A stretch of DNA of 64,000 bases from Candidatus Saccharimonadia bacterium (GTDB taxonomy: Bacteria > Patescibacteriota > Saccharimonadia > Saccharimonadales > JALRHH01), in contig JALRHH010000001.1 of NCBI GenBank assembly GCA_023253175.1, positions 428,020 through 492,019 of the forward strand, written 5' to 3'. The notes under the pieces were generated by a model that saw only the letters and a list, made by a program, of their open reading frames with translations, was not told where the DNA came from and did no database searches. Positions 1 to 64,000 of the stretch are shown one piece after another. Within the stretch, counting starts at the first letter, position 1; each line of letters begins with the position of its first letter. Made by a program: the position numbers and the translations under genes.

Positions 1-318
1 ATCCTTAGAGAGTTGAGCTAACTCCCAGGCAGTCATATTATCCGGTGCCACTACTTCTACCATGCCGTCATTTTTGGTTGCATGGTCAGGCCTCGCGCTT
101 GCATCCCAATCACCGAGAGATGCTGCCCCTGCTCCAATAACAGTAGTAGCTGCCGCAAGTACAAGACTTGCACGGCCTAATCGTACTTTTACCCTTGTTC
201 TTGGGGCCTCTACTGCGTTAACTTCGATCTGCCTTGCAGAATGTGCAAGGTTAATCGCCTCATTGGTATGAGTTTCAAGTGACTTTTCTGGGACTGATGG
301 ATTATTGCTTTGTGCCAT
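1..318 (-). CDS. hypothetical protein, N-terminal part only (gene runs off the window start); one hydrophobic segment
   Basis: Manual reverse translation from ATG at 318-316 gives MAQSNNPSVPEKSLETH...RASLVLAAATTVIGAGAASL...VVAPDNMTAWELAQLSKD. 106 codons with no stop down to position 1. Absent from the ORF track because it is truncated. Confidence 0.4.
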   Translation of the reverse strand, partial: MAQSNNPSVPEKSLETHTNEAINLAHSARQIEVNAVEAPRTRVKVRLGRASLVLAAATTVIGAGAASLGDWDASARPDHATKNDGMVEVVAPDNMTAWELAQLSKD

Positions 319-377
319 AATAGATACATTATATCAAATCATTAGCTTTTTGTCAATATTATGGCAAAGCTAACAGA

Positions 378-1643
378 TTAGGACTGAAGCTTCTTTATGG
401 TTGCCGCGAACCATTTGGCGCTTGGACGAATTGTTCGCTTCATTGTCTTGCGGTCAACGTGGATCAGGCCAAATTCTGGCCACCAACCGTATTTCCACTC
501 AAAGTTATCCAGTAAACTCCAGTGGAAGTACCCACGCAGATCAACACCTTCGCTAATTGCCCGCTCCATGGCCACAATCGTTTCTTCTATCCACCAACGG
601 CGATGCTCATCAGATGCATCTGCCAGGCCATTCTCGGTAATAAAAATTGGCTTTTTGAACCTTGTCCAGGCACGAAGCATCAATGGGTATATACCCTCCG
701 GTTCCATATACCAGCCCAGGTCATTAACAGGTACTGATGGATTGATTCTCTTACCAAAACCAGTGTAATAATCTGTAAAGTAATAGTTGATGCCGACAAA
801 GTCCTGATAACGCTTAATGCGCGCCAGGAACCACCAGTTCCAGAAGTAACGCATCCATTTGGTAGAGACGTTATCAAGTACGTTGTGGGGACGCTTGGAC
901 TGAATATTGCCAAGCTGTGCTGCAACGCCCACATATAGGCTCGGCTTTGCAGCCTTCAAGATCCGGTATGATTCGCGGTGCGTACGGGTTAGGTTCCAAT
1001 ATACTTTGCAGAATTTGAACAGGCTCTTTTCCTGCGGTGGCCATTCCCCTGTTAGGTATCCAAATGAGGAATAGACGTTGGGCTCATTAAGCGTGATGAT
1101 GTATGTTATGTCATCGATAAGTTCATCGGCCACCTTTTGAACAAATCGTTCAAAATATTTGCGATTTTCCTTCTTGCCAAAGCCGCCCTTTTCCGTAAAC
1201 CATACTGGCATCGTCCAGTGCCAGATATTCAGGAATGGTTCTAGCTTGCGCTTGCGGAGCTCGGCGATATAACGACGGTAGTGCTCGATTTCGGCCTCGT
1301 CCCACTTTCCCTCTTCTGGTTCGATACGGGACCATTCGATGCCAAATCGAAAGGCATTTAGGTTAAGCTCCTGAGCGAGCGCAAAATCTTCCGGATAGCG
1401 CTTGTAGTGCTCAATACCCTTACCTGACACATAATTCTCTGGCTCCTCGGCCTGATCCTTAATACGATCCCATGATGGTAGCCAGTGCAATCTTTGGTGT
1501 GCGGTCTGCGCCAGCTCTTTAGCTTGCTCTAGCTCCCACTTGGACCACTGATTGTAATTACCACCTTCTACTTGGTGCGAGGCAGTAGATCCGCCCCAGA
1601 AAAAATGTTTTGGAAAGTTTCTGTCTGGATGTTGTTCGTTCAT
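378..1643 (-). CDS. glycoside hydrolase family 1 beta-glucosidase
   Basis: 421 aa. GH1 signatures: FPKHFFWGGSTASHQVEGG at the N-terminus, acid/base TLNEPNVY and nucleophile FITENG. Confidence 0.9.
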   Translation of the reverse strand: MNEQHPDRNFPKHFFWGGSTASHQVEGGNYNQWSKWELEQAKELAQTAHQRLHWLPSWDRIKDQAEEPENYVSGKGIEHYKRYPEDFALAQELNLNAFRFGIEWSRIEPEEGKWDEAEIEHYRRYIAELRKRKLEPFLNIWHWTMPVWFTEKGGFGKKENRKYFERFVQKVADELIDDITYIITLNEPNVYSSFGYLTGEWPPQEKSLFKFCKVYWNLTRTHRESYRILKAAKPSLYVGVAAQLGNIQSKRPHNVLDNVSTKWMRYFWNWWFLARIKRYQDFVGINYYFTDYYTGFGKRINPSVPVNDLGWYMEPEGIYPLMLRAWTRFKKPIFITENGLADASDEHRRWWIEETIVAMERAISEGVDLRGYFHWSLLDNFEWKYGWWPEFGLIHVDRKTMKRTIRPSAKWFAATIKKLQS

Positions 1644-1695
1644 TACTGCCTAGTATACCGCATAAGCTTGCTGTTACTTGAATTAGCCTATATCA

Positions 1696-2202
1696 CTATC
1701 TACGGTACTGCTCGACAGCCCGAATATTACTTATGACCGAAGTCAACGCCTCGCAGTCCGCTAGAGTCATCGGCACAGTCAAGTCTTCTGCTAGAAAATC
1801 AGCCCGATGTACTGTACCTACATATGGCTCGTGCTGGCCTCCTATATTTTCTACTTTATAGATATCGATACGCGGACTTTCACCCACCAATTTTGAATCA
1901 TCTTCTATGGCCACTGCGAAATTAATCAGCTTGAATGTAAAGCTTTCCTGGAGCGCGCAAGTCCCAATTGGCCGTAACCGCTGCACTAATAACCTAACAT
2001 TTTCAAGCATCCGAGCATCATCATCAACATTAACTTGCAAGTACTCTGCCATAAGCAGGGAGACAAACTGGTCACCTTGTGAGTATGATTTACGCTTACC
2101 TGCCGATAAAGGCCTGGTCTTCTTGAACGACAATAGGACATCCGCCGATTCTACTATAGTTTCTAGCTCACCGCCTGGTAGGCCTATTTGTTCTACACTC
2201 AT
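1696..2202 (-). CDS. hypothetical protein
   Basis: 168-aa ORF with no recognisable motif. It sits 4 nt downstream of the preceding gene in the same strand block. Confidence 0.5.
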   Translation of the reverse strand: MSVEQIGLPGGELETIVESADVLLSFKKTRPLSAGKRKSYSQGDQFVSLLMAEYLQVNVDDDARMLENVRLLVQRLRPIGTCALQESFTFKLINFAVAIEDDSKLVGESPRIDIYKVENIGGQHEPYVGTVHRADFLAEDLTVPMTLADCEALTSVISNIRAVEQYRR

Positions 2203-2206
2203 CTAT

Positions 2207-2635
2207 TTATAGTCCGTATACTGCTTCGCCATTTTTGATGCGTTTTTCAAGGGTTTGTAATATCTGAGCTAAGTTATTCAGATTCAGATCTTCTAATTTC
2301 TTAAAGCGCACACAGCTTTTACCGACACTCACCTTGCCCAGCTCTGCTTTGTGCTTTTCGGCAACATACTCACCATCTTCGAGTGCACAGACGTACAGGC
2401 TCATGTAATTCTTTTGGTTTGCAAGTGCTAATACCGGCCATTCCTGTTCTTTGCCACTGCTATTCTTGTACGTAAACAGACCATAGCCAACCATATTCAT
2501 GGCCATGCCAGATACCATGGTTCGCTCAAGACTCGGTGCAGATTCTCTGATGAGTTCATCCACCGTGCGAAGCGCGGCTTCCCTATCATCTGTTTTGGAA
2601 AAATACTCGTCAGGGTTAGCTGCCTCGATTCTCAT
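2207..2635 (-). CDS. DUF1801 (YdhG-like) domain protein
   Basis: 142 aa. Size and pattern (…LIRESAPSLERTMVSGMAMNMVGYG…NYMSLYV…) resemble the YdhG/DUF1801 family. The call is from memory of that family. Confidence 0.55.
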   Translation of the reverse strand: MRIEAANPDEYFSKTDDREAALRTVDELIRESAPSLERTMVSGMAMNMVGYGLFTYKNSSGKEQEWPVLALANQKNYMSLYVCALEDGEYVAEKHKAELGKVSVGKSCVRFKKLEDLNLNNLAQILQTLEKRIKNGEAVYGL

Positions 2636-3066
2636 TACAGACCAATTGCTCCGATAACCGCTGCCATCACCATAAATGTCACGAGTTCGTGCAGGCTATT
2701 TAAGCCCGTAAGCTTTTTACGGCGACCCTCAAATGTATCATGTACGTATAACCGAGCAGCCGTGAAGCCAAGCCACAGCCAAAATGCGGTTGTGAGCGCC
2801 GATTCCATCAAATCCTTATTAAAGAACTGTGACGATAGGTACGTAACGTGCGCTAAAACATATGCCGTTACCAGTGAGGCAATAAATGTGGATCCAAGCA
2901 AAAGCCCCATTTGCCCGGGCTTCACCTCTTTGCTCATATCAACCTTTGCAAGTTTCGCCCACTGTTTGCCAAATACGCTCTGCGCGTACCAAATTGCGCC
3001 CACAGCCATTGAACTGGCTGCAGCCAAGAATACCGCTAGATAGTTTACCTGTACTTCCATACCCAT
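2635..3066 (-). CDS. DUF1761 family small membrane protein
   Basis: 143 aa with about 4 TM segments. The N-terminal pattern AVGAIWYAQSVFGKQW is typical of DUF1761. Its start codon overlaps the downstream gene by 1 nt. Confidence 0.6.
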   Translation of the reverse strand: MGMEVQVNYLAVFLAAASSMAVGAIWYAQSVFGKQWAKLAKVDMSKEVKPGQMGLLLGSTFIASLVTAYVLAHVTYLSSQFFNKDLMESALTTAFWLWLGFTAARLYVHDTFEGRRKKLTGLNSLHELVTFMVMAAVIGAIGL

Positions 3067-3126
3067 ATACTCCTTCGGTTAGTATGAGTCGAATTATCTA
3101 CCTAAAGTTTCTGGCTGTCCAGTTAT

Positions 3127-4164
3127 TTATTTTGGTTGCTCATCGATAGCACCAAGTGCTTCTTTAAGCTCGTCTGGCTCTTCGAGCTTCAGCGGCTTCT
3201 TGCTCTTGATCTCGTACTTAAGACCAGTCATTGGTGATTCGTAGTAATCGTCGTTTAGGAGGTTTACGAACTTGGTGAGGTCTTTGGTATCCATGATGAT
3301 AATTGAACCGTTTGTGTCGGTCATCATTTCGATTCCCAGCTCTTCTGCGTGATTCAGCAGTTCATCTTGTTTCACGTTAGTTGGGTCAATCTTTTGCAGC
3401 TTATTAACAAGTGCTTTCTTTTCCATAACCATTGAATTGAGACTGGCGCCTTCTTCAAAGCTGAGTTTGAAGTTATCCTGAATTTCCGCGACTTTCTTTT
3501 CTGCGATCGCTGCTTTTTTGGCGTTGTAGTTAAACAGCTGTTCAAGCTTGGTCTGGTTAAAGACGAAAATATCCTGGTCGACAATAAGTAACTGGTTGTC
3601 GGTTGGAATACGTAGCGCCCCGTCTGCGTCGAACGGCACGAACTTACCGCCGCGGACTAACCACCCAGCGTTACCCTTCATCATGTTTGAACTTGGCAAT
3701 ACCTTTGCAACGTAAAATGGCTGTTCCATTTCAGGATGAGAGATACGTGCAATCACGCCCTTAATACGCTTGAGGTCGTGTTCTTCCTCAACAAACTGTT
3801 CGATCTCGGCCTCTTGTGTACGGAGCCAGCTCAGCACTTCCCTGGCCTTCACGACGTTAATGAGCTTTGTTTTCTGAAGAACCATTTGCTCTTGCTCTGC
3901 ATCCTCAAAATTACGGACTACAAGTCCCTGGTCTGCACCCTCAAGCACGTATTCAAGGATTGGATCAATTAAGATTGAGTGCAGGTGCATCTCAAGGTCC
4001 TTGGACCTCGAAGTCTTATACACCACTGAGTTTTTGTTAATCAAAAATAATTCTATTTTGAGGTCTTCCTTGAGCTGCACAAGGTTGTTCGCCCATAAGA
4101 AAATGTCTGTCTCCTGGTAATCATCCTGAAGCTCTTGTTCGTTCACTGATTTGTTTTCTTCCAT
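3127..4164 (-). CDS. KwaB-like (DUF4868-like) protein
   Basis: 345 aa, soluble. Central segment LLIVDQDIFVFNQTKLEQLFNY and C-terminal LLNDDYYESPMTGLKYEIKSKK resemble my recollection of the DUF4868/KwaB family. Not verified by any search. Confidence 0.5.
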   Translation of the reverse strand: MEENKSVNEQELQDDYQETDIFLWANNLVQLKEDLKIELFLINKNSVVYKTSRSKDLEMHLHSILIDPILEYVLEGADQGLVVRNFEDAEQEQMVLQKTKLINVVKAREVLSWLRTQEAEIEQFVEEEHDLKRIKGVIARISHPEMEQPFYVAKVLPSSNMMKGNAGWLVRGGKFVPFDADGALRIPTDNQLLIVDQDIFVFNQTKLEQLFNYNAKKAAIAEKKVAEIQDNFKLSFEEGASLNSMVMEKKALVNKLQKIDPTNVKQDELLNHAEELGIEMMTDTNGSIIIMDTKDLTKFVNLLNDDYYESPMTGLKYEIKSKKPLKLEEPDELKEALGAIDEQPK

Positions 4165-4169
4165 GAAAA

Positions 4170-4182
4170 CTATTCTAACCCA
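4170..4182 (-). promoter_or_regulatory. putative extended -10 promoter (TGGGTTAGAATAG) for the KwaB-like gene; apparently leaderless
   Basis: The reverse complement of 4170-4182 is TGGGTTAGAATAG. The TAGAAT hexamer (4172-4177) lies 7 nt from the ATG at 4164. No Shine-Dalgarno sequence in between. Confidence 0.4.
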
Positions 4183-4204
4183 GCATGACTCAAAGACGTG
4201 TTGT

Positions 4205-4227
4205 AATTATCAAGCGGCTTGATAATT
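4205..4227. promoter_or_regulatory. perfect 23-bp palindrome AATTATCAAGC-g-GCTTGATAATT (operator or RNA hairpin)
   Basis: 11-bp arms read directly from the sequence. The right arm overlaps the stop codon of the 209-aa gene. The palindrome sits just upstream of the -35 region of the putative KwaB-like promoter. Confidence 0.5.
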
Positions 4228-4856
4228 TAGTACCTGCGGGACTTTAGTAAAGTCTTTGTGACGAGGCCGCCAAGCGCAAGTCCGACGCCCACTATGGCGG
4301 CATTTTTAAGATTTGCCTTGACATCCTCTACATCAACATCAATTTCCAACCAGAAGCGCTTTATGCCCTCACGAGGCATTTTTTCAGATATATCAATAAA
4401 ATTATCTATGTCTGCACATAAATTACTTGAGTACTTACTATAAATTAATTCTCCGAGTTCCTTTACACTTTCAGCTTTTTCAAAAAGCGACTCCACAATT
4501 GTGATAACTCGTGTCTCATCAAACATGTCGTAGTATTCAGAGCCAACAAGACGATTAAATAGCTCACCTCGCTTATTGTCATCGGCGACCCAAAGACGAG
4601 CAATAGTGGTTCTTGCTTCCTCGGCAGATTCTGCAAGAGACCCAAACACCTCTGTTGATAGATCAGTAAAATGAGTCGCTTGATTCGTAATCTGCTCTGC
4701 GAGCACATCTGAGTATTGTTCGTAGTCCGGCTTGTCTTTAAATATGCCACTCAAAAGACTATGTAGCATGAACTGTCCTTCGTCAAAACTCGCCATTGAA
4801 TCAAGTAGGCCCGAGTCTAGCCCCTCGAACGGCTCTTCATAGCCAAATTTACCCAT
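4227..4856 (-). CDS. hypothetical tail-anchored membrane protein
   Basis: 209 aa. Acidic soluble body with a single C-terminal TM (AAIVGVGLALGGLVTKTLL) followed by KSRRY. Overlaps the upstream gene by 8 nt. Confidence 0.55.
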   Translation of the reverse strand: MGKFGYEEPFEGLDSGLLDSMASFDEGQFMLHSLLSGIFKDKPDYEQYSDVLAEQITNQATHFTDLSTEVFGSLAESAEEARTTIARLWVADDNKRGELFNRLVGSEYYDMFDETRVITIVESLFEKAESVKELGELIYSKYSSNLCADIDNFIDISEKMPREGIKRFWLEIDVDVEDVKANLKNAAIVGVGLALGGLVTKTLLKSRRY

Positions 4857-5643
4857 TAACAGACCTCTCTTCCTCTTCTTCGTGTGGAAGAATAACTTTC
4901 AAAATATTCTTTGCGGCATTCATGACACCCACCTCTGTAACAATGCTATTACTCTCAATATTCTGGTACAACATGTCAACTGCCATGGTTAGCTGAAGCT
5001 CCTTGAGCACGGAAGATCCGAGGTCAGCAAACATCTTTAGATCATCTTCATCAAATACCTCATCAAGATCGGCAGATTCAGGCCCTTCTAGCGTCTCTGC
5101 TACCAACGAAGCCTCGGACTGCGCCTGCATTGGTAAACTAGACTGAGCTCGTGCACCAGGTAGCTCAACAGGAGTCTCATCAACATATGCATATACCTGC
5201 AGTAAATCTTCTATTGTTCCATCAGACGTAACGGTTACCGTATAATCACACCCGATTGCGAGCCTCGTTTCCGAATTATCAAGCAGCCTAAGCCACTCTT
5301 CTGTCGGAACTAATTCTCCGTCAACCAGCTCAGTCTGACCATACTGTAGTGCCTCCCAAACATCGTCCGGAAAAGCAATTCTTGAAAGCTCGTTGAACCT
5401 TGCCTCGCCAATAATTTTGTATGTTGTTAAAAGAATCTCATCATCCTCATCCGAGACAACACGCTCCGCATTGAAAGAATAGCTATTTGACGTCAGGTTA
5501 TAGAAATCGGCATTAGAGCGAGCAAATCTCGTAAATGATTCATCGTGTTCTTTATATCCTTGATCGAGCTGCCCCGCAATCTTTTCGAGCTCCATGGCAA
5601 ACCTAAGTACATCCGATTCCGACTCTGCCCCAAATTCGCTCAT
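4849..5643 (-). CDS. hypothetical acidic protein
   Basis: 264 aa, strongly D/E-rich, no recognised motif. Translationally coupled on both sides (4-nt and 8-nt overlaps). Confidence 0.55.
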   Translation of the reverse strand: MSEFGAESESDVLRFAMELEKIAGQLDQGYKEHDESFTRFARSNADFYNLTSNSYSFNAERVVSDEDDEILLTTYKIIGEARFNELSRIAFPDDVWEALQYGQTELVDGELVPTEEWLRLLDNSETRLAIGCDYTVTVTSDGTIEDLLQVYAYVDETPVELPGARAQSSLPMQAQSEASLVAETLEGPESADLDEVFDEDDLKMFADLGSSVLKELQLTMAVDMLYQNIESNSIVTEVGVMNAAKNILKVILPHEEEEERSVNG

Positions 5644-6281
5644 GCTGCGGCCTCATTATCAAACTGATTCACTGTGTCCAGCATACGTTCCTTTATCTCT
5701 TCAATTGCTTCTGGATAGAGTGGTTGACGCCATTTTGAACCGTATGGCACCACTTGGTCTATGAGCACTTGAGTATCTGGATGTAGGTAAGTATCAACGA
5801 CTGGGTTATAGTTAACGATCGTTAGTTTTGTGCCAGTCGCCTGGCCATCCGCGCCCCACTCCAACTGATAAAGTTCGCGTGTATTTGAATATCGAAGTTT
5901 ATCGTTAAGAATATATTCCAGAAACGATACGCTTAGCTTCCAAGATCTGAAATCAACCATACCTGTCCTTATGCTAACGAATCGATCAACATCGTTTGAA
6001 CCAATTGGACTGCCGGAGTTTTGGAGTAACGTAAACTGGTGAAGCCTATTTCTAACTCGTGGCCTTCTGGCGCTTTCTCTAAGTACACCCATCGCCACTG
6101 CCTGCAAAGATAGCACATCCTTTAATGGCAATCCTGGCAAATCGTCTACAGATTCAATTTCAACCACACTAGATTTTCTGCTTACAGTGTGACTTAGATC
6201 AGATAATGCGTGGAGCCTCAGATCATCTGTATCTAGATGACCTTGTTTTTGCTCCACCCTTTTTAGAGCTTCGGTTTCCAT
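5640..6281 (-). CDS. hypothetical protein (first gene of the accessory operon)
   Basis: 213-aa ORF. On the minus strand a TATAAT box (6288-6293) lies 6 nt upstream of the ATG. Confidence 0.55.
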   Translation of the reverse strand: METEALKRVEQKQGHLDTDDLRLHALSDLSHTVSRKSSVVEIESVDDLPGLPLKDVLSLQAVAMGVLRESARRPRVRNRLHQFTLLQNSGSPIGSNDVDRFVSIRTGMVDFRSWKLSVSFLEYILNDKLRYSNTRELYQLEWGADGQATGTKLTIVNYNPVVDTYLHPDTQVLIDQVVPYGSKWRQPLYPEAIEEIKERMLDTVNQFDNEAAA

Positions 6282-6422
6282 ATGCTGATTATAGTCCTGC
6301 TATTTTTGTATGCAAGAATTAGCACTTTTTTACAACTAGCTGAGCAAGTATTGTATACAAAATTGATGCAATGTGATATAATATAATTAATATATCGGTG
6401 GGATTATCAAACAGGAGTCAAT

Positions 6423-7079
6423 GTGCCCACCTTTCCAAACACCTTCGATGAATCAACGCATATCTTAGTACCAACTGACTTAAAAGCCAGCCACGCAGAA
6501 CATCTTATAAAACTCAACATGGCAGGCTACGATGTAGTAGCTGGGCTCCGACGCGAAGACGTGCCTGCCCTTGCTGAAATTGCGGCTCAAGAAGGCACCA
6601 GAGAATATTGCCCAAATGACCTAAAACGCCGCTGGGGCGATGAGGCTATGGCCGAGGCAAAACTAGCAAAAGCAGGTGGATCCGGCGTACTTCGTCTTGT
6701 CTCCCAAAAGAATGGAAACACACTTGGCTTCGGCTGGACCGGACACATTGACGACGAAGATCAGGAGCATCTGCCAATGTGTGAGAATATATTTGCACTT
6801 CGCCTGCATGAAGCATCGCGGGGCAAAAGACTAGGCACAACATTCTCTAGGGTTATTGTGGCCGGTTCGATGGCATTATGGGGAGCCAGAAATGTAGGGC
6901 TTGCCACTTGGGCTAGCAACACACCAGCCGTCCGGACATATTTATCCGCAGGCGCAGAACTTGTAACAACTAAAGATGATGTGCGTCCCACGATTTTACG
7001 CGGTCCCGGCAAATTCCAATACGAAAACCACCGCAACGACGTCCGTCTTTATATGCAGTTCCCCTGGTCGGCTAAATAG
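6423..7079 (+). CDS. GNAT-like N-acetyltransferase (putative)
   Basis: 218 aa with a GTG start preceded by AGGAG. RGKRLGTTF resembles the acetyl-CoA binding R/Q-x-x-G-x-G/A motif. An extended -10 (TGATATAAT) lies upstream. Confidence 0.45.
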   Translation: MPTFPNTFDESTHILVPTDLKASHAEHLIKLNMAGYDVVAGLRREDVPALAEIAAQEGTREYCPNDLKRRWGDEAMAEAKLAKAGGSGVLRLVSQKNGNTLGFGWTGHIDDEDQEHLPMCENIFALRLHEASRGKRLGTTFSRVIVAGSMALWGARNVGLATWASNTPAVRTYLSAGAELVTTKDDVRPTILRGPGKFQYENHRNDVRLYMQFPWSAK

Positions 7080-7082
7080 AAA

Positions 7083-8438
7083 CTATTTCATTTTAGGTTT
7101 TAAAGGATCCTGGCTACCCCTGGTATATTGCCTGATCGGCTTTCTGCTTGCTGCCCAGGCGTCCAGTACTGGCTGCACGACTTCCCATGCGGTCAACAGC
7201 TCTTCGCTGCTCGAAAATAATGATTGGTCACCTTTTACCGCGTCCATAATGACACGTTCATACGCGTCAGGATGACCAGGCTGATTCGTAAACGTATTTT
7301 TATACGAGAAGTCCAGTTCAGTGCCATGCATCTGATTATCAAAGCCGGGTGCTTTTACAAACAGGTCGAGTGATATTCCTTCATTGGGTTGCAACCTGAA
7401 ACTGAGCTGGTTACGGCGCCGTTCATGTGGATATTTAAACCGTACGATTACCTCTGTCGTCTTCTCGCTGAGTGCCTTGCCTGTTTCTAGAATAATCTCG
7501 GTATCTCTCCACCTGTCTAATTCTGATTGTAGTTCGATGAGTGCATATGTTTCTGTACGCGAGCTAGGGTTGCCCACTTCATCTCTATAACCCTTATACT
7601 GCGCCCGAGCCGCTTTGGTCGGATCCGCAGGTGCAAGACTTTTAAGGAATGCCAATTTAGCCGTACGGATGTCTTCACTGCTGTTACTCAGCGGCTGATC
7701 CATCATAACTACAGATAGAAGCTGCATAAGATGACTTTGGATAATATCGCGGAGTGCGCCTGTGCGCTCATAAAAATCGGCGCGGCCCTCAATGCCTAAC
7801 GATTCGTGCGCCCTAATATGCACACGGTCAATGTGTTCATCATTCCAAAGTGCAGCAAAAATCGGATTATTCAGCCGGAACGCGAGCAGATTCTGGGCAG
7901 TCTCCTTTGCCAAATAGTGATCAATACGGTAGACCTGCGACTCGTCGAAATGTTCATTGGTAATACGAACGAGCTTTTCCGCCGAGGCTACATCATGACC
8001 AAATGGCTTCTCGACCAGAAGTCGGGTTCGGCTGTCATTAAGTTTATGCGCGCCAAGTTGCTTAATAATCGGCGTGTAGGCACTAGGCGGAATCGCCATG
8101 TACATCAATCGATCACGTCGACCTTTCGTATCAAATGAATCCAGCAGGCGGGCCAGTTTGTCATAATCGTCAGCTACAGTCGGATCAAGCTGAACAAGCT
8201 GCAGTGCATCATGGAGCTTTTGTAGTCCTTTAGGATCACAGATTTTGTCCGCCTCCAGTACACAAAGCTCAACCTGGTCGAGCAGTTTATCTACCGTCAC
8301 CTTACTTCGGCTCACGCCAATAATACGAGTCTTTTTATCCAGTAAATCTTGCGAGATCAAATGGTACAGCGCCGGCAACAACTTGCGCCGGCTTAAATCC
8401 CCCGTAACACCGAATATAACAATGACCGTCGGCTTCAT
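7083..8438 (-). CDS. zwf: glucose-6-phosphate 1-dehydrogenase
   Basis: 451 aa. Motifs: NADP-binding GVTGDLSRRKLLPALY, EKPFG, and active-site RIDHYLAKE. GGAGGA SD 7 nt upstream. Confidence 0.95.
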   Translation of the reverse strand: MKPTVIVIFGVTGDLSRRKLLPALYHLISQDLLDKKTRIIGVSRSKVTVDKLLDQVELCVLEADKICDPKGLQKLHDALQLVQLDPTVADDYDKLARLLDSFDTKGRRDRLMYMAIPPSAYTPIIKQLGAHKLNDSRTRLLVEKPFGHDVASAEKLVRITNEHFDESQVYRIDHYLAKETAQNLLAFRLNNPIFAALWNDEHIDRVHIRAHESLGIEGRADFYERTGALRDIIQSHLMQLLSVVMMDQPLSNSSEDIRTAKLAFLKSLAPADPTKAARAQYKGYRDEVGNPSSRTETYALIELQSELDRWRDTEIILETGKALSEKTTEVIVRFKYPHERRRNQLSFRLQPNEGISLDLFVKAPGFDNQMHGTELDFSYKNTFTNQPGHPDAYERVIMDAVKGDQSLFSSSEELLTAWEVVQPVLDAWAASRKPIRQYTRGSQDPLKPKMK

Positions 8439-8506
8439 AAGCCGTCCTCCGTATACTTCGTAGGGTCATTATGCTCTACAAATTCCAGAGTCTCAACAAT
8501 AATTCA

Positions 8507-8845
8507 TCAATCGATGAGGAAGTCTAATTGCTCTTCCGGAATATCAATGGACTTACCGTAGCTGACAGCGTCTGTCCACGTGCTTTTATCGTCTCTGCTC
8601 ATAAGAAACGTCTTGCCGGGAAATACCACATAGATATTTTCATCGTCCCAGAAGTGAGCGTACCATTTCTCTGGCTTGAGCTGCTTGGCCAAATGCTCTA
8701 TCTGCTCAATTGTCATACGAACCTGATATAAATGCCACCGATCCTCGGGCTTCTCGGCACTAGATATCCGGACAGATAAAATATCCAGTTCATTTAAGAA
8801 CCGATTGTCTACCAGGCTTTCTTCAACAACTGTTCCGCGCAGCAT
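8507..8845 (-). CDS. hypothetical protein
   Basis: 112-aa ORF starting 1 nt after the preceding gene. No recognised motif. Confidence 0.5.
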   Translation of the reverse strand: MLRGTVVEESLVDNRFLNELDILSVRISSAEKPEDRWHLYQVRMTIEQIEHLAKQLKPEKWYAHFWDDENIYVVFPGKTFLMSRDDKSTWTDAVSYGKSIDIPEEQLDFLID

Positions 8846-8846
8846 A

Positions 8847-9539
8847 TTACTTCAGGTTTTTAGGCTTTACTGCATCGCAGGAATTTACGACTAATTCGTG
8901 CACAGCATCTAGCACATCACTTTGATCAAAGTTGATACCACTGCTCTTTTTAAGCTTTAAGCGAATTGCCTTTATAACATCTGCCGTATAGATAGTCTTG
9001 ACGAGACTAGATGGCGTTAATGCGTCAAAGCGCTTCCAATACATCTCCATCTCGCCTTTTGTAACGGCTGGCTTAGTTAGGTGTACGAGGTGTTCGGCGG
9101 CAGACTTCATACTACCGAGATCGCTCAGATCAAAATCAAAGACCTTATGCACACTAATTGGTTTGGCAAAGATGACACGGTACAGTTGGATCTGCTTACC
9201 GTTGAATAAAAGAATCCAATCAATACCTTCATTCGCTGCATAGCTGGTACTTTGACGCAGATGTCGATCGTTTAGGTCGATCTGGATGGACTTCACCTCA
9301 ATAACAAAGTGCTTCTTACGCGCCAACTGGATTACATAATCAGCATACTCACCGCGGATATTGTACTCGGTCTTGATATCATCAAGCTCCACATACCCCA
9401 TAACACCAGTCAGGAAATAGTTCACCATCAGGCGAGTCGCCGACTCATCAAGTTCTAAATTAGCTTTTTTAGTTAAATATTTCTTGCGATACTCTCTTAG
9501 CCGTTTCTCAAGTTGTACTCGTTGATGCTCAGTCGCCAT
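8847..9539 (-). CDS. PD-(D/E)XK nuclease-like protein, type I restriction HsdR N-terminal-domain type
   Basis: 230 aa. GEYADYVI…FVIEVKS gives a D…E-x-K arrangement. The overall pattern resembles stand-alone HsdR_N domain proteins. Confidence 0.55.
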   Translation of the reverse strand: MATEHQRVQLEKRLREYRKKYLTKKANLELDESATRLMVNYFLTGVMGYVELDDIKTEYNIRGEYADYVIQLARKKHFVIEVKSIQIDLNDRHLRQSTSYAANEGIDWILLFNGKQIQLYRVIFAKPISVHKVFDFDLSDLGSMKSAAEHLVHLTKPAVTKGEMEMYWKRFDALTPSSLVKTIYTADVIKAIRLKLKKSSGINFDQSDVLDAVHELVVNSCDAVKPKNLK

Positions 9540-9541
9540 AA

Positions 9542-9895
9542 TTAACTTTCTGGGTGAAAACCCATTATTTTTTCCTTATCTTCTGCAGAACTAATAAGTT
9601 GTACGTAGTTTAATGATGCATCTAGTTTTGTCATTAAAAGAGATCGGTCGCAGAACTTCTCTCGAGTATATCGCTTTTCACCCGTCCTACTATTAGCTGA
9701 TGCCAATCTATGCACGACGTCTTTTTCAGGAATTTCAAAATCATGACTATCAAAGATATCTTCACCAAATTCTTCAGAAATTTGTTTTAAAGCCACATGA
9801 AACTGCTCTACATACTTCTCCTCAATATGATAGCTATCCGGTAAGTTATTCTTTAGTGCAATCAATGTAGAATAAGCAACTAGAAGTTTTGTCAT
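9542..9895 (-). CDS. hypothetical protein
   Basis: 117-aa ORF wedged 2 nt after the glyQS stop and 2 nt before the nuclease-like gene. Confidence 0.5.
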   Translation of the reverse strand: MTKLLVAYSTLIALKNNLPDSYHIEEKYVEQFHVALKQISEEFGEDIFDSHDFEIPEKDVVHRLASANSRTGEKRYTREKFCDRSLLMTKLDASLNYVQLISSAEDKEKIMGFHPES

Positions 9896-9897
9896 AC

Positions 9898-11307
9898 TTA
9901 GAGCTCCTCAACAGAAAGTCTTTTTTGTTCGGTGGTGTCGCGATTTCTTACAGTGACCGTGCTGTCTTCTAGGGTGTCAAAGTCGATGACGACGCAGTAT
10001 GGCGTACCAATCTCGTCTTGGCGGCGATAGCGCTTACCGATATTTCCATTGTCGTCCCACATGACTGCACCATGCTTTTTCTTGAGCAATGAAAACACTT
10101 CGCGGGCTTTTTCAACAAGCTCTGGCTTGTTCTTAAGCAGCGGTGATACCGCAAATTTAACAGGCGCAAGATGCTCTGGAAGTTTTAGGTATACGCGCTT
10201 TTCGCCGTTCACTTCGTCTACTGTATACGCAGCTGATAGCACTGCCATAATTGCACGCTCTAGGCCAAATGACGGCTCGATCACGTGCGGCACAAATTTG
10301 TCATTCGTACCCTTGATGGTGTATTCCATACTCTTACCCGACACCCGCTGAATGTTACCCAGATCAAAATCAGTCCGGTACGCCAGACCAAGTAATTCTT
10401 CGCGGCCAATCGGGAAATCAAATTCAAAGTCGATAGTACGCTTACTGTAATGTGCGCGGTCGTTTTCTGGAACTTCTAATTCATGCACTGATTCTTTTGG
10501 AAGGCCAAGTGCTTCGCACCATTCCCATACAGCCTTGCGCCATGATTCGAATGATTCTTCCCACTTGTCTGGGTGTACAAAATACTCAATTTCCATTTGT
10601 TCGAACTCGCGGCTGCGGAAAATAAAGTCACGTGGGCTAATTTCATTACGAAACGCCTTACCCTGCTGACCAACACCGAATGGCAAGTCTGGATAGAACG
10701 TATCAACAACGTTCTTGAAGTTCGTGAAAATACCTTGAGCGGTTTCAGGTCGTAGGTAACTTACGTTTAGTGCAACCTCATCATTACTATCCGCACGAAC
10801 TTCACGTTCTTCCTTTGATAGATCAATTGTATATAGATAGTTGTTATCTTTTATCCTTACTGTGTCTTTGTCGGGGAATGAGATTTCAGTATCAAGACTA
10901 ACTGGACCTACCACAGTCTTGAACATCATGTTGAACTGTTTAGCTTCACCAAAAGTACCCTTTTGACCACATGATGGACACTTATTAGGATCGTCTAACT
11001 TATCCGCACGGAAACGACCCCTACAGTTGCTACATTCAACCAATGGGTCAGTAAACGTATCGACGTGACCACTGGCCTGCCATACTTTTTGGTTCATCAA
11101 GATAGCTGCGTCGACACCATACATGTCATCACGGTCCTCAACGAACATCTTCCACCAAAGCGCCATGATGTTGCGCTTTAGCTGCACACCAAGTGGACCG
11201 TAGTCCCACGTCCCCGAAAGTCCACCATATACTTCGCTACCCTGGAATATAAATCCACGGCGCTTACATAGGCTGACAATATCTTCGAGTGAGGTTTGCT
11301 TATTCAT
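9898..11307 (-). CDS. glyQS: glycine--tRNA ligase (alpha2 dimer type)
   Basis: The N-terminus MNKQTSLEDIVSLCKRRGFIFQGSEVYGGLSGTWDYGPLG is typical of GlyRS. I prefer the ATG at 11307 to the track start at 11352. Confidence 0.95.
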   Translation of the reverse strand: MNKQTSLEDIVSLCKRRGFIFQGSEVYGGLSGTWDYGPLGVQLKRNIMALWWKMFVEDRDDMYGVDAAILMNQKVWQASGHVDTFTDPLVECSNCRGRFRADKLDDPNKCPSCGQKGTFGEAKQFNMMFKTVVGPVSLDTEISFPDKDTVRIKDNNYLYTIDLSKEEREVRADSNDEVALNVSYLRPETAQGIFTNFKNVVDTFYPDLPFGVGQQGKAFRNEISPRDFIFRSREFEQMEIEYFVHPDKWEESFESWRKAVWEWCEALGLPKESVHELEVPENDRAHYSKRTIDFEFDFPIGREELLGLAYRTDFDLGNIQRVSGKSMEYTIKGTNDKFVPHVIEPSFGLERAIMAVLSAAYTVDEVNGEKRVYLKLPEHLAPVKFAVSPLLKNKPELVEKAREVFSLLKKKHGAVMWDDNGNIGKRYRRQDEIGTPYCVVIDFDTLEDSTVTVRNRDTTEQKRLSVEEL

Positions 11308-11355
11308 ATGACGCAAATTATACCCCAAACAGGGGTAAAACACCACATGCACAAT

Positions 11356-12051
11356 CTAACGGTCGATGGATTGGCGAAGTAAGTTTTTGCTCAAGGGTTG
11401 GAGTGCAGCGATGTATTCATCTGCGTCCTGTACTTGCTTAAGAAGCACGGGGCTTTGGAGCGAATGAATAAGACGGAGTAGCTTAAGGTGATTGACGTTG
11501 TACGGGCCGCCGTCCTGGACCCGAAAACCACTGGACTCAAAATCAAATAAATACGATTCTTCGGCCGATAATTTATTACCTTCTGTATCCGTACTGAGGT
11601 TCGGTGCATGCCCTGTTATTTGCAGCAGTTGCAACGCAAACCAGGTCTCAATGTACGGCAACGGCACATCAGCGTCATTAAGTCCCGCAAGTGCTGCAGA
11701 TAATAGATCAAAGTATTCCTCGCCGGCCTCGTCCTCGATATAACGGTTCAGTTGTTTTATTAAATCATAGCCAAACATCGTGCGCTGAATGTCTTTGACG
11801 ATGTTGCCGTAGTTAACCGCCATACGGCTGCTAATGAGCGTCTTCAGATCACTTTTGCTAGGCATGATTGTCAGTTCGTTAATCGTGAACAATTCAATGC
11901 CACCTGCCATTTTTGATTTGGGCCGCCTGACGCCTTTTGCAATGATACTGAGCCGTCCATTATCCGGTGTCAGCACGTGTAAAATCCGATCAGCTTCCTG
12001 GTAGTCCCGGCGTGACAGCACGATGCCGCGTGTAACAATCTGCGCTTTCAT
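11356..12051 (-). CDS. recO: DNA repair protein RecO
   Basis: 231 aa. The N-terminal OB-fold pattern VTRGIVLSRRDYQEADRILHVLTPDNGRLSIIAKGVRR is typical of RecO. Confidence 0.85.
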   Translation of the reverse strand: MKAQIVTRGIVLSRRDYQEADRILHVLTPDNGRLSIIAKGVRRPKSKMAGGIELFTINELTIMPSKSDLKTLISSRMAVNYGNIVKDIQRTMFGYDLIKQLNRYIEDEAGEEYFDLLSAALAGLNDADVPLPYIETWFALQLLQITGHAPNLSTDTEGNKLSAEESYLFDFESSGFRVQDGGPYNVNHLKLLRLIHSLQSPVLLKQVQDADEYIAALQPLSKNLLRQSIDR

Positions 12052-12422
12052 TACTCAGTCGCCTCTACGACTGACCGCACGAGTTGCTGCAAATTAGTGG
12101 CTGGTTTGTACAGAATGTCGACGATGCCGAGCTGCTCCAGTAAATCTTTCGTAATACCAAGCGAATGCGGCGCAACCATTGTCAGCAGCACAATTGGAAT
12201 CTCTTTCCATTCTGCATACGATCTAAATTCATAGATAAATTCAATGCCATTATGCCCCACCAGTTGCAATTCAAGCAGCACAACATCAGGAGTAAATTCA
12301 TCAGCAGTATGTACCGCCAATTGGGCTGACTGTGCATGACGCATCACATGACCAGCATTCGTAAACGCCTGGGTGTAGATCGCCGCAAGTTTTGCGTCTG
12401 GTTCAATCAGCAAGATATTCAT
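12051..12422 (-). CDS. stand-alone receiver-domain protein with Glu at the phospho-acceptor position
   Basis: 123 aa, CheY-like. DVVLLELQL occupies the position where receivers have LLD. The conserved Thr (LLTMV) and Lys-Pro (YKP) are retained. Confidence 0.75.
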   Translation of the reverse strand: MNILLIEPDAKLAAIYTQAFTNAGHVMRHAQSAQLAVHTADEFTPDVVLLELQLVGHNGIEFIYEFRSYAEWKEIPIVLLTMVAPHSLGITKDLLEQLGIVDILYKPATNLQQLVRSVVEATE

Positions 12423-13165
12423 TAGACCAAAGAAAGCTGACGACTTGGCGACAGCGTGGCAGCCAGACCAGACAACGAATTATGTTTTGAGACATGAAGC
12501 GGTGCGTTAATTGAACGAAGTAAACTATTTGCGATAAAAACTCCAGCACCAGCGCTACCACTCAGCTGCGGAAGTGCCTGTTTGGCCGATCCGAAAAGCG
12601 CAATACCGCGCTTTAGCGCTTCGCTACTCATCGCCGGCTGATTACCATATGCACCAACTACCAAGCCCTTAGTGCTTTGATGCGCGCCCAAAACAACGGT
12701 GTGCTTCCGTTCACCTTCTGCAGTAGATTCAATAAATCCGTAGCCTAGGCTCATGAGTGCTGACTCAAGACTACTTCTATGGGCCATAACCGGTTGGTAC
12801 TTGCCCTTCAAATTGATTTGAAGTTCCGTATCATACTGACGCGCAAGTTGACTCAGCGCATGTGCAGTGTCCTGCAGCGTAGCGCTAACTGAAACGGGCT
12901 CGAGCTCTAGTGATGGCTGGGCCTGCAACTCTACGCTGAGCAGATAGCTATCAATCAGCCGAAGCGCCATGTCGGCCGTATAAGTGATTGACGCATAGGA
13001 AGATGTATCATTAGTCCCCTGTGCCAGCTCAGCACCGCGCGCAATCTGTAATAACGGCAACTTTAGCTGCTCTGCAAGCGCACGCAAGAGACGCTCGTGC
13101 TCATCATTACCATACCCCGAAATACCCAAAGCTGTTGTTACCCTCTCGTTTGCTGTCGATTGCAT
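12422..13165 (-). CDS. degenerate histidine-kinase-like protein (no phospho-His, degenerate ATP-binding boxes)
   Basis: 247 aa. AEQLKLPLLQI aligns to the H-box HELRTPLTAI with Glu at the His position. The C-terminal GSAGAGVFIANSLL is G2-box-like, while the N and G1 boxes are degenerate. The start codon is uncertain because a TACAAT box sits only 2 nt upstream of the ATG. Confidence 0.45.
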   Translation of the reverse strand: MQSTANERVTTALGISGYGNDEHERLLRALAEQLKLPLLQIARGAELAQGTNDTSSYASITYTADMALRLIDSYLLSVELQAQPSLELEPVSVSATLQDTAHALSQLARQYDTELQINLKGKYQPVMAHRSSLESALMSLGYGFIESTAEGERKHTVVLGAHQSTKGLVVGAYGNQPAMSSEALKRGIALFGSAKQALPQLSGSAGAGVFIANSLLRSINAPLHVSKHNSLSGLAATLSPSRQLSLV

Positions 13166-13250
13166 CTATTGTACAACGAACAAGGGTCAAAAACTATCAC
13201 AACAAAATTACAAATTGAGCAAAATATGTGTATAAATATACTGTTTATGG

Positions 13251-14012
13251 TTACGGAACAAAGGTAAGATTTGCGAGTATGATGTCGTTAAAATCACCGA
13301 GGAATGTTTGCGTAGACTCCGTTGAAACCTTAATTGTCTTGTCGCGAAGTGGGAAGATTACCATGCTGTCTTGCTGGCCCGTGTTGATTTCGCCGTCAAC
13401 ACGAACACCAACTTGGCCCTCACCCATTTTTGGAGCCTTGTAGGCAGAAATCTTTACCTTGCCGGTCTTCGCTTTTGATTCAAGTTGCTTAACAACCTGG
13501 TCGTAGCTTTGTGACACAACCTCTACGCGAAGCGCAAAGTCAGTACCAGAATCAGCTGCTGGCACAAATCCAGGGTGGAAATAGCCATTCACAAGCGTGC
13601 TTCCTTTGTCTGATTCATCTACAAAAGCACTCCAGGTTTTTGGATATACGATCACGAGATTTCCGGCAGTCTGACCAGCAGTGTATGTCCTGGTTGGTAT
13701 CTTTTCTTTCTCTACAAATTCCTTGTCTTTTGCAGTCGAGGTCTCCTCTTTCGCAATCTCTACAGCCTTATCAATCTTAGGCTGGACATTGGTCTTGTAG
13801 TCCTGCATTCCTACAAATGCCCAAATACCAAACCCAAGCGAGCTAATAAAGAATATGATTGCTACGATTAAAGGAATTAGTAGGACATTCAACCCCTTCT
13901 TTGGCTGACCAACCGGCATACCACCATACTGCATCTGCTGCAATGGCTGCTGCGGCTGATTTGGCTGCACCCCATACTTGGGCGCAAATGGGTCATTTTG
14001 CTGAGGATTCAT
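13251..14012 (-). CDS. membrane-anchored extracytoplasmic protein, Pro/Gln-rich N-terminus
   Basis: 253 aa with a single TM (LLIPLIVAIIFFISSLGFGIWAFV) after a PQ-rich leader. No recognised domain. Confidence 0.6.
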   Translation of the reverse strand: MNPQQNDPFAPKYGVQPNQPQQPLQQMQYGGMPVGQPKKGLNVLLIPLIVAIIFFISSLGFGIWAFVGMQDYKTNVQPKIDKAVEIAKEETSTAKDKEFVEKEKIPTRTYTAGQTAGNLVIVYPKTWSAFVDESDKGSTLVNGYFHPGFVPAADSGTDFALRVEVVSQSYDQVVKQLESKAKTGKVKISAYKAPKMGEGQVGVRVDGEINTGQQDSMVIFPLRDKTIKVSTESTQTFLGDFNDIILANLTFVP

Positions 14013-14059
14013 TACGCTTATGGTAAACGAAGTACCCCGTTACTGCAATAGGTAAGCCG

Positions 14060-14548
14060 TTATTTATAGGTGTATAAATACACGCCCTGTTTTTCCTTCA
14101 TGATCTTTTTTTCTGGAATTTTGAATGCGAAACTCACAAGTTTGACAGGCTTACGACTTTCTTGAGTAATCTTTGTATCCAACTTTGCCATATATTTTGG
14201 TAATAAAAATACGAATATTCCCTCTGATGGAGGCAGCTTTACGCGCCAAAAGTTACCACAAACCACCTTTACGCGCTTGCCATATCGCCGTGTTCGAAGC
14301 CATGCAATTGCCGCCAATATTGGGTTAAGCTCATAGCCCGTAACTCGCAGCCCCCTCTCTGCCGCCGCGATCATAACCTTACCATCGCCGCAACCAAGCT
14401 CCAGCAAATGATCTCCTGGCTTAAGATCTACTAAATCCAGCGCCGATTCTGCCTGCGCTGATAATGTTGGCAAATAAGGTGCGCCAAATAACAAGACAAA
14501 ACTAAAAAGAAAAATGAGCAGCAAAGCAAATGCAAATAGCAGCTCCAT
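14060..14548 (-). CDS. class I SAM-dependent methyltransferase with N-terminal TM
   Basis: 162 aa. Motif I is LLELGCGDGKVMIAAA. The N-terminal helix is hydrophobic. Confidence 0.7.
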   Translation of the reverse strand: MELLFAFALLLIFLFSFVLLFGAPYLPTLSAQAESALDLVDLKPGDHLLELGCGDGKVMIAAAERGLRVTGYELNPILAAIAWLRTRRYGKRVKVVCGNFWRVKLPPSEGIFVFLLPKYMAKLDTKITQESRKPVKLVSFAFKIPEKKIMKEKQGVYLYTYK

Positions 14549-14554
14549 GGTGAT

Positions 14555-14746
14555 CTAACCCTCTACGCCGCTCACCTTTGAAACCGTATTCTCTGCTGCC
14601 TTCAGATACTTCTCCAGCTGCTTTGTGATTTCAATCCCACGTCCATGTAGCCTTATTGCATCATCGATCGCCACATCTTCGGACTGCAGTTTGTTCACGA
14701 TCTCGTCTAGTTCGCGGCTTAGCGCCTGATAATCAATATCTTTCAT
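14555..14746 (-). CDS. xseB: exodeoxyribonuclease VII small subunit
   Basis: 63-aa helical protein immediately downstream of xseA, with a typical XseB pattern (LDEIVNKLQSEDVAIDDAIRLHGRG). Confidence 0.85.
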   Translation of the reverse strand: MKDIDYQALSRELDEIVNKLQSEDVAIDDAIRLHGRGIEITKQLEKYLKAAENTVSKVSGVEG

Positions 14747-14750
14747 AATT

Positions 14751-15863
14751 CTATTGTACCTTTTTTACTTCTACTTCGATTGATCCATCAATAAGGCGGA
14801 TATCCAATACTTGACCCTGCTTCACACCTACGGCAGATTTAATAACACTACCTTGGCTCGTCACCAGTGCATAACCTCTCTTCATAGCCTCCTCTGGACT
14901 AAGCGCCTCCAGTAACCGAGAAATACCCACCAGATTCCTTTTTCGATCACCAATCAGTCGTAGCACGACTTCACTTAATTGTTCTCGTTTAATGCGCAGC
15001 GCCGTCTGCTTGTCACTGACCTGCGCCAGTAGCCCAGCGGATAACCTACGCTTTATATCAGCCAAAACTTGCTGCTCATACGTCCTATCTGGCGTGAGCA
15101 TTTCCGCAGCATTACTTGGAGTACTGGCTCGTCTATCAGCAGCAAGCTCAGCCAAACTAACATCAACCTCGTGACCAATGGCAACCAGCGTGGGTACACG
15201 ACTTGCCGCTACAGCACGAGTAACTTGCTCCGTAGAAAACGCTGCCAAATCATCACTGCTTCCACCGCCGCGCGTAATGACGAGTACATCAACTGGCTCG
15301 GCCTGGCTATTAAAAAACTCAATAGCTTTGATAATCTGTGCCGGCGCTGCTTCGCCCTGAACCTGGACATCAAATAGTTCGATATCGATACCACCCCAGC
15401 GGCTGCTGAGTATTTTCATAAAATCGTGATAAGCAGCGGATTCAGACGAAGTGACCAGACCGATGCGCTTTGGTGGATACGGCAAGCTTCTTTTACGTGA
15501 TTCATCAAATAGGCCTTCGAGCGCGAGTTTCTTTTCAAGCAGCGCAGCAGCTTTTTTAAGCGAACCCTCGCCCACCGGCTGGACGGCTCGTAGGTTCACA
15601 CTAAAGCCAAACTGTTGGTGCAATCTCGGGCTACCGCCAATTTGAACCATCAATCCGTCTTCGAGCGGCCCCGGCAACATGTATACCGTACCAAAACATT
15701 TAACGCTGGAGTACTCATCCTTTAGGTCAAAATACACCCAGCGATTTTTACTGACACGGTAATTCGATATTTCACCGACAATCGCCACATCTGGATACGC
15801 ATAATCCATCGTCTGGTTCAGTACCGCAACAAAATCAGAGACCGAAAAAATGATATCAGACAT
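14751..15863 (-). CDS. xseA: exodeoxyribonuclease VII large subunit
   Basis: N-terminal OB-fold (VAIVGEISNYRVSKNRWVYFDLKD) and the catalytic region VLVITRGGGSSDDL. I prefer the ATG at 15863 (MSDIIFSV…) to the track start at 15926. Confidence 0.9.
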   Translation of the reverse strand: MSDIIFSVSDFVAVLNQTMDYAYPDVAIVGEISNYRVSKNRWVYFDLKDEYSSVKCFGTVYMLPGPLEDGLMVQIGGSPRLHQQFGFSVNLRAVQPVGEGSLKKAAALLEKKLALEGLFDESRKRSLPYPPKRIGLVTSSESAAYHDFMKILSSRWGGIDIELFDVQVQGEAAPAQIIKAIEFFNSQAEPVDVLVITRGGGSSDDLAAFSTEQVTRAVAASRVPTLVAIGHEVDVSLAELAADRRASTPSNAAEMLTPDRTYEQQVLADIKRRLSAGLLAQVSDKQTALRIKREQLSEVVLRLIGDRKRNLVGISRLLEALSPEEAMKRGYALVTSQGSVIKSAVGVKQGQVLDIRLIDGSIEVEVKKVQ

Positions 15864-16902
15864 GTATCTTCGCAGGCTTACCGTGCAGCGCTCGGTAGTA
15901 GAGCCAGCCTCCCTGCGGCAACGCAATTGCCATGTTTAGCACGCGGTACATAATCGTAACCGGCAGACTCACGCTTGCCGGCACGCCCGCAGCGATCAGC
16001 ACACCGGTCATTAAGGCCTCGTAGATACCGATTCCACCCGGAAGCACCGAAATAATACCCGCAAAGTTCGCAATCGCATACGCCAGAATAATCGCACCAG
16101 GGTTCACCAGCTCACCAAACGCTATATACACCACATAAATAGATGCAAGCTCCGCCAGGCTGAAACAGAGCCCGAACAAAAACGGCCGCTTCAGCTGGTG
16201 CAAATTACGACGAATCTTCATGTAGTTATCATGTAGCTCCATGAATGCGTTCTGTGCTTTGCTGATATTAATTGTTTCTGGGTGCTTTGGCCTGACAATA
16301 TGAATCAGGAGATTCACGGCTTTTGTAACAAACGTAAAGAATGCCGTAATCCTGCCTCTGTGACCAATGATGTATGCCAAAAGTCCCGTACCAACCAACA
16401 GTAGCGTCGTCAGTGAGCTTGCCGCTAGAATAGTCAGGTTGTTAACGTCGCCGTGCAGTGACAACATAAATACACCGACAAATAACAACACCTGGAATCC
16501 ACTAAAGATCGTCATAAATCGCATGAGCTGTACAAGCGTAGCCTGTCCGGTGGTGATTCCTTCATTCTTTAATCGAATTGGCAGGTATGAGAATCCACTG
16601 ACACCACCACTTGGAAACACATTATTAATAAAGTTCAGTTCAAGCGTCAGGCGATACATTGATTTCGTACGGAATCGCTCGCCCAGAGCCCTAAAAATTC
16701 CCTGATATAGCTTTCCTTGGCTGTAGTAACTTGCCACATGGAGCGGAATGAGCAGTAGTAGCACCCAAGCGTTAACCCTTGCGAGGTTTTGGATCGTTTC
16801 CGCGATCTGTTCGCGCAAAATGTATGCCAGACCCACCATTGCTAAAATGGTGAACCAGGTAAAAAACATTCGCGCGCGTCGGCGCTTTTGTTGTTCGGTC
16901 AT
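15856..16902 (-). CDS. polytopic membrane protein, flippase-like / lysylphosphatidylglycerol-synthase TM-region family (putative)
   Basis: About 8 TM segments. The family assignment comes from the general pattern only. I prefer the ATG at 16902 (MTEQQKRRRARMFF…). Confidence 0.45.
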   Translation of the reverse strand: MTEQQKRRRARMFFTWFTILAMVGLAYILREQIAETIQNLARVNAWVLLLLIPLHVASYYSQGKLYQGIFRALGERFRTKSMYRLTLELNFINNVFPSGGVSGFSYLPIRLKNEGITTGQATLVQLMRFMTIFSGFQVLLFVGVFMLSLHGDVNNLTILAASSLTTLLLVGTGLLAYIIGHRGRITAFFTFVTKAVNLLIHIVRPKHPETINISKAQNAFMELHDNYMKIRRNLHQLKRPFLFGLCFSLAELASIYVVYIAFGELVNPGAIILAYAIANFAGIISVLPGGIGIYEALMTGVLIAAGVPASVSLPVTIMYRVLNMAIALPQGGWLYYRALHGKPAKIHV

Positions 16903-16977
16903 CAGGAAATAGTATACCGCAGGATCGAATAAATAGATGCGTCCCATTATTCTACAGAGACAAAACACCTATAAAAT

Positions 16978-16986
16978 TGCTATAAT
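16978..16986 (+). promoter_or_regulatory. extended -10 promoter TGCTATAAT, 7 nt from the ATG (leaderless)
   Basis: TGCTATAAT at 16978-16986 and ATG at 16994, with no SD sequence between them. Confidence 0.5.
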
Positions 16987-16993
16987 AACGTGA

Positions 16994-18199
16994 ATGTCAC
17001 AATCCGTACTAGTTCTTGGACGCCAGCCAGCCCTCGGTATCGCAGAAGCCGAGAGTCTATTTGGTGCCGATAAAATCACACCTATTGGCAGCCAGTTCGT
17101 GCTCCTGGACGCCCGTATTCAGGATGTACCGTTCAGTCGACTTGGTGGATCCACGCGCGTCGCCAAACTTTTAACCTTCCTTCCTTATACTGACTGGGAA
17201 AAAATTGAAAAGTATCTTGCCGAAGAACTGCCGAAACATACGTGCTGCTTGCCCGAAGGAAAGATTCGCCTCGGACTCAGTGTCTACAACCTCAGTGTTA
17301 ATATCAGGCGCCTTAACGCGACTGGCCTGACCCTTAAAAAAGCCGTCAAGGCGGACGGACGTTCTGTTCGCGTGGTGCCTAACAAAGAACATGAGCTCAA
17401 CACTGCACAGGTCATTCACAATCAGCTGACTGGCCCGACCGGCATGGAGCTACTATTGATCAGAGACGGCGAACGAACCGTACTTGCCCAAACAACTGCT
17501 GTTCAAGATATCGAAGCATACGCAGCCCGCGACCAAGCCCGCCCGGCCCGCGACGCCCGTGTTGGCATGCTTCCACCTAAACTCGCCCAGATCATCATCA
17601 ACCTCTCGACCGGCAATCAACCAGTTTCTATGGACACAGAAATACTTGATCCATTCTGCGGCACCGGCGTAGTACTGCAAGAGGCAGATCTTATGGGCTT
17701 CCGCGTAGAAGGATCTGATCTAGAAGAAAGGATGATCGATTACTCACACGACAATCTTGTGTGGCTTTCCCAAAAACCAGAGTCTGGGCTCCACGGGCTA
17801 AATCCTGATCAAATAATGTGCCAACTCTCGGTTGGTGATGCGACAACTTTCAACTGGAAACCAGTACCAAACTTCATCGCATGCGAAACATATCTTGGAC
17901 AACCCTTCTCTACTGAACCTAATCCTGAAAAACTCAAGCAAGTCATGAGTGATGTCGATACCATTCACCGCAAATTTCTACAGAATGTCGCTCGCCAAAC
18001 TGAATCTGGATTCCGTATGTGTATCGCCGTGCCGGCTTGGTTCACTAAAAGCGGTGTTCGGCACCTCAAAACCCTTGATTCTCTCGAGGAATTAGGCTAT
18101 AATCGTGTAAGTTTTGTCCATTCGGACACGCGGGATCTCATTTATCACCGAGAAAATCAGGTGGTGGGCCGCGAACTAGTAATACTTATAAGGAAGTAA
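16994..18199 (+). CDS. putative RNA (guanine-N2) methyltransferase, Trm11/UPF0020-like
   Basis: 401 aa. The SAM motif DPFCGTGVVLQEA is followed by GSDLEERMI. The expected (D/N)PPY motif is replaced by CETYLGQPF. Confidence 0.55.
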   Translation: MSQSVLVLGRQPALGIAEAESLFGADKITPIGSQFVLLDARIQDVPFSRLGGSTRVAKLLTFLPYTDWEKIEKYLAEELPKHTCCLPEGKIRLGLSVYNLSVNIRRLNATGLTLKKAVKADGRSVRVVPNKEHELNTAQVIHNQLTGPTGMELLLIRDGERTVLAQTTAVQDIEAYAARDQARPARDARVGMLPPKLAQIIINLSTGNQPVSMDTEILDPFCGTGVVLQEADLMGFRVEGSDLEERMIDYSHDNLVWLSQKPESGLHGLNPDQIMCQLSVGDATTFNWKPVPNFIACETYLGQPFSTEPNPEKLKQVMSDVDTIHRKFLQNVARQTESGFRMCIAVPAWFTKSGVRHLKTLDSLEELGYNRVSFVHSDTRDLIYHRENQVVGRELVILIRK

Positions 18200-18200
18200 T

Positions 18201-18473
18201 ATGTCTAAAGTTAAAGCAGGTGGATCAAGTAAAAACGTCCATGACAGCCCTGGACAGCGGCTTGGCGTTAAGGTTTTCGGTGGCCAGAAAGTTAACGCTG
18301 GTCAAGTAATCGTACGTCAAACTGGTCTTACTAAGCGCGCTGGTGAAGGTGCATTCGTATCACGCAATTTCACTATCCACGCAGCAAAAGACGGTGTCGT
18401 AGAGTACACCAAGCGCCGCGTTCGCCTATTCACAGGTAAAACTGTACAGCGTACCGAAGTTACTGTTAAGTAA
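18201..18473 (+). CDS. rpmA: 50S ribosomal protein L27
   Basis: The 90-aa sequence MSKVKAGGSSKNVHDSPGQRLGVKVFGGQKV is a canonical L27 N-terminus. Confidence 0.95.
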   Translation: MSKVKAGGSSKNVHDSPGQRLGVKVFGGQKVNAGQVIVRQTGLTKRAGEGAFVSRNFTIHAAKDGVVEYTKRRVRLFTGKTVQRTEVTVK

Positions 18474-18491
18474 TTTTATCTCGGATCAATT

Positions 18492-18520
18492 AAAAACCGC
18501 CCGTTCTTTGGGCGGTTTTT
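18492..18520. terminator. bidirectional rho-independent terminator
   Basis: AAAAA-CCGCCC-gttcttt-GGGCGG-TTTTT between the convergent rpmA and FHA genes. Confidence 0.8.
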
Positions 18521-18522
18521 AA

Positions 18523-19116
18523 TTATTCTGGGGTGTCGAGCTGATCTTTTACAATTACTCTACCAAAGTATTTTTCTTTAGGTATACCAATTAATCGATC
18601 AAGTTTATCGCGCGGCGCTTCTTTGATGACAAGCTTTGTGCCATTTGATGAAAAGTCATAAATTCTAAGCTGTCCTTCAGAACTACGCTCTATAGCAAAA
18701 TGATTTCTAGAGACTCTCTCGTCATTGACCAGACCAAGCCTTGTCTTAAATCTCATGCCATCACCTCGGCCGAACCACTGGGAACTTCCTGGGTCAATCG
18801 GTACTAAATTAATAGCTTGTAGCTTGCCTTCCTTATGTTCTTCAACTTTTCCGGGGGTTAAGTACATGGACCTGTCGCGGCCTTCACCGAAACCATACAT
18901 TCTTAATGCTGTATCCCCTACGCCAATAATGCCGATGAGTCCTTCGTTATCAATAGATTGCAGCTCACGGATATCAAACGTAATCGCTTCCCTGTGCAGC
19001 TCCTCGTATCTCGCCCCCTTGAGTAGCAGCGGGTCGACATTCGCCCGGCCTGCCAGTTCCAAGACTTGGCGCTGGTGAATAAATTCTGCTTGGTTTCCAG
19101 TGTTAGATTCGCTCAT
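18523..19116 (-). CDS. FHA domain-containing protein
   Basis: The C-terminal pattern GRGDGMRFKTRLGLVNDERVSRNHFAIERSSEGQLRIYDFSSNGTKLV matches the FHA core (G-R…S-R-x-H…S-x-N-G-T). Confidence 0.75.
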   Translation of the reverse strand: MSESNTGNQAEFIHQRQVLELAGRANVDPLLLKGARYEELHREAITFDIRELQSIDNEGLIGIIGVGDTALRMYGFGEGRDRSMYLTPGKVEEHKEGKLQAINLVPIDPGSSQWFGRGDGMRFKTRLGLVNDERVSRNHFAIERSSEGQLRIYDFSSNGTKLVIKEAPRDKLDRLIGIPKEKYFGRVIVKDQLDTPE

Positions 19117-19133
19117 GATATGATCTTAGCTCC

Positions 19134-19616
19134 TTATCGTAAATCGTACGTCCGCGGTGGTAAACCAGCCTGCGCGCGGTTACTACGATCTGCTGCACTA
19201 ATAGCCATTTGCTGGCGGGTACGAATAGCGACGTCGCTTTCACGTGAGGGTTGTGCTGAAGCAGGCTGAACCTCTATGTCTTCAGGGCCTTCTACATTCC
19301 ATAAACTCTCAAATTCATTCGCATCAGCAACAGGCGCTTCTAAACTTGCCTGATCTACTTCTACAAGACTTTGCACGGCCGTACTACCTACGGCTTCGGT
19401 TGGACCAGAAATTGATTGCTCGGCAGAATTTGCAGCCATTTCCGGCTTGAATGCTCCGGCATGAATATTATTAGGTGAGCCCAGAGCATTTGCGTGCATT
19501 TGCGCTGTGACTTTATCTGCAGGAATCGTGACAACTTCCCTGCTTGGCATCTGACCTGCGTACGGCTCCATGCCTGGTACTTCGGTAATCATTTGGCCTG
19601 GTTGTTCAAGTGACAT
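19134..19616 (-). CDS. hypothetical low-complexity, probably disordered protein
   Basis: 160-aa ORF rich in A/Q/E/P/S, co-oriented with the FHA gene 17 nt downstream. Confidence 0.45.
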   Translation of the reverse strand: MSLEQPGQMITEVPGMEPYAGQMPSREVVTIPADKVTAQMHANALGSPNNIHAGAFKPEMAANSAEQSISGPTEAVGSTAVQSLVEVDQASLEAPVADANEFESLWNVEGPEDIEVQPASAQPSRESDVAIRTRQQMAISAADRSNRAQAGLPPRTYDLR

Positions 19617-19693
19617 TGCTATAACTTTCTTTTATTTGTGGGGTTTATATTAATTATATTAGCATAAGCATGACATTCTGTCAATATGGGTAA

Positions 19694-19966
19694 CTACCTA
19701 TATTTGAACTGGTAATATCTGTCACCGTCAGGATATACAACCACATCGACCAAATCAGCTGAGACTACGAGCCGTGACCCCTCAGCGAGAACGTCGTCGG
19801 ACATCAATGGCGATACAACTACCTGGACCTCCTCATAGCGGCTTGCATCAGTGTCCCAGCCAAATCCCTCATCGCCATAACTCACTGTCAGCCACTCCTT
19901 CATGGAAATATAACCAATAATACCTGGCTTATTGCCCGGTTTTCTTCTTTCAACTTTTTCATACAC
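19694..19966 (-). CDS. hypothetical small protein
   Basis: 90-aa ORF with no recognised motif. Confidence 0.4.
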   Translation of the reverse strand: MYEKVERRKPGNKPGIIGYISMKEWLTVSYGDEGFGWDTDASRYEEVQVVVSPLMSDDVLAEGSRLVVSADLVDVVVYPDGDRYYQFKYR

Positions 19967-20028
19967 TAAGCATGGTGGACCTTCGAAATTACGTTATGGT
20001 GGTGTATATGGTTGAGGCATAGACATAG

Positions 20029-20062
20029 AAAAATACTATACCCCTATCATGATAGGGGTATA
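20029..20062 (-). terminator. rho-independent terminator after the response-regulator gene
   Basis: Palindrome TATACCCCTATC-at-GATAGGGGTATA (20037-20062), followed on the minus strand by GTATTTTT. Confidence 0.75.
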
Positions 20063-20087
20063 GTGAGATAGCCTACAGTTGTGCTAT

Positions 20088-20480
20088 CTATACGAGACCA
20101 AGGTGACGCTTGACGCGGTCTACTACATCGGCAATTACAACCTGCGACTTCACGAGATAATCATCAACACCGAGGCTCTTAGCACGTTCCTGGTCGCTTT
20201 CCTGACTGAGTGCAGTTAGCATAATTACCTTCACATTAACTGTTTCAGGAGTATTGCGGAGAATATCCAGCACATCAAACCCACTTACCTTTGGCATCAT
20301 TACATCCAGCAAAATCAAATCAGGACGATATTCCAGCGTTGCAGCCAATGCATCTTCGCCGTTTGGCACACGACGGATGTCAAAGCCTTCTGCCTGTAAC
20401 CTGGTTTGATATACACTTGCGAGCGCGTCGTCGTCCTCAACGAGCAAGATTTTTTTAGAATGTGTGTTTGTGCTATCCAT
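20088..20480 (-). CDS. stand-alone CheY-like response regulator (canonical)
   Basis: KKILLVEDDD, phospho-acceptor LILLDVMMP, MLTA and LVKS are all present. There is no output domain. I prefer the ATG at 20480. Confidence 0.85.
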   Translation of the reverse strand: MDSTNTHSKKILLVEDDDALASVYQTRLQAEGFDIRRVPNGEDALAATLEYRPDLILLDVMMPKVSGFDVLDILRNTPETVNVKVIMLTALSQESDQERAKSLGVDDYLVKSQVVIADVVDRVKRHLGLV

Positions 20481-20535
20481 ACTGCTTATGCTAGCACTAA
20501 CAGCCCGTATTTGCAAGTAGACACCCTATATGGTC

Positions 20536-22128
20536 TTATTTGATTGCCTGAATAAAGCCGACGAAGAGTGGGTGTGCACGGTTGGGGCGTGATTTGAATT
20601 CTGGGTGTGCCTGCGTTGCAATAAAGTACGGGTGATCAATGCCTTCGATCATTTCGACCAGCGTACCCTCTGGACTCGTACCTGAAGCTTTGATACCCCA
20701 AGATTCATATTGATCACGGTACGCATTATTACACTCATAACGGTGACGGTGGCGCTCCACGATCTTGTTACCGGCATATACTTTTTCGGCAAGACTGCCT
20801 TTTTCAATTTTACAAACATAATCACCAAGACGCATAGTTCCGCCGGTGTTTTCAAGGCCTTTTTGGTCTGCCATAGTGCTGATTAGCAGGTCTTTGCCAT
20901 TTGGATCAAGCTCTTCACTGGTTGCGTCTTTAAGCCCACCGTTTCGCGCTGCAGCTACGACCGCCATCTGAAGTCCCAGGCAAAGCCCAAGATACGGTAA
21001 TTTAGTGTGCAGCGCATGCTGGGCTGCCTTGATCTTGCCCTCGAGTGCTCGTTGGCCAAAGCCACCCGGTACAATAATTCCGTCACAGCCTTCCAGCGCT
21101 TCATGAATCACATCTTTGGAATCTAATTTTTCGGCATCTATCCACTTTACGTTCAAATCAACACCCTCTTGCCATGCGGCGGCCGACAATGCTTCGGTAA
21201 CGGACATATACGTGTCCTGATTGTCCATATACTTGGCAATCATACCCACGGTCACTTTCTTGGCCGGAGTGCTGAGTGCACGGTCGACCATTGCTCGCCA
21301 ATCCTTAAGGTCTGGTTCATCTGTCTCAAGTCCAAGTCGCTTACAAAGGACGTCAGCGATACCCATTTCCTCAAGTGTTAACGGAACCTGGTAGATTGAC
21401 TTGGCATTTGGAAGTAATGCGATTGCTTCTGGCGCCACACCAGAAAAGAGGCTGAGTTTCTGAAGGACACCTTTTGGTGCCTTGGTTTCACTTCGCACCA
21501 TCAGTGCATCAGGAACAATACCAAGACCGCGAAGATCACGCACCGCGTTCTGTGCCGGCTTCGTCTTAAATTCGTGACTTGCTCCAAGATACGGCATGTA
21601 TACCACATGCACAAAGGCGCTGTTTTCACGGCCAACCCTTAGCGACAGCTCACGAATAGCCTCTACAAAACTGAGGCCCTCGTAGTCACCAACCGTACCG
21701 CCAATTTCAACAATCTGAACGTCAAAGCCTTTGCTAGCCTTAAGTACTTCCTCCTGAATTGCATTCGTAACATGTGGAATAAACTGCACAGTCTTGCCAA
21801 GGTATTTACCGTTACGTTCGTCATCAAAAACTTTGCGCAGGATACGGCCACTCATAACAGAGCTGCTCTGCGTCAGCTCTTCGTCAATAAAGCGCTCATA
21901 GTGACCAAGATCTAGGTCTGTTTCTGCACCGTCCTTGGTCACGAAACACTCGCCGTGTTCAGCAGGGTTTAAAAGACCCGCATCAATATTGAGATACGGG
22001 TCGAGTTTCTGGATGTTTACACTGAGGCCGCGGGCCTTAAAGAGATTTCCGAGAGAGGCGGCCGTGATACCCTTTCCCAGTCCGGAAAGCACACCACCTG
22101 TTACAAATACATATTTAGTCTGCGCCAT
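20536..22128 (-). CDS. pyrG: CTP synthase
   Basis: N-terminus MAQTKYVFVTGGVLSGLGKGITAAS and the glutaminase region GLCLGLQ…HRHRYE. I prefer the ATG at 22128. Confidence 0.97.
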   Translation of the reverse strand: MAQTKYVFVTGGVLSGLGKGITAASLGNLFKARGLSVNIQKLDPYLNIDAGLLNPAEHGECFVTKDGAETDLDLGHYERFIDEELTQSSSVMSGRILRKVFDDERNGKYLGKTVQFIPHVTNAIQEEVLKASKGFDVQIVEIGGTVGDYEGLSFVEAIRELSLRVGRENSAFVHVVYMPYLGASHEFKTKPAQNAVRDLRGLGIVPDALMVRSETKAPKGVLQKLSLFSGVAPEAIALLPNAKSIYQVPLTLEEMGIADVLCKRLGLETDEPDLKDWRAMVDRALSTPAKKVTVGMIAKYMDNQDTYMSVTEALSAAAWQEGVDLNVKWIDAEKLDSKDVIHEALEGCDGIIVPGGFGQRALEGKIKAAQHALHTKLPYLGLCLGLQMAVVAAARNGGLKDATSEELDPNGKDLLISTMADQKGLENTGGTMRLGDYVCKIEKGSLAEKVYAGNKIVERHRHRYECNNAYRDQYESWGIKASGTSPEGTLVEMIEGIDHPYFIATQAHPEFKSRPNRAHPLFVGFIQAIK

Positions 22129-22196
22129 AGCAAACACCCTCTCCCTTTAAAGTACCTTTGGGTAATACTACCACAGTTTTATGCGCCAATAGAAGG

Positions 22197-23423
22197 CTAT
22201 TTTTTTAGTTCAGCGATAGCGGCGTCTTTTTGTGGGTCGCGGCCATTTTTAAAGTCGTCATCGGTGCGTTCTACCTTTTGAGTGGGTTCGATGCCCTTCT
22301 TGTCTATTCCATTGCCTGATGGCGTAAACCAATGTGCGCTTGTGACCTTCAGCATACTGCCGTCTGCCAGCGGAAGGATTTGCTGCACGCTTCCCTTGCC
22401 GTAACTCTTTTCGCCAATCAATGTTGCGACCTTATTATCTTGCAGTGCACCTGCAGTGATTTCACTCGCACTGGCACTGCCTCCATTAATAAGGACAACC
22501 GTCTTCATACCCTTAAGAATTGGATTGCCAGTGGCATTAAATGTCTTAATCACCTTACCGTCGCGCTTTTCCTGAAGGACCACCTGACTGCGATCAAGCC
22601 ACAGACTTGAAAGGCCAACAGCCGCATCCAATAGTCCACCTGGATTGCCGCGCATATCAAGAATTACACCACGAACATTAGCGTTTTTAAATTCTTGAGC
22701 CGCCTCTGTCGCAAGCTTTACCGTATCACTTCCAAATCGGCTTATTGTAAGAATGCCGATACCGTCGACGATTTCGTGCTTCACACTTGCAACCGTAATT
22801 TGTGCGCGAGTGATCTCAAAGTTCAGTTCTTCCTTATTATTCCGTATAACCTTGAGCTTCACCTTTGTATTGGCTTCGCCGCGAATCTTACTGACTGCCT
22901 CTGTAACGGTAATTCCGACTGCAGACTTGCCGTCAATCTCGGCAATGACGTCCTTAGCCTTAAGGCCCGCTTTTTCTGCTGGATAGCCTGCAATTGGAGA
23001 GATAATCTCAATATTGTCAGCTGCGTTCTTGCTAAGCTCCGCACCAATTCCAGTAAAGGAACCATTTAGTTCGTCATTGAATTCACCCGCAGCTTTGGTA
23101 TTAAAGTATTCCGTATATGGATCGCCAGAAGCCTGAGCGAGCCCTTGCTTAATCCCGTCCATGAGCTGATCGGCCTTCAGTTCGCCATCATAAGAAGTAC
23201 GGAGCTTGTCATAGATCGCTTCGACCGATGCATAATCAAGATCGGCGGGTAATTGACTATTAGAGTTGATTGATTGCTGGCGATTAAACTGCAATCGGCC
23301 ATTGCCAACGTTTACGCCAAGCGCAAATACGATCACTCCGGCAAGTAGTGCATACAAAACCCGAATGCTTCTGCCTTTTGTTTTTTCTTCTGGTTGTTTT
23401 GGAATAGTAGCGTGCGACGTCAC
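22197..23423 (-). CDS. ctpA: S41 family C-terminal processing peptidase with PDZ domain
   Basis: N-terminal TM, a PDZ domain (AGYPAEKAGLKAKDVIAEIDG), the catalytic INGGSASASEI and the later GEKSYGKGSVQ. GTG start. Confidence 0.9.
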   Translation of the reverse strand: MTSHATIPKQPEEKTKGRSIRVLYALLAGVIVFALGVNVGNGRLQFNRQQSINSNSQLPADLDYASVEAIYDKLRTSYDGELKADQLMDGIKQGLAQASGDPYTEYFNTKAAGEFNDELNGSFTGIGAELSKNAADNIEIISPIAGYPAEKAGLKAKDVIAEIDGKSAVGITVTEAVSKIRGEANTKVKLKVIRNNKEELNFEITRAQITVASVKHEIVDGIGILTISRFGSDTVKLATEAAQEFKNANVRGVILDMRGNPGGLLDAAVGLSSLWLDRSQVVLQEKRDGKVIKTFNATGNPILKGMKTVVLINGGSASASEITAGALQDNKVATLIGEKSYGKGSVQQILPLADGSMLKVTSAHWFTPSGNGIDKKGIEPTQKVERTDDDFKNGRDPQKDAAIAELKK

Positions 23424-23522
23424 GGTATAGATTGCTCCCTCAAAGAATAATTTCTAGCTTAATCATTATCGCATAGATTGTGCGATAGGTGTAATCCTGA
23501 AAATACTCTTAAGTATATTCGC

Positions 23523-24686
23523 CTAGAAATGAATGAAGACGAGAGAACCTTGGTTTAGGACTGTTGAGCCGCGGTAGAGACCATCACCCATACGGTTGTA
23601 GTCGCTCACAACGACGCGGCCGTCTTCCATAACTGCTTCGACGTACATGATGTGTCCGTAGTAACCACTCATGCTGACAGCTGCGTCACCTGCGCGGGCG
23701 CCCTTACCGTAATCAACAGCATAGCCACGTGCCGCAGCGCCTGATGGCCACTGGTTTGCATTACCAAGATATTTGAAACCTGATTTGCCTTCACTCGCGA
23801 GCTTGTATGCAACCCAAGATGTACAGTTACGGAAGCCCATACCCCATGGATCCCAGGCACTACCGTTAAAATACCAATCGTAGTTGTAACATGCGCCGCC
23901 GACCTGGCCAGTGTGAACACAGTATGCGTTACCCCATGGGTAGCCGCCACCACCAGGAATACCAGCTGAGGTCCCGTTACCGAATAAACGAATGTTTTCG
24001 AGTACCTGTTGGCGCTTGAGGTCCTGAATCTTGCTCTTGTTATCTGAAATTTGCTGGTTGTATGCAGCCTGTTCTGACTGGTTTAAGCCAAGGAGGCGGT
24101 TCTGTTCTGCCTTCTGGGCGGCAACTTGACCCTGAAGAATCTTGTCTTCCTGGATGAGCTGCTCTACTTTTTCTTTCTTAGCATTTAGCTCTAATTTAAG
24201 TGCAGTAATCTTATCAAGTGTTGTCTTGATCTTGTCCTTAACTGAGTTTCGGTACTGCTGCTTGTCAACAAAGGTACTGAGGTCATTACTCGAGGCGAGC
24301 ATTTCTAGCGTACTAATGTCACCTTCTAGGTACATCGCCTTAATGTTTTGGCCAAGTACGTCACGCTGACGCTGCAATTCAACTTCGGCCTCGGCAATTT
24401 TAGCCTTTAATGTGTCACTTTGGGCCTGATTATCATTAATCTGCTGCTGTAGACCATTGATCTGAGTCTGGAGCGCTGCGATTACACCCTGGAGGTTGTC
24501 GGCCTCTACCTGGAGTGCCTGTACCTGGTTTTGCTTTTGTGCGTTTTCGGCACTGAGCTGGTTAATCTGCTCCTGAAATCTATCAGCAAAAACTAAAGAA
24601 TAGGTACTAAACGAACCGACCGTCACGACTAAAGCGGCCGCTAACAGAGATGATTTTGTACTGATTCTTTTGATATTTGTTTTCAT
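23523..24686 (-). CDS. PcsB-like peptidoglycan hydrolase: signal/TM, long coiled coil, C-terminal CHAP domain
   Basis: Q/L/N-rich heptad region of about 220 aa. CHAP Cys in NCTSWVAYKL and His in GHIMYVEAV. Confidence 0.8.
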   Translation of the reverse strand: MKTNIKRISTKSSLLAAALVVTVGSFSTYSLVFADRFQEQINQLSAENAQKQNQVQALQVEADNLQGVIAALQTQINGLQQQINDNQAQSDTLKAKIAEAEVELQRQRDVLGQNIKAMYLEGDISTLEMLASSNDLSTFVDKQQYRNSVKDKIKTTLDKITALKLELNAKKEKVEQLIQEDKILQGQVAAQKAEQNRLLGLNQSEQAAYNQQISDNKSKIQDLKRQQVLENIRLFGNGTSAGIPGGGGYPWGNAYCVHTGQVGGACYNYDWYFNGSAWDPWGMGFRNCTSWVAYKLASEGKSGFKYLGNANQWPSGAAARGYAVDYGKGARAGDAAVSMSGYYGHIMYVEAVMEDGRVVVSDYNRMGDGLYRGSTVLNQGSLVFIHF

Positions 24687-24713
24687 GTTTTTGTCTTAGA
24701 TTTCGACCTTTCT

Positions 24714-24724
24714 ATTGTACCACA
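24714..24724 (-). promoter_or_regulatory. extended -10 promoter TGTGGTACAAT for the first CHAP gene
   Basis: The reverse complement of 24714-24724 is TGTGGTACAAT. It belongs to the recurring TGGGGTACAAT(AG) motif also seen upstream of secA and proS. Confidence 0.45.
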
Positions 24725-24750
24725 GCTTATGCCTAAAATCAATCCCCCTC

Positions 24751-25821
24751 CTAGAAGTGGATGAAGACTAATGAGCCGATTGGAATACGCGCTTCACTGT
24801 AGGTTCCGGTCCAGCTAGCGTTGTACTGGCTGACGTATATTGTGCCGTCATCAAAGACCGCCTCAACATACATGACGTGGCCGTAGGTGCCGGTGTTACT
24901 AACCGCTACGTCACCGACGCGCGGACTGCGGTCAACTGGTATGCCTGCAGCACGGGCGTTATCGTCCCACTGATTTGCATTTCCGCGGCCACCCCAAAAC
25001 GGCATATTTCGGCCAGAGTTTGCGACCTTCCATGCGGTATAGCTCACACATTGACGCTTATACATACCCCACGGATCTGGCATAGAGTTTGGGAATGCCA
25101 CGCCTGCCCACGGATAGCCAGACGTATCAGCAACATTTCGAATTCCATTGCCAAATAGACGTGCGTTAGCTGCAGCCTGTTCACTGCGCAGCTTCGCAAT
25201 CTCAGAACTATTTGCCTTCATTTCAGCATCCAGCGAAGCACGCTGAGATTCATTTAGGGCAAGTAATCGGGCCTGTTCTGCCTTCTGGGCTGTTAATTGG
25301 GCCTGTGCAGCCTTCTGATTCTCAATAACGCCCTCAAGCTTTTTCTTGAGCTGATTAATAGTATCTATGGTCTGCGAAACCTTATCTTTTACGGTATTAC
25401 GGTACTGCGTCTTATCCATAAAGGTGCTCAGGTCATTACTTGAAGCAAGCATTTCGAAGGTACTAATTTCATCTTCTAGGTACATTGCCTTAATGTTCTG
25501 CCCCAGGATATTTTGCTGCCGTACGATATCGGCCTCAAGCAACTTCTTCTCGGCGTCATTAGCAGCAATTTGCGATTCAAGGCTGCTAATTTGCCCGGCC
25601 AGGGCATCAATTGTTGCCTGAAACCCAGCAGCCTCAACAGCAAGCGCGCTGCCCTGCGCCTGAAGCGTATTGTTCTCTGCCTGCAATTGACCAATCTGCT
25701 GGTCATATTGATCTGCAAGCACCTTACCGGCGCCCGAAACTGCCATAACAGCCAAGATAAGAATTGATATAAATGTACGTTTGTTTGTAAGTGTTTGTTT
25801 GACCAAAGTAGTAGTGATCAT
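24751..25821 (-). CDS. PcsB-like peptidoglycan hydrolase paralog (coiled coil + CHAP)
   Basis: Same architecture as the downstream paralog. It shares the block GQNIKAMYLE…EMLASSNDLSTF.DK.QYRN.VKDK. CHAP Cys in QCVSYTAWKV and His in GHVMYVEAV. Confidence 0.8.
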   Translation of the reverse strand: MITTTLVKQTLTNKRTFISILILAVMAVSGAGKVLADQYDQQIGQLQAENNTLQAQGSALAVEAAGFQATIDALAGQISSLESQIAANDAEKKLLEADIVRQQNILGQNIKAMYLEDEISTFEMLASSNDLSTFMDKTQYRNTVKDKVSQTIDTINQLKKKLEGVIENQKAAQAQLTAQKAEQARLLALNESQRASLDAEMKANSSEIAKLRSEQAAANARLFGNGIRNVADTSGYPWAGVAFPNSMPDPWGMYKRQCVSYTAWKVANSGRNMPFWGGRGNANQWDDNARAAGIPVDRSPRVGDVAVSNTGTYGHVMYVEAVFDDGTIYVSQYNASWTGTYSEARIPIGSLVFIHF

Positions 25822-25860
25822 CTCTCTTACGCTAGATTGTTAAAATAATATAAGGACACC

Positions 25861-25885
25861 AAAAATACTCCGCATACGTGCAGAG
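25861..25885 (-). terminator. terminator/attenuator-like hairpin in the ftsX-CHAP spacer
   Basis: On the minus strand CUCUGCA-cgua-UGCGGAG (7 bp) is followed by UAUUUUU. It lies 128 nt after the ftsX stop and about 40 nt before the CHAP gene ATG. Confidence 0.5.
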
Positions 25886-26013
25886 TAGATTACATTCAGC
25901 AATTTACATGTTGGATTAGTGCCCTCCCCATAGTCTTCAGATAAAACCTGGAAATTAAGGTTATATGTGTTCTCTAGGTGAGGTGTGAGGTAAGCCGGCT
26001 AGGGCTCACTAGA

Positions 26014-26973
26014 TTATTTCGGTGTCTTGAATTTTAGATAACGCTGCGTAGCAATGACAGACGATACAGCACCAATTAGTATACCGATTACAAGCTGGCC
26101 GGTCAATATGAGCAAGAAATTGTCAGAGAAATATTTGCTTGCAAAGTTGATGTCCAATAGACCGAAGCTACTTGCACCGAGCGTGCTAGATGATACGACG
26201 AATAAGAAGTGACAGATCGTTACCGAAAGGATTGATGCGATCACGCCGTACACAACTGTCTCGACAACGAATGGCCCACGAATAAACCATGTGCTTGCAC
26301 CAAGCAAGCGCATAATCTGCAGTTCATCGCGGCGGTTAAATATAGCCATTCGAATCGTGTTAAAGATAATCAGCATTGATACGATTGCGAACACCGCCAC
26401 GCCAACGAGACCCGCTGTCTGGAAGAAACGAGTTGCACTCGTAATGTTATCGATGGCGTCCTTGCGCTCTCCAGAATATGAAGTCGCATCTGACTGGAGT
26501 GCCTTGATATCTGGGCTTTCAATAAACGTACGGATCTCTTCGATTTTGTTTGGATCTTTTGGCTTGACACGAAGACTTGCAGGCAGTGGATTGTCGGTCT
26601 GAGAAATTGCCGCAAGCAAGTCCGGCTTGTCCTGGTTTGCTTTCTTGTAATCTTCCAGCGCCTGGTCCTTGGATACGAATTCTACAGACTTTACATTCTC
26701 GAGTGCCTTGAACTGATCAATAACCTCTTCGCGCTTCTGTGCGCCAACATCATCTTTCAGGTATACAGAAATGTCGATCTTATCCGTAATTTGCTGGACC
26801 GTATTATTAAACGTTGCACTGGTAATCAATGAGAATAGAATGATCGTTAAAGTAATGACCATCACCGCAATTGCGGCAATTGCCAGGGTTAAATTACGTG
26901 CGAAGTTCTGTAGACCAGTCTTTACGATACGCCACTGCGTAATTAAGAAGTGATTTCCAGGCGCTTTAGCCAC
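26014..26973 (-). CDS. ftsX: cell division permease-like protein FtsX
   Basis: Four TM segments with a large extracytoplasmic loop, immediately after ftsE. The start is uncertain. GTG at 26973 has AGGGGGG 5 nt upstream; alternatives are ATG at 26997 or the track start at 27036. Confidence 0.8.
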   Translation of the reverse strand: MAKAPGNHFLITQWRIVKTGLQNFARNLTLAIAAIAVMVITLTIILFSLITSATFNNTVQQITDKIDISVYLKDDVGAQKREEVIDQFKALENVKSVEFVSKDQALEDYKKANQDKPDLLAAISQTDNPLPASLRVKPKDPNKIEEIRTFIESPDIKALQSDATSYSGERKDAIDNITSATRFFQTAGLVGVAVFAIVSMLIIFNTIRMAIFNRRDELQIMRLLGASTWFIRGPFVVETVVYGVIASILSVTICHFLFVVSSSTLGASSFGLLDINFASKYFSDNFLLILTGQLVIGILIGAVSSVIATQRYLKFKTPK

Positions 26974-27667
26974 GAGCACCCCCCTGCGTTTGGCCATAGT
27001 CGGCGTTCGCACGGTCACTCGCAATACGGCCATCATCTATCGTTACGACTCGCCTTTTCAGCTTGTTCACAATTTCTATATTGTGCGTTGTGAGGAGCAC
27101 TGTTGTACCGTAGTGATTGATCTTTTCAAGAATCTTGATGATGTCCCACGCGTGCTTTGGGTCGAGATTTCCGGTTGGCTCATCGGCAATCAGGATTTTG
27201 GGCTGACGAACAATGGCACGCGCAATTGCCACGCGCTGGCGCTCACCACCAGAGAGTTCCTGCGGCATACGCTTTTCCTTGCCCTTTAGGCCAACAATAT
27301 CGAGAACTCTTGGCACGGTGTGTTCAATTTCTTTGTTCCCAAAGCCAACTATCTCGAGTGCAAAGGCGACATTTTCGAATACATTTCGGTTTGGTAGTAG
27401 TTTAAAGTCCTGGAACACCACGCCAATTTTACGGCGCAGCAGTGGAATATCCTTGTCCTTAAGCTTGTCATAATCAATGCCGCCAATGACAATCTTGCCA
27501 CTGGTTTGGCGCTCTTCCCTGGTCAAAAGTTTGAGGAGTGTTGATTTACCGGCACCAGATTTACCGATAATAATCACGAACTCTTTTGGTTCAACGTGCA
27601 AGCTAATACGATCAAGTGCGGTATTAGAGCGGTTATAGACCTTTGTTACCCTGTCGAGAAGAATCAT
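26966..27667 (-). CDS. ftsE: cell division ATP-binding protein FtsE
   Basis: Walker A GKSGAGKST, ABC signature LSGGERQRV and Walker B ILIADEP. Confidence 0.95.
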   Translation of the reverse strand: MILLDRVTKVYNRSNTALDRISLHVEPKEFVIIIGKSGAGKSTLLKLLTREERQTSGKIVIGGIDYDKLKDKDIPLLRRKIGVVFQDFKLLPNRNVFENVAFALEIVGFGNKEIEHTVPRVLDIVGLKGKEKRMPQELSGGERQRVAIARAIVRQPKILIADEPTGNLDPKHAWDIIKILEKINHYGTTVLLTTHNIEIVNKLKRRVVTIDDGRIASDRANADYGQTQGGARG

Positions 27668-27698
27668 TGAGTAACATTATACCAGAAACCCTTATGTT

Positions 27699-28784
27699 TT
27701 AAGACGAAATCGAGTGCTCTAGGTAGGCGTCGATGAAGTCGTTTAATTTGCCGTCAAGGACATCGTCTGGGTCGGTAGAGACATGGTTAGTTCGGAGATC
27801 TTTAACCTGCTTGTATGGATGAAGCACGTAGCTACGAATTTGGTTACCCCACGCCGCTTGCTCGTTGGGGCCTTTGAGTTCTCGAATATTCTCTTGATGC
27901 TGTTCTAGCTGCAACTGCGCAAGCTTACCACGAAGGATTGTCATGGCCGTTTCTTTATTTTGGATCTGTGAACGCTCGTTTTGAATTGCGACCACGATAT
28001 TTGTTGGAATGTGCGTTACACGAACCGCCGAGTCTGTCGTGTTAACTGACTGACCGCCGTGGCCACCACTGCGGTACACATCGATCTTAAGGTCTTTTTC
28101 ATCAATCTGAACCGCGTCGGGGGTATCGATTTTTGGCGTGACTTCAGCTTTTGCAAAGCTGGTTTGGCGTAGATTATCGCTATTGAATGGACTGAGGCGC
28201 ACCAAACGATGTACACCATGCTCACCCTTTAATTTGCCGTAGGCGTGAACTCCGGAAATCTCCAGCGTGACACTTTTGATACCCGCCTCTTCACCCGCTG
28301 ACTCCTCTAAGATCGTGGCTTTGAGATTGTTCTGCTCTGCCCAACGCACATACATACGAAGTAACATTCCGGCCCAATCCTGAGCATCCGTGCCACCCGC
28401 ACCTGCATGGAGACTCAATATTGCGTCAAAGTCGTCGTATGGACCGTTAAATCTTAGTTCTTGCTTGAGACCCTGAAATGCGGACTCCACTTCGTCCAGC
28501 TGTTTCGTCAGTTCTGATTCGAGCGAGGCGTCACCAAGCCCCAATAGCTCCACTGCTTCATCGATTTTTGCGCGGAGAGACCGCCATGGCTCGGTGCTGC
28601 CTGATAATTTTGACTGCTGCTTAGCAAGCTGCTGTGCAGCATCTGGATCGCCCCAAACATTTGGATCGGCTAACTTTGTATCAAGCTGCGCGAGCTGAGC
28701 GAGCTTTTCGTCCAACGACAACGCCTGCCATACCGAAGCAATATCCGATTGTAATTGCTCGGCGCGCTGCTGCAAAACTTCCAT
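27699..28784 (-). CDS. prfB: peptide chain release factor 2 (single uninterrupted ORF)
   Basis: SPF tripeptide (RLSPFNS) and the GGQ motif ([22 protein letters not shown]). The N-terminus is contiguous, so there is no programmed +1 frameshift site. Confidence 0.95.
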   Translation of the reverse strand: MEVLQQRAEQLQSDIASVWQALSLDEKLAQLAQLDTKLADPNVWGDPDAAQQLAKQQSKLSGSTEPWRSLRAKIDEAVELLGLGDASLESELTKQLDEVESAFQGLKQELRFNGPYDDFDAILSLHAGAGGTDAQDWAGMLLRMYVRWAEQNNLKATILEESAGEEAGIKSVTLEISGVHAYGKLKGEHGVHRLVRLSPFNSDNLRQTSFAKAEVTPKIDTPDAVQIDEKDLKIDVYRSGGHGGQSVNTTDSAVRVTHIPTNIVVAIQNERSQIQNKETAMTILRGKLAQLQLEQHQENIRELKGPNEQAAWGNQIRSYVLHPYKQVKDLRTNHVSTDPDDVLDGKLNDFIDAYLEHSISS

Positions 28785-28790
28785 AGTACG

Positions 28791-30080
28791 TTAAGCCTTC
28801 CAGAGGGGACTTACTTGCTGGTGTAGTCTGTCGACAAATTCTTCACCTGAACTGCCGAGGCAGCCTAGACCCCAAACATTGTCAGTAAACATGTTCCTGG
28901 AAACGCTTACGATCGCATCCTTGGTAACCGCATCAATACGAGCCGGAATCGCATAGTAATCCTCGATTTCACCATCAAAGAAATATCGTCCACTGTATCC
29001 TGATGCGATACCGCTTACGGTTTGACCACCGCGCTGATAGCGGCCGAGTGCATACTGTTTTGCGCTCGCAACATCTTCATCATCCAGTTTTGCCTCGAAC
29101 ACCGATTCAAGCTCTTTAGTAATAATTCCAAATAGTTTTTCGGCATTCTTTGGCATGACCTGTGCCCCAAACCACCAGTTACTACTCTGCTTCGTTTGGC
29201 CAAAGCCAGAACTCATGCTGTATACCAGACCGTGTTCGCGGGCTGTGCCAAGAATACGTGAATACAGGGTTTCAGTGAGCATGGTATTAATAAGACTGAG
29301 TGCATCTGATTCTGGGTCAGAAATACGAGATTTCTTGAATGTATCTATATAGAAATAAAGGTTATCAATGGTGTCGTTTGCGATGTAGAGTGGCTTTTTA
29401 AGACTAATTGGTGTCTCGTCCGGGAGTGCGAGTCGCTTACTGCCAGGCTGCAATTCAATATTTTTAATGAGATCCTCGAGAATTTTCTGGCGATCAGGCG
29501 TGATATTACCAGCGATAACAAAGCGCATATTGCGTGCCGTGTGCGTGTTGGCGTAGTGTTCGAATATGTCAGATAATTTGACATTATCCATGAGCTGGAT
29601 GCGCTTCTGATCAATCATAACCTTAAATCCGTATGCTTCACGCAGTGCGAGACTGAGATGGCGGAAGTGATTATTGCTCCTAGATGTTAGCTCTTCACGA
29701 ACGTTTCCGAATTCGGCTTCGAACTCTTCCTCTAGGAATAATGGCTTAGTGATTGCCGTAAGTAGCAAATCCGCGACGCGGTCCCACTCAAAATCGGCAC
29801 ACTCAGCCTCGTACGTAATATCGTAACTACCAGTACTGGCATTACAGTACGCACCATTTTTTTCGAATTCAGCCTGGAACAATCGGGCTTTTGGAATAAG
29901 CTCGTTCGCACCGAGGAGCACGTGCTCCATGAGGTGCGGCGTTTCCCACTTATTGGTCGCAACCAGGTATTCACCGGCCCTAAAGTTGTATTCAAACGTC
30001 ATCACAGAGGCGTCTGGGATATGGACAAAGAGTCCTTTGACCCCGTTACTTAAACTAACTTCTGTGACAACGTGCTTCAT
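28791..30080 (-). CDS. M16 family (pitrilysin-like) zinc peptidase
   Basis: 429 aa with the inverted zinc motif HxxEH in PHLMEHVLLG. Confidence 0.85.
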   Translation of the reverse strand: MKHVVTEVSLSNGVKGLFVHIPDASVMTFEYNFRAGEYLVATNKWETPHLMEHVLLGANELIPKARLFQAEFEKNGAYCNASTGSYDITYEAECADFEWDRVADLLLTAITKPLFLEEEFEAEFGNVREELTSRSNNHFRHLSLALREAYGFKVMIDQKRIQLMDNVKLSDIFEHYANTHTARNMRFVIAGNITPDRQKILEDLIKNIELQPGSKRLALPDETPISLKKPLYIANDTIDNLYFYIDTFKKSRISDPESDALSLINTMLTETLYSRILGTAREHGLVYSMSSGFGQTKQSSNWWFGAQVMPKNAEKLFGIITKELESVFEAKLDDEDVASAKQYALGRYQRGGQTVSGIASGYSGRYFFDGEIEDYYAIPARIDAVTKDAIVSVSRNMFTDNVWGLGCLGSSGEEFVDRLHQQVSPLWKA

Positions 30081-30112
30081 CAGCGAATAAACCTTTCTAT
30101 TTGTAGTATCAA

Positions 30113-32704
30113 TTATTTGCGGCGCTTGGCTGCAGTCTTGCGCTTGCGCTCTTGTTTGCGAGCTTTCTTGCGCTGGTCAGTTGTTTTCTTCTGCGTCGCA
30201 GCTTCAACCTTGGCCGGCGTAAAGTCAACTTCGTGGAATTCTTCTGCCTCGATGATCTTATCAGCATTGTCGACTGAGTTACGCGCTGCGCGTGTAAGTT
30301 CAGTTTCGACACTGTCGCTCATATCAGCCGGCTGTGCGTGGAAGAGTGCCTTAACAACTTCGTGGCGCATGGTGTTCTGCATCTGATCGAAGATTTCCTG
30401 AGAACGACGGCGGTATTCAACGAGTGGATCGCGCTGACCAACACTTGCCCATGTAATACCTTCGCGGAGGTGGTGCATGTTCTCGAGGTGCTGCATCCAA
30501 AGATTGTCCATAATCTGCATGAAGACACTGCGCTCTACCTTGCGCATAATTTCTTCGCCAAAGTTAGATTCCTGAGCCTGGTACAGCTGCATTGCCTCTT
30601 CCTTCAGGACATCACCAAACTTGTTTGATTCAGTGTCAAACAGACGATCAAGTGCTGCGCTGTCGAACGGGAATACGTGCGTTACGATATCTTCGAGTTT
30701 GTCTGACAAAAGATCCGGTGAATTTGCAATCGCCTTCACTTCGTCTTCGATGTACAGCTTGATACGCTTTTGGATATCAGTCGCAAGCAGTACTTCGCGG
30801 CGCATTGTGTAAATCGCCTTACGGTGACGGTTCATAACGTCGTCGTATTTCACTACGTCCTTACGGGAGTCATAGTGGAAGCCTTCAACTTTCTTCTGCG
30901 CACCTTCGAGGCTCTTGCTGATTATACGATTTTCAATTGGCGTTTCGTCGTCTACACCGAGACGGTTCATAACCGCGCCAATACGCTCACCGCCGAAGAC
31001 ACGCATCAAGTTATCTTCTGTACTGACGTAGAACTGTGTCATACCTGGATCACCCTGACGTCCAGAACGTCCACGGAACTGGTTGTCGACACGGCGGGAT
31101 TCGTTACGTTCGGTGCCGATTACATAGAGACCGCCGAGCTTCTTAGCTTCCTCATCAAGCACAATGTCAGTACCACGACCGGCGATGTTGGTCGCAAGTG
31201 TAATCGCGCCCTTCTGACCAGCCTTAGCAACAACAGCTGCTTCTTTTTCATTGTTCTTTGCGTTAAGTAGATTGTACTTGAGTCCGGCTTTCTTAAGGAG
31301 ATCGCCGAGCACTTCGTTCTTTTCGATTGAGTTGGTACCGATAAGCACCGGTTGGCCCTTGGCATTAAGTGCTTTAACTTCTTTAATAATTGCCTTGAAC
31401 TTACCCATTTCACTACGGTAAATACGGTCGGTCAAGTCAACGCGGGCTACGGTCTTGTTGGATGGAATCTCGACGACTTCGAGCTTGTAGATCTGGTGGA
31501 ACTCCTCTGCCTCTGTTGATGCTGTACCAGTCATTCCCGATAACTTGTCGTAGAGGCGGAAGTAGTTCTGGAATGAAATGGTTGCGAGCGTCATAGATTC
31601 TTCTTGAACCTCAACGTTTTCCTTGGCCTCGATCGCCTGGTGGAGACCTTCGTTATAGCGACGGCCTGCCAGTAGACGGCCAGTGTGCTCGTCAACGATC
31701 ACGACTTCGCCTTCGCGGGTTACGACGTAGTCTTTGTCACGCTTGAACATTGTTTCTGCCTTTAGAGCCTGTTCAAGGTGATAGAGCGTACGGATGTTAC
31801 CGCCAGCGTAGAGGTTATCAACGCCGAGAATTTTTTCTACATGCTCAATACCCTTGTCGGTCAGGACAACTGCACGGCGCTTTTCGTCCTTTTCGTAGTC
31901 CTCTTCTTTGAGCTGCTTGGCGACCTTTGCAAACTGAGAGTATGCATTACCACTTGTTACAGATGGAGCTGAAATGATCAGCGGAGTTCGAGCTTCGTCA
32001 ATCAGAATTGAGTCAACCTCGTCAACGATCGCAAAGTTAAGTTCGCGCTGGCGAAGCTGGTCAACCTCTTGGACCATGTTGTCACGAAGGTAGTCAAATC
32101 CAAATTCGTTGTTTGTACCGTACGTAATATCAGCCTTGTAGGCCTCCTGGCGAGTCGCTGGGCGAAGCTTGCGCATGCGAGGATCATCGTGATCTTTATT
32201 GTCGTAATTCGCGTCAAATACAAATGAAGCGTCAGCGATAATACAACCAACCGACAGGCCAAGATAGCTGTACATCTGACCCATCCAGCCAGCGTCACGC
32301 TGTGCGAGATATTCGTTAACCGTCACGACATGTACGCCCTTGCCGGTAAGCGCGTTGAGGTAGGCCGGGAGAACTGCCACCTGTGTCTTACCTTCACCGG
32401 TTTTCATTTCCGCAACAGAACCTTCGTGCAGCACCATACCACCGATCAGCTGTACGTCGTAGTGGCGCTGACCGATAACGCGGCGGGTCGCTTCGCGGGC
32501 AACCGCAAAGGCATCTGGCAGGATCTTATCGAGTGATTCTTTCTTGAGGCGCTCTTTTAGTTCATCAGTCTGGGCTTTAAGCTTGGCGTCGCTCAGCTTC
32601 TTATACTTGTCCTCGAGCGCGTTAATATCCTTTACGCGCTTCTTAAGGCGCTTGAGCGTCTTGACCTGCGGGTCACCCAAAATACGTTTCGCAATTTTCT
32701 TCAT
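30113..32704 (-). CDS. secA: preprotein translocase ATPase SecA
   Basis: Canonical SecA motifs MKTGEGKT, DEVDSILIDEARTPLIIS and TNIAGRGTDI. I prefer the ATG at 32704 (MKKIAKRILGD…). The C-terminal tail is basic. Confidence 0.97.
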   Translation of the reverse strand: MKKIAKRILGDPQVKTLKRLKKRVKDINALEDKYKKLSDAKLKAQTDELKERLKKESLDKILPDAFAVAREATRRVIGQRHYDVQLIGGMVLHEGSVAEMKTGEGKTQVAVLPAYLNALTGKGVHVVTVNEYLAQRDAGWMGQMYSYLGLSVGCIIADASFVFDANYDNKDHDDPRMRKLRPATRQEAYKADITYGTNNEFGFDYLRDNMVQEVDQLRQRELNFAIVDEVDSILIDEARTPLIISAPSVTSGNAYSQFAKVAKQLKEEDYEKDEKRRAVVLTDKGIEHVEKILGVDNLYAGGNIRTLYHLEQALKAETMFKRDKDYVVTREGEVVIVDEHTGRLLAGRRYNEGLHQAIEAKENVEVQEESMTLATISFQNYFRLYDKLSGMTGTASTEAEEFHQIYKLEVVEIPSNKTVARVDLTDRIYRSEMGKFKAIIKEVKALNAKGQPVLIGTNSIEKNEVLGDLLKKAGLKYNLLNAKNNEKEAAVVAKAGQKGAITLATNIAGRGTDIVLDEEAKKLGGLYVIGTERNESRRVDNQFRGRSGRQGDPGMTQFYVSTEDNLMRVFGGERIGAVMNRLGVDDETPIENRIISKSLEGAQKKVEGFHYDSRKDVVKYDDVMNRHRKAIYTMRREVLLATDIQKRIKLYIEDEVKAIANSPDLLSDKLEDIVTHVFPFDSAALDRLFDTESNKFGDVLKEEAMQLYQAQESNFGEEIMRKVERSVFMQIMDNLWMQHLENMHHLREGITWASVGQRDPLVEYRRRSQEIFDQMQNTMRHEVVKALFHAQPADMSDSVETELTRAARNSVDNADKIIEAEEFHEVDFTPAKVEAATQKKTTDQRKKARKQERKRKTAAKRRK

Positions 32705-32758
32705 GTACTCCCTCTTCTTCGAAAAAGTCGGTCTATCTGCCGAATAACTAATGTATCT

Positions 32759-32769
32759 ATTGTACCCCA
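32759..32769 (-). promoter_or_regulatory. extended -10 promoter TGGGGTACAAT for secA
   Basis: The reverse complement of 32759-32769 is TGGGGTACAAT, about 55 nt upstream of the secA ATG. Confidence 0.5.
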
Positions 32770-32834
32770 AGGCCTACCCTGTTACCAGAAGCTGACGAAG
32801 TATTTTTCCCAACGTTCCGTAGACAATATAAAAA

Positions 32835-32923
32835 GCGTGAAAACCTTCTTTAGACAAAGTTTTCACGCTGTAACAGATGAAGCTATGCTGTGTGAAATGT
32901 TCTGTAGCCAAAACTTTTCACAG
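32835..32923. repeat. composite double-hairpin intergenic element, copy A
   Basis: GCGTGAAAAC-N14-GTTTTCACGC, then tg-TAACAGATG, then TGTGAAA-N18-TTTCACA. It ends 7 nt from the hpf stop. An A5 run at 32830-32834 gives a U-run on the minus strand. Confidence 0.85.
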
Positions 32924-32929
32924 AAAATA

Positions 32930-33292
32930 TTACGCCGGAGTGCGCTTAAGCCGCATAATTACCTTTCGATGAATTCTATGGGCGTTATGAGTATCCTTGT
33001 ATTTCTTAAGCTGGTTCTTGAGGCGGGCCTCTACGATATCTACAGCCGCGAACATATTGATGGTCGATTCTTTGACGATGATAGTGTCACCAGGAAGATG
33101 AAGTACGACTTCGCACTCGCGCTCTTGCTTGGCCTTAATCGTTCGCTCTTTAACGAAGACTTCAGCGTGGGCGGACTCACGGGCGTGCCGTGGCATGTAC
33201 TTATCAAGTTTGCCAATCTTCCGTGTAATATACTTCTTTAGGTCGTCGGTTAAAACTGTATGAACGCCATTGATCTCCAACTTTTGGATCAT
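32930..33292 (-). CDS. hpf: ribosome hibernation promoting factor
   Basis: MIQKLEINGVHTVLTDDLKKYITRKIGKLDKY… matches the HPF/RaiA (sigma-54 modulation protein) pattern. I prefer the ATG at 33292, which is preceded by AAGGAGGG. Confidence 0.85.
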   Translation of the reverse strand: MIQKLEINGVHTVLTDDLKKYITRKIGKLDKYMPRHARESAHAEVFVKERTIKAKQERECEVVLHLPGDTIIVKESTINMFAAVDIVEARLKNQLKKYKDTHNAHRIHRKVIMRLKRTPA

Positions 33293-33382
33293 ATGCCCTC
33301 CTTGTTTTAGATGCTTCGGGTAGTGACTACCCGATACCATTATTATACGCCTGTCCGTGAAAGAAAACTGTGAATCGTTTGA

Positions 33383-34681
33383 CTAAATACGTTCGCGGCC
33401 GCCCATGTATGGACGAAGCGCTTCAGGTACCACTACATCGCCTTCAGCCGTCTGATAGTTTTCGATAATGGCGATCGGACCACGACTTAGTGGAAGTGCG
33501 GTTGCATCATTGGTGTGAATGATTTCTAGTTCACCAGAGGTTCGTTTTACGCGAGTCTTGAGGCGACGTGCCTGATAATTAGTCATATAGTCAGCAGTGT
33601 GGGTTTCACGGTACTTTTGCTGACCTGGCATCCATGCTTCGATATCAACTCCGCGTGCATTTGGCTTGCCAATATCAGCCGTACATTTACTCAGTACCTG
33701 ATACGGAATTTCTAGAAGCTGCATAATTTTTTCCTGGATTGCTATAAGGAATAGATGTTCGTCGGTACCAACTTCACCAAGTCCTAAGCTCTCCATTTCA
33801 AGTTTATCGAATTGGTGCATACGGAAGATACCTTCCATGTCCTTGCCGTAGGTACCGGCTTCGCGTCGGAAGCTTGAGGCATAACCGATATAACGAATTG
33901 GCAGTTCAGCTTCCTGAAAGACTTCATCTGCGTGCATGCTCCCCAGCACATGTTCGGCACTTCCCTGTAACCACAGATCTTCGTCTTCAATCTTATAACG
34001 GTCATCACGTGGTTCTAAACGGTCCATCGCATCATATAATTCAGTGCGAAGCATGAACGGAGGCAGCACCGGGAGGAATGGTTTGTTGCTCACGCTTAGA
34101 TTATTCTCTGAAATAACTTCGTCAATAAATGACTGGTCAGTTAACTTATCCATGACAAATTGAATGATCGCAAACTGCAACTTAACCAAATCGCCCTTTA
34201 GATATGCGAAACGAGGACCGGTAACTTTGGCAGCGCGCTCTTTGTCGAGCCAGCCTTTTGCGTAGGCAATATCTGCGTGGCTCTTTGGCTCGAAATCGAA
34301 CTTCGTTGGTTCACCAACAATTTTTGCTACGACGTTTTCGTCTTCGCTTGCGCCAACAGGCACATCATCAGCTGGCATATTTGGCACTTTCTTAAGCAGA
34401 TCAATAAATTCTTGCTCGATGCTTCCAAGTTGGTGTTCAAGATCCGCAAGCTGATCTTTGATTTCTTTGCCTTTGGCGATCATTTCATCTGATGGCTTGC
34501 CGCCCTTCATGCTGGCTGCAATTTCGTTACGCTGCTGACGGAGCGCATCTACCTCACCCTGCAGGCTTCGGCGCTTTTCATCAAAGCCAAGTAACTGCGT
34601 GACATCAATGTCATAGCCTTTTTGTTTGCTTTTTTCAGCAACAAGTTCTGGATTATCTCGAATTATCTGTATATCAATCAT
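33383..34681 (-). CDS. serS: serine--tRNA ligase
   Basis: 432 aa with an N-terminal coiled-coil arm (MIDIQIIRDNPE…) and class II motifs. A TATACT box lies 6 nt upstream of the ATG. Confidence 0.97.
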   Translation of the reverse strand: MIDIQIIRDNPELVAEKSKQKGYDIDVTQLLGFDEKRRSLQGEVDALRQQRNEIAASMKGGKPSDEMIAKGKEIKDQLADLEHQLGSIEQEFIDLLKKVPNMPADDVPVGASEDENVVAKIVGEPTKFDFEPKSHADIAYAKGWLDKERAAKVTGPRFAYLKGDLVKLQFAIIQFVMDKLTDQSFIDEVISENNLSVSNKPFLPVLPPFMLRTELYDAMDRLEPRDDRYKIEDEDLWLQGSAEHVLGSMHADEVFQEAELPIRYIGYASSFRREAGTYGKDMEGIFRMHQFDKLEMESLGLGEVGTDEHLFLIAIQEKIMQLLEIPYQVLSKCTADIGKPNARGVDIEAWMPGQQKYRETHTADYMTNYQARRLKTRVKRTSGELEIIHTNDATALPLSRGPIAIIENYQTAEGDVVVPEALRPYMGGRERI

Positions 34682-34695
34682 GCAGACAGTATAAC

Positions 34696-35493
34696 TTACT
34701 TCTTAGAAATCTTGGACTTCAAAGCCTCGAGAGTGAGTTCTGTTCGCTGGCGAGCGTAGGTACAGAATTCGCAAGGACCACCCATCGCAGCAGTGCCAAT
34801 TGGCGGCATCGTGTCACTGTCCATACATGCTTTCATTGCCACAATGGTCTGCTCCACCCAGTCTGATGATCCGGTATGAGGAAACACATGTGTCACAAAT
34901 TCTACTCGATTGTTGAATCCATCGAGATCCTGACGGCCAGTTGCATACACAAAATATCCAGTATCACTCACTGCAAAGCCGTTTTGACGAAGTAGCCACT
35001 GGTATACCTCCATCTGGCGACGGTACATGTCGTGCCACGTTCCCTCTGGGCCAAGCGCCGTTACGGGCTTATCCTTAGCAGTTGCTTTGTAATCAACCAC
35101 GATAAGTTCACCATCGTCGTTTACCCAAATATCATCAACCGCCCCAAAAATATGAAGGTTGGTTGGTTTATGCAGGGTGGTTATGCCTGTAAAGTTGTAG
35201 CGCCATGTATCAAGATCATCGTGTTGATACGGCACTGCTTTGATCTGATTGTCGAGCATCAATGGATGAGGCTCGCCCTTTGCCCGGTAGCCATCAAATT
35301 CTTTTTTAAATAGTTCATCAATAGCTTTGTTGATATTAAACGGAGGTCCGCTTGGGCGCGTAATTTTGAGCCGAGCGTCCAGCCAAAAGCAGCGCTGACA
35401 CTGCATGAACAGTTCTATTTTGCTGCGTGACAATTTAAACGGTGTTTTTTGACCCGGTAAATACGGCTGTGATCGTTCCCTCGTGTAACTCAT
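34696..35493 (-). CDS. PD-(D/E)XK nuclease family protein, Cas4/RecB-like, with Cys cluster
   Basis: 265 aa. N-terminal CQRCFW plus C-terminal CEFCTY resemble 4Fe-4S ligands as in the Cas4/AddB type. The nuclease core is GAVDDIWV…VVDYKAT. Confidence 0.6.
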   Translation of the reverse strand: MSYTRERSQPYLPGQKTPFKLSRSKIELFMQCQRCFWLDARLKITRPSGPPFNINKAIDELFKKEFDGYRAKGEPHPLMLDNQIKAVPYQHDDLDTWRYNFTGITTLHKPTNLHIFGAVDDIWVNDDGELIVVDYKATAKDKPVTALGPEGTWHDMYRRQMEVYQWLLRQNGFAVSDTGYFVYATGRQDLDGFNNRVEFVTHVFPHTGSSDWVEQTIVAMKACMDSDTMPPIGTAAMGGPCEFCTYARQRTELTLEALKSKISKK

Positions 35494-35512
35494 GTTTGTC
35501 TATTGTATCAGC

Positions 35513-37621
35513 CTAGGTGTGCGAGACTTGCAAATGCCCGTGCTGCAAATTGAATTTATAAAGCTTATGTCGTCCATAGTGGCGCATGATAAAGTAAGCA
35601 CCCGCTAAAGTACCGCCCATTCCGATGCCGCCCAACAATATAAGTAATGCCGCAGATGGGTCCTTCACGTCCTTGCCTGCAGCTATTGCCTGGCGTGACA
35701 TATCGGCATATTGTTCAGCAAGCCGATGCGAAGGATAGAGCGCGCGAACTTGTTCAAATTTAGAGAGCGCTTTTGAGTAGTAGTGCTTACTGTACAGATC
35801 GAGTCCCTCTGCCCACAGAGCCTGTACCCTACCGTCTGCATTCAATGTCACATCTTTTTTATTAACTAAATCCTTGAAGTCTTTAATATCACGGACGTAG
35901 CTCTTAGCGGCATCGCCTGATTCGCCGCTATCATAGCGGTATGTTAATAGACCGATTGATTTGCCTTCGCTATTAACCGCAGGGCCACCACTGTTGCCAC
36001 GTGATGCGTCAGCGTCTGTTTGATACAACTTGCCCGCGCCGCCAGCAGCATCACGAACTGAATTGATAGTGCCTTTAGTTACCGTGACATCAGTTGTTGA
36101 ACTATCGATAAGCTCGTTGTCTGCGTCCCCCGGGAAACCAAACAATGTCACTGGCTGGTTTTGACGCGCGACAGTATCCGAAAGTGTGATGTATGGCGCA
36201 TCCTTGACATCTATTTTCAGGAGTGCGACATCACTTGCCGAAAATCCATTTGATGACTTTGCAATGATACTGAGCTTATCTTCTGACTTGTAGTCATAGC
36301 CGATCACGGCCGCTTGCCGAAAATCCATCGTCTGCTCAAAGTTAGTTGTTAGCTTTTTAATATCGGCTTCGCTGCCCAGCGGCAGTGCTGCCCTGCCTGT
36401 TGCAGCCACGGTAATCTCTCGCTGATTACGCAGCCTAAGGGCATTATCCGGTAGATCATATACTTTGCTTACAGCGGAAGCAGTCAGATCACTGCGACTC
36501 ATTACTTCGCCTATTTGCTTCGTGTTTAAGCCCAGGCCAGCTAAATATTTTTGTAGGAGTGGCCTACTTTGAAGCAGTGCGTCAACAAGCATATCTTTTG
36601 CTCCGTACACGACAACATGCCCATTTGTTGCCACATAACCATCACTTGATACGATGAATCCGCTACCTGTTTTTGCGATACATGTATCACTGGAAAGTTC
36701 AGAACCGTTAAATTCCAAGCTACCACAAATAGTGTGGTATATCTTTACGACAGCCGGTGAAACGAGATCAGCAACATAGGCCTCGCCAACAATAGGTTGC
36801 TGCTTTTTTGCAAAAACAGAGAGACCTTTTACGCTCGCGTCAGTACTGAGCTGCATGGATTGGAGTACTGGCTGCATGGTTGTTGGCACAGCTGCCCCGC
36901 CGCTGATACCGCGAATCGTAATGGCAACTGGTTTTGCATTCACCTGCGCAGACCATACGATAGTTCTTGTGGTGCTACCGGCAAATTTTGGAGCAACAAC
37001 ATACACCGTCTTTGTGACGAAGCTACCGCCAAATGATTCAGTAGTGCGTGATTCTTCGGTAATTGTAGCGAGATTAGTTGAAGGCGGCGCGAAATAATCA
37101 GCCGTTATGGCAGTAATATCAGTTTTGCGCTGGTAGTTATTTTTATACGCCGCGAACGCAGCTGCGTCTGTTTCGGCAAGAACTTCGAGTTCTGTAGCAG
37201 CTTCGTTTGCCGGCACGACACTCGGCAGTGGCTTCAGTGTTACGCCTGTGACCGCAGCACTTTTAGCAAGATCGTCAGCGGAAATATTTGGTCCCGACTC
37301 CTGCTGATGAATCGAAGCCGTAAACTGTTCTGGACTATAGACAAACCCAAAACCGTATGAGGAGCGGACCATTGTTGTTTTAATAGCTTGAGTATTGGTT
37401 ACCGCTTGGGAGAAAAGAGATCTTGGATCAATGGTTTGCCGCGTGATAATCGTAGCCACCTCGAGTAGCAATGCGCCAACAAAAAGCACGCTAACGGCAA
37501 GTAGTAGTAAATGACGCCCACGCACCGGCTTTGCGTGGTACGGCAAATGAAGCATATCGCCAACAATGACGCCTATACCATGCGGTGGTGTTTGTTTTGC
37601 TCCTGACGCCGTAAATGGCAT
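35513..37621 (-). CDS. membrane-anchored trypsin-like (S1) serine protease
   Basis: 702 aa. N-terminal TM, catalytic region TNGHVV…GNSGGPAVN, and a C-terminal helical region with a second TM. The start codon is uncertain. Confidence 0.7.
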   Translation of the reverse strand: MPFTASGAKQTPPHGIGVIVGDMLHLPYHAKPVRGRHLLLLAVSVLFVGALLLEVATIITRQTIDPRSLFSQAVTNTQAIKTTMVRSSYGFGFVYSPEQFTASIHQQESGPNISADDLAKSAAVTGVTLKPLPSVVPANEAATELEVLAETDAAAFAAYKNNYQRKTDITAITADYFAPPSTNLATITEESRTTESFGGSFVTKTVYVVAPKFAGSTTRTIVWSAQVNAKPVAITIRGISGGAAVPTTMQPVLQSMQLSTDASVKGLSVFAKKQQPIVGEAYVADLVSPAVVKIYHTICGSLEFNGSELSSDTCIAKTGSGFIVSSDGYVATNGHVVVYGAKDMLVDALLQSRPLLQKYLAGLGLNTKQIGEVMSRSDLTASAVSKVYDLPDNALRLRNQREITVAATGRAALPLGSEADIKKLTTNFEQTMDFRQAAVIGYDYKSEDKLSIIAKSSNGFSASDVALLKIDVKDAPYITLSDTVARQNQPVTLFGFPGDADNELIDSSTTDVTVTKGTINSVRDAAGGAGKLYQTDADASRGNSGGPAVNSEGKSIGLLTYRYDSGESGDAAKSYVRDIKDFKDLVNKKDVTLNADGRVQALWAEGLDLYSKHYYSKALSKFEQVRALYPSHRLAEQYADMSRQAIAAGKDVKDPSAALLILLGGIGMGGTLAGAYFIMRHYGRHKLYKFNLQHGHLQVSHT

Positions 37622-37690
37622 ACATTCCCCTTTTGCTTAAGGATAAGTATATCAGAGGTATACTCGAAAATATATGCTAGAAAATAGTTC

Positions 37691-38383
37691 CTAAGGAAGA
37701 AGCTTTGCGGCAGCCGTAACAGCGGCAGTTTCAGCGCGGAGTGTGAACTGGCCAAGACCAAGATGAGGTAGGTTGTGCTGGGTAAAAAGTTCATGCTCCG
37801 CGTCACTCCAACCGCCTTCTGGACCAATAAGCACACCAATTGAATCACCGCTGGTTGCCTCAGGAATAGCGCCGCCCTGTTCGCATATGACGAGCGGTAT
37901 ACTCTGCCCAACATGATCAAGCGCCGTTTTTACAAGCATTGGCTCCCGTACGTTCGGTATATCGCTACGACCACATTGCTCCGCAGCCTCGATCACGATC
38001 TTATGCGCACGCTCTGCGTCAAAACCAGTCTTTTCTGAACGCTCTGCGAGCATCGGCACAAAATGTGTCACACCGAGCTCAGTCGCCTTTTGGAGCACCC
38101 AATCATTCTTATCCTTTTTGAGCAGTGACCACAGTAGATACACCTCCTTTGATGGAAGCTGCCGCTCGTAATCAGTCACAAGCTCTAAATGCGCTTCGTC
38201 TGGCTTAATTTCCACAATCTTGTACAACCTATCGGTTTGCGCGCCATCAAATAACAAGACATTCTGCCCTGCCTGATAACGTAAAACTTTGTTCCACTGA
38301 TGAATAAGCCGCTCATCGTGTAGCCAAAATGAATGTTTTAATTCAAATTCATTACCGACATAAAACCTGTGAACTCGGCTCAT
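37691..38383 (-). CDS. rsmE: 16S rRNA (uracil1498-N3)-methyltransferase
   Basis: The N-terminus MSRVHRFYV…, the size (230 aa) and the C-terminal GPEGGW motif are typical of RsmE. Confidence 0.85.
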   Translation of the reverse strand: MSRVHRFYVGNEFELKHSFWLHDERLIHQWNKVLRYQAGQNVLLFDGAQTDRLYKIVEIKPDEAHLELVTDYERQLPSKEVYLLWSLLKKDKNDWVLQKATELGVTHFVPMLAERSEKTGFDAERAHKIVIEAAEQCGRSDIPNVREPMLVKTALDHVGQSIPLVICEQGGAIPEATSGDSIGVLIGPEGGWSDAEHELFTQHNLPHLGLGQFTLRAETAAVTAAAKLLP

Positions 38384-39627
38384 TTTACCTCCAGGATCGC
38401 TAAACTTTCTATATGTGGTGTACGCGGGAAGAAATTAAAACCCTCGATACTTTTAATCGTATACTTTTCCTGCAGTAGCGCCAAGTCACGCGCCTGAGTA
38501 ATTGGATTGCAGCTGAGATATATGACTTTCGCGGGTAGCACTTCCAATATCCTGTCGGTCACTTTTTGGTGCAATCCAGCCCTAGGAGGATCAAGGATCA
38601 ATGTTTCATCAGCAGTGATGTGATCAAGCGCGGTTTCGGCGGAAGCATGCACAATCTCGGTTTTTCCCTCTCCAACATTTTGTTTTGCCATAGCGACGTT
38701 ATGTTCGTCAATTTCAATAAGACGGTTAGCGCCTACCGGGATGCCAATCGTGCCTACGCCGGAATACATATCGGCACTAGAGCCGTCTATCTCACCAGCA
38801 ATTCGATCAAGCGCCTTGCTGAAGATTTCTAGATTGACCTGGAAAAATGAATTTACATCGTAGGTTATCGGAACGCCTTTTATAGCATCCGTTAATCTGA
38901 CATCGCCGTATAGATACAGCTCCCGCGTCAAAACACTGGCTGGGCTTTTTGGATTTGAATAGTAAACTGCCACCCCTTTAGCGGCTCCCGCAAGCTCAGG
39001 CAGATCCGGGAATGATTCATCTTTCACAAATAACGCTACAACCGCATCACCGTTTTGATTTGCACGCACCACAACCGTTTTTAACTGAGAACCTCGAATG
39101 TCGTTTTGATTTAGTATCTCTACGATCTTAGCTGCAGTCTCATCAATAAGAGGCATGGCGATACTACTGCCGTTAATGATCTGCTTGCGATGAGAGCCTC
39201 GATTAAATAATGCCAGATGCAGGCCATCGTCATCCGCCCAGAAGCTGTATTCCATCTTATTACGATAGTGCCACTGCTTTTCACCGGCCTGCATTGTGAT
39301 TTCAGATGGAAAATCCACATGTTCGCGCTGCATTGTCTCGACAAGGATTTCACGCTTGTATTCATTCTCTTTATCAAAGTCCATAATCTGCCACGGACTC
39401 GTGCTAAGATACGCATCATCTTTTGGTGGTAGCCTAAATTCAGAAGGAATAACGATCTCTTCTGCAATTCCTTCGGCATGACCACGCTTACTCTTAGTGA
39501 GCCTAACGCTCATGGTCTCGCCAGGTAACGCATTCCACACAAAGACACGCCGACCATCCGCCAGCGTGCCTATGCCTTGCCCACCGTGAACAAGCTTTTC
39601 AATTGTAACTTTTTGGAGTTCCATCAA
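38380..39627 (-). CDS. 23S rRNA (uracil-C5)-methyltransferase, RlmD/RumA family
   Basis: N-terminal TRAM-like domain (VHGGQGIG…), a methyltransferase core with DPPRAG, and a C-terminal nucleophile region (YLSCNP). Confidence 0.85.
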   Translation of the reverse strand: MMELQKVTIEKLVHGGQGIGTLADGRRVFVWNALPGETMSVRLTKSKRGHAEGIAEEIVIPSEFRLPPKDDAYLSTSPWQIMDFDKENEYKREILVETMQREHVDFPSEITMQAGEKQWHYRNKMEYSFWADDDGLHLALFNRGSHRKQIINGSSIAMPLIDETAAKIVEILNQNDIRGSQLKTVVVRANQNGDAVVALFVKDESFPDLPELAGAAKGVAVYYSNPKSPASVLTRELYLYGDVRLTDAIKGVPITYDVNSFFQVNLEIFSKALDRIAGEIDGSSADMYSGVGTIGIPVGANRLIEIDEHNVAMAKQNVGEGKTEIVHASAETALDHITADETLILDPPRAGLHQKVTDRILEVLPAKVIYLSCNPITQARDLALLQEKYTIKSIEGFNFFPRTPHIESLAILEVK

Positions 39628-39630
39628 TCC

Positions 39631-40635
39631 TTATTTTTGCAGACCAACAATTAGGATGACTGCAAGCAGTAGCTTTGAGACTACGAGAATACGACTCAGA
39701 TTGCGGTTCACGAATGCAAAATCATATTGCCTTTTAAAGCCGTTCCACTGAATACGAGTCGTAGCCAGAAGCGAGATTGAAACCACTGCAGCGGCTGCGT
39801 ATGCATACCACGGAGATCGAACCGCAACTGACGCGCCATCAGTACCAAAGATGTATGTGGAGATCATCGTAATAACAAGGAATACGACAGGTAATACCGC
39901 AAGCACAGCACTCACCGCATAAATGCCACGAGTCGGCTTACCAGTTGCTGCGTTCTCACGCTCAAATACCCATGCAAGATATGCCGAGATTAAAATAGCG
40001 ATCGCGCTGAGTTTGAGTGCAATGAGGTCCTGCACGCCATTAAGGAGTGCCGCAATTGAAAATGCCACAGATGTGGTAACCGCATAATCAATCCATCGAA
40101 GACTGCTAACTTTATTGGTAACAGCAGCCTGATCTTTGGCCAAGTACTTGGTTCCACGTAGGATTGCAACAACGGCAGCCAATACGAGAAATCCAACTGC
40201 TAGCCAGCGGAATTCTACTTCGTACAGTACGTGTGCCGCAGGTGCGAGAACCGTACCGGCAGTACTTGCAAGCTCATCCTTCGTAAGATGTCCGAGTAGT
40301 ACCTGCACTGAAGTCGTGTTCATAAAGTATGCTGCAAGTCCTGCGAGAACCGCGAACACAATACCAAGCTGAACCTGAAGACGGTTTAGTAGCGGCGTTA
40401 CACCAGAAACTGAAGCCTTAGCAACTGGCTTTGGAGCCTCTGCTGGCTTGATAGTTGACTTAGTGGTTGCTACCGCTTTTTTTACAGCTGGTTTCTTAGC
40501 AGCCCTTGAGGTGGTAGCCTTGGTAGTTCTTGCCGCCTTTACTGCTGGCTTGGTTGCCTTTGCAGTAGATTTTGTAGAAGGCTTTTTATTTGTAGTTTTG
40601 GTCTTTGCCTGAGTTTTAGAAGTTGTCTTTGCCAT
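39631..40635 (-). CDS. heliorhodopsin-like 7-TM protein with Lys/Ala/Thr-rich N-terminal extension
   Basis: Seven predicted TM segments. LRWIDYAVTTSV aligns with FRWVEYSLSSSV, GVQDLIAL with GIADIVAL, VAVRSPWY with VAVPGFVY, and ILVVSKLLLAV with LSLVAKSALAW (the retinal Lys) of heliorhodopsin 48C12. The 48C12 sequence is recalled from memory. The first ~83 aa are a KAT(P)-rich basic tail. Confidence 0.6.
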   Translation of the reverse strand: MAKTTSKTQAKTKTTNKKPSTKSTAKATKPAVKAARTTKATTSRAAKKPAVKKAVATTKSTIKPAEAPKPVAKASVSGVTPLLNRLQVQLGIVFAVLAGLAAYFMNTTSVQVLLGHLTKDELASTAGTVLAPAAHVLYEVEFRWLAVGFLVLAAVVAILRGTKYLAKDQAAVTNKVSSLRWIDYAVTTSVAFSIAALLNGVQDLIALKLSAIAILISAYLAWVFERENAATGKPTRGIYAVSAVLAVLPVVFLVITMISTYIFGTDGASVAVRSPWYAYAAAAVVSISLLATTRIQWNGFKRQYDFAFVNRNLSRILVVSKLLLAVILIVGLQK

Positions 40636-40641
40636 GCGAAC

Positions 40642-40650
40642 AGTGTATCA
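40642..40650 (-). promoter_or_regulatory. extended -10 promoter TGATACACT, 6 nt from the ATG (leaderless)
   Basis: The reverse complement of 40642-40650 is TGATACACT. The ATG is at 40635. Confidence 0.4.
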
Positions 40651-40674
40651 CAACTCTATTTACGGGAAATACGA

Positions 40675-41229
40675 TTATGATTCATAGATAGCCGGATCAA
40701 CACGTTCATATTTCGGCAGAACCTGGCGCAGCACATATAATGCAATCTGCCGCGTACTCTCAGGTATCATACCCTGCTCAATCGCCTCGATCTCGCCGGC
40801 CGTCATGATCTTTATATCTTGTGATTCACCTTCATGTGGTGGGAGCGCAGGCAAATCCTTTGCAACAAATGCATACCCGCGGTCGGTATGATAGTGCGGC
40901 TGGGGTGTGCCATCACCAGTATCAATAAGATGTGTATTTTCGTTTACTGGCATCGGGTGTGACACGGCGTTTTGAAGTATGTCTAATCGAAGTCTTGGCT
41001 GTAAAAGCTCAAGCTCCGAAAGCCGATAGCCTGATTCCTCTACGAGTTCATGTGTTATCGCCTGCCAAGGAGTTTCACTAAGTTCAACATGACCGCCAAA
41101 CTGCATCCATACATGTATTTTCTTATGTAGATGCAATAGAATACCTGGTTCCGCACTTTCTCGCTCAACCACAATATATGCCGATGATGTAGCGTCGTGC
41201 TGTCCTGCCTCTTTGTGAATATGTGGCAT
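40675..41229 (-). CDS. NUDIX hydrolase
   Basis: Nudix box GGHVELSETPWQAITHELVEESGY, matching G-x5-E-x7-(R/H)-E-x2-E-E-x-G. Confidence 0.8.
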   Translation of the reverse strand: MPHIHKEAGQHDATSSAYIVVERESAEPGILLHLHKKIHVWMQFGGHVELSETPWQAITHELVEESGYRLSELELLQPRLRLDILQNAVSHPMPVNENTHLIDTGDGTPQPHYHTDRGYAFVAKDLPALPPHEGESQDIKIMTAGEIEAIEQGMIPESTRQIALYVLRQVLPKYERVDPAIYES

Positions 41230-41234
41230 GTAAT

Positions 41235-41720
41235 TTACTCCTTTATTGGCTCGTACGGGATGTGACAGGCACCGCGCCCGGTTCGCTCTGCAAATTTCTG
41301 GTGATAATCTTCAGCCTCGTAAAAGACGGTAGCCGGAACAATCTGCGTTACGATTGGCCTATCAAAGTTGCTCGACGAAAGCTCGAGCACGGATTGAGCC
41401 ATCTGCTTTTGTGCATCATCTACGAAAAATATAGCCGATCGATAACTATCACCGATATCCGGACCTTGCCTATTTAGCTGAGTTGGGTCATGCATATGAA
41501 AAAACTGTTTCAGGAGCGTTTCGTATGAAACTTGTGATTCATCAAATTCTAACTCCACTGCTTCGGCATGTCCGGTTGTATGGGTACAGACTTCTTCATA
41601 CGTCGGGTTTTCAGTATGACCGCCTGTATAGCCAACACGGCTCGATATCACACCCGGAACTTGGTCGAAATAATATTGCACACCCCAGAAACAACCTGCC
41701 GCAAATATAGCTTTTGCCAT
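41235..41720 (-). CDS. msrA: peptide methionine (S)-sulfoxide reductase
   Basis: Active-site AAGCFWGVQ near the N-terminus. 161 aa. Confidence 0.95.
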   Translation of the reverse strand: MAKAIFAAGCFWGVQYYFDQVPGVISSRVGYTGGHTENPTYEEVCTHTTGHAEAVELEFDESQVSYETLLKQFFHMHDPTQLNRQGPDIGDSYRSAIFFVDDAQKQMAQSVLELSSSNFDRPIVTQIVPATVFYEAEDYHQKFAERTGRGACHIPYEPIKE

Positions 41721-42022
41721 TATTCTTCAACTACCGCGCTGCGCCAAAATGCAACGTAATTAGAGAAATCTTTCTTTACCTGCTCGATCGCAGATGGCAA
41801 GGGTTCAGGATATGACCATGCATCGTCCTGCGCCGTAGTCGTCCCGTCAGTAATCGTAAAGTACTGACAAACGCCTTTCCAAGGGCAAGTATAAGGTGTG
41901 TCGCTTTTTACCAAATAATCAGCATTTACACTTGATGGTGGAAAATACCAATTGCCTTCAATATAAATAAGATCTTCTTTTGGCGCCTCGGCAATTGTAT
42001 TACCATTCCACACTACTTTCAT
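41720..42022 (-). CDS. DUF427 domain protein
   Basis: 100 aa. The pattern WNGNTIAEAP…WYFPPSSV…TCPWKGVCQYF is typical of DUF427. Confidence 0.7.
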   Translation of the reverse strand: MKVVWNGNTIAEAPKEDLIYIEGNWYFPPSSVNADYLVKSDTPYTCPWKGVCQYFTITDGTTTAQDDAWSYPEPLPSAIEQVKKDFSNYVAFWRSAVVEE

Positions 42023-42100
42023 ATACCCTCCTATCAGCCCTATAAACCTATTTAAGCGTATTCGATCTTAATTGTCATTACAACCATGACTCATCAAGTA

Positions 42101-43630
42101 TTATTTCTCGAGACGAAGTCGAGCAACGAGCCAATCACGCGGCAGGAGGCTCAGGAACCAGCCCGCTCGCGGACCTGATGTCTGACCAATGATCAAAGCG
42201 TACAGTGACTGGAACAAATCTTTGGGACCCATTTCATCAGTCTTGAATGCATATATTGCATCATGGAAGTAGCTACCGTCAGCATCGGCCGGGGCAGCCG
42301 CAACTTTCTCTGCAAGTCCCACAAAAAAGGCCTTCTGCTGTTCCGTAAACTGAGATACGTCAAGTGACTCCTTCAGCTCGAACTTTACATCGTCGGGCGC
42401 ACTAACACGTAACCACTCATCAATAAATCGTAGTTCACTGCGAATGATATCAGCTTCTTTGCGGGCTATGTCAGCATACTCAGTTCGAGCAATAACCTCG
42501 ATAGTCTTATCAGCATCCTTAAGCGCAGCTTGGTAACTTGCAACAAGGTGTGTAAATGGAATACGACTAACTGTTTGCTCTGTAACGCCCTCAAGGCACA
42601 GTTCTAACAACTGTTTTTCACCGTCGGTCTTATTAGATTTCGACAACAATTCACTAAACTCATCAACCAGTCGCATTAATGTTGGTCCGGCATCAAAAAA
42701 AAGTAGCTTATCAGGGCTATGACGCATGACGAAGAACCAGACGACCTCTGCCGGTAGTAACTTCAGAAGATCAGCGGCAGTAATGGCATCGCCTTTGCTC
42801 TTGCTCATCTTTTTGGTGTCGCCGGTTTTATTAATGAAATTATATGGGACCGGTAGTGGTGGTCGTGTGTCAAATACCTGCTTTACTAGTTCAACTCCAG
42901 TGTCATATGAGCCGCCTTTGGTTGCATGATCACGGCCAAATGGCTCTGCCTGGACATTAAGTAGTGACCAGCGTGCTGGCCAGTCAATACGCCAGTTCAA
43001 CTTCACCTCACCATGAGCATAACTGACTGTAGCCGGCTGCCCATCCTTGTTCTCGTACACAATTTCTTGGGTGTCTTTCTGAATACTAATGAAACGACGA
43101 TTTTTGAGATAGCCGTCCTCTACAACCTGAACAGGAGACCAGTTTTCGTCAAGGTCGCGGCCCGAGATATCTTTGAGTACTTGCTTAATAACCTCTATGC
43201 TCTCGAGCGCCCTCTCAATGACCGGCACAAAGTAACCACTGCGGTATTTTTCATGAGCACGGATAACGTTAAGATCGAGGTGAAGTCCCCCCGAGGCAAT
43301 TAATAAATCGTTCAGGAAATAGTCCGCATAGGATTGATCACTCCCATCTGGTGAAGGTACATCACAAAGCGGCTTGCCAAGATGTACGCTAAAGTCAGCC
43401 GGCACATCGACCGGTACCTTACGGAAAATATCCAGATCATCAACAACATGATAGTGGATCGCACTTCTGCCCCTGCGGCGCACTTCACGGGCAACAATTT
43501 CTGCTGTTAAAACTTCGCGGAGCGTACCCATGTGGTACGTGCCTGATGGCGACACACCAGAAGACACAACAATATCGCCCTCCGGGTGGCGGGCGATCAA
43601 TTCATCAACAATTGTATTTAACCATTGCAT
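42101..43630 (-). CDS. lysK: lysine--tRNA ligase, class I
   Basis: SGVSPSGTYHMGTLREV (HIGH-type region) and KMSKSKGD (KMSKS) are typical of class I LysRS. Confidence 0.9.
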   Translation of the reverse strand: MQWLNTIVDELIARHPEGDIVVSSGVSPSGTYHMGTLREVLTAEIVAREVRRRGRSAIHYHVVDDLDIFRKVPVDVPADFSVHLGKPLCDVPSPDGSDQSYADYFLNDLLIASGGLHLDLNVIRAHEKYRSGYFVPVIERALESIEVIKQVLKDISGRDLDENWSPVQVVEDGYLKNRRFISIQKDTQEIVYENKDGQPATVSYAHGEVKLNWRIDWPARWSLLNVQAEPFGRDHATKGGSYDTGVELVKQVFDTRPPLPVPYNFINKTGDTKKMSKSKGDAITAADLLKLLPAEVVWFFVMRHSPDKLLFFDAGPTLMRLVDEFSELLSKSNKTDGEKQLLELCLEGVTEQTVSRIPFTHLVASYQAALKDADKTIEVIARTEYADIARKEADIIRSELRFIDEWLRVSAPDDVKFELKESLDVSQFTEQQKAFFVGLAEKVAAAPADADGSYFHDAIYAFKTDEMGPKDLFQSLYALIIGQTSGPRAGWFLSLLPRDWLVARLRLEK

Positions 43631-43849
43631 GTTGCCTACAAGTGTAACCTATTCTACCCCTGTTGAAAAGCCTTCAACCTTTTATTTACGGTGATGCCGG
43701 ACCACATACCATGTCAGGAATAGTGCAATAAACAGAAAAAATGAGCCCAGAAAGAAGAAAAAAGGGCGGCCACGTGAAATCAAAAATATACCACATACTC
43801 CTAACGGGAGTACCACTGATAGCAAATTTATTATTACTATTGCTTTCAC

Positions 43850-44308
43850 TTACGCAATATCTGTGATCTTGTACGTAGTGGTTTCTGCTGGGGTCTTAAT
43901 TTCTACAGCGTCGCCGAGCTTTTTGCCAAGTAGCGCCTGACCAATTGGAGACTCATCAGAAATCTTACCCTCAAGTGGATCAGCCTCGATTGTACCAACA
44001 ACCTGGAACTTCTTAGTTTTACCGTCATTCTTAAGTGTAACGGTCGAGCCAAGCTGGACCTTGCTGTCGCCCTTTGGCTGCTTAATAACTTCTACGTTGT
44101 TGAGGATGTTCTCGATCTCGCTAATACGAGCCTCGAGCTTTTCCTGCTCCTGGCGGGCAGTCTGATATTCAGCGTTTTCTGAAAGATCGCCAAATTCACG
44201 TGCAGTTTTAATCTTTTCTGCAACTGGACCACGCTCTGCAATTAAATTAGCGAGCTCCGCCTGTAATTCATCAATACCGGTCTGTGTCAGACTAAACTTC
44301 TTGTTCAT
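43850..44308 (-). CDS. greA: transcription elongation factor GreA
   Basis: 152 aa with an N-terminal coiled coil carrying DLSENAEY and a C-terminal FKBP-like domain. Confidence 0.95.
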   Translation of the reverse strand: MNKKFSLTQTGIDELQAELANLIAERGPVAEKIKTAREFGDLSENAEYQTARQEQEKLEARISEIENILNNVEVIKQPKGDSKVQLGSTVTLKNDGKTKKFQVVGTIEADPLEGKISDESPIGQALLGKKLGDAVEIKTPAETTTYKITDIA

Positions 44309-44384
44309 AATAACTCCCCCTAAACCTTATGGATCCTGTTACCGTCACCTCGGAATCGCATTCATTATACCAATATGCTAATGA

Positions 44385-45635
44385 CTATGACAGTGCTTTC
44401 ACGATTTCATCGCTACTAACAAGTCGAGCTTCACTTTCCAGGCGACCTTTCAGTTCGTGAGCACCGCCTTCTACGGTGCGACCACTTACTACAACGCGGT
44501 ATGGGATGCCCATCAGTTCGCTATCTGCAAACTTCTCCCCTGGCCTCTTGTCGCTGTCGTCATATAGTACCGTAACTCCAGCAGTAGTCAAGTTATTGTA
44601 CAGTTTGTCTGCCTCTGCAACGACAGCTTCATCGTCTCCAAGTCGAGCTAGATACACCTTAAACGGCGCCACCGCCTCTGGCCATACAAGTCCTTTATCA
44701 TCAGAAAAGTGCTCTGCAAGCATACCAACAAGGCGACTTACGCCAATACCATAGCATCCAGCAATAATCGGCTGCTGCTTGCCGTTCTCGTCAATATAGT
44801 AGACACCGAGCGCGTCTGTATATTTAGACTCGAGCGGGAATATATTACCTACCTCAACAGCACGCTTTTGAACAAGGTCTTCTTTTTTGAGACCCATCTT
44901 CTCAAGGTTCTCGTCAGTATAGACTTCTTCGTTAACAGCAATCTTCTTAGCCTCATCAACGTAAATTGTGTCTTCACCAACATCGCTCAGCGTCTGGTAT
45001 TCGTGACTAAATCGTTTCGTAAAAATACCGCCGTCAGCGTAGGTCCTATATGTAAAATCACCGATTCCAAGCCGATCAAACACCCGTACGTACGCAGCTG
45101 CAATTTGTTCGTACACCTCATCATGCTGCGCCTGGTCACGAGAAAAGCTGTACATATCCTTCATTAAGAATTCACGGCCTCGCAGTAGTCCACTTTTTGC
45201 ACGCAGCTCATTACGAAACTTAGACTGAATTTGATATACCGACAGTGGCAAATCTTTATATGACTGAATATAGTCACTCAGTGCATCTACAATTGGCTCC
45301 TCGTGCGTCAGGCCCATGCCCAGCTCGGTTCCATTCGCAAGCTTGGTCTTAAACCAGTTATCAACTTTTGCGTCATCCCAACGATCAGTTTTTTCAAAGA
45401 TATCTTTTGGCTGCAAGGTAGTCATCTGTACCTCTTGGCCACCAACTGCATTCATCTCCTCGCGAATAATCTGTGCAATGTTATCCAAAACCCTCTTACC
45501 GAGAGGTAGAAAGGCATATACACCAGCCATCTCTTTGTGTATAAAACCTGCTTTAATGAGTAGCTGTGCATTTATGGCTGTCTCGTCAGATGGCGCTTGT
45601 TTTCTTGTTTTTGTGAATAACTGTGATGTTCTCAT
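44385..45635 (-). CDS. proS: proline--tRNA ligase (short form, no INS editing domain)
   Basis: MRTSQLFTKTRKQAPSDETAINAQLLIKAGFI… is a bacterial ProRS N-terminus. At 416 aa there is no room for the ~180-aa INS insertion. Confidence 0.9.
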   Translation of the reverse strand: MRTSQLFTKTRKQAPSDETAINAQLLIKAGFIHKEMAGVYAFLPLGKRVLDNIAQIIREEMNAVGGQEVQMTTLQPKDIFEKTDRWDDAKVDNWFKTKLANGTELGMGLTHEEPIVDALSDYIQSYKDLPLSVYQIQSKFRNELRAKSGLLRGREFLMKDMYSFSRDQAQHDEVYEQIAAAYVRVFDRLGIGDFTYRTYADGGIFTKRFSHEYQTLSDVGEDTIYVDEAKKIAVNEEVYTDENLEKMGLKKEDLVQKRAVEVGNIFPLESKYTDALGVYYIDENGKQQPIIAGCYGIGVSRLVGMLAEHFSDDKGLVWPEAVAPFKVYLARLGDDEAVVAEADKLYNNLTTAGVTVLYDDSDKRPGEKFADSELMGIPYRVVVSGRTVEGGAHELKGRLESEARLVSSDEIVKALS

Positions 45636-45747
45636 ACTGTTTCCTGTAATTAGATTATAAAAAGTCGTCGAAAAGAAAGGCTACTACGGCTACGCCGGGA
45701 GCTTTGGAACGCGGGGTGATAGTACATGCTGCGTCATAATTACCGTT

Positions 45748-45758
45748 ATTGTACCCCA
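45748..45758 (-). promoter_or_regulatory. extended -10 promoter TGGGGTACAAT for proS
   Basis: The reverse complement of 45748-45758 is TGGGGTACAAT, about 110 nt upstream of the proS ATG. Confidence 0.5.
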
Positions 45759-45768
45759 GTTATGACTT

Positions 45769-46608
45769 CTAGACCACTTTAAAAATGAACAGTGCCAGAA
45801 ATGCGATGCCGTTCTTAATGAAGTGGATGCCAATTCCTGGCCATAGACTCTTACTACGCCACCTAACATAAACTAATACCAATGACAGTACAAATGTATC
45901 AATCGCCGCCGTCCAAAGCAGTGGCGCATCACTGCCCCACTGTAGATGAGCCGCAGCAAATACCACACTTGTGATCAGCATTGCTGGCAATAATTTCATT
46001 TTGTTTTTAAGTCCCGTAAATAGAAAACCGCGCACTAGAATCTCCTCGACGAGCGGCGGCAGGATAACAAGGCTTAAGAATACAAAAATCAGCTCAGGAC
46101 CTACGACATTTTTATCGAATCCTAGGTCCTGTTGCTGCTCCGTATCAATCGGCAAGAACTCGTGAACCAGCTGCGCAATAATAAAGGCATACAGCACAAA
46201 ATAGGCGCCGAATCCCGCAAGTGCATATACAATATCGGAAAGTTTCGGCTTTACCCAGCCAATCGCACTCCACGGCGTCTTTCGGCGCACCATAAAATTG
46301 TGCAGCAGCAGTATTGTCAGTGACTCTACGGCCAAAATGTACACAAATTGCGGGAACGAACCTTCAATAAGACTGGTTAACTCAGTGTCTGTTTTGCCGC
46401 TTAAACTGCCAAAAGCACCCAGTCCGAGCGCGGCTATAATCTGAGTCGAGAAGTATAATCCTACCGTAATACCAACCGCCTCTAACGGGGACCAGTTGAC
46501 CAGCTCGTCAGCTTTTCCCTGGCGCTTCCTAAGGAAACAAAATGCACCATAAAAACCAAGCGCACACAGTAGCGTTATTGCCACCATATGCGGATTGAAT
46601 GTTGTCAT
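45769..46608 (-). CDS. CPBP family intramembrane glutamic endopeptidase (CAAX protease-like)
   Basis: Polytopic. Motifs EEILVRGFLF (EExxxR) and FAAAHL. Confidence 0.8.
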   Translation of the reverse strand: MTTFNPHMVAITLLCALGFYGAFCFLRKRQGKADELVNWSPLEAVGITVGLYFSTQIIAALGLGAFGSLSGKTDTELTSLIEGSFPQFVYILAVESLTILLLHNFMVRRKTPWSAIGWVKPKLSDIVYALAGFGAYFVLYAFIIAQLVHEFLPIDTEQQQDLGFDKNVVGPELIFVFLSLVILPPLVEEILVRGFLFTGLKNKMKLLPAMLITSVVFAAAHLQWGSDAPLLWTAAIDTFVLSLVLVYVRWRSKSLWPGIGIHFIKNGIAFLALFIFKVV

Positions 46609-46612
46609 AGGC

Positions 46613-47740
46613 CTAGAAGAACCGTTTTACATCTACAATTGTAATCAGCACGAACAGTACCATGAGCAGTGCGAACCCAGTGCCGTGAATTCGATCCTCT
46701 GCCTTTTCGGTTAGCTGCCTGCGAAGACCGCGGTATATCAATGTCACAAATAAGCGACCACCGTCCAGTGCAGGAATTGGTAGCACGTTCATGATTGCCA
46801 ATGACAGTGAGATTATCGCAATAACAAATAGTATGAACTGAATACCAAGATCAGATCCCTGTTGCAGCACCACAAATATGCCAACAGGTCCTGTCACTTG
46901 TTCAGTTGCCTTAGCGGTGTCACCCTGGAATAGGCCAGCCACCGCAGAACCAAGTCCCTTGAACGTTAGTTCCGTAAACTGGGCCATCAGACCGCCAGCT
47001 ACAACTGGCGCCGACCATGTGTACCTAGCCACCGTGAATTCACCTGGCGAAATACCAAAGTAACCCTTTGGATTATCGGTTTTTTTACTTGCCTCAACTT
47101 CTTCTGTACTGCGGAGTTGTACTTCTGTGCGCTTCAATTCACCATCACGGCGATACTGAACGAGTACCTTTTGACCTGCAAATTCCTTAGTGTATTTTGG
47201 CAGTGCCTCGTCGGTCTTGATGGTATGCTGTGGCCCATCAACCTGGCCGATACTTGCAATAACATCACGGCACTGAAGCCCAGCCTTCTCCGCAGGAGAA
47301 CCTTCCTCAAGATAACCAATGAACACATCCTGGCGCGTAATTGTTTCGTTATTTGTAACCGCAAACTGATTATCAACGAGCTTTGGGATACCCACCAGCG
47401 CAAGCAGCACCAGGAGTACGTATGCGGTCACAAGATTCATAACCACACCAGCAACCATAATCTTGACCTTAGTCAGGAGCGGCGCAGCGCCGTAACTACC
47501 CTTTGTTTTGTTGGCATCATGCTCACCCTTCAGACGCACAAACCCCCCAAGCGGCAGCCAGTTGAGTGTATATTCTGTACCATTTTTCTTAGTTAGGGTC
47601 TTGGCTTTTGGTGGGAAGCCAATCCCAAATTCTTCAACATCGACACCCCCACGGCGAGCCATAATAAAATGGCCCCACTCGTGTATAACAACCAATCCGA
47701 CAAATAAAACAAGCCCCAGAATCAATAAGAAGATCGACAT
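46613..47740 (-). CDS. rseP: RIP metalloprotease RseP (site-2 protease, M50)
   Basis: HEWGHF (HExxH) in TM1, an internal PDZ domain (GSPAEKAGLQCRDVIASIG) and the C-terminal NVLPIPALDGG. Confidence 0.9.
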   Translation of the reverse strand: MSIFLLILGLVLFVGLVVIHEWGHFIMARRGGVDVEEFGIGFPPKAKTLTKKNGTEYTLNWLPLGGFVRLKGEHDANKTKGSYGAAPLLTKVKIMVAGVVMNLVTAYVLLVLLALVGIPKLVDNQFAVTNNETITRQDVFIGYLEEGSPAEKAGLQCRDVIASIGQVDGPQHTIKTDEALPKYTKEFAGQKVLVQYRRDGELKRTEVQLRSTEEVEASKKTDNPKGYFGISPGEFTVARYTWSAPVVAGGLMAQFTELTFKGLGSAVAGLFQGDTAKATEQVTGPVGIFVVLQQGSDLGIQFILFVIAIISLSLAIMNVLPIPALDGGRLFVTLIYRGLRRQLTEKAEDRIHGTGFALLMVLFVLITIVDVKRFF

Positions 47741-47749
47741 ATACGAATA

Positions 47750-47758
47750 ATTATACCA
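47750..47758 (-). promoter_or_regulatory. extended -10 promoter TGGTATAAT, 9 nt from the rseP ATG
   Basis: The reverse complement of 47750-47758 is TGGTATAAT. There is no SD before the ATG at 47740. Confidence 0.5.
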
Positions 47759-47804
47759 AACAGGTCCTGAAAACTATAAGCTTTATACACTACCTGAATG
47801 TATT

Positions 47805-47891
47805 CTGTGAAAACTTTTTGTACCCAATATTTTCACAAAATAACAGATACAGAATGTCCCGTGAAAACTTTATTATCACAAAATTTTCATG
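47805..47891. repeat. composite double-hairpin intergenic element, copy B
   Basis: CTGTGAAAAC-N15-ATTTTCACA, then aaa-TAACAGATA-cagaatgtcc, then CGTGAAAAC-N15-TTTTCATG. It ends at the base before the uppS stop codon. Confidence 0.85.
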
Positions 47892-48584
47892 CTATTTGCC
47901 GAAGCGGCGTTTGCGATTGGAGTAATCTTCAAGTGCTACGTCGAGAGCTTGCTCATCAAAGTCAGGCCACATGGTATCCGTGAAATAGAGTTCAGCGTAC
48001 TCTGAGCGCCAAAGCATAAAGCCAGATGTGCGCCGTTCACCGGAAGTTCGAATGAGGAGGTCAATCTCCGGCACTTCAGGTGCGTAAACATGCTGCATGA
48101 TAAGTTCTGGGGTGATTTCTTCTGATGTAACACCAGAGTTAACAATTCCTTTTACAGCATCAACGAGCTCGGCCTTGCCGCCGTAGTTGAAACAGAGTGC
48201 TAACGTACCCCGTGTATTGTCCCGTGTGAGTTCCTCTGTCTTTTCAATAGCTTTTAAGACTGATTTATCAAGCCCTTCGCGGCGACCAAGCAGCACAATC
48301 TTTATATTGGCTTCATGAAATGTCTTTAGATGTTTCTCGACCGCTTTGATGAGCAGTTTCATCAAGTAACCCACTTCTTCTTCAGTACGTTGCCAGTTCT
48401 CTGTCGAAAACGTATAAGCACTGACATACTTCACGCCGCGATCAAATGCCGCGAGAGATACTGCCCTGAATGCCTCGGCTCCTTGCCTGTGGCCTTCGAG
48501 CGTTGGCAGTCCTTTTGCTTTTGCCCAACGACGATTACCATCAAGAATCAGCCCAACATGTGCCGGAATCGATTGCTCGCTCAT
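47892..48584 (-). CDS. uppS: isoprenyl transferase (undecaprenyl-diphosphate synthase)
   Basis: HVGLILDGNRRWAK and the C-terminal RTSGERRTSGFMLW are typical of UppS. Confidence 0.95.
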   Translation of the reverse strand: MSEQSIPAHVGLILDGNRRWAKAKGLPTLEGHRQGAEAFRAVSLAAFDRGVKYVSAYTFSTENWQRTEEEVGYLMKLLIKAVEKHLKTFHEANIKIVLLGRREGLDKSVLKAIEKTEELTRDNTRGTLALCFNYGGKAELVDAVKGIVNSGVTSEEITPELIMQHVYAPEVPEIDLLIRTSGERRTSGFMLWRSEYAELYFTDTMWPDFDEQALDVALEDYSNRKRRFGK

Positions 48585-48587
48585 AAA

Positions 48588-49151
48588 TTAGACTGTTAGG
48601 ATTTCTTGCTCTTTGGCCTTGGACGCTGCCTCAGCCTGTGTCTTGTACTGTGTCAGGTTATCTTCGACTTGCTTCTGAAGGCGCTTCGCCTCGTCTTCAC
48701 CAATTTCTTTGTCTTTTTTACCCTGATCAATTGCATCCATCGCATCACGGCGAATGTTTCGGAGCACAACCATGCAGTCTTCAAGCTTACCGCCCACAAC
48801 CTTTACGTATTCGCGGCGACGCTCTTCGTTGAGCGGGGGGATTGGCACGCGAACCACACGGCCATCGTCAGATGGATTAAGCCCAAGTGTTGGATTATCA
48901 CGAATTGCAGATGCAATCGCTTGGATGTTACCCGGGTCAAACGGAGTGATCTGTAGTAACTGGCCTTCTGGAGCAGTCACATTTCCAACCTGAATCAGCG
49001 GCATATCGGCGCCATATGCCTTGACGACAACACCATCAAGCATGCTTGGGTGTGCACGTCCCGTTCGAACGCTCTTTAAGTCTTCTTCAAAATGTTTTAC
49101 TGCATTTTGGAATTTTGTATCCGCATCATTGACTGCCTGCACTGGATTCAT
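48588..49151 (-). CDS. frr: ribosome recycling factor
   Basis: 187 aa. Typical RRF pattern (…VRTGRAHPSMLD…VPIPPLNEERRREYVK…). Confidence 0.95.
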   Translation of the reverse strand: MNPVQAVNDADTKFQNAVKHFEEDLKSVRTGRAHPSMLDGVVVKAYGADMPLIQVGNVTAPEGQLLQITPFDPGNIQAIASAIRDNPTLGLNPSDDGRVVRVPIPPLNEERRREYVKVVGGKLEDCMVVLRNIRRDAMDAIDQGKKDKEIGEDEAKRLQKQVEDNLTQYKTQAEAASKAKEQEILTV

Positions 49152-49185
49152 AGAAATCTCCTGTCTTACTAACTACTAAGTATAG

Positions 49186-49215
49186 AAAAAAACAGCGGTA
49201 AATTCTACCGCTGTT
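49186..49215 (-). terminator. rho-independent terminator between the 83-aa ORF and frr
   Basis: AACAGCGGTA-aattc-TACCGCTGTT, with an A7 run on the plus strand that gives U7 on the minus strand. Confidence 0.7.
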
Positions 49216-49235
49216 TTCGTTTTATTGAACGTCCT

Positions 49236-49487
49236 CTATGGATTAAGGCTATCACAACGCGCGGAAGAGTGTTCGGCAAAACATTCATCCATTTGATGCC
49301 GCTCATCCTCACCCCAGTCACGAATAGTGGAATAATTATCCATTACAACATCCCTGAGTTCTAGCGTAGGATTGCCACTCCACCACTGATGGATGACATC
49401 CTGTACGAATGTACGGCACCTCTCTAGCTGCTCAGCATCATCGATTAATCGAAGGCCACACTCACCGCACGGCGATTTCTCTCTCAT
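49236..49487 (-). CDS. hypothetical Cys-containing small protein
   Basis: 83 aa with an N-terminal CGEC plus three further Cys residues. It occupies the position between tsf and frr. Confidence 0.45.
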   Translation of the reverse strand: MREKSPCGECGLRLIDDAEQLERCRTFVQDVIHQWWSGNPTLELRDVVMDNYSTIRDWGEDERHQMDECFAEHSSARCDSLNP

Positions 49488-49494
49488 AGTGAAG

Positions 49495-50094
49495 CTAGGC
49501 TACTTCGCCAAGGGCGATGCGAGAGAAGCGACGCACAACTACGTTCTCGTTCATCAGAGCAGCTTGCTGCTTCACGTAGTCACCGACCGTCTGGTCTGGG
49601 TTCTTGATGTAAGGCTGGTCCATAAGACATAGCTCAGCAAAGTACTTCTTGAGCTGACCTTCAACAATTTGATCAGCCATTTCAGCTGGCTTGTTCTTGA
49701 GTGCATCACTTGCGAGCAGTTCCTGCTTCTTAGCTTCACGTGTTTCTGCAGGGATATCATCCGCACTGACGTATGCAGGTGCTGATGCAGCAATGTGCAT
49801 CGCAACATCCTTTACGAGTTCTGCAAAGATATCACCGCGAGCCACAAAGTCTGTCTCACAGTTAAGTTCAACGATTACACCGATACGGCCGCCATGGTTG
49901 TATGTGCCAACCTGACCTTCGCGTGCTTCACGCTCACCACGCTTTTCAGCCTTGGTAAGTCCCTTTTTACGCATCGCTTCAAGTGCTTTATCAAAGTCGC
50001 CTTCTGCCTCTACAAGTGCAGCTTTAGCGTCGGTAATACCAACACCAGTTAGTTCGCGTAGGCGCTTGATTTCTTCGATACTAATATTTGCCAT
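49495..50094 (-). CDS. tsf: translation elongation factor Ts (short form)
   Basis: The N-terminal UBA-like IKRLRELTGVGITDAKAALVEAEGDFDKALEAMRKKG is canonical. 199 aa. Confidence 0.95.
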   Translation of the reverse strand: MANISIEEIKRLRELTGVGITDAKAALVEAEGDFDKALEAMRKKGLTKAEKRGEREAREGQVGTYNHGGRIGVIVELNCETDFVARGDIFAELVKDVAMHIAASAPAYVSADDIPAETREAKKQELLASDALKNKPAEMADQIVEGQLKKYFAELCLMDQPYIKNPDQTVGDYVKQQAALMNENVVVRRFSRIALGEVA

Positions 50095-50265
50095 TTTTTT
50101 CTCCTTTACGTGCGTGCATACGTATGTGGCACATTCTTAGGCGTCGAGCTTACGTCTGATCCTTCACCGTACTTCAGTACGCTTCAGGCTCAAGCCTCGC
50201 TCGTCATCCTAGACTGCACTCACCTACATATCCACTTAACAGTGGTTATTTCTTGTTAAAAAGAG

Positions 50266-51003
50266 CTATTTCTCGTCTTTGTCAGCTGATTTTGCTTCTG
50301 ACTTTTTAGCAGCCTTAGCAGCACCCGCTGTGATAGCAGCCTCTACGTAACTACCGATAAGCTGGATAGCCTTGATCGCGTCGTCGTTCGCAGGAATTGG
50401 GTATGCAACCTGACTTGGATCTGCGTTGGTATCAACAAGTGCAACGACAGGCACACCAAGCTTGTTCGCTTCGCGCACTGCGTTTACGTCGTGAGTAACA
50501 TCGAATACAAATACTGCACCTGGTTTTGCAGCCAAGTTCTTGATTCCACCATAAATGTGGTTCATGTCATCGATTTCTTCCTGGAAACGCTGTACTTCGA
50601 GCTTGTTGTACTTGGTCGCAAGCGCGCCAGATTCCATCTTGCCCTCAAGATCCTTGAGGTGCTTCACGCGGCCGCCAATAGTGTTACGGTTTGTGAGCAT
50701 ACCGCCGAGCCATCGCTCTACAACAAATGGTTGTTTGGTGTTTTCAGCGATCTGCTTTGCAACATCGTGCGCCTGGCGCTTCGTACCAACGATAAGAATC
50801 TGCTTACCTTCAGCCGCTGTGTTCTCGAGGAAGTTCAGCGCTGACTCAAGGCTAGAAACAGTCTTGGTAAGATCGATGATATGGCTACCACCGCGCTTAC
50901 TGTGGATGTACTGAGCCATCTTAGGGTGCCAACGACTGGTCTTGTGACCAAAGTGAGCACCTGCTTCTAATAGTTTTTTGATATCAACATCAACTGATGC
51001 CAT
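50266..51003 (-). CDS. rpsB: 30S ribosomal protein S2
   Basis: MASVDVDIKKLLEAGAHFGHKTSRWHPKM is a canonical S2 N-terminus. I prefer the ATG at 51003 to the track start at 51069. Confidence 0.95.
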   Translation of the reverse strand: MASVDVDIKKLLEAGAHFGHKTSRWHPKMAQYIHSKRGGSHIIDLTKTVSSLESALNFLENTAAEGKQILIVGTKRQAHDVAKQIAENTKQPFVVERWLGGMLTNRNTIGGRVKHLKDLEGKMESGALATKYNKLEVQRFQEEIDDMNHIYGGIKNLAAKPGAVFVFDVTHDVNAVREANKLGVPVVALVDTNADPSQVAYPIPANDDAIKAIQLIGSYVEAAITAGAAKAAKKSEAKSADKDEK

Positions 51004-51136
51004 AAAATAGAACCTTTCTTGAATCCTTGACCTTCGGATGGATGCCAATACGGATCTCGAGCGAGACATCGTACCAGAGGATTCTTTCCAACCTGCTTAC
51101 TTAATTACCAAGCTATTCTAACAGAGTAGAGACAGA

Positions 51137-51165
51137 TTGACAATACCTAAGCATTGCGGTAAACT
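51137..51165 (+). promoter_or_regulatory. sigma70-like promoter TTGACA-N17-TAAACT for rpmE2
   Basis: TTGACA at 51137-51142 and TAAACT at 51160-51165, about 75 nt upstream of the ATG at 51242. Confidence 0.5.
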
Positions 51166-51241
51166 GTCCCAGTTATAACGTTGACTGCAGCAAGGCCTAC
51201 TGCTAACCAGCGAAATCATTAATTGGCCAAGGATTTATACA

Positions 51242-51580
51242 ATGAAAAAAGATATCCACCCAAGCAACTACCGCCCCGTAGTTTTCCAGGATCTAAATAC
51301 TAACGACACCTTTCTGACTCGTTCTGTTGTTGCAACAGATGATAAGATTACGCTCGACGGCGTAGAATACCCACTCGTTAAGATCCACATTTCTAGCAAG
51401 TCTCACCCGTTCTTCACTGGGCAGGAAAAGATGCTCGACATCGAAGGTCGTGTTGACAAGTTCAAGGCTCGCCAAGAAGCAGCTAAAGAGCGCGCAGAAG
51501 CACTTAAGAAGGCAGCAGCTAAGAAATCAGCAGCTAAGCCATCTAACAAAGAAGCAGCTAAGAAGCTCGGCGAAAAGTAA
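51242..51580 (+). CDS. rpmE2: 50S ribosomal protein L31, type B, with Lys/Ala-rich C-terminal extension
   Basis: MKKDIHPSNYRPVVFQD… without the CxxC zinc motif indicates type B. The C-terminus has about 35 extra residues (AAKERAEALKKAAAKKSAAKPSNKEAAKK). Confidence 0.9.
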   Translation: MKKDIHPSNYRPVVFQDLNTNDTFLTRSVVATDDKITLDGVEYPLVKIHISSKSHPFFTGQEKMLDIEGRVDKFKARQEAAKERAEALKKAAAKKSAAKPSNKEAAKKLGEK

Positions 51581-51595
51581 CTACAGAGATTTAAG

Positions 51596-51624
51596 ACCAC
51601 CCGTCACTTCGATGGGTGGTTTTT
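51596..51624 (+). terminator. rho-independent terminator after rpmE2
   Basis: ACCACCC-gtcacttcgat-GGGTGGT followed by TTTT. Confidence 0.75.
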
Positions 51625-51653
51625 AATTGCATACGGGTATACTAAGTAAGACT

Positions 51654-52718
51654 ATGGAAGCCAAAGAACAAGCCCTTCGCGCGGAATACGCAGAATTACA
51701 GGAAAAGTTACAAGATCCTGGTGTGTTTAGTACACCTGAGTACCCAAAGCTCGCCAAGCGTCAGAGCAAGCTCGAGGCAATCATTTCCCTATTTGATGAG
51801 TATTATCAGCTGCAGGACGCTAAAAAACAGGCAGAAGAGATTGTTGCCAGCGGCGATGCCGAGATGACCGAGCTTGCAGAGCTGGAGCTTACCGAACTAG
51901 AACCCAAGATTGCAAGCAACGACGAGCAGCTCGCAGAAGCCCTGACACCGAAAGATCCAAATGACGAAAAAGACATCGTCATCGAAATTCGCGCAGCTGC
52001 CGGAGGCGACGAATCAGCTATTTTTGGCGGAGAGCTATACCGCATGTATGTCCGCTGGGCAGAAGCGCACGGCTACAAAACAGAACTTATTAGCGAAAGC
52101 CCTTCTGATAATGGTGGTTTCAAAGAAATCGTCTTTGAAATTCACGCTGATGATGCCTACCGCATGCTCAAGTTCGAGGCTGGCGTGCATCGTGTTCAGC
52201 GTGTCCCTGCAACGGAATCTCAAGGTCGCATCCACACCAGTACCGTAACCGTGGCAGTCATGCCGGTGGCCGAAGAAACTGATATCGAAATCCACCCGAA
52301 TGACCTCCGTATCGATGTATACCGCGCCGGTGGCCATGGTGGCCAGTCGGTTAACACAACAGACAGTGCCGTGCGTATTACCCACCTTCCATCAGGTCTT
52401 GTCGTCAGCAACCAGGATGAAAAATCCCAGATCAAAAACAAGGAAAAAGCCATGAGCGTCCTCCGTTCACGACTCCTCCAGCACAAGATCGATGAAGAAC
52501 AGTCTAAGCTATCAGAAGCTCGCCGTAAACTCATCGGCTCAGGTGACCGCTCTGAGAAAATCCGTACCTATAACTTCCCGCAGGACCGTATCACCGATCA
52601 CCGCGTTGGCTATTCACGTAGCAACATCCCCGCTGCCCTTGCTGGTGATATCGACGACATCATCGAACAACTCCATGATTATGAACGCCAACTTATCAAC
52701 GACGAGCCAGCAGCTTAG
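51654..52718 (+). CDS. prfA: peptide chain release factor 1
   Basis: PAT tripeptide ([14 protein letters not shown]) and the GGQ motif ([22 protein letters not shown]). I prefer the ATG at 51654, 10 nt after a TATACT box. Confidence 0.95.
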
Positions 52719-53514
52719 GTTAGCTGAAAAACTTCTAGCAGATGCAGGTATTGAGTCAGCACGACTTGACAGCTTGATATTACTTGAAGATGTGACCGGC
52801 AAGGGTCGTGCTCACTTACTGGCACACCCGGAACTTGAGCTTACAGCTGAGCAACAGGAGAAACTTGATAGCATGGTTCAGCGCAGACTAACACACGAAC
52901 CGCTCGCATATATCCGCGGTAAGGCGGAGTTTTATGGCCGTGAATTCATCGTTAACGAAGATGTGCTTGTTCCCCGCCCGGAATCGGAATCAATGATCGA
53001 TATACTTTCTCGCTATGGTCATATTCCGCTCATCATTGATGTTGGCACAGGTAGCGGTGCACTGGCAATATCTGCCGCGCTAACTAAACCTGACTCAGAA
53101 GTTATTGCAGTAGATATTGATGAAAACTGCCTGGGGGTTACCAAACAAAATGCCAAGCAGCTCGGCGCTGATATCGAAACAAAGCACGGTGATTTACTCA
53201 GAAATATTAATCTTGATGCTTACCCTGGACCTGTTGCTATACTCGCCAATCTTCCATACGTACCGGACGAATATGAAATAAATCAGGCTGCGAACCATGA
53301 ACCAAAACTCGCATTATTTGGTGGACCCGATGGGCTCGACCTGTACCGCATTATGTTTGATCAATTAGACGCGTTTGAAGACCAAGAGATCATTGTGATA
53401 ACGGAGACCCTGGAGTCGCAGCACGACAACCTAGCAGGCATCGCCAAAAATCACGGCTTCGTCCCCGGCAAGACTGAAGTGCTCACCCAATCATTTACAC
53501 GCATCCCCGTATAA
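52681..53514 (+). CDS. prmC: release factor glutamine N5-methyltransferase (HemK/PrmC)
   Basis: SAM motif [14 protein letters not shown]. The catalytic tetrapeptide reads NLPY instead of NPPY. The start overlaps the prfA 3' end (ATG at 52681 or 52675); the track ORF starting at 52492 is over-extended. Confidence 0.85.
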
Positions 53515-53530
53515 CCGTATACTTTAGCGT

Positions 53531-53959
53531 ATGCATAAGATTTATTTTGCCTGCTCTATCCGTGGTGGCCGAGATGATGCAGAAATATACCAAGAACTGG
53601 TTGACCACATTAAAACTAAGGCTGTTGTTTTGACTGAAATTTTTGCCGACAATAAGCTCACGCCCCAAGGCAGCCCTGACCCTAGCGAGTTTATTCATGA
53701 ACGAGACATGTCATGGGTAACCGAAGCTGATGCGGTTATTGCCGAGGTTAGCAATCCAAGCCTCGGCGTAGGCTACGAAATTGCCAAGGCAGAAGAGATG
53801 GGCAAACCGGTACTTGCCCTGTATCGGCCACAAGAAGGCCGTAAACTTTCTGCTATGATCGAAGGATCACCACAGACGGATGTCGTTACCTATACTTCTG
53901 CCAAGGAAGCCTCATTTGCCATCAATGGATTCATTGAATATCTTGCCGTGAAAAGTTAG
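53531..53959 (+). CDS. DNPH1/Rcl-like 2'-deoxynucleoside 5'-phosphate N-hydrolase (nucleoside 2-deoxyribosyltransferase superfamily)
   Basis: KIYFACSIRGGRDD…VLTE…HERDMSWVTEADAVIAEVSNPSLGVGYEIA…LSAMI closely parallels the DNPH1 pattern (YFCGSIRGGRED…PSLGVGYE…LSAMI). Confidence 0.8.
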   Translation: MHKIYFACSIRGGRDDAEIYQELVDHIKTKAVVLTEIFADNKLTPQGSPDPSEFIHERDMSWVTEADAVIAEVSNPSLGVGYEIAKAEEMGKPVLALYRPQEGRKLSAMIEGSPQTDVVTYTSAKEASFAINGFIEYLAVKS

Positions 53960-54038
53960 ACCCTAGGCCTTTTCACGAAATAACAGATATACGAAAACCG
54001 CGTGAAAACTTCTGTAGCAAAAGTTTTCACGCGGTTTT
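53947..54038. repeat. composite double-hairpin intergenic element, copy C (second hairpin is an 18-bp perfect stem and bidirectional terminator)
   Basis: CGTGAAAAG-N13-CTTTTCACG, then aaa-TAACAGATA-tacg, then AAAACCGCGTGAAAACTT-ctgtagcaa-AAGTTTTCACGCGGTTTT. The first arm overlaps the stop codon of the DNPH1-like gene. The element ends 12 nt from the htrA stop. Confidence 0.9.
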
Positions 54039-54049
54039 ATAGTAAGAAC

Positions 54050-55252
54050 TTATTGCTTGAATGCTTCGAGCGTAATAGTTATTTTCTGCTCTTTACCGTC
54101 ACGGACAACGGTTAATTCAACTTTTTCACCCACCGCCTTACGGCTCACGAGCGACACAAGGCTATTCTTTTCGTCGATGCTTGTGCCATCGATCTTGGTA
54201 ATAATATCCTTCTCTTTGAGGCCAGCCTTTTCTGCTGGGCTACCACTTATGATGGCAGAGCCGCTTTGGCTTGGCGCCAAATATGCACCGCGCTTTACAT
54301 TCAAATTATATTGATAGGCATATTCATCATTAAGCGTAACGTAGCGGATACCAAGGTATGGACGCTCTAATTTGCCCTTTTCCAGCACCGTCTTTACAAG
54401 TCCCTGCACATCATTGATTGGGATCGCAAAACCAATGTTTTCCGCACCACCACTTGCAACTGCAGTGTTGATACCAATTACTTCGCCGCTGATATTTACG
54501 AGTGGACCACCAGAGTTACCTTCATTAATTGCAGTATCGGTCTGGAATAAATTCTGGAGTGATTCTGATTCAGATCCATCTGAACTTCCTGCTTCTAGAT
54601 CACGACCATAGCCGGAGATGATGCCAGAGGTAACGGTGTTCTGGAACTGACCAAGTGCATTACCGATTGCCACAGCCTTATCACCAACCTGGACCTTGCT
54701 TGAATCACCCAGCTTAGCAGCGGTCAGCTTCTTGCCCTTGGTATCCTTGATTTTAAGGAATGCGATATCAAGCGTATCGGAGTTAGAAGTCTGCCCCACA
54801 AGCTCTACATCATCAAGCGTCGTGCCATCAGATAAGGTTACTGAGATATCATCAGAAGCGCCGTCTACGACGTGGCGATTCGTAATTACATAGCCGCTCT
54901 CGCTAATGATTACACCAGTGCCAGCACTCTGCTGTTCGTAAGATCGGCTACGACCAAAGAAATCGGTTTGCTGCGCCTGGGTTGTTACATCTATCGATAC
55001 GACGCTCGGACTCACCGTCTTTGCAATATCAGAAATCAGTTGACTCTCATTCAATACCACCTGTTGATCGGCTTTTGAGATAGTCGAATTAACCGCATCT
55101 CGCTCCTTCGCGCCTGAGCCGAGCCAACCACCCAAGAAGCCAAATGATAGACTTGCCACGAGCAAGAATACGACCCCCAAAGATTTAGATTTATCTGCTA
55201 CCGGTATTTTTGGCAATTTCATAGCACCCTCTGTTTTGTTGTCTTTGCTCAT
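54050..55252 (-). CDS. htrA: HtrA/DegP-type serine protease with PDZ domain
   Basis: N-terminal TM, catalytic TNRHVV…D…GNSGGPLVN and a C-terminal PDZ domain (GSPAEKAGLKEKDIITKIDG). Confidence 0.9.
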   Translation of the reverse strand: MSKDNKTEGAMKLPKIPVADKSKSLGVVFLLVASLSFGFLGGWLGSGAKERDAVNSTISKADQQVVLNESQLISDIAKTVSPSVVSIDVTTQAQQTDFFGRSRSYEQQSAGTGVIISESGYVITNRHVVDGASDDISVTLSDGTTLDDVELVGQTSNSDTLDIAFLKIKDTKGKKLTAAKLGDSSKVQVGDKAVAIGNALGQFQNTVTSGIISGYGRDLEAGSSDGSESESLQNLFQTDTAINEGNSGGPLVNISGEVIGINTAVASGGAENIGFAIPINDVQGLVKTVLEKGKLERPYLGIRYVTLNDEYAYQYNLNVKRGAYLAPSQSGSAIISGSPAEKAGLKEKDIITKIDGTSIDEKNSLVSLVSRKAVGEKVELTVVRDGKEQKITITLEAFKQ

Positions 55253-55290
55253 GCTAACCCCCTTTGCTGAGAAACTACTGAAATAACTGG

Positions 55291-56052
55291 TTACAGTGTT
55301 TTATCGCCCCAGTCAGAGAAGACTAGAACAACTAAAACGACCGCAAACATAATAAACATGAATTGACGCTTCACGAGCGGCGTCAGTCGATCCTTATCAT
55401 CAAGGTAGTACATACCGCCAAGCCCGAAACCGAGCACCGTCAAAAGCAGTGCTGGCTGCGGAATAACTCCATAGAACAAGAGCCAGTGCCCAAGCAGCCA
55501 CACGAGCGCTGCGCTGAAATAGGCCCATGTGTAGGCGTAAAAGTCATTAAAATCATCCTCAAAACTCGTGAAGAAATGCCGGGCAGAGAGATACGCTACG
55601 AGCCAGGTCACAATCACCATCAGAAGTGTTGGTGCGTCAACCCAAGTCATGTAGGTCGCCACTAAGCCAGTTGCCAAGCTAATCAGTGCTTGACTTGACA
55701 CAAAGAAGACCGATGAGCGAGGCTTAATAAATACCAACCAAACTCCGTACAGTAGCGCGATAGTAAGCTGCGCGAGCGCGCTCGAGGTGTGACTCATGAA
55801 AATCACGACAGATAGCCCAACAATAATATCAACTGCGTTAGAGATTAAATTAACGAGCCAGTAGCGCGGCCTGACAACAAACATACGCCATTTACTGAGT
55901 AATACAAGCAGTAGCGCAAGTGTTACAAAATCAATCCGAACAAGTACAAAAAGAATTGCCGGCAAGAATGATGCAAGACCAATATGGAAATAGTGGGCGA
56001 AGCCCTGGGCAGGTTTTAGTTTACTAGAGTTCAGTCGGCCGGCAATTTTCAT
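55291..56052 (-). CDS. hypothetical polytopic membrane protein
   Basis: 253 aa with about 7-8 TM segments and no recognised family. GGAGG SD 7 nt upstream. Confidence 0.55.
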   Translation of the reverse strand: MKIAGRLNSSKLKPAQGFAHYFHIGLASFLPAILFVLVRIDFVTLALLLVLLSKWRMFVVRPRYWLVNLISNAVDIIVGLSVVIFMSHTSSALAQLTIALLYGVWLVFIKPRSSVFFVSSQALISLATGLVATYMTWVDAPTLLMVIVTWLVAYLSARHFFTSFEDDFNDFYAYTWAYFSAALVWLLGHWLLFYGVIPQPALLLTVLGFGLGGMYYLDDKDRLTPLVKRQFMFIMFAVVLVVLVFSDWGDKTL

Positions 56053-56187
56053 AATGAAGCCTCCAGACTGAGAGACGAAAAGCTATTAGCAATTGTTGAC
56101 GTAGTCGGTGCTACGCCAACCGGAGATAGTAGTTTTGCAGTCCTTGAGCTGGAGGTTTCAGCTGAAAATCTGACGGTTGATTGATCT

Positions 56188-57831
56188 CTAATTAGTGCTC
56201 TCATTTTGTCCCAATATTATAACAAACTCTGCACCATTTGCATTGATGCCCTGAGGCAACGTTGTCGTTGCTGTTACTTTGAGACGCTTTTCGAGATAGT
56301 TCTTAGTGTATTTCTTTTGGCCATTTGTCAGATCAATCAATGTCGTTTGAGCATAATCTTTAGTTGGTGCATTTGCTACGGTAGTAATGTTATATCCGAA
56401 TGACTTCAGCTCATCAGCTCGTTTACCGGCAAGACCAGTAACAGTAGAGCCATTGAATACTGCGATCGAGGCGTTTTCATTCTTAATATACCCATCCTTC
56501 AATGAATTGCGCACAAAGCTTTGTATCGCCGTATAGTTATACAGACCTGCAATTGGCTGAACAACTGACTGGCCGTTTATCATACCAGTGTTAACTAGCA
56601 CGTTTGGTGGATCCGCGAGGCCCAAGGAACCGACCTTCGTTGAATCAATTCCCTTCATAATGTCATACACGCGGAGCACTTCACCGGTCGTAAGGTTTGA
56701 TCGTACGTGATCACCAAATTCATTTACCAGTTGATTAATCTTCACTGGATTACCGTAGGTGCCCGCAGACATAACCTTATCCTTGAGTGCCAAGATAACT
56801 GCACGTTGACGCTCAGCGCGGTCAAAGTCACCACGTGCACTCGTGTGACGTGAGCGGGCATAGAATAGTGCCCTTTCGCCGTCGAAGTGCTGCCTGCCTT
56901 CTTTGACATCAAGCACGTAGTTCTTACGAGTTACTGGGTTCCAGAGCCGTTCGTATACAACGCCACTTTTAGCGACATTAATATCAACTCCGCCAACCGT
57001 ATTAATGGCCTTTTCAAATGCAGTGAAGTCAACCATCACGTGATAGTGAATTGGCACTCCAAACACTTCTTCGACCTCTGTCTCAATAGCAGCAAGTCCG
57101 GCCTGCTCCGCACGCTCGTTGATATCAGATGTCTTTTTGCCATTCAGAACCTTATATTTAGCGTTCGCATAGACAGCGTTAATCTTTGACTGCCCTGCGT
57201 CTGTCTTAACCCAGAAATCACGTGGAATACTGAGCATTGATGCATCCTTTTGAATTGGATCAATACTCATAATAAGAATGGTGTCGGTCAGATCAGCTCC
57301 GTCGTGCCCTGCGCCACCCTTGCCAAGCATCAACACATTCACACGACCATCACCTTCACCCTTGAGTTTCGTAGGATCAACGTTAGCATCAAGTGCTGGT
57401 GCGTTACCGCCACCACTAAATATCTTCTTTGCTTTTAGATATGCGTTACCGAATAAGAGTCCGCCCAATACAAATAAGACCAAAAAGAGGCTTACCATCA
57501 CTCGCAGCACTATTTTCTTTTTGCTACGTTTTTTGTGCTTCTCACCAGATGACTTTGGAAGATCAAGCTTCATACCAGAGCCCATCGGCTCTGATGAACC
57601 GCGTCCACCATGAGGATTTGCGACCGGATTATTTGAAGTTAACTTGTTCTGAGCAACTGGACGAAATCCGTCCTTGCCTCTAAAATCATCAACCCGCGCA
57701 ATTGGCTTTGCAGCGCCTGCGATCGAGCCGCGACGTGTCACTTGGTTAGCACGCCCTGGTCGATGAGCAAACCCATCCATTCCGCCTCGTGAGGATTTAC
57801 GCGGCGCGTTATGTTTTCGAAAGTTGTCCAT
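56188..57831 (-). CDS. LytR-CpsA-Psr (LCP) family cell-envelope phosphotransferase with C-terminal LytR_C-like domain
   Basis: Basic N-terminus plus a TM segment. LCP core RVNVLMLG…DTILIMSIDP…SIPRD…ARSRH. I prefer the ATG at 57831. Confidence 0.85.
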   Translation of the reverse strand: MDNFRKHNAPRKSSRGGMDGFAHRPGRANQVTRRGSIAGAAKPIARVDDFRGKDGFRPVAQNKLTSNNPVANPHGGRGSSEPMGSGMKLDLPKSSGEKHKKRSKKKIVLRVMVSLFLVLFVLGGLLFGNAYLKAKKIFSGGGNAPALDANVDPTKLKGEGDGRVNVLMLGKGGAGHDGADLTDTILIMSIDPIQKDASMLSIPRDFWVKTDAGQSKINAVYANAKYKVLNGKKTSDINERAEQAGLAAIETEVEEVFGVPIHYHVMVDFTAFEKAINTVGGVDINVAKSGVVYERLWNPVTRKNYVLDVKEGRQHFDGERALFYARSRHTSARGDFDRAERQRAVILALKDKVMSAGTYGNPVKINQLVNEFGDHVRSNLTTGEVLRVYDIMKGIDSTKVGSLGLADPPNVLVNTGMINGQSVVQPIAGLYNYTAIQSFVRNSLKDGYIKNENASIAVFNGSTVTGLAGKRADELKSFGYNITTVANAPTKDYAQTTLIDLTNGQKKYTKNYLEKRLKVTATTTLPQGINANGAEFVIILGQNESTN

Positions 57832-57956
57832 AATTTCCAAGATCTAGTATACGCGAAACCGCCGGCTAGTAAAACGAGAAATGACGTATTTTTTGCCACC
57901 AAACCGCTTTTCTTTATATCAAGTATTTTGGATTTAAGGTATAGTTAGTACCTGAA

Positions 57957-58652
57957 ATGGAACCTAACAACAATCTTCCCCCGCAGCAAAATCTGCAGCC
58001 CAACACAAATCCCGGACAACCCATTCAAGTTATGCCGACACTTCCAGACACTCCAGCCCCGGAACCAAAGGGAGAAGGCCTGCGGGCAATTATATCTACG
58101 GTTGCGATATTAATAGCCGCTCCGATCATTGCCCTGCTCCTCACTACATTTGTGTTTCAATCATATGAAGTTGACGGCCCGAGCATGGAAACAACCCTCG
58201 AAAACCACGACCGACTATTGGTACTTAAGGTGCCCAAGACTATCGCCAGCTTAACCGGAAAAGATTATGTTCCTAACCGCAACGATATCATTATTTTTAA
58301 GACAAGTGTTATCCATGATGGGTCACTCGACGATGGTGGTGAAAAACAGCTCGTAAAGCGAGTCATTGGCGTACCAGGTGACCGTGTTGTCGTTAAAGAT
58401 GGCTCAATCCGTGTATATAATGCGGCATTTCCGGAAGGATTTGACCCTGATGCCGGACAAGATCACGGTGACTCTGTAGACATTACCACTGGCGATGTAG
58501 ATATAACAGTAGAAGAAGGCGAAGTATTCGTGTGTGGAGATAACCGTGTTAACTCCCTTGATTCGCGCGTGATTGGCACCGTACCGTCCAAGGACATTAT
58601 TGGTAAGCTTGTTCTGCGGCTCTATCCCCTGGATACGGTTCGTAAATTTTAG
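57957..58652 (+). CDS. lepB: signal peptidase I
   Basis: Catalytic Ser box DGPSMETTL, the KRVIGVPGD box and GDNRVNSLDSR. Confidence 0.9.
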   Translation: MEPNNNLPPQQNLQPNTNPGQPIQVMPTLPDTPAPEPKGEGLRAIISTVAILIAAPIIALLLTTFVFQSYEVDGPSMETTLENHDRLLVLKVPKTIASLTGKDYVPNRNDIIIFKTSVIHDGSLDDGGEKQLVKRVIGVPGDRVVVKDGSIRVYNAAFPEGFDPDAGQDHGDSVDITTGDVDITVEEGEVFVCGDNRVNSLDSRVIGTVPSKDIIGKLVLRLYPLDTVRKF

Positions 58653-58655
58653 ATT

Positions 58656-59513
58656 CTAGAGGTTGTTAAGCTTTTCGAGTAAGCTACCGAGCTCATCGTC
58701 ACTCTTGAAATGAATCTCAAGACGACCACCCTTTGCAGTACGACGAACACTCACAGGCGTCTTGAGCGTTTTACTGAGACGCTTAGTTTCTGGTGTTTCG
58801 GTAGCCATGCGTTCCTTTACGGCTTCCTCTTTTTTAACGCCTTGCTTATAGGTTGTCGCAAACTGCTCCGCCTGGCGCACCGACCAGCTCTTCTCAATAA
58901 TATTCTGTAGTAGTTCTTCTTGCGCTTCTGGATATGCTTTAAGTGACAAAATCGCCCGGGCGTGTCCTTCACTAATTTTGTTCTCAGCAAGCGCATCGCG
59001 CGCGGATTCAGGAAGCTGCAACAGTCGAACGAGATTGCTGACTGTCGTCTCTGCCTTTGAAAGACGTTCCGCAATTTGCCTATATGTGAGGTTAAACTGC
59101 TGGTGTAGGCGTTCAATCGATATCGCTTGTTCGAGCGGAGATAAATCAACGCGCTGCACGTTTTCAATAAGTGCAATTTCAAGCTCCTCGAGCTGTGCGG
59201 GTTCACGAATAATAACCGGAAGTTCGGTCAGGCCAGCAATTTGCGCTGCGCGCCAACGACGCTCACCGGCTACAAGGCGATAATTGCCATCATCAAGCGG
59301 CACCACGATCAGCGGCTGGAGTACGCCAAACTGCTTCAGTGACCCAGCAAGCTCATTAAGTGCGGCTTGCTCAAAATAGCGTCTTGGCTGGTCTGGATTC
59401 GGCGAAATACGCGTAATGAGTAATTTTTGTATTCGGTCTTTACTGTCGATTAACAGAGATGGATCGAAGTCTGTTGGTATTAATGCATCAAATCCTTTGC
59501 CTAGTCCCGCCAT
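58656..59513 (-). CDS. parB: chromosome partitioning protein ParB (Spo0J)
   Basis: ParB box LVAGERRWRAA, an HTH region, and a position directly downstream of parA. Confidence 0.9.
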   Translation of the reverse strand: MAGLGKGFDALIPTDFDPSLLIDSKDRIQKLLITRISPNPDQPRRYFEQAALNELAGSLKQFGVLQPLIVVPLDDGNYRLVAGERRWRAAQIAGLTELPVIIREPAQLEELEIALIENVQRVDLSPLEQAISIERLHQQFNLTYRQIAERLSKAETTVSNLVRLLQLPESARDALAENKISEGHARAILSLKAYPEAQEELLQNIIEKSWSVRQAEQFATTYKQGVKKEEAVKERMATETPETKRLSKTLKTPVSVRRTAKGGRLEIHFKSDDELGSLLEKLNNL

Positions 59514-60271
59514 TACTTCATCCTTTCTAATATCTCTTTACTTAGCGCCTTATACGCCCTTGCACCCTTAGACCACTTGTCATGCTCTGCGATGGACTTA
59601 CCATGGCTTGGGGCCTCAGCAAGGCGCACGTTACGGGGTACGACTGTCTTAAATAGCTTGTCGCTAAAATGCTTTCCGAGCTCATCATATACCTGCTCCG
59701 ATAGACTCGTGCGACTATCGTACATAGTCACCACCACACCCAAAAGGTCTAATCCTGGGTTCAGCCCTGCCCGCACGCGCTGAACGACACTCAATAATTG
59801 ACTCAATCCCTCCAGCGCGTAATATTCTGCCTGCACGGGAATCAATAAATGGTTCGCTGCAGCTAATGCGTTCACAGTCAGCAGCCCAAGTGACGGTGGA
59901 CAGTCAATCAGCACAATATCATATGAAACATTCGCTAAAATGTTCTTGAGGATTAATTCACGCTGCATCTGACTAACCAACTCTACTTCGGCTGAAGCAA
60001 GACTTGGATTCGCTGGCAGCACAAAAAGCTTATCAATATTCGTTTCCTGGATGGCATCTGATGCCTCCGCACGCCCAAACAGCACGTCGTACATTGTTGC
60101 GCTCAAAGCGTGCTTATCAATACCAAGTCCGCTCGTGGCGTTACCCTGCGGATCGAAGTCCACAATAAGCACCGACTTCCCCGCCTTCGCAAAATAAGCC
60201 CCTAGGTTGATGGTAGATGTCGTCTTACCAACGCCACCCTTTTGGTTTAATACCGCAATAACTTGCCGCAT
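59513..60271 (-). CDS. parA: chromosome partitioning ATPase ParA (Soj)
   Basis: Deviant Walker A NQKGGVGKTT. 252 aa. Confidence 0.95.
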   Translation of the reverse strand: MRQVIAVLNQKGGVGKTTSTINLGAYFAKAGKSVLIVDFDPQGNATSGLGIDKHALSATMYDVLFGRAEASDAIQETNIDKLFVLPANPSLASAEVELVSQMQRELILKNILANVSYDIVLIDCPPSLGLLTVNALAAANHLLIPVQAEYYALEGLSQLLSVVQRVRAGLNPGLDLLGVVVTMYDSRTSLSEQVYDELGKHFSDKLFKTVVPRNVRLAEAPSHGKSIAEHDKWSKGARAYKALSKEILERMK

Positions 60272-60320
60272 ATCTGTATGTTTCCCTCGTTATACCATAA
60301 GCGTAGCATATATAAGAAAG

Positions 60321-60340
60321 CTTTTCACGAGTTTTCACGG
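60321..60340. repeat. tandem half-site copy of the repeat-family arm (CTTTTCACG-a-GTTTTCACG-g) directly upstream of the parA promoter
   Basis: Two direct copies of the TTTTCACG arm lie 6 nt after the giant gene stop. They abut the -35 region of a putative TGGTATAAC promoter for parA. Confidence 0.7.
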
Positions 60341-60345
60341 ACTTT

Positions 60346-63300
60346 TTAACGTATTTGTGTACGGATACTACTGTAATTTACGGTAGCTGTATTATTACCT
60401 CCACTACAGTAAACACGCACGAGCACTTCACCCTTAGCCTCGTTCTTGATCTGAAGCCAGTCACCCTTGACCGCACCGGTACGATCTATCGTTGTACTAC
60501 CGCTGTCAGTAAGATCATGCCATATCGGGTTGTCTTCGGTCAGACTGTACTGGAGCTTACAACTTGCACCTTGGCTACCCGCCGCAGTTACGTTAATAAG
60601 GAGACGTGCCTGGTTGGCATTACTGAGGTCAATCCACGTTCGGTTTTCACCAGGGAGCTCATAGTCACCAGATGGCTGCGTCCATGGGCTTCCTCCAGTG
60701 GCAATCGTGTACTCGCTAAACGCAGTCTGTAGACAATCTTGCCACTTATCATTCTGGTAACAGCGGAACTTCTTCATTGCACTGTTGTAGTACTGCGCAC
60801 CGTTAACACCTGCCGGGTCACCATCACTGCTCTTGGTATCAAGCACAAACAGAACTGTCTTGCCGTTATTGCCAGCACCGATCTTCACCTTACCGGTCAA
60901 GGTATCAATATTAAGTGCGTTATCCCCGTTAGCGCCCTTAACCGTAAATGCGTTGCTACTATCGAGCTTCAGCTCGAGTGCACCATTATTAAATACCGTG
61001 AAGACGCCGTTACCATCTTTCTTTAATGTGAGTAAGTTAGTACTACTATCGGCTTCCAGTGTTACTGCTTGTGCACCAATTGTTGTGGCACCAGTTATGC
61101 TACCCACGGCGGTGATGCCACTATTATTGTTATTCAATCCACCTACAATTGATGCACCACCTGAACTCAAGGTTAGTCCAGTAATATTCTGAAGTGCACC
61201 CGATGCAGTAAGCCGCAGCGTGCCACCCGTGCTGATTGTGTTCAGGTTAGCGTTACCCTGACTATTTAGATACTTAGATAATTCACTAACACCCCTGAGC
61301 GTGTAGATACTGAGACCTTCGTAGTTCACATGCTTGTATCCGTATTCATCAGAGTAAACGAGTCCCGGCAGCACAGTTTCCAGTTGCTGCGCAAGTACAC
61401 CAGTCTGCCGCTTGGTATCACATGATGTATTAGTTGAGCTAAAGTAGTTATTAGTACAATCAAAATCAAAGTTAACAGTCTGGATATCCTTAAGGCTATC
61501 AAGTACAGAACCCTCAAGGCCAACAATGTTAGTCTTAAGCCTCTGGTCAGAGAGACCTACTCCCGTACAAGCACTAACACTCGTGATAATACCACCCCTT
61601 ACAACAGCAGTGTTCAGATACTGACCACCCGAACAAGCAATATCGATACCGGTGTAAGTAGTTGTTGAACGAACAATTCGGTAACTACTTGCGTTGTTCG
61701 TAATAGTCACATTACCGCCCGCATTAAGCACGCCCGATGCTGTGACCGCACCGTTAAGTGAAACATTACCCGTACCGGTGCTAAACGTACCCGTACCACT
61801 CATTGCAAAGTTACCACTCGTCTGTGCGTAGCCTGTTATGCCAGAGAGGCTGCCGGCATTGATGATCAGGCCGTTAATGGTATTGGTGGCGGTGGCGCCG
61901 GTAATTGCACCAGATAATGCAAGTGTCGTTACGCCGCTAATCGCACCCGCGCTTGATACATCAAATGCAGTTGAATTAATTGTCAGCGCATTGCTACCTC
62001 CACCGATGGTTATTGCACCGGTACCCGTAACCGAGAAGGCACCACTCGTTTGGCTGAAGCCAGTAATACCACTAAGACTTCCGGCGTTAATAATCAGGCC
62101 GTTGATGGTATTGGTGGCCGTTGCCGCTGTTATAGCACCCGAGGCAGAGATAGTCGTCACGCCGCTCAAGGCGCCGGCGTTGATACTGAGACCGTTAATG
62201 GTGTTTGATGTTGCGGCCGTGATTGAGCCGGAGGCAGAAATTGAGGTAACTCCAGAAAGTGCACCGGCGTTAATGATCAAACCGTTGATTGTATTTCCAC
62301 TTGTAGCACCTGTGATTGCACCGGATAGTGCAATCGTCGTCACGCCGCTAATCGCACCCGCACTCGTCAGGTCAAAGTTAGTTGAATCAATCGTCAGCGC
62401 ATTGCTACCACCGCCAAGCGTGATATTGCCCGTACCGGTTACAGAGAAGGCACCGCTCGTCTGTGCGTAACCCGTGATGCCAGACAGACTACCACTGTTG
62501 ATGATCAGGCCATTAATCGTGTTTGTAGTCGTTGCTGCAGTTATGGCGCCCGACGCAGATATCGTTGTAGCCCCGCTGATAGCACCCGCGTTGATATTTA
62601 ATCCGTTTATTGTGCCGGTTGTAGCTGCCGTAATTGAGCCAGAGGCGGAAATACTACTGATACCGCTGAGTGCACCACTGTTGATAATAAGTCCGTTGAT
62701 GGTATTTCCAGTTGTAGCCGCACTTACTGCACCCGTAACGCCCAATGATGTACCGGCAATAGAACCAGCACCGGTGATATTACCGCCGCCTAGCGCAAGA
62801 TTACCGCTCGTTAACGTCAGTCCAGCAACGCCACCGATAGATCCCGCGTTTGTGATGCCGCCGCTATTGAGGTTAATGCCGCCAGAACTGAACGTGACAC
62901 CCGTTACACCAGATAGTGCACCCGCGTTGATGCTCAGGCCATTGATGGTGTTTGATGTTGCGGCAGTAATTGAACCCGTGGCGGAAATAGTTGTTACGCC
63001 AGCCAATGCGCCGGTGCCGGTAATACCGCCACCATTATTCGAGATGCCGCCGCTTGATATGATCAGGCCACCACCAGCAGTAATGGTCTTTGTAGCAGCC
63101 GTTTGCAGGTTACCTGCTATATCGACAGTAGTGCCGCTTGCTCCAAGCGAAATATTTGTAGCCGCACCACCGATATTGAGCACTGATACGTTCTCGTTTG
63201 CCACATTGAACGTTCCAAGTGTTGAGGTAATGCCATTTTCGTTGTAATACGTTGTACCGTTACCCGTTACCACACCGGCTATGAAGTAGCCTCGGCCAAA

Positions 63301-64000
63301 TCGGTTTGTCAGAGTAGAAGTTGTATTGCCACCGCCAATTTCAGGAATATAGTATTCCGTAACTGCAGCCCCGGCAGACCAGCTAAGGTTCGGTGTGATG
63401 GACAGTGCAGATGCCGTCTTGGATGTAATCTTCGCATAGGTGCCGTTAACGAGTACATAGTTACCAACGTCAAAGTTAGCAGTGTTGCCACTGCCAACAT
63501 TTATCGTACCCGGACTTAGACCACTGGCACTCGTTGCAGTTGTGGAACCGTCAAGCTGCGTAAAGCCACTCGTTACTCCGCCATTTGCGTCGACATTAAA
63601 CTTGCCGCTCGCAGCCTGCAATGTGGTCACACCAGATAACGCGCCAGCGTTTGTGATGCCACCGCTATTGAGATTAATGCCACCGCTTGTGAAGGTCAGT
63701 CCAGTAAGCCCACTGACATTTCCTGCGTTAATGTTCAAACCGTTGATCGTGTTTGATGTTGCGGCTGTGATGCCACCGCTCATGTTCAGTGTCGTCACAC
63801 CAGATAGCGCACCACTGTTTATGATCAAGCCGTTAATAGTATTTGTGCTCGTTGCCCCCGTAATTGCTCCAGTAACCGTAAGCGTACCTGTAGATACAGA
63901 AGTAAAGCTCGGCGTGCTACTAAGGTTGACTGACAACGTTCCTCCAAGCGCTACACTACTACTACCACTGAGATTCGTGCCAAGGCTGACATTGAAGCTA
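60346..64000 (-). CDS. giant repeat-rich surface/fibre protein with internal peptidase S74 (intramolecular chaperone) domain; N-terminus outside the window
   Basis: The frame stays open to position 64000, giving more than 1217 aa. There are tens of ~29-aa G/S/T/N/I repeats (…ITAATSNTINGLxINAGALSGVTTISASG…). The S74 signature GLSDQRLKTNI…GVLAQQLETVLPGLV…VNYEGL lies at about 61264-61563 and is followed by 305 further residues. Confidence 0.8.
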   Translation of the reverse strand, partial: SFNVSLGTNLSGSSSVALGGTLSVNLSSTPSFTSVSTGTLTVTGAITGATSTNTINGLIINSGALSGVTTLNMSGGITAATSNTINGLNINAGNVSGLTGLTFTSGGINLNSGGITNAGALSGVTTLQAASGKFNVDANGGVTSGFTQLDGSTTATSASGLSPGTINVGSGNTANFDVGNYVLVNGTYAKITSKTASALSITPNLSWSAGAAVTEYYIPEIGGGNTTSTLTNRFGRGYFIAGVVTGNGTTYYNENGITSTLGTFNVANENVSVLNIGGAATNISLGASGTTVDIAGNLQTAATKTITAGGGLIISSGGISNNGGGITGTGALAGVTTISATGSITAATSNTINGLSINAGALSGVTGVTFSSGGINLNSGGITNAGSIGGVAGLTLTSGNLALGGGNITGAGSIAGTSLGVTGAVSAATTGNTINGLIINSGALSGISSISASGSITAATTGTINGLNINAGAISGATTISASGAITAATTTNTINGLIINSGSLSGITGYAQTSGAFSVTGTGNITLGGGSNALTIDSTNFDLTSAGAISGVTTIALSGAITGATSGNTINGLIINAGALSGVTSISASGSITAATSNTINGLSINAGALSGVTTISASGAITAATATNTINGLIINAGSLSGITGFSQTSGAFSVTGTGAITIGGGSNALTINSTAFDVSSAGAISGVTTLALSGAITGATATNTINGLIINAGSLSGITGYAQTSGNFAMSGTGTFSTGTGNVSLNGAVTASGVLNAGGNVTITNNASSYRIVRSTTTYTGIDIACSGGQYLNTAVVRGGIITSVSACTGVGLSDQRLKTNIVGLEGSVLDSLKDIQTVNFDFDCTNNYFSSTNTSCDTKRQTGVLAQQLETVLPGLVYSDEYGYKHVNYEGLSIYTLRGVSELSKYLNSQGNANLNTISTGGTLRLTASGALQNITGLTLSSGGASIVGGLNNNNSGITAVGSITGATTIGAQAVTLEADSSTNLLTLKKDGNGVFTVFNNGALELKLDSSNAFTVKGANGDNALNIDTLTGKVKIGAGNNGKTVLFVLDTKSSDGDPAGVNGAQYYNSAMKKFRCYQNDKWQDCLQTAFSEYTIATGGSPWTQPSGDYELPGENRTWIDLSNANQARLLINVTAAGSQGASCKLQYSLTEDNPIWHDLTDSGSTTIDRTGAVKGDWLQIKNEAKGEVLVRVYCSGGNNTATVNYSSIRTQIR
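61630..62770. repeat. about 2.7 tandem copies of a 411-bp (137-aa) super-repeat inside the giant gene
   Basis: The 20-mer ACGCCGCTAATCGCACCCGC occurs at 61931-61950 and again at 62342-62361, giving a period of 411 nt. Each unit contains three ~29-aa sub-repeats plus a TSGAFSVTGTG…GGGSNALTI linker. Confidence 0.8.

Follow-up and report, generated by a model that had tools for sequence, protein, structure and literature searches.

A short array of head-to-tail 10-bp units lies at the parA promoter in the window, the whole 64,000-nt stretch of DNA analysed in this study, and the same array was found upstream of parA in 9 of 11 Saccharibacteria genomes. Its conservation, the change of its copy number by whole units, its helical phasing and its position at the promoter point to a selected, iteron-like operator, and we consider it quite likely that the array is bound by a protein and functions as an operator of parAB. 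Comparison of the sequences further led us to suggest, tentatively, that ParB itself binds the array through a re-specified box and that the array has an operator and centromere role. The features of this locus are as follows, in positions of the window.

60321..60339, minus strand: two head-to-tail 10-bp units, CGTGAAAAC-T-CGTGAAAAG, a probable iteron-like operator array, conserved in relatives.
60289..60307, minus strand: the parA promoter block GCTACGCTTATGG with the extended -10 TGGTATAAC, invariant columns in alignment A1.
59513..60271, minus strand: parA, 252 aa, a Soj-type ATPase without an N-terminal DNA-binding domain (Pfam AAA_31, CbiA, ParA).
58656..59513, minus strand: parB, 285 aa (Pfam ParB_N, HTH_ParB, ParB_C), with the CTP-binding motif GERRWRAA intact.

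The plus strand at 60321-60340, read directly from the window, is CTTTTCACGaGTTTTCACGg. On the gene strand, the intergenic region between the upstream giant surface protein gene and parA is 74 nt long and reads TAA-aaagtc-CGTGAAAAC-T-CGTGAAAAG-ctttcttatatat-GCTACGCTTATGGTATAAC-...-ATG(parA). The array starts 6 nt past the TAA (60346-60348) of the upstream gene, and the parA ATG (60271) follows it at a distance of about 50 nt. The unit can be written as CGTGAAAA(C/G)N, 10 bp long and repeated head-to-tail, and A4 tracts consequently recur every 10 bp. An earlier note on this DNA had placed tandem arms directly upstream of the parA promoter, and we confirmed them on the minus strand. The promoter motif TGGTATAAC that it had named also exists, at 60289-60297 and not at 60286-60294, a 3-nt offset. 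The promoters here seemingly rely on an extended -10, with TGGTATAAT before rseP (47741-47805) and TGGTATAAC before parA, and the -35 hexamers are poor; this bears on how any protein bound at the -35 would act.

Gene order on the minus strand is the giant S74-domain surface protein gene, parA and parB, then lepB (plus strand), lytR, an unknown gene and htrA. The window corresponds to the reverse strand of a metagenomic contig (ENA ERZ27267699 k141_834652), of which locus L001 is identical with it over 15,345 nt, and in total 69.5 kb was read from the source genome. The surface protein gene runs from 60346 to 63936 and onward to about 65.6 kb in L001, where its product has 1767 aa and an endosialidase-chaperone (S74) domain; the gene has internal DNA repeats spaced 183, 228 and 411 nt. 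Upstream of it, a 2058-aa Kelch-repeat protein is encoded, and both are conserved beside parA in relatives. parA and parB share base 59513 in the window, and a 159-nt spacer separates them in L041 (9842-10000). Elsewhere in the window, the ORF at 3127-4164 (minus strand) encodes a KwaB-like domain of the Kiwa anti-phage defence, neighbouring ORFs at 4227-6281 have no Pfam match, and a heliorhodopsin-family protein is encoded at 39631-40635 (minus strand), in a reduced genome. Nearly all genes of the window lie on the minus strand, and GC skew is negative throughout. The window therefore falls inside a single replichore, with no origin to be seen in it; dnaA was not located in the 69.5 kb read. 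A replication origin at parA was considered and rejected, given an intergenic region of no more than 74 nt and a GC skew that keeps its sign.

For the comparison among relatives, the parAB loci of ten other Saccharibacteria genomes were found via HtrA and ParB homologues. The array is present upstream of parA in the window and in L019, L020, L021, L022, L024, L027, L028 and L041, and the relatives that bear it reach down to 69% ParB identity. Two units are found in most of these genomes, three in L024 and four in L022, and the period is 10 bp, with 11 bp seen once. The position had been described as typical of an operator, and such conservation at the parA promoter, with 2-4 copies at a period of 10-11 bp, bears this out. 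In alignment A1, the boxes and the block T.TG.TAC.CTTA.G before the extended -10 are invariant and the other intergenic DNA diverges; the CGTG portion of the box is conserved as strongly as the A-tract. In six genomes, the promoter-proximal unit stands 2-3 nt from the block and occupies the -35 position, with 16-17 nt from there to the -10 hexamer; in the window, L019 and L021, unit and block are set apart by an insert of 12-13 nt. When the pattern CGTGAAAASNCGTGAAAA was searched, the parA array was the sole such tandem in every related locus carrying one.

Two of the 11 genomes, L025 and L026, have no array. The ParB of L025 carries the same glutamate at position 173 as the ParB of the window, and its recognition helix differs at L179I only; no array is present and no boxes were found within 10 kb either side of parAB. 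The parA upstream region of this genome is rearranged, and the neighbouring genes are different. An intergenic stretch of 259 nt in L025 (8974-9232) holds CTTTTTAGGAyTAGCCGsAkAATG twice, about 90 nt apart. L026 has Val at ParB position 173 and no CGTGAAAA units upstream of parA. At about 205-216 of this locus, about 30 nt ahead of the start codon (parA at 248), we observed a perfect 12-bp palindrome, GTTAAGCTTAAC, perhaps an operator or centromere particular to that lineage in the equivalent position.

The binder could also be another sequence-specific protein, such as an OmpR/PhoB-type response regulator, a monomeric winged-helix protein or DnaA, which would regulate parAB and have a few further genomic sites; the likeness to parS would then be coincidental. 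Activators of the PhoB/OmpR type and DnaA-box arrays classically show direct repeats with a period of 10-11 bp at the -35, and the units described here are direct repeats of this period on or beside the -35. The genome of L025, with its E173-type ParB and no array, also indicates that ParB and the array are not strictly coupled. In the case of DnaA, the canonical box is TTATCCACA, and the earlier note had judged the fit of the arms to the relaxed consensus TTWTNCACA to be only weak. The match is better than that, because the reverse complement of the box, CTTTTCACA/G, or (C/G)TTTTCAC(G/A), agrees at 7 of 9 positions and, for the minority of boxes ending in A, at 8 of 9; DnaA stays a rival. However, most boxes end in G where DnaA boxes require A, and canonical DnaA boxes were not enriched in the window. 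Among the approximately 60 window ORFs scanned, none was seen to encode a transcription factor that has a DNA-binding output domain, although such a protein could be encoded elsewhere. Two stand-alone response-regulator receiver domains with no output domain were observed, at 12051-12422 and 20088-20516, both on the minus strand. Moreover, close relatives differ between 2 and 4 copies, a kind of variation met more often in iterons and centromeres than in regulator sites, and a different binder leaves unexplained both the loss of the parS-reading arginine in the ParB of this clade and the location of ParB sites. Taking both sides into account, we regard a binder of this kind as possible but rather unlikely.

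The 9-mer that makes up the unit of the parA tandem recurs in three double-hairpin elements, where it builds the arms (at 32.8, 47.8 and 54.0 kb), and is therefore used in two architectures, the direct tandem and inverted pairs. Its core GTGAAAA is invariant across all 20 aligned arms, and the loops between the arms are unrelated. The use of two architectures, together with an invariant core and unrelated loops, argues for sequence-specific recognition. In the 64-kb window, GTTTTCACG occurred 7 times against 0.66 expected, and none of 100 shuffles reached 7; six of these matches fall in four intergenic sites and the remaining one is inside pyrG. The hairpin pattern GTGAAAA-N10-24-TTTTCAC was observed 4 times in the window, with 0 expected, and 11 of the 21 core 7-mers are located outside long ORFs, which leave 6% of the window. 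No Rfam family matched anywhere in the window at gathering thresholds, a tRNA/tmRNA search found nothing, and literature searches on the 9-mers returned nothing relevant. The composite pattern TTTTCACNNNNTAACAGATN{10,15}GTGAAA gave only chance matches to unrelated coding DNA in the genome and metagenome contig collections. The exact spacer version is thus lineage-restricted.

A chance likeness of short AT-rich words, with no biological meaning, was also considered. The motif is short, and the tandem pattern gave 12 unrelated matches in viral contigs, which implies that such tandems arise independently; these matches included ssDNA-virus iterons, phage intergenic regions by primase-helicase or terminase, and a giant-virus 10-bp satellite, and they are uninformative on the binder. 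In one of them, L031 (IMG/VR UViG_3300020041_000423, 2.7 kb), an ssDNA virus encoding Rep and capsid, iterons GCTTTTCACG stand in both orientations at 1380-1500 and include the perfect palindrome CTTTTCACGTGAAAAG; here an unrelated replication protein uses the same word, probably by coincidence. The shuffle controls, the intergenic concentration and the presence of the array at the same promoter in nine genomes speak against chance, which the conservation data effectively refute and which we give almost no weight. Two other classes were considered and rejected. A DNA uptake sequence does not fit because the density of boxes is too low and they are confined to intergenic DNA, and a CRP/Rex-type operator does not fit because the GTGAA/TTCAC halves are about 20 bp apart, not 4-6.

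The three double-hairpin elements are located as follows.

32836..32922, minus strand: element A, in the gap from the hpf stop to the secA start, with CTTTTTATAT after its second hairpin.
47806..47891, minus strand: element B, between the uppS stop and the promoter of rseP (M50 protease).
53947..54031, minus strand: element C, in the gap where a nucleoside deoxyribosyltransferase gene (plus strand) and htrA (minus strand) converge at their 3' ends, with four boxes and the spacer ATCTGTTATTT.

These elements are 86-nt composites in one shared orientation. In each, a first hairpin, CGTGAAAAC-loop-GTTTTCACG, is followed by about 11 nt, then by ATCTGTTA(TTT) and then by another hairpin, CGTGAAAAG-loop-CTTTTCACG; the distance from hairpin start to hairpin start is exactly 54 nt in all three, and the spacer contains TAACAGAT. 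The earlier description of the repeat arms and hairpins was accurate. Degenerate arms also occur, namely TGTGAAATG as arm three of A and ATTTTCATG as the final arm of B. We compared five composites, namely A, B, C and one copy each in L021 and L022 (the relatives' loci comprise about 150 kb). The spacer TCTGTTA is invariant in all five, and the TTT extension is present in four. The boxes lie at offsets of 0, 22-23, 54-55 and 76-78 nt, and their centres, at about 0, 22, 54 and 76 bp, are near multiples of the helical repeat.

It may alternatively be proposed that these elements are primarily a family of RNA hairpins, resembling REP elements or terminators at 3' ends, which reached a handful of intergenic slots by spreading and have no dedicated binder, and that the parA tandem is a decayed or rearranged remnant of them or a phased A-tract bend that boosts the promoter. 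Several properties of the composites agree with this proposal. All five begin 0-17 nt past a stop codon, and in all five the sense strand folds better than the antisense strand by 4-13 kcal/mol (for example, -35.0 vs -24.9, -28.1 vs -14.8 and -43.4 vs -33.6 kcal/mol). The stem edges, box positions 1 and 9, change in pairs, with 94% of cells paired and 4 double-change pairs, which represent few independent events. The second hairpin of A is followed by T5, and one hairpin of C is flanked by A- and T-tracts in the manner of a bidirectional terminator. In addition, a given slot may hold a composite in one relative and lack it in another. The slot of C has a copy in L021 (after htrA) and none in L019, L020, L022 and L024; the slot of B has a copy in L022 and none in L024 (gap 61 nt) and in the P0019 contig (gap 20 nt). 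In some of the slots without a composite, the intergenic gap is only 3-61 nt, and the L019 slot holds an ordinary GC-rich hairpin. The A4 tracts at each 10 bp of the parA array would suit a bend.

On the other hand, the parA tandem forms no hairpin (fold z-score +0.7 sense, -1.1 antisense), yet it is the most conserved member of the family, being found in nine genomes. CGTG is as conserved as the A-tract, and the 7-nt core of the stems shows no variation, where drift would be expected of a purely structural stem. A U-tract is missing from most of the 10 hairpins. In the window, a clear T-run follows only 2 of 6 hairpins, one of A and one of C, so the composites do not look like generic intrinsic terminators. 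A scan for consensus terminators and promoters left the composite hairpins unflagged, though ordinary GC-rich terminators do exist in this genome (e.g., 49189-49217). The window ORFs include no RAYT or IS200-like gene, and the lack of an Rfam match also counts against a known RNA family. We therefore find it improbable that hairpins without a dedicated binder account for the whole family. The composites look like transcribed 3'-end hairpins, the stems of which are made from a word under sequence-specific constraint.

parS is regarded as among the most conserved bacterial cis-elements, and it serves to predict origins and centromeres. The box is identical to a parS half-site at 7 of 9 positions (CGTGAAAAC vs CGTGAAACA), as had been counted before. 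Base by base, the box reads G/C-T-T-T-T-C-A-C and, past the centre, G, and the half-site reads T-G-T-T-T-C-A-C and G; they agree at all six inner positions and at the central G, with the differences confined to the outer two positions (bases 0 and 1). On the other strand, the CGTGAAA of the box is identical to the inner part of the half-site. We searched for the canonical 16-bp palindrome TGTTNCACGTGAAACA with up to 3 mismatches, and with 4 in the window plus 5.5 kb. No match was obtained in the window at up to 3 mismatches, in agreement with the earlier note, which had seen no canonical parS there by eye. With 4 mismatches, the window and the 5.5 kb beyond it gave two isolated matches and no parS-like palindrome. 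Near parAB in seven loci (about 150 kb of related sequence), there was one isolated 3-mismatch match and nothing closer, and matches with up to 2 mismatches were absent from six related loci. A version with abutting arms, GTTTTCACGTGAAAAC, was absent from the seven loci scanned. No 14- or 16-bp near-palindrome is shared across eight parAB loci, and hence no alternative palindromic parS was found near parAB.

The best PDB relatives of the ParB of the window are bona fide chromosomal ParBs and Noc, and it was aligned with ParB of M. xanthus and T. thermophilus and with Noc of B. subtilis. Jalal et al. (2020, PMC7383237) reported that the residues of Caulobacter ParB contacting parS are Q162, G170, K171, S172, R173, N178, G201 and R204. 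According to the same paper, variants specific for parS invariably have R at position 173, and it is this arginine that reads half-site base 1, the G of tGTTTCAC (PMC7383237). Numbering was fixed by an ungapped alignment with B. subtilis Noc, which reproduced the Noc residues Q173, K179, K184 and R201 of that paper. In Caulobacter numbering, the ParB of the window reads Y162, S170, K171, A172, E173, N178, L179, Q184, G201 and R204. The canonical set of parS-reading residues is thus altered, with Glu in place of R173 and Tyr in place of Q162, and K171, N178, G201 and R204 are kept; the inner-base contacts are retained and the outer-reading R173 is replaced. This result, obtained by the comparison of recognition residues that the earlier note had proposed, favours the direction of a divergent site.

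Besides the PDB alignments, the residues were compared in a six-genome alignment, in the 120 closest homologues and in representatives of 50%-identity clusters. The 120 closest homologues, which extend down to 65% identity, all have Y162, and 119 of them have E173. The nearest 34 cluster representatives are hypervariable at position 173, where V, T, E, Y, S, G, D, P, F and further residues occur and R is seen in only two, and position 162 is mostly Tyr. At cluster ranks 36-150, R173 is present in 90 of 101 parseable sequences and Q or H at position 162 in 91 of 101. It suggests that the DNA specificity of ParB has diversified lineage by lineage in the nearest subfamily. As far as the searchable literature shows, a clade-wide loss of the parS-reading arginine is unreported, and searches on ParB, parS and Patescibacteria found nothing relevant.

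We suggest that a sequence-specific DNA-binding protein would occupy successive units on one face of the helix and control parAB transcription, from units that abut the extended -10 promoter of parAB and, in most relatives, overlap the -35 position. The likeliest occupant would be the lineage's own ParB, which has lost the arginine used for reading canonical parS in its outer part and which may read a re-specified box, with TTTCAC and the central CG kept and the outer two bases changed. The box differs from the half-site at base 1, the base that R173 reads, and this fits a ParB with E173. The array would then serve at once as an operator for autoregulation and as a centromere-like site for nucleation, much as in the partition loci of plasmids, and the four-box elements at 32.8, 47.8 and 54.0 kb could be extra ParB docking clusters within 3'-end hairpins. 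Binding of single parS arms by ParB has been reported for P. aeruginosa, V. cholerae ParB2 and Burkholderia (PMC5961200). In view of this precedent, the altered residues, the match between box and half-site and the lack of a canonical parS or an alternative palindrome, ParB is the best single candidate for the binder, plausible but unproven. That a protein binds, that this protein is ParB and that transcription or segregation is regulated are all three what we infer.

Some observations stand against ParB. L025 has E173 and a near-identical recognition helix with no array or boxes. The units are head-to-tail and the arms of the composites are 22 bp apart, unlike a ParB dimer site, in which half-sites of two-fold symmetry stand side by side and the CTP clamp closes on them. 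A glutamate at the base-reading position may reflect a lost contact and not a new specificity, and direct repeats near a promoter are typical also of response-regulator or DnaA sites. As for docking at the composites, close relatives lack them in the same slots, and they bear signs of selection at the RNA level. Of the divergent ParB site put forward in the earlier note, the operator at the parA promoter has thus gained support; the composites fit it less well, as they are absent from the relatives' slots and are RNA-like, and binding by ParB is a suggestion that we hold with some reserve.

Compared with canonical ParABS systems, the locus shares the parA-parB operon, a ParB with ParB_N carrying GERRWRAA, HTH_ParB and ParB_C, the CGTGAAA/TTTCACG of the inner half-site, and sites at and near parAB. 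It differs in having no 16-bp palindrome TGTTNCACGTGAAACA, in its boxes, which are head-to-tail at 10 bp or inverted 22 bp apart, in the outer two bases of the half-site, and in E173/Y162 of ParB instead of R173/Q162. In the plasmid par loci of types Ib and II (R1 parC/ParR, pSM19035 omega, TP228 parH/ParG), arrays of repeats at the promoter are both centromere and operator. The shared properties are short, helically phased repeats at the par promoter, variable copy number and an implied autoregulation; in our genomes, 2-4 tandem units of 10-11 bp were found, with the proximal unit at the -35 in six of them. The plasmid binders are small ribbon-helix-helix proteins, whereas the candidate here is a chromosomal 285-aa HTH ParB encoded after parA.

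The centromere of plasmid P1 has separated boxes around an IHF site, and a helix-turn-helix domain binds its A-boxes (PMC2910045). P1 parS and the binding of half-parS sites thus offer a precedent for a ParB HTH reading single, non-palindromic boxes (PMC2910045, PMC5961200), and the composites resemble P1 parS in having four boxes around a conserved central spacer. In contrast to P1, where the C-terminal domain of ParB binds the B-box, one kind of box was found here, and neither an equivalent of the B-box nor a DNA-binding C-terminal domain is evident, ParB_C being ordinary; the spacer TATCTGTTATTT, judged by reading, matches the IHF consensus WATCAANNNNTTR poorly. In P. aeruginosa, unlike here, half-sites coexist with full parS and lie mostly inside genes. 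With REP/BIME elements and the inverted DUS/USS pairs that are used as terminators, the composites share intergenic paired palindromes after stop codons, transcribed hairpins with a conserved sequence and a patchy presence among relatives. They differ in their low copy density (3 in the 64 kb of the window, 2 in the relatives' approximately 150 kb), in that no RAYT was seen among the window ORFs, and in that the same word also forms a tandem without hairpins, conserved at one promoter. With intrinsic terminators, they share the position after a stop codon; a clear T-run follows one hairpin of A and one of C and not the other hairpins.

It is possible, if rather doubtful, that this clade combines a chromosomal ParABS system with a plasmid-like centromere, in which an E173/Y162 ParB reads CGTGAAAAS both as iterons at the promoter and as four-box clusters in 3' hairpins. 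If this is true, a chromosomal ParB would work with iteron-type sites, which were known before only for ribbon-helix-helix proteins of plasmids. The near-universality of parS would be broken, and predictions based on parS would fail in a large uncultivated lineage. The variable position 173 would mean that ParB and its centromere have co-diversified by lineage, and it would provide a natural variant series for the co-evolution of ParB and centromere specificity.

Follow-up and report, generated by a model that had tools for sequence, protein, structure and literature searches.

An internal peptidase S74 domain with conserved catalytic residues in a chromosomally encoded fibre protein of Saccharibacteria

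A giant fibre gene located beside parA and parB on the chromosome of a Saccharibacterium encodes a peptidase S74 domain that is internal to the protein, carries a conserved Ser/Lys dyad and is followed by exactly 305 residues comprising a stalk, a Cys-bridged neck and a predicted jelly-roll head. The gene is vertically inherited, and the same architecture recurs across the lineage. We consider it probable that the product is a Sec-exported, trimeric surface fibre of the phage-tail-fibre type, similar to the mosaic adhesive trimer (MAT) fibres of Bdellovibrio, which would cut itself between Leu1366 and Ser1367 into two pieces. Within this proposal we infer that the chains trimerise, that they are cleaved, what becomes of the resulting pieces, and that the host is bound. 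A sequence-only reading of the window (the 64,000-nucleotide stretch of DNA analysed here) had interpreted the open reading frame along these lines, and every part of that interpretation that could be checked holds.

The fibre gene, its setting and its shaft

The stop codon of the minus-strand frame is located at 60346-60348, and the frame remains open from there to the edge of the window, as had been reported. The first 550 codons lie past this edge, and the full gene was recovered at L001:4623-9926 of a 644-kb contig (L001) that aligns with the window with 0 mismatches over 14,488 nt. The features are listed below, with residues numbered along the full-length chain unless the fragment inside the window is named.

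58656-59513: parB, beside parA
59513-60271: parA, adjoining the fibre gene
60346..64000, minus strand: 3' part of the fibre gene (1,767 codons in all), comprising 1,217 codons and the stop
60349..60723, minus strand: predicted jelly-roll beta-sandwich head, residues 1643-1767, with conserved Cys1697 and Cys1748 (AF2 pLDDT ~90)
60724..60864, minus strand: neck, residues 1596-1642, LFVLDxK..GDPxG.NGAQYYNS...KFRCYQN..WQDC, with the conserved Cys1630-Cys1639 pair
60865..61263, minus strand: stalk, residues 1463-1595, delimited by alignment and a module HMM
~61264-61551, minus strand: S74 domain (Pfam match), including the Cys1398-Cys1410 loop and a predicted C-terminal helix
61534..61536, minus strand: Lys1372 codon (residue 822 of the fragment), predicted general base
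61549..61551, minus strand: Ser1367 codon (residue 817 of the fragment), predicted nucleophile
61552..61659, minus strand: Cys-bracketed segment Cys1339...Cys1361, just upstream of the predicted cleavage site; Cys pair conserved
61660..63999, minus strand: fibre shaft, residues 551-1330, Gly/Ser/Thr/Asn/Ile-rich, with TINGL units and 137-aa super-repeats
63160..63582, minus strand: non-repeat insertion in the shaft, residues ~690-830, read from sequence and holding a hairpin-like GTTYYNENG motif

Both the parAB neighbours and the lack of flanking phage genes had been pointed out before, and both observations stand. The surrounding genes serve housekeeping functions (parAB, signal peptidase, LytR, HtrA, RF1, S2, SecA and tRNA synthetases), and two hypothetical proteins and a 2,058-aa Kelch-repeat protein are encoded past the window edge. 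In seven other Saccharibacteria species the fibre gene is located directly upstream of parA-parB-signal peptidase-lytR, with ParA proteins that are 64-86% identical across this synteny. The supposed episymbiotic nature of the organism agrees with its placement among the Saccharibacteria, an episymbiont group. An NCBIfam search of the fibre protein returned no matches, and Rfam, ARAGORN and Tandem Repeats Finder searches of the window or region detected nothing.

From its start, the full-length chain consists of a basic N-terminus, a hydrophobic segment, a domain of ~110 residues, a shaft of ~1,200 residues, the S74 domain and the stalk-neck-head cassette. Extension of the contig, which the sequence-only reading had recommended as a way to find the N-terminus and any anchor signals, revealed one N-terminal hydrophobic segment (residues 26-51 of 1,767) but no further anchor. 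This segment is predicted to be a signal peptide or signal anchor, and the ~110-aa domain that follows it, which is 52-82% identical among orthologues, presumably anchors the fibre on the cell. The chain has eight Cys residues arranged as four apparently local pairs, which together with the single hydrophobic segment is compatible with an extracellular protein.

Seven amino acids (Gly, Thr, Ser, Ala, Asn, Ile and Leu) together make up ~78% of residues. Autocorrelation of the shaft peaks at lags 30, 31, 61 and 76, and 10 clear TINGL motifs are spaced by 30, 31 or 76 residues; the remaining fibre is degenerate, and the TINGL units are only partly arranged into the 137-aa super-repeats (30+31+76). 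The earlier description of tens of ~29-aa repeats is inexact in that the period is 30/31 residues and the clear units number 10. In the DNA the repeats have diverged too far to be detected by Tandem Repeats Finder.

The S74 domain and the modules behind it

An S74 domain had been placed at ~61264-61563, with its Ser codon at 61549-61551. In the recommended HMMER comparison with Pfam, PF13884 (Peptidase_S74) matches fragment residues 817-881 significantly (E=9.8e-10), scoring 39 bits where the curated cut-off is 22 bits and covering profile positions 1-57 of 58; the result is the same on the full-length protein, where S74 is the sole Pfam match. The domain limits are ~61264-61551, and the SDQRLK motif begins at fragment residue 817, which is exactly the Ser codon proposed.

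Recovery of S74 structures from the PDB required a profile, since a single-sequence phmmer search with the 448-aa C-terminus found nothing relevant there. In the profile search of solved structures, SDQRLK is aligned with SDERLK (8jov), SDRRIK (6f45), ADLRAK (MyRF S587A) and SDERHK (3gud). The dyad is in register with solved domains, and the misalignment that the sequence-only reading had named as a refuting outcome was not seen. Across 13 relatives, the motif keeps its Ser, Asp, Arg, Leu and Lys without exception. Ser1367 aligns with MyRF S587 (crystallised as S587A) and with the residue at which the released GA-1 chaperone begins. The same Ser+5 spacing is found in endoNF (S911/K916) and MyRF (S587/K592) (PMC8326128), and by analogy with P586/S587 of MyRF (PMC8326128) the predicted scissile bond is Leu1366/Ser1367. 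The alignments to 8jov and 6f45 extend across the LSIYTLRGVSELSKYL segment, where an AF2 monomer predicts the C-terminal helix of the domain at a pLDDT of only ~50; the S74 and stalk regions of the monomer have low confidence (pLDDT <50). A disulfide across the cleavage site is disfavoured, as the Cys pairs look local and some orthologues exchange the Cys1339-Cys1361 segment for a C-x15-C hairpin, ILKWNGTAWAC.

These domain limits agree with the earlier statement that 305 residues follow the S74 domain. The first ~65 residues of the stalk come after every S74 copy in the multi-S74 relatives examined with the module HMM (P0020, P0022, P0023 and P0003). We dropped the idea that the stalk is the duplicated start of a second fibre, as the internal similarity is weak and of low complexity. 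The neck is the most conserved module (55-96% identity across orthologues), and its motif is also present in other Patescibacteria fibre proteins.

Structure prediction followed by a Foldseek search, as had been advised for this region, models the head as a jelly-roll sandwich, a type of fold employed as fibre tips. Only generic jelly-rolls were matched (CBM6, TNF-like lectins, lambda gpJ and birnavirus VP2), with a best E of 6e-4 and TM <=0.54; the head has no close structural relative, and so ligand binding can be suggested from its fold class only. Structural matches in BFVD are phage fibre proteins of the C1q/collagen type. The hypervariability of the C-terminus that the sequence-only reading proposed to look for was not seen among orthologues, whose cassettes are conserved (39-96% identical depending on the module). 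Contigs L002-L004 are identical in this part and are thus uninformative on strain-level variability of the head. A word-indexed homologue search with neck and head alone gave only two matches and did not deepen the alignment.

Internal S74 domains among relatives and known systems

The sequence-only reading treated the internal S74 domain as a peculiarity of one open reading frame, whereas we find it to be the usual layout in a large set of related proteins. Internal copies, by which we mean those with >100 residues downstream, occur in 117 of the 150 closest S74 representatives, and 53 of the 150 carry two to four S74 copies. P0020, a positional orthologue of the present gene, has three copies and P0050 has four. 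Both Ser and Lys are kept in all 163 internal copies that could be aligned, up to 3,897 residues from the C-terminus, and such conservation is hard to account for without catalysis. Orthologues with the conserved gene order have open frames of 1,392-2,523 codons, with shafts of varying length and a Ser that is always 383-412 residues from the C-terminus. In these sequences, an internal position of S74 is typical of the lineage. The contrasting terminal position in phage proteins, which had been asserted previously, is confirmed by IMG/VR viral contigs, where all 26 S74 matches end 1-24 residues past the model.

Phage S74 domains of solved structure (endoNF 3GW6, T5 pb1 4UW8, GA-1 gp12 3GUD, S16 gp37 6F45 and 8JOV) belong to the same Pfam family and share with the present domain the aligned Ser/Lys in SDxRxK. 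In the phage proteins a C-terminal helix comes after the beta-rich core and the domain is placed where a trimeric beta-helical fibre ends, as is predicted here. However, the phage domains are located at the extreme C-terminus and are discarded after folding, whereas 305 conserved residues follow here; the present domain also has an extra disulfide loop (Cys1398-Cys1410), and its gene lies outside any phage. An internal domain that divides two functional parts of one precursor is found in MYRF and Dictyostelium MrfA, whose ICA domain (7DC3) gives a profile match of E=6e-5 with the motif in register. In MyRF this domain cleaves just before its Ser once trimerised via the C-terminal helix (PMC8326128). 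MYRF is a membrane-tethered transcription factor, of which the N-terminal part is freed and the C-terminal part is TM-anchored. This polarity is reversed in the fibre protein, because its sole hydrophobic segment is N-terminal. Moreover, the fibre has no Ndt80-like DNA-binding domain upstream of S74 and no TM helix downstream, where the passenger is instead a fibre with a jelly-roll head.

Close parallels are also offered by the MAT fibres of Bdellovibrio bacteriovorus, which include Bd3182 of the S74 type and Bd2439/Bd2734 with TNF-like tips (Caulton et al. 2024, PMC10769870). Like the fibre predicted here, these are chromosomally encoded, phage-like surface fibres of ~1,000 aa or longer from a bacterium that attaches to bacteria, with a repetitive shaft, S74 with SDxxxK, and beta-sandwich or TNF-like tips. 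MAT chains begin with an export signal and a conserved, beta-rich N-terminal domain of ~130 aa, to which the hydrophobic segment and the ~110-aa domain of the present chain may correspond. Residues 288-339 match the beta-helix and capping loop of Bd3182 (8OJN/8ONB/8ONC) with E=6.4e-4, a weak match to a single loop, in which the motif V-G-x-G-x-x-x-P-x-x-x-L aligns VGIGDTTPAALF of the present protein with VGVGTTAPTSAL of Bd3182. Bd3182 cleaves itself at its S74 Ser, after which fibre and chaperone are separate species, and a C-terminal mCherry passenger is freed together with the chaperone (PMC10769870). In contrast to MAT chains, which end in either S74 or an adhesive tip, the present chain has both in series, its orthologues iterate S74 up to three times, and its host is a monoderm-like Patescibacterium.

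Proposed processing and alternative readings

In the processing route that we consider probable, the chain would first be exported, and the S74 module would then trimerise via its C-terminal helix and fix the register in which the shaft before it folds. The Ser1367/Lys1372 dyad would next cleave the Leu1366/Ser1367 bond, yielding two trimers from one precursor. One would be a cell-proximal fibre of 1,366 residues with a disulfide-bracketed tip, for which the Cys1339-Cys1361 segment would become the new C-terminal end upon cutting. The other would be the 401-residue S74-stalk-neck-jelly-roll-head piece, whose head may be a lectin-like ligand-binding element directed at the host cell surface. 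By analogy with the S74 chaperones of phages and Bd3182, the distal piece is most likely freed or loosely held. A conserved stalk-head of 300 residues might, on the other hand, be expected to remain as the fibre tip, which counts against release.

In another reading, which we regard as possible though rather unlikely, the protein is one continuous fibre and S74 is a trimerisation or registration node that is either uncut or cut with the trimers tightly associated. The jelly-roll head would then be the adhesive tip of a cell-anchored fibre ~1,767 residues long. Autoproteolytic SEA and GAIN domains offer an analogy for a junction that is cut but held, which may serve as a mechanical breakaway point. 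The cassette is conserved and constant in size, as for a functional fibre tip, MAT fibres bear TNF-like or beta-sandwich tips distally, and the ~65 stalk residues found after S74 copies suggest a structural adaptor that continues the three-fold axis into the fibre. However, retention of the dyad in all 163 alignable internal copies argues against an uncut node, a cleaved S74 leaves the mature fibre in every characterised case (endoNF, T5 and Bd3182), S74 density is absent from phage fibre cryo-EM maps, and the apparently local Cys pairs include none that bridges the scissile bond.

Two other explanations concern the origin of the gene, and we reject both. An ordinary prophage or phage-remnant tail fibre beside parAB by chance would fit with an S74 domain and a composition usual for phage receptor-binding proteins, as well as with the phage fibre proteins matched in BFVD. 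Yet PHROGs gave no match for the fibre protein or the three upstream genes, GC and GC3 are in line with those of adjoining genes, and among 50,697 phage records the S74 part alone finds matches, at <=38% identity, with none covering >=80% of the query. Given also the housekeeping flanks and the gene order kept in seven other species, we judge this origin highly improbable; a prophage beyond the 64-kb edge, which the sequence-only reading said would undo its idea, was not found. Even less probable is an artefact, in which the contig was misassembled or an S74-terminated fibre gene lost its stop codon and was fused to its downstream neighbour. Repetitive fibre genes are liable to assembly errors, and a scaffold gap does interrupt the orthologue in L005/L008, but the last 547 codons (S74 plus cassette) are identical in contigs L002-L004 from three further samples, and the S74-stalk-neck-head order is unbroken in the seven orthologues and about 30 cluster representatives.

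Returning to self-cleavage, we tentatively extend it into a broader and more doubtful proposal, in which S74 domains of Saccharibacteria and other Patescibacteria would be programmed cut-sites in giant polyprotein-like precursors with one to four copies. Each exported chain would trimerise and then cut itself at every S74 into separate trimeric fibre modules. For the present gene, the head trimer would be freed as a soluble S74-stalk-head species that might reach the host cell remotely or serve as a detachable tether. Such a route would be an extracellular bacterial analogue of MYRF processing with its polarity reversed.

Our literature searches for S74 in Saccharibacteria, Patescibacteria or giant genes found none, and the internal arrangement of Saccharibacteria was not described in the literature searched; the adhesins named in the Southlakia Tn-seq paper are others, outside this S74 fibre family. 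That literature presents S74 as a C-terminal folding aid that is later discarded, MYRF being the one internal case, whereas in a large set of giant bacterial proteins lacking annotation S74 is as a rule internal, and even iterated, with intact catalytic residues. This pattern points to a self-cleaving polyprotein route for building or releasing trimeric surface modules. For Saccharibacteria, which live attached to other bacteria, the known host-recognition molecules are largely limited to type IV pili and a small number of lectin-like proteins (PMC10633639, PMC12206443). As a conserved, vertically inherited and probably exported fibre with a putatively lectin-like head, the product of this gene is a concrete candidate for host recognition in episymbiotic Saccharibacteria.

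Gene structure and the S74 domain

On the minus strand of the window, the fibre gene occupies a frame that is open from a stop codon at 60346-60348 to the window edge, and the resulting fragment of 1,217 codons encodes mainly Gly, Thr, Ser, Ala, Asn, Ile and Leu. A 644-kb ENA contig (L001), which encodes the adjoining ParA, is identical to the window across all 14,488 shared bases. Given that the full gene on this contig has 1,767 codons, 550 of these lie outside the window, and full-length residue numbers equal fragment numbers plus 550.

A Pfam search with the fragment returned one domain, Peptidase_S74 (PF13884; fragment residues 817-881, E=9.8e-10), which scores 39 bits where the curated cut-off is 22. 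Its SDQRLK motif starts at fragment residue 817. An S74 profile built from 13 relatives matched four solved S74 or intramolecular chaperone (ICA) domains in the PDB, namely a phage tail fibre (8jov, E=6.7e-7), the S16 long tail fibre (6f45, E=1.4e-5), MyRF (7dc3, E=6e-5) and the GA-1 neck appendage chaperone (3gud, E=1e-3), with SDxRxK in register in all four. None of the 13 relatives departs from the Ser, Asp, Arg, Leu and Lys of the motif, and the GA-1 entry, which is the released chaperone, begins exactly at the Ser. Published evidence indicates that trimerisation must precede the cut in MyRF, which falls between P586 and S587 and is made by an S587/K592 dyad that corresponds to S911/K916 of endoNF (PMC8326128). 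By analogy with this cut, the scissile bond of the fibre protein is predicted to be Leu1366-Ser1367.

Features of the fibre gene (window coordinates) and of the full-length protein (residues)
61549-61551, minus strand, Ser codon
61534-61536, minus strand, Lys codon
about 61264-61551, minus strand, S74 domain including its C-terminal helix
start of the full-length protein, basic N-terminus
residues 26-51, hydrophobic segment, the sole one in the protein
after the hydrophobic segment, conserved ARVYA|ASSS motif
about 110 residues, N-terminal domain
between the N-terminal domain and S74, long shaft
residues 1367-1462, S74 domain
residues 1463-1595, stalk
residues 1596-1642, neck
residues 1643-1767, head

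These data bear out most of what the sequence-only reading had proposed for the gene: a frame open to the window edge, an S74 signature (now with statistical support and an aligned Ser/Lys dyad), the location of the Ser codon, and exactly 305 residues after the domain. Repeats of about 29 residues had also been described, and repeats are indeed present, but they are less regular and have a period of 30 or 31 residues. Ten clear ‘TINGL’ units can be recognized, part of them within 137-residue super-repeats, and Tandem Repeats Finder did not detect the repeats in the DNA, where sequence divergence is too great. Also inserted in the shaft are about 140 residues that lack repeats (63160-63582, minus strand; ...GTINVGSGNTANFDVGNYVLVNGTYAKITSK...GTTYYNENG...) and resemble a small globular domain as a decoration on the fibre. 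All eight Cys residues of the full-length protein fall within its last 430 residues as four close pairs, an arrangement that fits an extracellular protein.

Internal S74 domains and the distal cassette among relatives

Among the close relatives sampled for this S74 subtype, an internal S74 position is the rule. Although open frames of the orthologues range from 1,392 to 2,523 codons and their shaft lengths are highly variable, the Ser is always located 383-412 residues before the C-terminus. We searched 1.84 billion cluster representatives with the S74-domain profile and obtained 40,522 matches at E <=1e-3, of which the best 150 are considered here; these are close kin of this subtype, and their counts do not extend to the other ~40,000. 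Of these 150, 117 have more than 100 residues after S74 (301-450 residues in 55), 10 have 20 or fewer, and 53 carry two to four S74 copies. The Ser and Lys are both retained in 163 of 163 alignable S74 copies with more than 100 residues downstream. As had been supposed for phage proteins, where S74 was taken to be the extreme C-terminus, all 26 S74 matches on IMG/VR viral contigs end 1-24 residues past the model.

One positional orthologue (P0020; GCA_041600755.1, L087:6001-12585), which likewise adjoins parA-parB-signal peptidase-lytR, comprises 2,194 aa with three S74 domains (SDSGLK, SDSNLK and SDIRLK), and therefore the number of S74 modules differs among orthologues. Each of its three copies retains both Ser and Lys, but the first two do not have the Arg of SDxRxK. 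A further chromosomal relative of 5,473 aa (P0050; GCA_964541515.1, L088:5001-21422) has four S74 domains about 1,100 residues apart, each with SDxRLK, together with PTL_trimer and Bact_surface_Ig-like Pfam matches. Its C-terminus is acidic and of low complexity, and the protein has the appearance of a polyprotein of fibre modules that cuts itself. We also observed two neighbouring giant proteins in one genome (CAWIAU010000001.1, 279-314 kb; L013, L042), with open frames of 2,862 and 3,865 codons and an internal S74 in each, 263 and 369 residues from the C-terminus, respectively.

The cassette formed by S74, stalk, neck and head is also found in about 30 cluster representatives. In multi-copy relatives, each S74 copy is followed by the first ~65 residues of the stalk, which therefore resemble an adaptor between S74 and fibre. 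Among the modules of the cassette, conservation is highest in the neck (LFVLDxK..GDPxG.NGAQYYNS...KFRCYQN..WQDC), which shows 55-96% identity and is found in other Patescibacteria fibre proteins as well. Its motif (..YYNS...KFRCY....W.DC) was additionally noted in MAGs labelled Aenigmatarchaeota (DPANN), WOR-3, Acidobacteria and Gammaproteobacteria (L054, L055, L068 and several ‘Gammaproteobacteria’ loci), which could be due to a wide distribution, to horizontal transfer or to errors in binning.

Within the cassette, sequence divergence is greatest in the head, although at 39-71% identity among orthologues this module is not the hypervariable domain that the sequence-only reading had considered. 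Its confident AF2 model is a jelly-roll beta-sandwich (pLDDT ~90). Foldseek recovered only generic relatives, which in the PDB are CBM6, TNF-like lectins, lambda gpJ, birnavirus VP2 and the EphA4 ligand-binding domain (best E=6e-4, TM <=0.54) and in BFVD are phage collagen/C1q-type fibre proteins. Because these relatives are generic, a ligand-binding role is suggested for the head only at the level of fold class. In two proteins, P0012 and P0013, a closely related S74 precedes a C-terminal domain unlike that of the fibre protein (...GYATVKAGQSSVHIGF...VTADGFDIVLSQP...), which suggests that tip domains are exchanged downstream of S74; P0013 additionally has an N-terminal CBM_4_9 domain.

Genomic setting

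The closest genomic relatives of the gene are all Candidatus Saccharibacteria MAGs, and thus the earlier guess that the organism is an episymbiont is right. Upstream of the fibre gene, past the window edge (L001:1-4242), are hypothetical proteins of 257 and 292 aa and a 2,058-aa Kelch-repeat protein. These three are syntenic with the fibre gene in several Saccharibacteria species and might form a functional surface-protein cluster with it. Downstream are parA, parB, and genes for signal peptidase I, a LytR-family protein, an HtrA-like protease, RF1, PrmC and ribosomal protein S2, and the remainder of the window is housekeeping in character (SecA, tRNA synthetases, CTP synthase, G6PD). Two trypsin-like serine proteases are also encoded on the minus strand of the window, one of 702 aa with a long N-terminal extension (35513-37621) and one HtrA-like protein of 400 aa with a PDZ domain (54050-55252), which resides in the conserved block downstream of parAB. 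Despite the dense housekeeping genes, ARAGORN and Rfam (gathering threshold) searches of the whole 64 kb revealed no tRNA gene and no Rfam family.

The gene does not belong to a prophage. Among 50,697 phage records, matches are confined to the S74 part and do not exceed 38% identity, and IMG/VR yields only three weak and partial matches to the cassette. Also against a prophage stand the housekeeping flanks, GC and GC3 values like those of neighbouring genes, the lack of a PHROGs match for the fibre protein or its upstream genes, and a conserved location: seven other Saccharibacteria species, whose ParA is 64-86% identical, carry the orthologue immediately upstream of parA-parB-signal peptidase-lytR. 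The earlier proposal that no phage genes flank the gene also holds for the three genes past the window edge. Misassembly or accidental gene fusion is excluded because contigs of three other samples carry the last 547 codons unchanged and the order S74-stalk-neck-head recurs in many relatives.

Known fibres and a proposed mechanism

The closest characterised system is the mosaic adhesive trimer (MAT) fibre family of Bdellovibrio, in which a signal peptide and a conserved ~130-aa N-terminal domain precede a trimeric shaft that ends in a terminal S74 in 13 proteins and in a beta-sandwich, TNF-like or C-type-lectin tip in eight (PMC10769870). One member, Bd3182, cuts itself at the S74 Ser, and a C-terminal mCherry passenger is freed with the chaperone (PMC10769870), which provides an experimental precedent for an S74 with a downstream passenger. 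Residues 288-339 of the fibre protein match the Bd3182 fibre (8OJN, E=6.4e-4), capping loop included. Unlike MAT fibres, the fibre protein has both types of ending in series, and some orthologues iterate S74. The sole internal ICA domain described in the literature we searched is that of MYRF, whose polarity is opposite, with a released N-terminus and an anchored C-terminus. This search returned no paper tying S74 to Saccharibacteria or Patescibacteria. The fibre protein thus belongs with known S74-bearing trimeric fibres, and its architecture, which is widespread in this lineage and for which we found no description in that literature, is the new part.

We favour, with some reserve, a model in which the protein is exported and held by its N-terminus as a trimeric fibre. 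The internal S74 module would trimerise, set the register of the upstream shaft and cut the Leu1366-Ser1367 bond, to give a proximal fibre of 1,366 residues and a 401-residue trimer of S74, stalk, neck and head. The main competing explanation, which we consider rather unlikely, is that the two pieces stay joined or the bond is uncut, such that one continuous fibre would have the head as its tip. Given that the corresponding piece is released in phages and in Bd3182, we consider it more likely that the distal piece would be freed, or retained only loosely, than that it would stay attached permanently.

With MYRF and the MAT fibres as precedents, such a putatively self-cutting fibre with an internal S74 is conceptually less surprising. 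Its significance is increased by the conservation of the catalytic residues in S74 copies that are internal or repeated, and by its candidate role in the contact between episymbiont and host.
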